21,343 bases of DNA from positions 558,001 through 579,343 of the forward strand of contig OZ237773.1 of the NCBI GenBank assembly GCA_965178125.1, given 5' to 3'. Under the pieces are notes generated by a model. It did no database searches and had not been told where the DNA came from. It saw only the letters and a program-made list of their open reading frames with translations. Positions 1 through 21,343 of the stretch are shown here, piece by piece. Within the stretch, counting starts at the first letter, position 1; every line of letters starts with the position of its first letter. Made by a program: the position numbers and the translations under genes. The stretch is from Bilabrum cf. latius. Its lineage: Eukaryota.

Positions 1-1
1 A

Positions 2-1741
2 CGAAGCCAGGCACGCCCTCGCACCCAAGGCCTCATCCTCCTGCCTTCTGGCAGCGTGCCCCACTTCACTTCCCACCGCCTCGCTATTCGTTCCCCCCGG
101 AGCACTTGCCCCGGCACTCTTTTCCCCCTCTGCCCCCGTCTCTCTATGTCTACCCCAGCCCTGTCTCTCCCCTGCCAGCACACCCCGGGCCTCTGCCCTG
201 GCTTGCCGAGCCTCCCGCATCCCACCCACGACGAATCGCTCCACCACCTGCCGCCCCGCCGCCAGCACCATGGGGGCAGTGAGCAGCAGGTCCAGGCACA
301 GGAGGGCTCGCACGACCTGCAGGACCCAGCCGCTGCTGAGTGCGTCCAGCACGTTGGCAGGCGTGTTCAGCCCAAACAGCATGGCTGCAGCCAAGCCAAA
401 TGCTACGTTGCTTGCTGTGACGATCCCAAATCCGATGCCTAGGGATCGAGCTGCTGCCGGTGCGCTGCCTTGCTCGGCTAGGATGGGCAGAGTCACGATG
501 TGAATGGCGAACAGGAACGCGATCTGTCCTATGGCCCGGGGCAGGCCGCCGGGCTTCAGGTGCGGTAGCGCACCCCACGACGCCATCGAGATGCCTTCGA
601 CAGTCGACCCATACGCCCCCGCCACCACAACCGCGACAGCCCCCCCGAGCACCGCCACATTGCCCAGCGTTGATGTCCAAGCCAACCAGTGGAAAGACTG
701 AATCTGCGCCAGCCCCAGCACCAGAGGTGCGGTAGCCAGGGCGGCCATCTGCACCGACAGCGGTCGGCTGGCCCCGCTGTCTCTCCCCGCGCATGCGATA
801 TCTGGCAGGGTGGAGGCAATGAAGTCGATGTAGACAGCGCACACACCGATCGAGGTCAGCAGCAGCCCGAAGTAGAGCCCAACCTCCGCGAAATTAGGGC
901 ACTGTGAACCTGCTGAGTCAATGTGCTAGCCAGCAGCACTCATATCGGACCCACCCATGTCCCCAACCCTCTCCTGTCCGTGACCATCCTGTCCATGCCC
1001 ATGCCCCTGGATGCCCTCCAGGACAGCCAGTGTCACTCGCACATGGACCGGCTGCACCAGCACGTCCTCGCAGCCCAGAGGGGACCCGTCCCCACCACTG
1101 CCAGCAGATGGAGCAGGCCGACTGGCTTGGTAGGACGGCGCACCGGGCGACCCATCCATCATCGGGGCCTGGCCCCGCGCCCTTGCAGTGGCAGAGGGCC
1201 CGGCCTGCGGTGTGGGTGGGACGTACCGGGGCGAGGGCGGGGGCGCCTGCTCCCCTTTCATAGCGCCCTAAACCACCGTGCTCTCGTCATGATTCTGTTC
1301 CCTTTCAGGCTGGTCTCGCCCTGGGCGTTCGCTCCCATCATGCCCTGCGGCTTCCAAGGCGCCGAGCTGCACAGGCTGTCTCGGCGGTGGCTGCAAGTCA
1401 CGAGCCCGCCACGAGCAAGCTATCCTGCCTAGCTCTGGAAGCGTTAGCCTAGTCATGCTTGTTCGGGGTAAAGCTGGGTTGCCAGTCGAATGTACGGTCC
1501 AGTAAAAGGCCAGGTCGCACAAGGTTGCCTCTGCGTCGGCCAATAGCCACATGGTGTATGCAGAAAGGACGCCAAGACAAAGTGTTGCTGCCATACCCCC
1601 GGCCAACCCGGCAATCAAAAAAGCTGCTGGCAGCGAAAACGACCCTGCGCCCACCGCACATTTTATAATATTTAAGATCGCAGCCGTTGTGCCAAGCTAG
1701 GCTGGGCTTGTAGCTGCGGCACTGGTACTGGCTTCAGCCAT
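2..1741 (-). CDS. Amino acid transporter (Aa_trans / AAAP, SLC36/38-like); 3' end runs off the window; 3 in-frame TAG
   Basis: One frame from ATG 1739-1741: MAEASTSAAATSPA*LGTTAAILNIIKCAVGAGSFSLPAAF... (TM1 motif N..K..VGAG..SLP), then GVCAVYIDFIASTL, LAWTSTLGNVAVL and IGQIAFLFAIHIVTLPI. In-frame TAG at 1697-1699, 1268-1270 and 926-928; no TAA/TGA in frame. Confidence 0.9.
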
Positions 1742-2088
1742 TCTAATTCAACTATTGATGACGAAACAATTGGAGCAATGCTCGCCAAAAAAAAACTGGA
1801 CTGCAAGCCGCTAAAGGTAGCACAAGCCTGGCTGCGGACCGTGCTTGCCTAGGTTTGGCTATCGGCCTATTCTCGAGACGGGCCACCACTGCGTTGGTAT
1901 GCTATGGTAAACCGTATGGTATGAGTACAATTAGAAGTGGTGTCCTGCCACAGTGTTCGGTGCCTCTGATGTGCATGCAATGAGTTGGATCGTTGTGGTG
2001 CAACTCGGAGCGTCACGGTGCCGGGGCACTCCCCAATACGATGATGATGATGAGCGGCACTGGCGTCGACCAGGCCAGCCATACATCG

Positions 2089-4188
2089 TCAGTGCCTTCG
2101 CGGTAGGATCCGCTCCTGCGCACCCGCCCATGATTCGCCGGACAGCCGTGCGGCCAGCAGCTGCACCACATGGACCGTCGTCAGCGGCCTCCGTTTTGAG
2201 GCTGTCCGTGGTGCAGCGCTGCCCGAGGCACCATCCCCTCGCGCCTCTCCTCCATCTTGAGCCCCTCGCGCCTCTCCTCCATCTTGAGCCCCTCGCGCCT
2301 CTCCTCCATCTTGAGCCCCTCGCGCCTCTCCTCCATCTTGAGCCCCTCGCACCTCCCCGGCAGCAGTCCCGGCATCCCCTCCATCCAGCGGCAATCGAGC
2401 GGTCAGGAGACCAAGCGCCTGTGCCCTCCGGAGCGCTGCTCCCGGGTATCTGTTCCTGTCGACCAGCCCGCCGATGATCAGCACGTCGCAAGGGCCTGTC
2501 TCCAGGGGGACTCCTTCCTCCACTCGAGAGTCCAGTGCTGCAGAGGCTTCGGCAGGCCCCGCACCTGCCTGTCTGCCAGATGGCTCCCCTGCCCCAGGCA
2601 CGGCCCCGCCCACATCCAGCTCGCGATCTCCTTCCGCCACGAGGTACACCACCTTGGGCTGACCGGCACAGAGAGCGCACCTGCCTCGAGCCGCGCACCT
2701 GTGTCGGGCGCACCCCACACGAGGAGGCCACGGCCGCTGGCTTCCCTCGGCTAGTGCGAGCAGCTCCTCTCTCCCCAGGGCGAGCCCTTGCTCAGACATT
2801 GTCTGGGCAAGGGACAAACGGTCCGATATCGATGTGCAGCGCTGACTTGTTGCTACGGATCCACTGGTGGATCCTGCACTGCTGCACGACACCACCGACT
2901 CATCACCGGCCTAACCTGCACTGCTCGTCGCCCCTCTCCCAAGAAGCAGCCGCGCCGGATGCATCGTGGGAAGAGGCAGCGCTGGCTCCCATGGCAGTCC
3001 CCCAGGTGTACCGCCACCTTCTCGTCCCTGCATCCTGCCCAGCAGCCCCTCCAACGGCTCCTCTGTGAGCATCACGGGCCAGGCCTGCCCCGCGCGGTGC
3101 CTCTCCATGCGGGCCAGCCCCGCTGCAGATAGTCCGCACACCACTATCCTCCCAGAGACAGGGGCTCGCATGAGGGCCTGGATACAACGCACGATCTGCT
3201 GCGACAAAGAGCGCTGCTCGGCTGGCTTCATCATCACCTCCCACTCAAAGCTCGACGCTGGCTCGGTGGGAGCACTATCTGGTCCTGCCGCTGCTGCACT
3301 ATCTGGTCCAATCGATGTTGCACTGCTATCGCTATCCATGCCGCGCAAGTGGCTGCCAGTACGGGCTCGTTTAGCCGCAGGCTCGCTTGCTGCTTCTTTC
3401 TGCACTCCACATGCATCCGAAGCATCCAGCGCACAGTGACCGGAGCGTGGAGCACCTGTTGGCTCTGGTGCCAGTGCTGCTTGGAGAGGCATAGACTGGG
3501 GCGGCCTGCCGCAGTCAATGACTATCGTCGGGCCGCACAGCATGCGCAAGAACATCCTGTACCTCCTGCTCGTCTTCTTGCAGTTGCTAGCCGAGCCTGC
3601 TGCAGCGCCACCAGCAGCAGCTGCCCTCGCCCGCTTCGACAATAGACTGGGGTCTCGGGCAGCAGCGAGTGCGGCTCTCGCTTTACCATCCCCAAGAATC
3701 CAGTCTCTCATTCGAACCATCCTGAGCCGAAGAACCTCTGCCAGAGCCCTGCGCATCCTTCGTTTCGCTGGTGCGCTTTCGCTTCCAGGCAAGTCAAAAA
3801 CACCAGGGCAGTCGATACAAAGTTGGTTCACAGGGTCAGAGGCAGCAAATGCTGCCTTGATTTCGTCTTGGCGAACAGCAGGCAGTGGCCAATTCGAGTT
3901 CCAAAGCGGTACAGCAGGAACCTACACGGGGAATCGCGGAAGCCAGAACGAGACCTATATGGTCTTCACAGCTGTTGCGTTGCGATCGGAACCTGATCGT
4001 AGCTATTCGGCATCTGTTGACTTTAATAGCAGAGAACAGGATGAGTGAGCAACATGTGGGGTCCACTCAGAATCAGGACCGTCGAACACTTTGCGATGCA
4101 CCACCGAAGAACTCTTGCAGACAGGGGCCCCAGAGCAGTGATCAACAGATATGGCTAGCCCTGCTTCCCAATGCAACTTGTCAGCCAT
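2089..4188 (-). CDS. TRM10: tRNA m1G9/m1A9 methyltransferase, TRM10 family (SPOUT), ~699 aa; 4 in-frame TAG
   Basis: The N-half (TIVIDCG...MMKPAEQRSLSQQIVRC) and C-half (VVYLVAE, LIIGGLVDRNR, TARLPL, LTTVHVVQLL, W...ILPRR) share a frame across TAG 2911-2913. Further TAG at 3922, 3955 and 4003. Stop TGA at 2089-2091. The start ATG at 4186-4188 (MADKLHW) is inferred. Confidence 0.88.
2235..2355. repeat. 27-bp coding tandem repeat, 4 full copies plus a partial (encodes RGAQDGGEA in TRM10)
   Basis: Unit cccctcgcgcctctcctccatcttgag at 2235, 2262, 2289 and 2316, partial at 2343. Confidence 0.95.
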
Positions 4189-4356
4189 TATGTATCGGTA
4201 CTGTGTCCTGGAAAAAGGTGCCTCATGGTGGTGAAATCCCCAGCAGGGTCTTGCCCCGAGAAAACTACAGTGCGATGCACTCAAACGTGGTGCATTGCAT
4301 TGGACTGCTACGCCCGCGGGCTGTCTAAATCGAAGCCCACTCCTTGGTAGCAACGC
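4189..4356. promoter_or_regulatory. Putative bidirectional promoter between divergent TRM10 and ARL13-like genes (168 bp)
   Basis: Gap between the inferred ATGs at 4188 (-) and 4357 (+); no specific motif identified. Confidence 0.4.
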
Positions 4357-5262
4357 ATGGGCGCTGTGTGCTGCGTCTAGTGTTTGGGATGCTGCTGTGG
4401 AGGGGCGAGTGAGTCTCAAGTATCGGGTAGAACAGCGTTCGGCCAGCAGGATGCTATTCTAGCGTAGAGTTCCAGAAACTAGGCTGCCGTCGCCAACATT
4501 GCGATGATTGGGTTAGACAGTGCAGGCAAATCAACAGTTTTGTCTATCATGAGAGAGTTGTCTCGGTCCAAGCCTGCACTACAAGTAGCTGAGGTGCAAG
4601 CTCCCAGGACCGTTGGTCCCACGATACCTGCGGATGCCGCCCAAAGAGTGCGTGAACAGACTCCAACTGTGGGTTTGGCTCCCCCAGTCAGTTTTGCACT
4701 CGATTTTAATTCGACCGCCAGGCAAGGCGTCAGATCCCACCCTAGGTCGCTGGTCATTCGCGATGTGGGCGGCGCGTCTCGGTACAGGTCGGCGTGGCCA
4801 AGCGCGATTCGGCAGTCTCATGCCGTTGTATTCGTGCTTGACTCTTCTCCATCTCAAGATAAGTCCGAATCGGATAGGCCTTTCATCAGGGGTCGGCGGC
4901 TCAATCGCCAGGTGGAAGTGAAGCAGGTGCTCCGCGAGGTGCTCGACCTGGACGAGTGCGTGGGCAAGCCCATCCTGTTCTTGGCCAACAAACAGGACCG
5001 GGATGGGGCCTTCAGCAGTGGGTAGGTGAGGCTGGCCATCGGACTCACGGATGGGGCCGCAGTCCTGCACCGACACGTGTGTCAGCCGTGCACCGCCCTG
5101 CCCATCGAGTTGAAGAGCACAGGGGCAGGGGCGGAGGCAGGGGCAAGTACCGTGGATCCCAGGCTGGTTGAAGGCATCCGGTGGCTGGCTCGAGTTGTGG
5201 ACGGTGACTGGCCCATCCTGCACCCGCGAGTATGCAGAGAGTCTGCAAAAGCAGCTACATGA
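4357..5262 (+). CDS. ARL13: ARF-like small GTPase, ARL13-like, 301 aa; 4 in-frame TAG
   Basis: MGAVCCV*CLGCCC N-terminus; G1 GLDSAGKST; switch II DVGGA without the catalytic Gln (ARL13 has DLGGG); G4 GKPILFLANKQD; C-terminal CQPCTA...VDPRLVEGIRWLARVVDGDWPILHPRV, collinear with ARL13B as I recall it. TAG at 4378, 4465, 4480 and 5023; stop TGA 5260-5262. Confidence 0.82.
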
Positions 5263-5384
5263 CCCTTGTTAAAACAGTAACCTCAGGTGCGCGTGCCGCT
5301 GCACTTGGCGCACTTGCTCGAATCCCGGCAGGCTGTTCAGCGGCTACACTATGTGTCTGTGTCATAAATTGACCTACAATGTTG

Positions 5385-5499
5385 TTCTAGCCAGCTTGAT
5401 CACCAGTTTCTAGCCAGCTTGTTCACCAGTTTCTAGCCAGCTTGATCACCAGTTTCTAGCCAGCTTGATCACCAGTTTCTAGCCAGCTTGATCACCAGT
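5385..5499. repeat. 23-bp tandem minisatellite, 5 copies, between convergent 3' ends
   Basis: Unit ttctagccagcttgatcaccagt; copy 2 has one a>t change; no spacers. Confidence 0.97.
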
Positions 5500-5600
5500 G
5501 CACGGCTTGGGACGAATCATCAAATTCCTACAGCGGATCTTATTTCTCTCTCCGCAAGGCCTCTGTGCAGCCGAGCGGTGAACATCAAATCGCACGCAAG

Positions 5601-7115
5601 TCACTGCAGCATGGAAACCACCTGGTCATACCGGGGCAGCGTGCCGCGCTCGCCCTCGATGGCAGCATACGCCACCTTGCCCTTGACGGCGGCACCCGCC
5701 ACCCGCGCCACGTCCTCGTCGGTCACCTCAGCGATGGCCTTGTACAGGGCCGAGGGCTCCGCCGACTCGCCCGTCAGCGCCACGCTCTGCGCGATGTCCG
5801 CCCGCCTGCCCGCGCGGGAGTCGAGCTGCTGCGCGAGCTCCATGCGGTAGGCCGCCTTGCCGCGTGCCACGTCCCTCCTGTCGATCCCCCCGCTGGCCAC
5901 CGCCTTGAGTGCGTCACAAGCCGACTGCAGGGCGCCCGCCGCGGCCCCGTTCTGGGCAGTCACCGACACGCCGAAGAGTCCCGAGTCGCTGTGCGAGAAG
6001 GAGTAGGCGCTGCCAGAGGCCCCCTCTCCCAGCTTACCGGCCAAGAAGCCTGGGCTCTGTCCCCTGGCCCGGCGCTGGGTCTGGCCCATGATGGCCCGAA
6101 GCACGCCAAGCGCATGCACGTCCTTGAACCCCATGGAGGGGGCCTCCAGCCCGATGGCGAAGTGCGAGTGCGCCGAGTCCTCGCGCGTGCGGTCCTCGCC
6201 ACCAGTGAAGGGGGAGGCCTCGAGGGGCTTGGCCTCGGCGGCGGGAATGTTCTGGAAGAGCATGTCCGCGAGATCTGCCATTGGCTCGTGGGGCACGTTG
6301 TTGGCCACCACAACCACGTTGGAGCCGACCATGGACGCCCTCAAGTAGTCCGCGACCGCCTGCTCCCCCACCGCATCGATCTGTCTGTCCGAGGGCACTA
6401 TTGCCCTGCCCAGAGGTGCCTTGGGGCCGTAGGCTGCCGCATGGATGGCCTCCTCGATGGCAACGGCGGGCTGGACCCGCAGGTCCGCTGCCCGTCCCTT
6501 GATGAAGGCCTCCTTCATCTCCTCCACATCCCAGGAGAGCAGCGCGGGCTGCAGCACGGCCTCGGCCAGCGTGTCGGCCATGAGCGGGAGCTCGTCTCGG
6601 ATCGCCTCGATCGAGTAAGAGATGCCCTCCCGGCCTGCGGATGCAGCCACGGAGCCGCCGAAGTTCTCCACATCCCGGTACAACTTGTATGCAGACCTGC
6701 GGTGCGTGCTTCCGAATGCCATGCCCTCTGCCACGAATGCGGTGCCAGCCGCGGCCTCGGCGCGAACGCCGCCCCTTACAAACACCGACAAGCTCGCCCC
6801 ATGCCCGCGCGAATCCAGTGACACAATCTGCACTCCATTAGCCAAGCGAGTGGATTGGACTGGTGTAGGCGGCAGCGCGGCACCGGTGGGCTCAGGAACT
6901 CCCGGGAAGGCCTCGTTCAGGGGGTTCTGATCAGGCAAGTCGAAGAAGAGAGCTGCAAACGGGTTCGACGCAGCAGTGGTGGCACGTGCCTGCAAAGCAA
7001 CCTCATTGCTTTGGAACCTCCTTCCAACCGTGCGGGCCTGCGAGAGCGCTCGGTGCGGCAGTGAGTGGAATCGATGAACCTGTTTGCCGAAAGAGGCTAC
7101 CGACAAACAACGCAT
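5601..7115 (-). CDS. Mitochondrial M16 family non-catalytic subunit (MPP-alpha / cytochrome bc1 core protein 2-like), ~504 aa; no in-frame TAG
   Basis: Arg/Ser-rich presequence MRCLSVASFGK...GRRFQS; STRLANGVQIVSLD, VFVRGGVRAE, GTAFVAEGMAFGST (HxxEH lost), ASAGREGISY, FSHSDSGLFGV, C-terminal LPRYDQV. ATG 7113-7115; stop TGA 5601-5603. Confidence 0.9.
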   Translation of the reverse strand: MRCLSVASFGKQVHRFHSLPHRALSQARTVGRRFQSNEVALQARATTAASNPFAALFFDLPDQNPLNEAFPGVPEPTGAALPPTPVQSTRLANGVQIVSLDSRGHGASLSVFVRGGVRAEAAAGTAFVAEGMAFGSTHRRSAYKLYRDVENFGGSVAASAGREGISYSIEAIRDELPLMADTLAEAVLQPALLSWDVEEMKEAFIKGRAADLRVQPAVAIEEAIHAAAYGPKAPLGRAIVPSDRQIDAVGEQAVADYLRASMVGSNVVVVANNVPHEPMADLADMLFQNIPAAEAKPLEASPFTGGEDRTREDSAHSHFAIGLEAPSMGFKDVHALGVLRAIMGQTQRRARGQSPGFLAGKLGEGASGSAYSFSHSDSGLFGVSVTAQNGAAAGALQSACDALKAVASGGIDRRDVARGKAAYRMELAQQLDSRAGRRADIAQSVALTGESAEPSALYKAIAEVTDEDVARVAGAAVKGKVAYAAIEGERGTLPRYDQVVSMLQ

Positions 7116-7549
7116 GGAGACAAAGTACCCTCCCGCCACGGCATTCTGAAATGCAGGGACTTAAAACACAAATATAAAATGCATGCCCACGGTGAGCCTG
7201 TATAACGTGATCCAGGGATGTGCACAGGCGAATGCCTCAGCGGTGGACCCCAACACTGCGAGCCAAATCATATCTCCAAGGCTCATCAAGCTAAATGTCG
7301 GGACTTACAGAAAGAGCACGAGCACTACGCAAACATGCTCGAACGCGATGCATCACAACCACCGCAGTCGATACGGAAAGACCGAGATTGAGCCACGATG
7401 CGACAAAGCGAAACAATGTAACGCGTACTTCAAATAATCATATTCTGATATTCCCGGCGATTGCCGTGTTACCGTCCAAACTAAAGACAAGCCGAAATTT
7501 TTGGAGCTGGATCATATTCATATTCTAAGTTTTAACCTGCTGTGCTGCG

Positions 7550-10186
7550 ATGAGCGAAAGCAAGGCACCATTGGTCGCCGGTGCGATTGCAGTTGAAACC
7601 GCTGATCAAGCCCGCCGTATTCGCGGCGCTGCCGAGCTTGCGCGCGAAAAGGCAACTCGATTAAAAGCTCTCAATGATCGTGCGTAGAAAAATATATCGT
7701 ATTTGAACAAAAGTCTGTCATCGCTGGCCGCAGACCTGGGAATCGACTGGGACCCGGACGCAGACCCTTCGGCCCAAGATTTGGCCCAAAAAGTCAGCAT
7801 GCTATCTAGTAGGGTCGGCTTAGAAAAATCCAAGCTCATGACAGAAGTCGATGAGCGAGTTCACGCAGATGAGCTGGAGGCTAGGCTCGTATACGGAAGC
7901 GACAGTGATGGAGCCAGCGCAATCGCATCGCAGGGAATGACTAGGGAGCAGTCAAGGGAAGCGAGAGCGGCTAGAAGACTGAAGGCATTCCAGCATAGTA
8001 TTGCTCATGCTCGGACTCAGCTAGAAGCATCGCAATCTCGGCTGGATCAAATCGAGGCCGGGCTCGAAGTCGCTCGCAGGAAGGCCAAGCAGGAAGCCGA
8101 GGCCACGAGTGAATCCAGATAGAGACTGATGCGGCTGCAGGACGACGTCAAGCAGCGGTAGCGAGAGTACGATGCAGCGCGACAGTCTCTCTCGCTGCCG
8201 CTCAAGCGTATCGCCGCCACTCTGGCCAAGACCTCGAGGGCCCTGGGGCACTCGGAGGGGCTCCGGCAGTCGCTTGCTAAGGGCGGGGGCGGGCCTAGCG
8301 GGGCATAGGGTCAGCCACTTGCCGGCATCCCAGCCGACAAGCTGTCCGCCTCGGACCGCACCCGGCTGCAGCGCATGGTGGCAGACCTCGAGTTCCTCAT
8401 GGAGCCCAGCCCGCAGGGGGGCGGGCGCGGGCACACGGCGGCCTCGCTGGCAACCGAGGTGCGGCAGAGGCTGCAGGCGCTAGAGAGGGAACTGAGTGAG
8501 GACAAGAGCGGGTTGGCTGAGGAGGGCCGGGAGCCGGGCCTCCGTCTGCTGCTCACGGGCTTCATGCATCTCCAGCACCAGCAGCCGATGCCCTGGTTTG
8601 AGTCCAAAGGGAGCCTATTCTAGCGGCCCCCGGGAAGCAGGGAGGGTCTATCCGCACTGGCTGACTCGTTTTTGGAAGGTACCGGAGTGTCCGACGCGGG
8701 GAATGCTCGCGTGGCCCAAGTGGCGGCTGCAGTGCGCACGCTTGCCCCGGGGGCGCACGGTTTCACTCTGCTCATGGGCCCAGCGGAGGTGGCAGAGAGG
8801 GAGGTGGAAGCTAAGGACCTGGAGGCCAGGGAAAGGGAGGACAGAATTCGAGAGGCGCGGGAGAAGCGGAGATTGGAGATAGAGAAGCAACGGCAAGAGG
8901 AGGCCAAGGCAACGGCAGAGCAGGAACTGAATCAAGCACCTGCCATCTAGGCTGCCACACCTGCGTTGGCGCTGCGTGCCCCGACCACTGGCAAGCAGCC
9001 TGCCGTTCCATCCATGACGGATGGTGATCTGAGGCACTGGAGGGGTGGGCGGCTGGTGGGCAGACACACGGGGACACAGGCACGACAGGCTCTGCTCGGC
9101 CTCGTGTGGCGCGGACTGCCCGCGGACGTGGTGGTGCGGGCCCTCTTCGCGATGGTGTCCAGCGAGGTACCAGCAGGGGCGCTGCAGGCCAACGGTAGCA
9201 TAGTGGCGAGAGACATTCCACCGCGCTGGGGCAGGGTGCTGCTCGCTGCGGGAGCACCCACCGATGGATAGGCGAACGACAGCCTGGGGAACGCAGTGGT
9301 GGCGGTGGCGGCACACAGGGATCCTGCAGGGTTTGGCTCCAGCGGGCTAGCGCCCCCGCGACACTGGACGGGCCCGGCTGCCCAGCTGCATGAGCTGCCT
9401 GCCAGTGCCCGCCTCACTCTGAGCGATCTCGAGCTGGCGGTGCTGCTGGCTTCCAACCGGGACCGGCTGGACGCGCTGCTGGACAGAGTGGACGAGCTGG
9501 CCTGTGCCCCAGTATAGGGGCAAGGAGGCAGTGGTAGTAGCAGTGGTAGGCCCGCTGGATTGGAGGCCATGTGCAGGATAGCCCCCGATGTGCGTCGGTG
9601 CGTGCTGGAGGCAGAGCAGGGAGGGCCAGATGCCATGTATGCCCGCGTGTTCCATTCCATGCAGCTCGTGGCGCGAGCAGGGCATGCAGCGGCAGGGCAT
9701 AGGTCCAGCGAGCCGGTGTCTATGTCTAGTAGTGGACGCGCGGACAGGCTGTCGCTGGTGCATCTGGCGCGGAGTGTGCCCGGGGCGGTGGCTTTCTTAC
9801 TCACTGAGCCAGGGCTGGTGCGAGCAGCGGTACGGAAACCGAGGGAGCACATTGGCGGCAGTGGCAGCGGCGGTGGGGCGACCAAGAGTACACCTCAGCT
9901 GCTGCTGCTGGAAAGCGGGTGGCGAGACTTCCTGGCATCGCAGCTGCAGGACACGGGGCCCAAGCGGCGCGCCTCTGCTGCCAAACACCCCCCTGTATCG
10001 TAGGATGCATCGGATGACTGGTTCTTTGGAATGTTCCGATGCGGGTCGGCCCGTGGCGGCAGGACTTCGACCGACGACAACTGGGGCGTGGAGGATCCCG
10101 CCCCCATCGACCAAAAAGAGAACCTCCCTAGTTGGCAGCGGCAGATGATGTTTCTGTCGACCCTTGCAAGATTGTTGGGTTCCTGA
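7550..10186 (+). CDS. Hypothetical protein, 878 aa, with coiled-coil segments; 9 in-frame TAG
   Basis: ATG 7550. Six listed ORFs (7703, 8375, 8672, 8966, 9296, 9560) are in one frame, separated only by TAG (7685, 8120, 8159, 8306, 8621, 8948, 9269, 9515, 10001). First TGA is at 10184-10186. E/R/K/Q-rich helical stretches. Confidence 0.8.
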
Positions 10187-10410
10187 TGGCGAAAAGTGAA
10201 CAAGAACAGTACTGCAGACTCTAACCGAATTGTGGTCACTGCACCACCCCGCTGGGGGTAAGTGCAAATTTCGAAAAGATGAAGCTCAAACGCAAACAGT
10301 AGATCTACGCACTCGAGAGCGACGGCCTGCTAGTACAACATCGCTCAGGCTAGTAATATAGTTTGGTCTAAGCCATTCTGTGAACTGTGAATCTGGCTGC
10401 TTGCCCCCAT
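9329..10410 (+). repeat. Direct repeat copy 1 (3' part of the 7550-10186 gene plus downstream sequence)
   Basis: 9368-9910 matches 14362-14904 with no differences I could see; 10100-~10410 matches 14905-~15212 with scattered substitutions and indels; short match 9329-9347 vs 14336-14354. Confidence 0.93.
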
Positions 10411-10452
10411 TCTCGGTGGTCTCATTCAAACATCAATACCGAGGTATGAAAG

Positions 10453-13400
10453 ATGCGGGTTTCCCGCAGACGGGCGTTCGTATTTCAGCGAGTCGTTCGA
10501 TCACTTTGGGGTAGTTTCAACAGTTTGCTTGGATTAAACGAGCTTAACATAAAACAAGTGAGATGGCTATGCTCATGGTCTCGTATACATCGTGTACCAC
10601 TGCATTTACGGTTCCATACTATTAGCGCACCCCCTTCGATTAAGTTCCTATTCTATTCGCAGGCTTTTGCCACCGGTACTAGAACCAACACGATATCTGT
10701 CCCGCTTTTGATGCTTGCGCGACAGGTAGTTAAGCCATACACTACAGTAAGGGGCTGCTCGACTACGTAGTACTCCGAATGGAGGGAGCCAGCGACTTGG
10801 ATTGAGACATTTTGTGATTCACTTGTAGTTCACGATATTGAACGAATGGCGCGGATCGTAGATGGCACATTGGGAGAATTGGTCAGTCGAGATCCCAGCG
10901 TACATGCTTGTCGGGACGTGCAAGCTCAGTGCTCTTTCCTCAAGCGCTTGGAGATGGCTGCCAGCGACGCTCCGATCCTCGTCAAGCACCTGGATCAAGG
11001 CAAGTAGTTCTCCGTGGAGAAAGTGATGGATTTGATAAATCGAAGAACGGAGGATCGACCAAGGAGCTCATTAATTGAGTGCAGCGGGCCCTGGTTCAAG
11101 ATGGCCGCGCGGCTGTGCGAGATTGACGTTGGTCTTCTCAACGCGGTCCTGGACACATCGCATCACGCGTACATTTTGTCCGACGAGTACCGAAATGGTA
11201 TGCAAAAACTACGCACTGTCATTAGTAGCGCCCTAGACAAGGTGCCAATGGCCTAGGAGAGGGCCGAGCAGGATGCACGAAAGTACATCGCCAAAGGCCG
11301 CCCACCGAAGGACTACCTCAGGGACGCGCGATTCTTGGTTGTGCCTGACTGCAGCTGGATTCCAAGACTCAGTACGCGTGCCAAAGATGAGGGTTTTGAC
11401 ATTAAGGGCGATTTCGATGCACCCGACGTGGCGACTGCCGTGAGGAAGCGTATGGCCTTTGCCGCAAATTCTGAGGGCGGCTCATTGGTAGCAGCAGTCC
11501 GTGATTCGCTTCTGCTAATAGGCGAGGCGTCAGTCTATGTGAAAAGCCGCCAAAGACTTGTGGATGCGCCAATTCTTCCCATCGTGGACGCAAGGTGTGG
11601 GTCTCAACGCGAAGGTTGGTTGGACCTGTTTATCATGGAGGCATTCGCGACCACATCTTTCGGCTCATCTGTTATGCGTGGCGGGGTGGTTACTGGTTTT
11701 CTAGGGTACGGGAAATCTGAGCTGATGCGGAATGTGATCTTTGGCAAGGCACTCATGCGTTGGGCACTTGCACTAGAGAGTGAGCCTTCCGAAGATTCGC
11801 ACCGGACGACCCATGTCGGTATCTACGTCAAGGACCCAGTAGGAAAGATCGGTGACTTGAGGTATGCCAGCCCTGTCGCATTGATTGCTGCCGGCCTCGC
11901 CAAGATCGGTCTCATAGATGCAAGTTCTCCGCCAGGCTGGGCAAAGCCAGACCAGCTGGAACCAACTGCCATGGGAGACTGGCTGTCGGAGCAAAGTATC
12001 CACGTTGCGCTGACCATTGATGAAGCCCAAAAGGTGCAGATGCCAGCCGAAGGGTCCGAGGACTGGCACTACCGCAAAATGGTATCCGAGTTCTGGGCGA
12101 CTTTAGCCGACATGCTGAATATAGAGTAGCGTAGGCCCACGGTCTTCTTGACGGGCTCGTAGAAGAGCTTAGCCAAGGAAGTGTATGGGCCAGTCCATGG
12201 ACGCCAGGTGCTCCAGGACGACAAATTTCTCGTCCGCGCGATGCCCAATGCATATTCGGAGCCGGAGCTGCATCTAATGCTACTTCGGCAGCAGTCAAGG
12301 TCAAGTATTAGGCATAAGCAATCTAGCGATGTTTCTCTTGGACCGCTAGAAGCACCGTTTGAATCCCGTAAGGTCACTGCCGCCGATGCAGTTCTAGCCT
12401 TAGCATACTACTTGCGCAAGCGAGATGACATCAAGATCGGGAAGTGGTGGCATCGGGTTGGGTACTTCGTGCAGCCCAGCTTGGACCATGTGGTGCGCTC
12501 AATATAGCCTGGTTCATAGACCCAGGGTGCACAGGATACTGAGGGTCTTCCAACTGGCAGAATCACTGTGGAAAGTGCCCGAATGCACCTGCAGGACCGC
12601 CGAGTGCTTCGTGCAGCAGAATCTGCCCGCGAACGGGTCCTTAGAGCGTTTTTGCTGAACGGGGTGCTTGCAAGGAGTCTGGGGGCAGTTGGGGGGACGA
12701 GCGTCTAGTTTAGAATGTACGTTAGGGCGATGATGGATCGCAAGTCGCTTTTCAGCAGGTTTGGAGTAGCTCTCGTGCGAGCTTCTCTCAATGGTGGCAA
12801 CGTCGGCGAGCAGGCATTGCTCAACCTCGATGACCCTTTTCAGGCCATGCCACTTGCAACACTGTCCACCATCAAGGATAACCTGGATGAAGTCAATAAA
12901 GAAGTGCTGCCGCCAGATTAGGTCGCTTCAGATCGTCATGAGTATGAAGACAAGCTTGATGGTTTGTTGCGGAAGTGGCATGATGACCAATGGGTGATGT
13001 ACCATTCTCCTGAGGAACAAAAGTTCAACCAAATACGAACGCAGCGTGGTTCCGGGAACGTGCAATTCCCTAACGTGGCATACGCAAGAGTAGCCCTGCA
13101 GGTTGATCTCACTCGAGACATCTTCCTCACCATTCGGGAGCAACAGGCACTCGACGATTCGACGGGTGACTTCGGCAAGGATTATGAGATGGCAATCGCC
13201 GAGTCTTTGCGGCGCAACTTCAGGTCCAAGGTACTTGGCAAGGGCCGTTTGCCTTCTTTGCCCAGAGACGTGTATTCTTCGAGTCCTGGGGTGCTAGAGC
13301 TGTCGTGGGATCGGGATAGCCCGTCTTCGCCCGATCAAGTGCTTCGATTGGGCTATCTTGGAGAAACCGGACCCAAACATAAGCAGTACCGGCAGGGGGT

Positions 13401-14082
13401 TGCAAACAGACCATTTTCAGCTTTTGGTCAAATATTCAAGGAGTTTCCAGACCATTTCGGCGCTGATCTCGCTGTTGTGCTGCGCAGCAACTCTCATCTT
13501 GAGAACCAAGTCAAGTATCACGTCGTCCGGATTTAGGTCAAGGCCGCCTCCTCGAAAAAAGATGAAGTTGGCGCAAGCGATCTGGACAAGATGCTGTGCC
13601 AGGATATTCAGGCCGATGTCCATCGAAGGTACTGTAGTTTGCTAGGCGAGGAGCAGACCTCTGGCAACGTGGTTATACACCGACTCCTCATCACTACTAA
13701 GCCTGTAAATGACCCTATGCAAAGTCTGGCCAGCCATTCGGAGACGAGAAACCCCCTATCCGCGGTGGGTGCGAGAAAGCAGCGTCTCGGCAGGTAGCCC
13801 AAGCCAATTTCGCGGCAAGAGAACATGGACGTGATCTACGGGAAAGACCTATCGGACTTGCTATTTGCCGATGCTCGGCTGTATCTGGCCAGGAGGCGAC
13901 TACTGCTGAGCAAGTCAGAGCAGGAAGCACGTGAAGCCTAGGTGGTGCTGTAGAACGTCCTCAATGAGGTTGTGGGCGAGCTAAGCCTGGGACTTGCAAG
14001 CAGGGAGGCCGGCAGGTTTGATTCAACCAGCCTTGCTGAAGCTTATTGGGAGCAGCACCGGTTCGCCAGCGATATTTCGTGA
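10453..14082 (+). CDS. Large P-loop NTPase + C-terminal PD-(D/E)xK (REase-fold) nuclease protein, Crinkler/RHS-type effector-like; ~1120-1210 aa; 13 in-frame TAG
   Basis: Seven listed ORFs in one frame joined by TAG (10768, 11005, 11254, 12127, 12160, 12505, 12517, 12706, 12919, 13534, 13795, 13939, 13951); stop TGA 14080-14082. Walker A VVTGFLGYGKS, Walker B VALTIDEAQ, sensor-like VFLTGS; nuclease-like YEMAIAESL...FGADLAVV...VVRI*VK...RLLITTK. The start is ATG 10453 or ATG 10711 (uncertain). Confidence 0.78.
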
Positions 14083-14335
14083 CTGACATCGTATAGAATT
14101 TAAGATAATCTGTCAGTCTTGGGCTTTTCAACTACGAATGGTGGCGATTGACTGGAAAAATGCATAGTAGGTAGCCTACCCGCAATCTTCGTGGCCTGAT
14201 ATTTTCCGTTATTACGATGTTTAATGCAGCAGTTTGTCTTCCAACAGACAGACCGGGTATTGCCGCGTTCTCCCTCTTAATAGAGCTATCCGGATCCTTA
14301 ACGCACAGGTAGTTTTATTCGGCCATTGTGGTTTG

Positions 14336-15212
14336 GGGTTCGGCTCCAGCGGGCCTGCTGAACGGGCCCGGCTGCCCAGCTGCATGAGCTGCCTGCCAGT
14401 GCCCGCCTCACTCTGAGCGATCTCGAGCTGGCGGTGCTGCTGGCTTCCAACCGGGACCGGCTGGACGCGCTGCTGGACAGAGTGGACGAGCTGGCCTGTG
14501 CCCCAGTATAGGGGCAAGGAGGCAGTGGTAGTAGCAGTGGTAGGCCCGCTGGATTGGAGGCCATGTGCAGGATAGCCCCCGATGTGCGTCGGTGCGTGCT
14601 GGAGGCAGAGCAGGGAGGGCCAGATGCCATGTATGCCCGCGTGTTCCATTCCATGCAGCTCGTGGCGCGAGCAGGGCATGCAGCGGCAGGGCATAGGTCC
14701 AGCGAGCCGGTGTCTATGTCTAGTAGTGGACGCGCGGACAGGCTGTCGCTGGTGCATCTGGCGCGGAGTGTGCCCGGGGCGGTGGCTTTCTTACTCACTG
14801 AGCCAGGGCTGGTGCGAGCAGCGGTACGGAAACCGAGGGAGCACATTGGCGGCAGTGGCAGCGGCGGTGGGGCGACCAAGAGTACACCTCAGCTGCTGCT
14901 GCTGGCCCCCATCGACCCAAAAGAGAACCTCTCTAGTTGGCAGCGGCAAATGATGTTTCTGCCGACCCTTGCAAGATTGTTGGGTTCCTGATGGCGAAAA
15001 GTGAACAAGAACAGTACTGCAGACTCTAACCGAATTGTGGTACTGCACCCCGGGGGTGGAAGTGCAAATTTCGAAAAGATGAAGCTCAAACGCAAACAGT
15101 AGATCTACGCACTCGAGAGCGACGGCCTGCTAGTACAACATCGCATAGGCTAGTAACAAAGCTTGTTCTTAGCCATTCTGTGAACTGTGAATCTGGCTGC
15201 TTGCCCTCCATT
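14336..15212 (+). repeat. Direct repeat copy 2
   Basis: Second copy of 9329-10410, lacking the 189 bp equivalent to 9911-10099. Confidence 0.93.
14362..14991 (+). pseudogene. 5'-truncated duplicate of the C-terminal part of the 7550-10186 gene
   Basis: Same frame and same C-terminus (...WQRQMMFLPTLARLLGS-TGA). Frame is closed upstream by TGA 14359-14361; in-frame 63-codon deletion; first in-frame ATG at 14563. Confidence 0.7.
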
Positions 15213-15251
15213 TCGGGTAATAGCTTGGTCTCTGATCCAGATTCTAGAATC

Positions 15252-16901
15252 ATGATGAGATAGGTTGCAAAGAGTACGGCCCGGGCTCTTCGCCGACGGG
15301 GGCATACGGGCTCGATTGCATCACCTACATGCAGTGCCACTGTGTCGTCTCAGTCTGCAGTCACTGGGTCCAGTACTGATGAAGAAGGTGGTAAGAGCCC
15401 TGCAGGACATTCTGCGAGCACCAGTGGAAAAGCAGGTGCAGCTGCGGTCAGTGTCGCGGACCATGCAACTGGTACCGGTTCAAAGAGTGGAAGCAACAGC
15501 AGTACACCTACCTAGTCCCGGGCTGCAGCTGCGATGGTATGGCTCATTGAAGCAACTCATAGCTCTCTCGCACGCGATAGGGTTGATGGAAGCTTAGCAT
15601 TAAGGAGGCTCCAGCCATACTACGACATCGCGCTACGACCGTTAGGGACCATATTGAAGAGGAACGCGGTCGCTGTCGGGATTGATAACGACACCGCAGA
15701 TTTTCTGTACAGATGCGGAGCGCAAGGTGTCAAGCCCCCGCAAGTGGTACCCGATGCAAGTTGCTGTTCAAAGTTGGTGTATCGGGCACAGAGCTGCATC
15801 GAGGGGGTATCCCAATGGTCCCGGTAGGTTGGACGATACCTGGCGAGTCGGTCGAGCCGAGCGCTGGAATCCATCATGTCTGCGACGGATGCGAATGCGC
15901 TGCTGGGCAGGGGCCGGATGCTGGTGCTCACCACCGGACAGGCCTGGCGCCTGCTGTAGGTGGCGCGGGCTAGGCAGCGCGCGGCCATCGAGGCATAGCA
16001 ACAGTCAGGTCTAGAGCGTGCAGACGGGCCCTAGGCAGTTGGCAGTGGCTCGCCTCCCGCACCAGCACCAGCAACAGCACAAGCACCAGCAACAGCACCA
16101 GCAACAGCACCAGCAACAGCCGCCAAGCCAGACACTACCCCAGCCGGAGCCAGCCAAACCTACAACTTATCAAACGCTGGGAGCGCCGCTGCCACCTCCC
16201 CGTAGCTGCGGCCTAATGCTGCTGCCTCTCTAGACCTGGACGAGGACAGTTGGGCCACCCCTGTGTCCCCATGGAGGGGGGCCTCTCTTCTGGACATCGG
16301 GGCAGGGGACGGGAGCGTCACGCGGAGGCTGCTGGACCTCGGGTTCGAACCGTCGAGGAGCAGTGCCACGGAGGTGTCTCGGCCCATGGTGGGGCGGCTG
16401 CGGTCCCTAGGGGTGCGCGCTGTTGAGTGTGCGATGCCTGGGCCAGACGTGTTCCCCCGAGGTGGCTGCTTCGACGTGGTGTCCGTGCTAAATCTGCTCG
16501 ACAGGTGCGATGACCCGAAGGGGGTGCTGTAGGCCGCCAAGCGACTCGTCAGAAAGACCTCTACTACTGGCAGTGGCAGTGGCAGTAGGCCGCCCACTGG
16601 CACGGGGAGCGGTCTCTTGCTGCTGGCCGTGGTGCTCCCCTTCCGGCCATTCGTGGAGGACGGAGTGGCAAGGCGAGTGCCTGCCAGGCCGCTAGCAGTG
16701 GGTCGGGCCAATGATCCTAGGCTCTCTTAGGAAGCCATGGCCACTGAATTCGAGGCCAACGTTCTAGCACCGGCGGGTCTACGGGCTCTCGTGTACTCCC
16801 GCGTCCCGTACCTGTGCGAGGGGGACGGACTGGCCGACTTCTATACGCTGCCAGATACCCTATTTGTATGCGATGTTGTGGCACAAGAGCTCGATGAGTG
16901 A
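15252..16901 (+). CDS. METTL9: METTL9/DREV-like protein-histidine methyltransferase, ~549 aa; 9 in-frame TAG
   Basis: MSATDANALLGRGRMLVLTTGQ, LLDIGAGDGSVT, ATEVSRPM, FDVVSVLNLLDRCDDP, LLAVVLPFRPFVE and SRVPYLCEGD...FYTLPDTLFV all match METTL9 motifs and lie in one frame across TAG (15261, 15513, 15825, 15957, 15996, 16032, 16203, 16530, 16728). Stop TGA 16899-16901. The start may instead be ATG 15534. Confidence 0.9.
16059..16120. repeat. Low-complexity 12-bp-period repeat (gcaccagcaaca) encoding APAT repeats in the METTL9 insertion
   Basis: gcaccagcaccagcaacagcacaagcaccagcaacagcaccagcaacagcaccagcaacagc. Confidence 0.8.
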
Positions 16902-17086
16902 GAGATTTGGGTATACACGCAGTCTAGCCCGGCCCTGGTGGACTGGACTACAGCTCTGCAGTGCCATGATGGCGTGACCTCGTCACAATGACACAAGATG
17001 AAGAAAATTGTCGAACCGTTTTGCACCATAGCACTAAGAACTTGTCATTTGATTGCTGCTGTCTTTCGTTTGTGACTCTAGGGAAG

Positions 17087-19513
17087 ATGCGTGCGATGGC
17101 CGCTGGGTGTTGTAGGCTGCTGGGTAGAGCCCTGGTTTGGCAGCGAATACCGTCAACCGGTCTACCAGCTCTAGCACGCATCAGGACCAGCAGAAGGTAT
17201 TTGTGTTCTGCAAGGCTTGACGGGGCACGAATAGAAATTGATAAAGCTGAGAGCATTTTGTCGCACGTCGAAGCAAGAGCTCAAATAGAGGCCAGTAGCG
17301 GCCACTGGCATGAAAGTCTTATGCAGTGTAGAAGCGTGATCGCATCCTTGAGGCGCCAATCTAGTGAATCCGCTGCACTGTCTCCTTCTGACTACGCAAG
17401 GGTAGCTTTGATGGACGTGCGGCTGCTCTTAGCTCGACAAGAGCTGGATGCCGCGTTAGGGCAGGCACCAGTCGCCGTTTTGCACCTGAAGTCTGTCCTC
17501 GAGGACGACAAGATCGATTCAAATGCCGACGTCGATGCACTCATTCGTGCGGCAGAGAGCACCGGGCGCCGGCTTCGAGCAGAGACGGCGGCTATGTATG
17601 GCAAGCCGGCCCTCGATTCAATTGACGAGAGTGTTGCAGACCAGCTCTCATCGGCAGCACTTGGAATCGAGAGACTGGCGAGAAGGATTCGATTCCGTGG
17701 GCTTGATGCGACTGGAAACAAGCAGGATCAGAACGGCATGGAGCTACCGATGGGCTGGGAAGGTGGCGCTGGGCCAAGGATAGCGGAATTCCTGGAGCAG
17801 CACGGCACGAGAGGGGTGCGGGCAGTTGCCACAAATCAGCTCGCCTGGTCTGAACGCAGGCATGACGCCGCGGGGGCAATGCGCTGGATGCGGCGATTGG
17901 ACCGTATGGGCGTGCGCCCCTCGGAGCGGGACTGCGTGCATGCCGTCCGTGCCGTGCTGCTGCAGGGGGACATCAGGGGCGCGTTGTGGATGCTATCGAG
18001 GTATCGCGCGTGCATGGCCCCGCGGACAACTCGACTGCACGCCATCGGTATCTTGGACGCAGCCTGTTCTCTCTTGTCCTGCGCAGGCACAGCTGGGACG
18101 AGTGGCCCAGAGCTCGCCCGGCTTGCAGGGACCGTGGCTGCCTGCCAGCTGGCTCTGACGCGCGAGTTCGGGGGCATCGTCCCGGGTCGTTTAGCTCGTG
18201 TGGTAGCCGATTGTCAGGATCTGTTACGTGGCAAGCATGTGCGCGGGTTTGGACTGACACAGGACGCAAGCAAGAGCGATAGCAGCCGACGTGAGAATGC
18301 GAACAGGGATAGCTTGCGGGAGAGTTATATCAATGGAAGCTCGCTGGATGACAGCAGCGGCACCAGCCAGCTGGAAGGAGGGAATGCAGGAAGGGGTGCA
18401 GGGGGTCAGTCGGATACAGTCATAGGTGGCGCTCATCTCTAGCATGGAATCCTTAAGCCACAGCCCAACATCGCAAAGAGTCGTGCTGGTGGTACCATGA
18501 ATCGACATCGCGGCGTTGTCCCCACAGTGACGGTTCGCCCGGGGTCTGCGTCTGGGAGTGCGTGGCCACTAGCCGCTGGCCTTTGGCAGGTAGCTGCGGA
18601 TGCTACACAAACACAATGCAGGGGCACTGTAGGCCCAGCCCTGGTCCACGTGGAGTGCGAGGCTCACTCTGTCCAACTGGCCCGCGCTCAGGTGCTCAAC
18701 GCCTCTGCTATGGCCGCGAGGATCTTGGGGCGGAAGCTGCGGGGGATAGAGAGCAGCCCGCATAGCCAGAGCAAGCAGGGTGTAGAGCAACGGAAAGCAC
18801 TGTCGACAGCTGGTGAGCGCGTGCTGTGCCTGTCTCCGCTCGATGCTTTGATCCCTCCAGCCCATGCGACAAAGAAGAGATCAGCTGGTGGAGTCGTAAG
18901 GGCGGCTGTGGGGTGGGTGCCGGTGGCTAGCCTAGTGCCAGCTCTTGAAACAGGAGATGATACGCAAAGCCTGCCGCATCCACTACAGCGGTAGCTCGCT
19001 CAGTTCTATCGGCTGATCGTCGCCAGCCAGGCCTCCCAACAGGGACTCATGCGAGATGGAGGACCAGCCAGCGGGGGCGCTTCCGAGCTGCAGCCCCTGA
19101 TTACGCCTGGGAAAAGCAGAAAACCTGCCAAATACGTCGCTGTGGTACCAGGGTGTTTCTCAAAGCCCGGGCAGCGCTCATCTGGAATCGCTGGGTATCT
19201 CCCAGTTAGGGCGGGAGGGGTCGGCAGCTGGACCGAGATGCGGGCAGCAGGTGTTGAGTCCCAGGCGGAGGCGTGGTACGGGTTGACCACGGTGAGTGCG
19301 ATTGCCAAGCAGAGATACACATCAAGCGATGGGGACGCTTTCGCATTGCCAAGTGGCCAGGTGGTGGTGCCCATGCCTCTGGGGCAAGACCACCCCGTCG
19401 TGATGTACCCGTCCTTCTCGAAGCTGCCGCAAGTGTATACTGGTGGGGCCAAGTGGGGCAAGCAGGGTGTTGAGATGCACGGGTTGCGCATGTTTGTCCA
19501 TGCGTTTGTCTAA
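17087..19513 (+). CDS. Putative mitochondrion-targeted helical-repeat (PPR-like) protein, ~808 aa; 2 in-frame TAG; ends in TAA
   Basis: ORFs 16988, 18497 and 19049 share a frame joined by TAG 18440 and 18992; stop TAA 19511-19513. Presequence-like MRAMAAGCCRLLGRALV...RTSRRYLCS; PPR-like AMRWMRRLDRMGVRPSERDCVHAVRAVLLQGDIRGALWML. Upstream ATG 16988 is also in frame. Confidence 0.65.
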
Positions 19514-19564
19514 CAAATGCCGATTATCAAGCAATTCGGTCGGATCTACTCACATTTACGGGGT

Positions 19565-19579
19565 CTAACCCTAACCCTA
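19565..19579 (-). repeat. Short interstitial telomere-like tract in inverted orientation (ctaaccctaacccta)
   Basis: 2.5 units of the CCCTAA repeat, opposite in orientation to the terminal array. Confidence 0.6.
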
Positions 19580-19800
19580 TATCCGGATAGTCACACTACA
19601 GGCAGATCTGTGTAGGATCCCGTGCATTGCGCCACAGCCCGTTCAGGCAGAAAACGCTTCAACATAGCAAATTCCTGCAGAGTGTGCAGCCGGTCGCGAC
19701 GATGAGAAGCAGAGACAGCTAGAAGAAGTGATTGACAGCGGGAATTGGGTTTAATATTTTAGTTGCAGCTACACGTTGGATTGCAAGAGGGTCGTGTTGA

Positions 19801-20339
19801 AAGAAGAAGATCAAAAAATACACGCAACTTCATCGCGGGACAACCAAAACTAGGCTGGGTGTCAAGGGCCGGTGGGAGGTGGTGGAGGGCACCTTCTCGT
19901 ACTTCTGGTCCTGCAGCTCTACGCACCAGGGCTACGACTCGGACGTGGGCGCTGCCCCGCACTCCCGGTTCGACGATGTGGCAGCGTGGGTGACGCACGC
20001 GGGCCCGGCTCGGTGCTGCGGGATGGTGCAGCTGCTGCTGGGGCTGGACGAGGACGGGGGGCTGACGAGGCTGCCCTGGGTGGATGAAGACCCCGTGGTA
20101 GGGTGGAGGCTCGAGCCGGGGCCCAAAGCGGTGGCAGACACGCAGGTGATGGTGAATGGGGAGGCGGTCGGGCATGGCTCGAGGCTAGACCGTTGCCATC
20201 GGTGACTCGTAACGGCTTTTTGAGCACTTGGGCCGTGCTGACTCAAGATTTCTTCACGGCACCGAAGGGATCACCGGCCTTCGCGAGGCTGGTGTGGAAG
20301 GAAGCACACGTCGTATGTGGAGGCGTGAAGCCCGCTTGA
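19801..20339 (+). pseudogene. Possible degenerate gene fragment
   Basis: GC-rich coding-like frame 19801-20205, preceded by TGA and with no early ATG, overlapping a second frame that ends at 20339; family not recognised. Confidence 0.25.
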
Positions 20340-20390
20340 TCTGCCCCCTTTTCACCTTGTTATATCCTTACACCGGTCTGCTGATTATAG

Positions 20391-20664
20391 CCCCATCCAG
20401 CGCCCGCACACCACACCTACTTGCTCCAGCACAGGCACCATGGCCCCCATCCAGCGCCCTCACACCACACCTACTTGCTCCAGCACAGGCACCATGGCCC
20501 CATCCAGCGCCCGCACACCACACCTACTTGCCCCAGCACAGGCACCATGGCCCCATCCAGCGCCCTCACACCACACCTACTTGCTCCAGCACAGGCACCA
20601 TGGCCCCATCCAGCGCCCTCACACCACACCTACTTGCTCCAGCACAGGCACCATGGCCCCATCC
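20391..20664. repeat. Subtelomeric 53-bp tandem repeat, 5 copies plus an 8-bp partial
   Basis: Unit ccccatccagcgccc(g/t)cacaccacacctacttgctccagcacaggcaccatgg at 20391 (54 bp), 20445, 20498, 20551 and 20604; partial at 20657-20664. Confidence 0.97.
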
Positions 20665-21343
20665 TTAGGGTTAGGGTTAGGGTTAGGGTTAGGGTTAGGG
20701 TTAGGGTTAGGGTTAGGGTTAGGGTTAGGGTTAGGGTTAGGGTTAGGGTTAGGGTTAGGGTTAGGGTTAGGGTTAGGGTTAGGGTTAGGGTTAGGGTTAG
20801 GGTTAGGGTTAGGGTTAGGGTTAGGGTTAGGGTTAGGGTTAGGGTTAGGGTTAGGGTTAGGGTTAGGGTTAGGGTTAGGGTTAGGGTTAGGGTTAGGGTT
20901 AGGGTTAGGGTTAGGGTTAGGGTTAGGGTTAGGGTTAGGGTTAGGGTTAGGGTTAGGGTTAGGGTTAGGGTTAGGGTTAGGGTTAGGGTTAGGGTTAGGG
21001 TTAGGGTTAGGGTTAGGGTTAGGGTTAGGGTTAGGGTTAGGGTTAGGGTTAGGGTTAGGGTTAGGGTTAGGGTTAGGGTTAGGGTTAGGGTTAGGGTTAG
21101 GGTTAGGGTTAGGGTTAGGGTTAGGGTTAGGGTTAGGGTTAGGGTTAGGGTTAGGGTTAGGGTTAGGGTTAGGGTTAGGGTTAGGGTTAGGGTTAGGGTT
21201 AGGGTTAGGGTTAGGGTTAGGGTTAGGGTTAGGGTTAGGGTTAGGGTTAGGGTTAGGGTTAGGGTTAGGGTTAGGGTTAGGGTTAGGGTTAGGGTTAGGG
21301 TTAGGGTTAGGGTTAGGGTTAGGGTTAGGGTTAGGGTTAGGGT
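20665..21343 (+). repeat. Telomere, (TTAGGG)n, ~113 perfect units
   Basis: Uninterrupted TTAGGG to the end of the window, with the G-rich strand running toward the end. Confidence 0.99.

Follow-up and report, generated by a model that had tools for sequence, protein, structure and literature searches.

TAG as a probable glutamine codon, with TAA kept out of coding frames, in genes at a GC-rich nuclear chromosome end

Nuclear genetic codes in which UAG and UAA differ in meaning are rare, and the locus described here raises the question of whether it belongs to an organism that uses one. The window, by which we mean the whole stretch of 21,343 nucleotides that was analysed, is split into many short open reading frames (ORFs) under the standard code. 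When TAG is read as a sense codon, eight long ORFs span most of it, and NCBI table 15 gives the same result. The reading that we favour, with a probability of roughly 0.8, is a nuclear code in which UAG means glutamine while UAA and UGA are stops, that is the pattern of NCBI table 15. With every TAG read through, the genes of the window are as follows.

2..1741, minus strand: g1, an amino-acid transporter (Pfam Aa_trans) with 3 in-frame TAG, its 3' end lying outside the window
2089..4419, minus strand: g2, a protein with a weak tRNA m1G methyltransferase-like C-terminal part, 4 in-frame TAG, ending in TGA
4357..5262, plus strand: g3, an ARL13-like small GTPase starting with MGAVCC, 4 in-frame TAG, ending in TGA
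5601..7139, minus strand: g4, an M16 peptidase (mitochondrial processing peptidase-like), 0 TAG, ending in TGA
7550..10186, plus strand: g5, a coiled-coil-rich protein, 9 in-frame TAG, ending in TGA
10453..14082, plus strand: g6, an ORF of 1209 codons with a weak AAA_22 match, 13 in-frame TAG, ending in TGA
15252..16901, plus strand: g7, a histidine methyltransferase of the DREV/METTL9 type, 9 in-frame TAG, ending in TGA
17087..19513, plus strand: g8, a protein without known family, in-frame TAG at 18440 and 18992, ending in TAA

The starts of g3 (ATG 4357) and g7 (ATG 15252) were moved to fit transcript contigs. For g8 the start is likely ATG 17087 rather than the first ATG of the ORF at 16988, since the transcript contig begins at 17016, after the latter. 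The methyltransferase match of g2 scores 24.3 bits, under the Pfam cut-off of 27.3. The best species-named match of g4 is the bicosoecid Cafeteria roenbergensis, at 42%, the only one of the 10 M16 matches to carry a species name. For g8, a Pfam search returned no family even at E up to 5, none of 8000 candidates scored was a homologue of similar length, and the AlphaFold model of residues 514-841 has a mean pLDDT of 33.8 with no usable fold; what was found is limited to three short fragments of ORFs from a relative, with 83-87% identity.

As to the nature of the chromosome, the window closes with a telomere.

20665..21343, plus strand: telomere, 113 copies of TTAGGG, occupying the last 679 bases up to the end of the window

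The (TTAGGG)113 array marks the window as the end of a eukaryotic nuclear chromosome. Before it lies a 53-bp subtelomeric repeat in 5.2 copies, and the GC content per kilobase of the window is 51-67%. Contigs from public runs cover the window as gene-sized pieces with uncovered gaps between them. Just two introns, both of the GT..AG type, were seen: one of 105 nt at 10558-10662, in frame within g6, which is skipped in contigs of two runs, and one on the minus strand at 7037-7307, in the leader of g4, which is skipped in a third run. The confirmed splice donors are GTGAGA and GTAAGT. For the runs X6, X7 and X8 the RNA status is only guessed by label, X6 being labelled 'probably DNA', and we infer that they are RNA from the spliced joint and from the contrast of depth between gene bins. 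Bins over different genes lie up to about 100-fold apart, the summed contig depth per bin ranging from about 3 to about 500 across the window, a quantity by which genes cannot be ranked. Taken together, the telomere, the 53-bp repeats, the spliced GT..AG introns and the transcript-like contigs are best explained by a nuclear chromosome end of a GC-rich, intron-poor and probably flagellated eukaryote. One truncated gene copy is present in the window, a tRNA scan of the window gave 0 tRNA genes, and eRF1 is not among the genes of the window.

That TAG is an ordinary sense codon in expressed, conserved genes of the window is well supported. Of the 44 TAG, 38 fall within contig pieces (X6, X7 or X8) free of letter differences, among them all 9 in g5, where these pieces have 0 other letters; over 20 kb only 2 letter differences were listed, neither at a TAG. 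The base following TAG (G 21, C 12, A 6, T 5) is distributed like that following CAG (G 66, C 52, A 24, T 18). Homology also extends beyond the last TAG in g2 (weakly), g3, g7 and g8. In the case of g3, the alignment with the structure PDB 4m9q_A (E 1.6e-12) reaches residue 296 of 301, beyond the TAG at residue 222.

These observations bear on whether there is any code change at all. It would be extremely improbable, in our judgement, that the TAGs are standard stops which lie in pseudogenes or unrecognised introns, or which are dealt with by programmed readthrough or RNA editing. Decaying genes are often abundant near telomeres, and the truncated copy mentioned above would fit such a setting; however, 44 in-frame TAG against 0 TAA and 0 TGA are unlike decay, and contigs with a spliced GT..AG joint retain the TAGs unchanged. 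Neither of the two introns takes out a TAG. Editing of TAG at the RNA level is rejected, no letter change being listed at any TAG in the contigs. Moreover, the ORFs of relatives in the database are chopped into fragments in a like manner and yet are 83-98% identical in protein, and such fragmentation is expected if the relatives share the code and their genes were called with the standard one.

For the amino acid, the close relatives give the most direct indication. At the TAG sites that they cover, P0001 (94% identity to g7) has glutamine at 2 of 2 and P0131 (86% identity to g8) at 1 of 1. Another ORF fragment of a relative, P0133, stops exactly at a CAG of the window (Gln 284). Farther away the sites become variable: P0002, a relative with 72% identity, has leucine at one of two TAG sites and glutamine at the second, DREV homologues at a greater distance vary, and the ARL13 structures have glutamate at the aligned TAG site of g3. 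A metagenome query with P0002 gave 30 loci of only 30-53% identity, P0002's own contig being absent, and was left unused. Judging from the alignments, UAG most likely means glutamine, the residue present in 3 of 3 cases among relatives of 86-94% identity, which is a small sample.

If TAG is sense, the question is whether TAA shares its fate. The eight maximal ORFs obtained with TAG as glutamine hold 5773 codons, with 46 TAG, 160 CAG and 73 CAA against 0 TAA and 0 TGA; in the refined models, the eight genes hold about 5,600 codons with 44 in-frame TAG, spread over 7 of the 8 genes, and again 0 TAA and 0 TGA. The zero for TAA is partly circular, since the ORFs are delimited by TAA and TGA, and hence a control free of this circularity was taken from the same ORFs out of frame. 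There the two shifted sense frames (+1 and +2) contain 19 and 28 TAA, and the three antisense frames 21, 11 and 21. The in-frame number of TAG (46) is near its off-frame counts (69 and 60) in the maximal ORFs. Between genes TAA is found 52 times in 3411 nt on both strands, and beyond three of the TGA stops an in-frame TAA follows at codons +6, +7 and +25. CAA makes up 31% of CAR codons (73/233). Applying the ratio of TAG to CAG to the CAA codons predicts about 21 TAA in frame, and the Poisson probability of none is about 8e-10. For sense TAA the 95% upper bound is about 0.5 per 1000 codons; TAG, with 44 in about 5,600, reaches about 7.8 per 1000. Since TAA has no in-frame occurrence while being common off frame and between genes, it is specifically excluded from the coding frames of the window, and TAG is not.

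The preliminary description of this DNA had proposed that UAA and UAG are decoupled, from 44 in-frame TAG against no TAA. The counts hold, and the proposal is well supported within the window: the numbers are the same with refined starts, the off-frame control agrees, TAG is sense by the contigs, the glutamine sites, the homology and the base that comes next, and none of about 5,600 codons is TAA.

The same counts weigh on the reading in which UAA and UAG both mean glutamine (NCBI table 6), with TAA merely rare owing to GC-richness and g8 running on to the TGA at 19703-19705. This is by far the commoner reassignment, according to PMC5304391, but here it meets the 0 in about 5,600 codons where about 21 TAA were expected, and the abundance of TAA off frame. 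Reading TAA also as sense joins or fills no gene body; only gene edges lengthen, on the 5' side of g4, g5 and g7 and on the 3' side of g8. We regard this reading as very unlikely, and what else speaks for or against it is found at the end of g8.

All eight genes bear on termination except g1, which runs beyond the window. The seven complete ones end in TGA six times and in TAA once, as was already stated in the preliminary description, with the same termini, the TAA of the last gene at 19511-19513 included. The C-terminus of g4 lies within one column of the ends of 7 of 7 aligned homologues, Cafeteria roenbergensis among them, and P0001 terminates at the same residue as g7. On the strength of these shared ends in the alignments, TGA is a real stop. 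For TAA the matter turns on the following two features.

19511..19513, plus strand: the TAA closing g8, the sole TAA terminus in the window
19514..19705, plus strand: the g8 frame as it would run on with a sense TAA, 63 codons and then the TGA at 19703-19705

The protein of g8 ends in ...MHGLRMFVHAFV, after which TAA follows, and P0131 has the identical last 12 residues with the same final residue, although the part leading up to them diverges and has a 6-residue gap. This shared end suggests a true terminator, since the sense TAG sites are unshared with close relatives (3 of 3), and it tells against TAA being glutamine. It is no proof of a TAA stop, because a standard-code caller halts at TAA, TAG or TGA alike. 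A metagenome scan with the C-terminal part of g8 as query found no relative.

If both codons were glutamine, g8 would stay open for 63 codons more. The codon score of this continuation is -0.06, and 64-codon windows of g8 have a median of +0.11 with a range from -0.08 to 0.44; coding potential thus barely discriminates the continuation, whose score falls within g8's own range, and to this extent the table 6 reading is accommodated. Against it, the continuation contains a telomere-like CTAACCCTAACCCTA (19565-19579), in addition to one TAG, and its GC3 is 51%, lower than that of g8 (61%) and of the last 64 codons of g8 (72%). The 63 codons after the TAA may be non-coding. The X6 piece on g8 stops at 19482, short of the TAA by 29 nt, and 19483-19999 is without a listed piece of X6, X7 or X8, a gap that was counted neither for nor against. 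A hidden splice donor at 19483 (GTTGCG) was considered and rejected, for it is unlike the confirmed donors and the residues downstream are conserved in P0131.

Use of UAA as a terminator rests on this one terminus, in a gene with no known family, and is the weakest link of our reading. The preliminary description had attached the same caveat, a single TAA terminus on a poorly characterised gene, and it stands: g8 is still the only case and has no Pfam family.

The ends of the genes also bear on a context-dependent TAG, akin to the stop/sense codes of Condylostoma, karyorelicts and Blastocrithidia, by which a TAG ahead of the assigned TGA would be the true end of some genes, UAA and UGA being stops as well. 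Gene models that read every TAG through are blind to a TAG that also terminates. In g6 the TAG at 13939 and 13951 stand 47 and 43 codons before the TGA, and in g5 one TAG stands 61 codons before its TGA, as such a dual use would have it. In g3, g7 and g8, however, homology spans the part between the last TAG and the assigned stop, and 7 of 7 complete frames are closed by TGA or TAA, with TAG unneeded for this purpose. A dual role of TAG therefore seems quite unlikely to us, and in what follows we keep to UAG as glutamine with UAA and UGA as stops.

Several known codes can be set beside this one. In PMC11687900, UAG for glutamine with UAA as a stop, the table 15 pattern, is given for Hartmannula sinica, Trochilia petrani, Protocruzia tuzeti and Iotanema spirale, and Blepharisma itself is described as being without the table 15 code. 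Iotanema spirale belongs to Fornicata, and Hartmannula sinica and Trochilia petrani are phyllopharyngean ciliates (PMC5304391, PMC11687900). Like the window on our reading, these organisms have UAG alone reassigned, to glutamine, and UAA out of use as sense; they use UAA as a stop, of which the window has one putative case. They differ in that UAA is their dominant stop: for the two phyllopharyngeans the share of UAA among aligned C-termini is 93.5-100% (PMC11687900), whereas the window has TGA in 6 of 7 genes and TAA in 1 of 7. Further differences are the GC content of the window, 51-67%, and its telomeres, which are of the TTAGGG and not of the ciliate type.

In the rhizarian exLh UAG is leucine and in Scotinosphaera it is serine, both with UAA kept as a stop (PMC5304391 and PMC11687900). 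They differ from the window in the amino acid, its relatives showing glutamine at 3 of 3 sites and one leucine only in the relative of 72% identity. Many ciliates, hexamitin diplomonads, ulvophytes, Streblomastix and Amoeboaphelidium protococcarum, in which UAR is glutamine, likewise read a stop as glutamine, but they use both TAA and TAG inside genes, while the coding frames of the window are without TAA. Amoeboaphelidium, which is cited as having UAR as glutamine, has genomes of about 40% GC (PMC10608142, Table 1), as against 51-67% in the window, and was rejected as the source for this reason.

By analogy with Iotanema, Protocruzia and the phyllopharyngeans, the same mechanism would be expected here, namely an eRF1 that is weak on UAG and a tRNA-Gln bearing the CUA anticodon. 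That a tRNA with the CUA anticodon reads UAG but not UAA is argued for Iotanema and exLh in PMC5304391, and for phyllopharyngean ciliates in PMC11687900. Following such known codes (PMC5304391, PMC11687900), UAG in the present organism may be decoded by a tRNA-Gln(CUA), which would probably be a mutated copy of tRNA-Gln(CUG). Since the CUA anticodon cannot pair with UAA, the proposed mechanism would leave UAA free for termination. The eRF1 would no longer recognise, or recognise less well, the G at the third position of UAG while still accepting UAA and UGA, again after the codes in PMC5304391 and PMC11687900; the expected changes would lie in its N domain, around GTS, NIKS and YxCxxxF, and no tRNA with a UUA anticodon would be expected.

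Several eukaryotes are already on record with UAG alone as glutamine (PMC5304391, PMC11687900). What differs here is the setting, a GC-rich window with TGA rather than TAA as the main stop. A search of the literature outside subscription papers and supplements yielded no report of a UAG-only code for a stramenopile or a GC-rich flagellate. Tentatively, and at slightly less than even odds, we suggest an independent origin of the UAG-only glutamine code in a lineage, perhaps a heterotrophic stramenopile-like flagellate, for which no code change has been reported. If so, the case would run contrary to the usual picture, in which UAG is lost under AT pressure and UAA is fixed as the preferred stop, and the telomere-reaching assembly and the public runs would be at hand for direct work on the discrimination of UAA from UAG by eRF1 and on the suppressor tRNA.

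In a more general respect, codes of this kind indicate that eRF1 can be tuned to separate UAA from UAG and that a suppressor with the CUA anticodon can take UAG alone, and a GC-rich case with mostly UGA ends would widen the conditions under which UAG may be captured. On the practical side, gene callers with the standard code fragment the genes of this organism, as they appear in the database relatives, and its annotation needs table 15. As a minor observation, the coding region of g2 contains a tandem repeat of 27 nt at 2235-2355.

A segmental duplication links the window at 9340-10416 with 14340-15216. It places, between g6 (the weak AAA_22 match) and the DREV/METTL9-type gene g7, a copy of the 3' part of the coiled-coil-rich gene g5 together with the g6 upstream region; the copies are 100% identical over 300 nt and 92-97% identical in other parts, with a 189-nt deletion within the duplication. 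Its outcome is a truncated g5 copy, and as a result of the same event the upstream region of g7 resembles that of g6.

Two canonical introns were recognized:
10558-10662, intron of 105 nt, GTGAGA...CAG, in frame and without stops
7037-7307, intron in the leader of the M16 peptidase gene g4, GTAAGT...CAG
Since the former is in frame and stop-free, it is invisible to a reading by open reading frames. The latter is spliced out in a contig from one sequencing run but kept in a contig from another.

At window 4357-4400 the ARL13-like GTPase gene g3 starts with MGAVCCV-TAG-CLGCCCGG, so that its first TAG is already codon 8, and the Gly2 and cysteine-rich N-terminus of the predicted protein suggest lipid anchoring. 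At the other end of the genes, C follows four of the six TGA stops in this small sample (2089-2091, 5260-5262, 5601-5603 and 14080-14082), as well as the single TAA stop, that of g8 (19511-19513). A stop codon followed by C is the leakiest stop context in yeast and mammals.

Repeats lie both in and between genes, and also toward the chromosome end:
2235-2355, 27-nt coding tandem repeat in g2 (weakly tRNA m1G methyltransferase-like)
5385-5499, 23-nt tandem repeat in the spacer that separates g3 from g4, whose 3' ends face each other
16059-16120, (GCACCA)10 inside g7
19565-19579, inverted telomere-like CTAACCCTAACCCTA, right after the g8 stop and about 1.1 kb inward of the telomere
20390-20664, 53-bp repeat in 5.2 copies, immediately adjoining the telomere
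Contigs break at the first two of these, and the very high depth over (GCACCA)10 is drawn from many unrelated contigs. For window 16000-20600, at least one third of the sampled words were matched at near identity in runs of four studies, and the matching runs bear four distinct coded organism labels (A to D).
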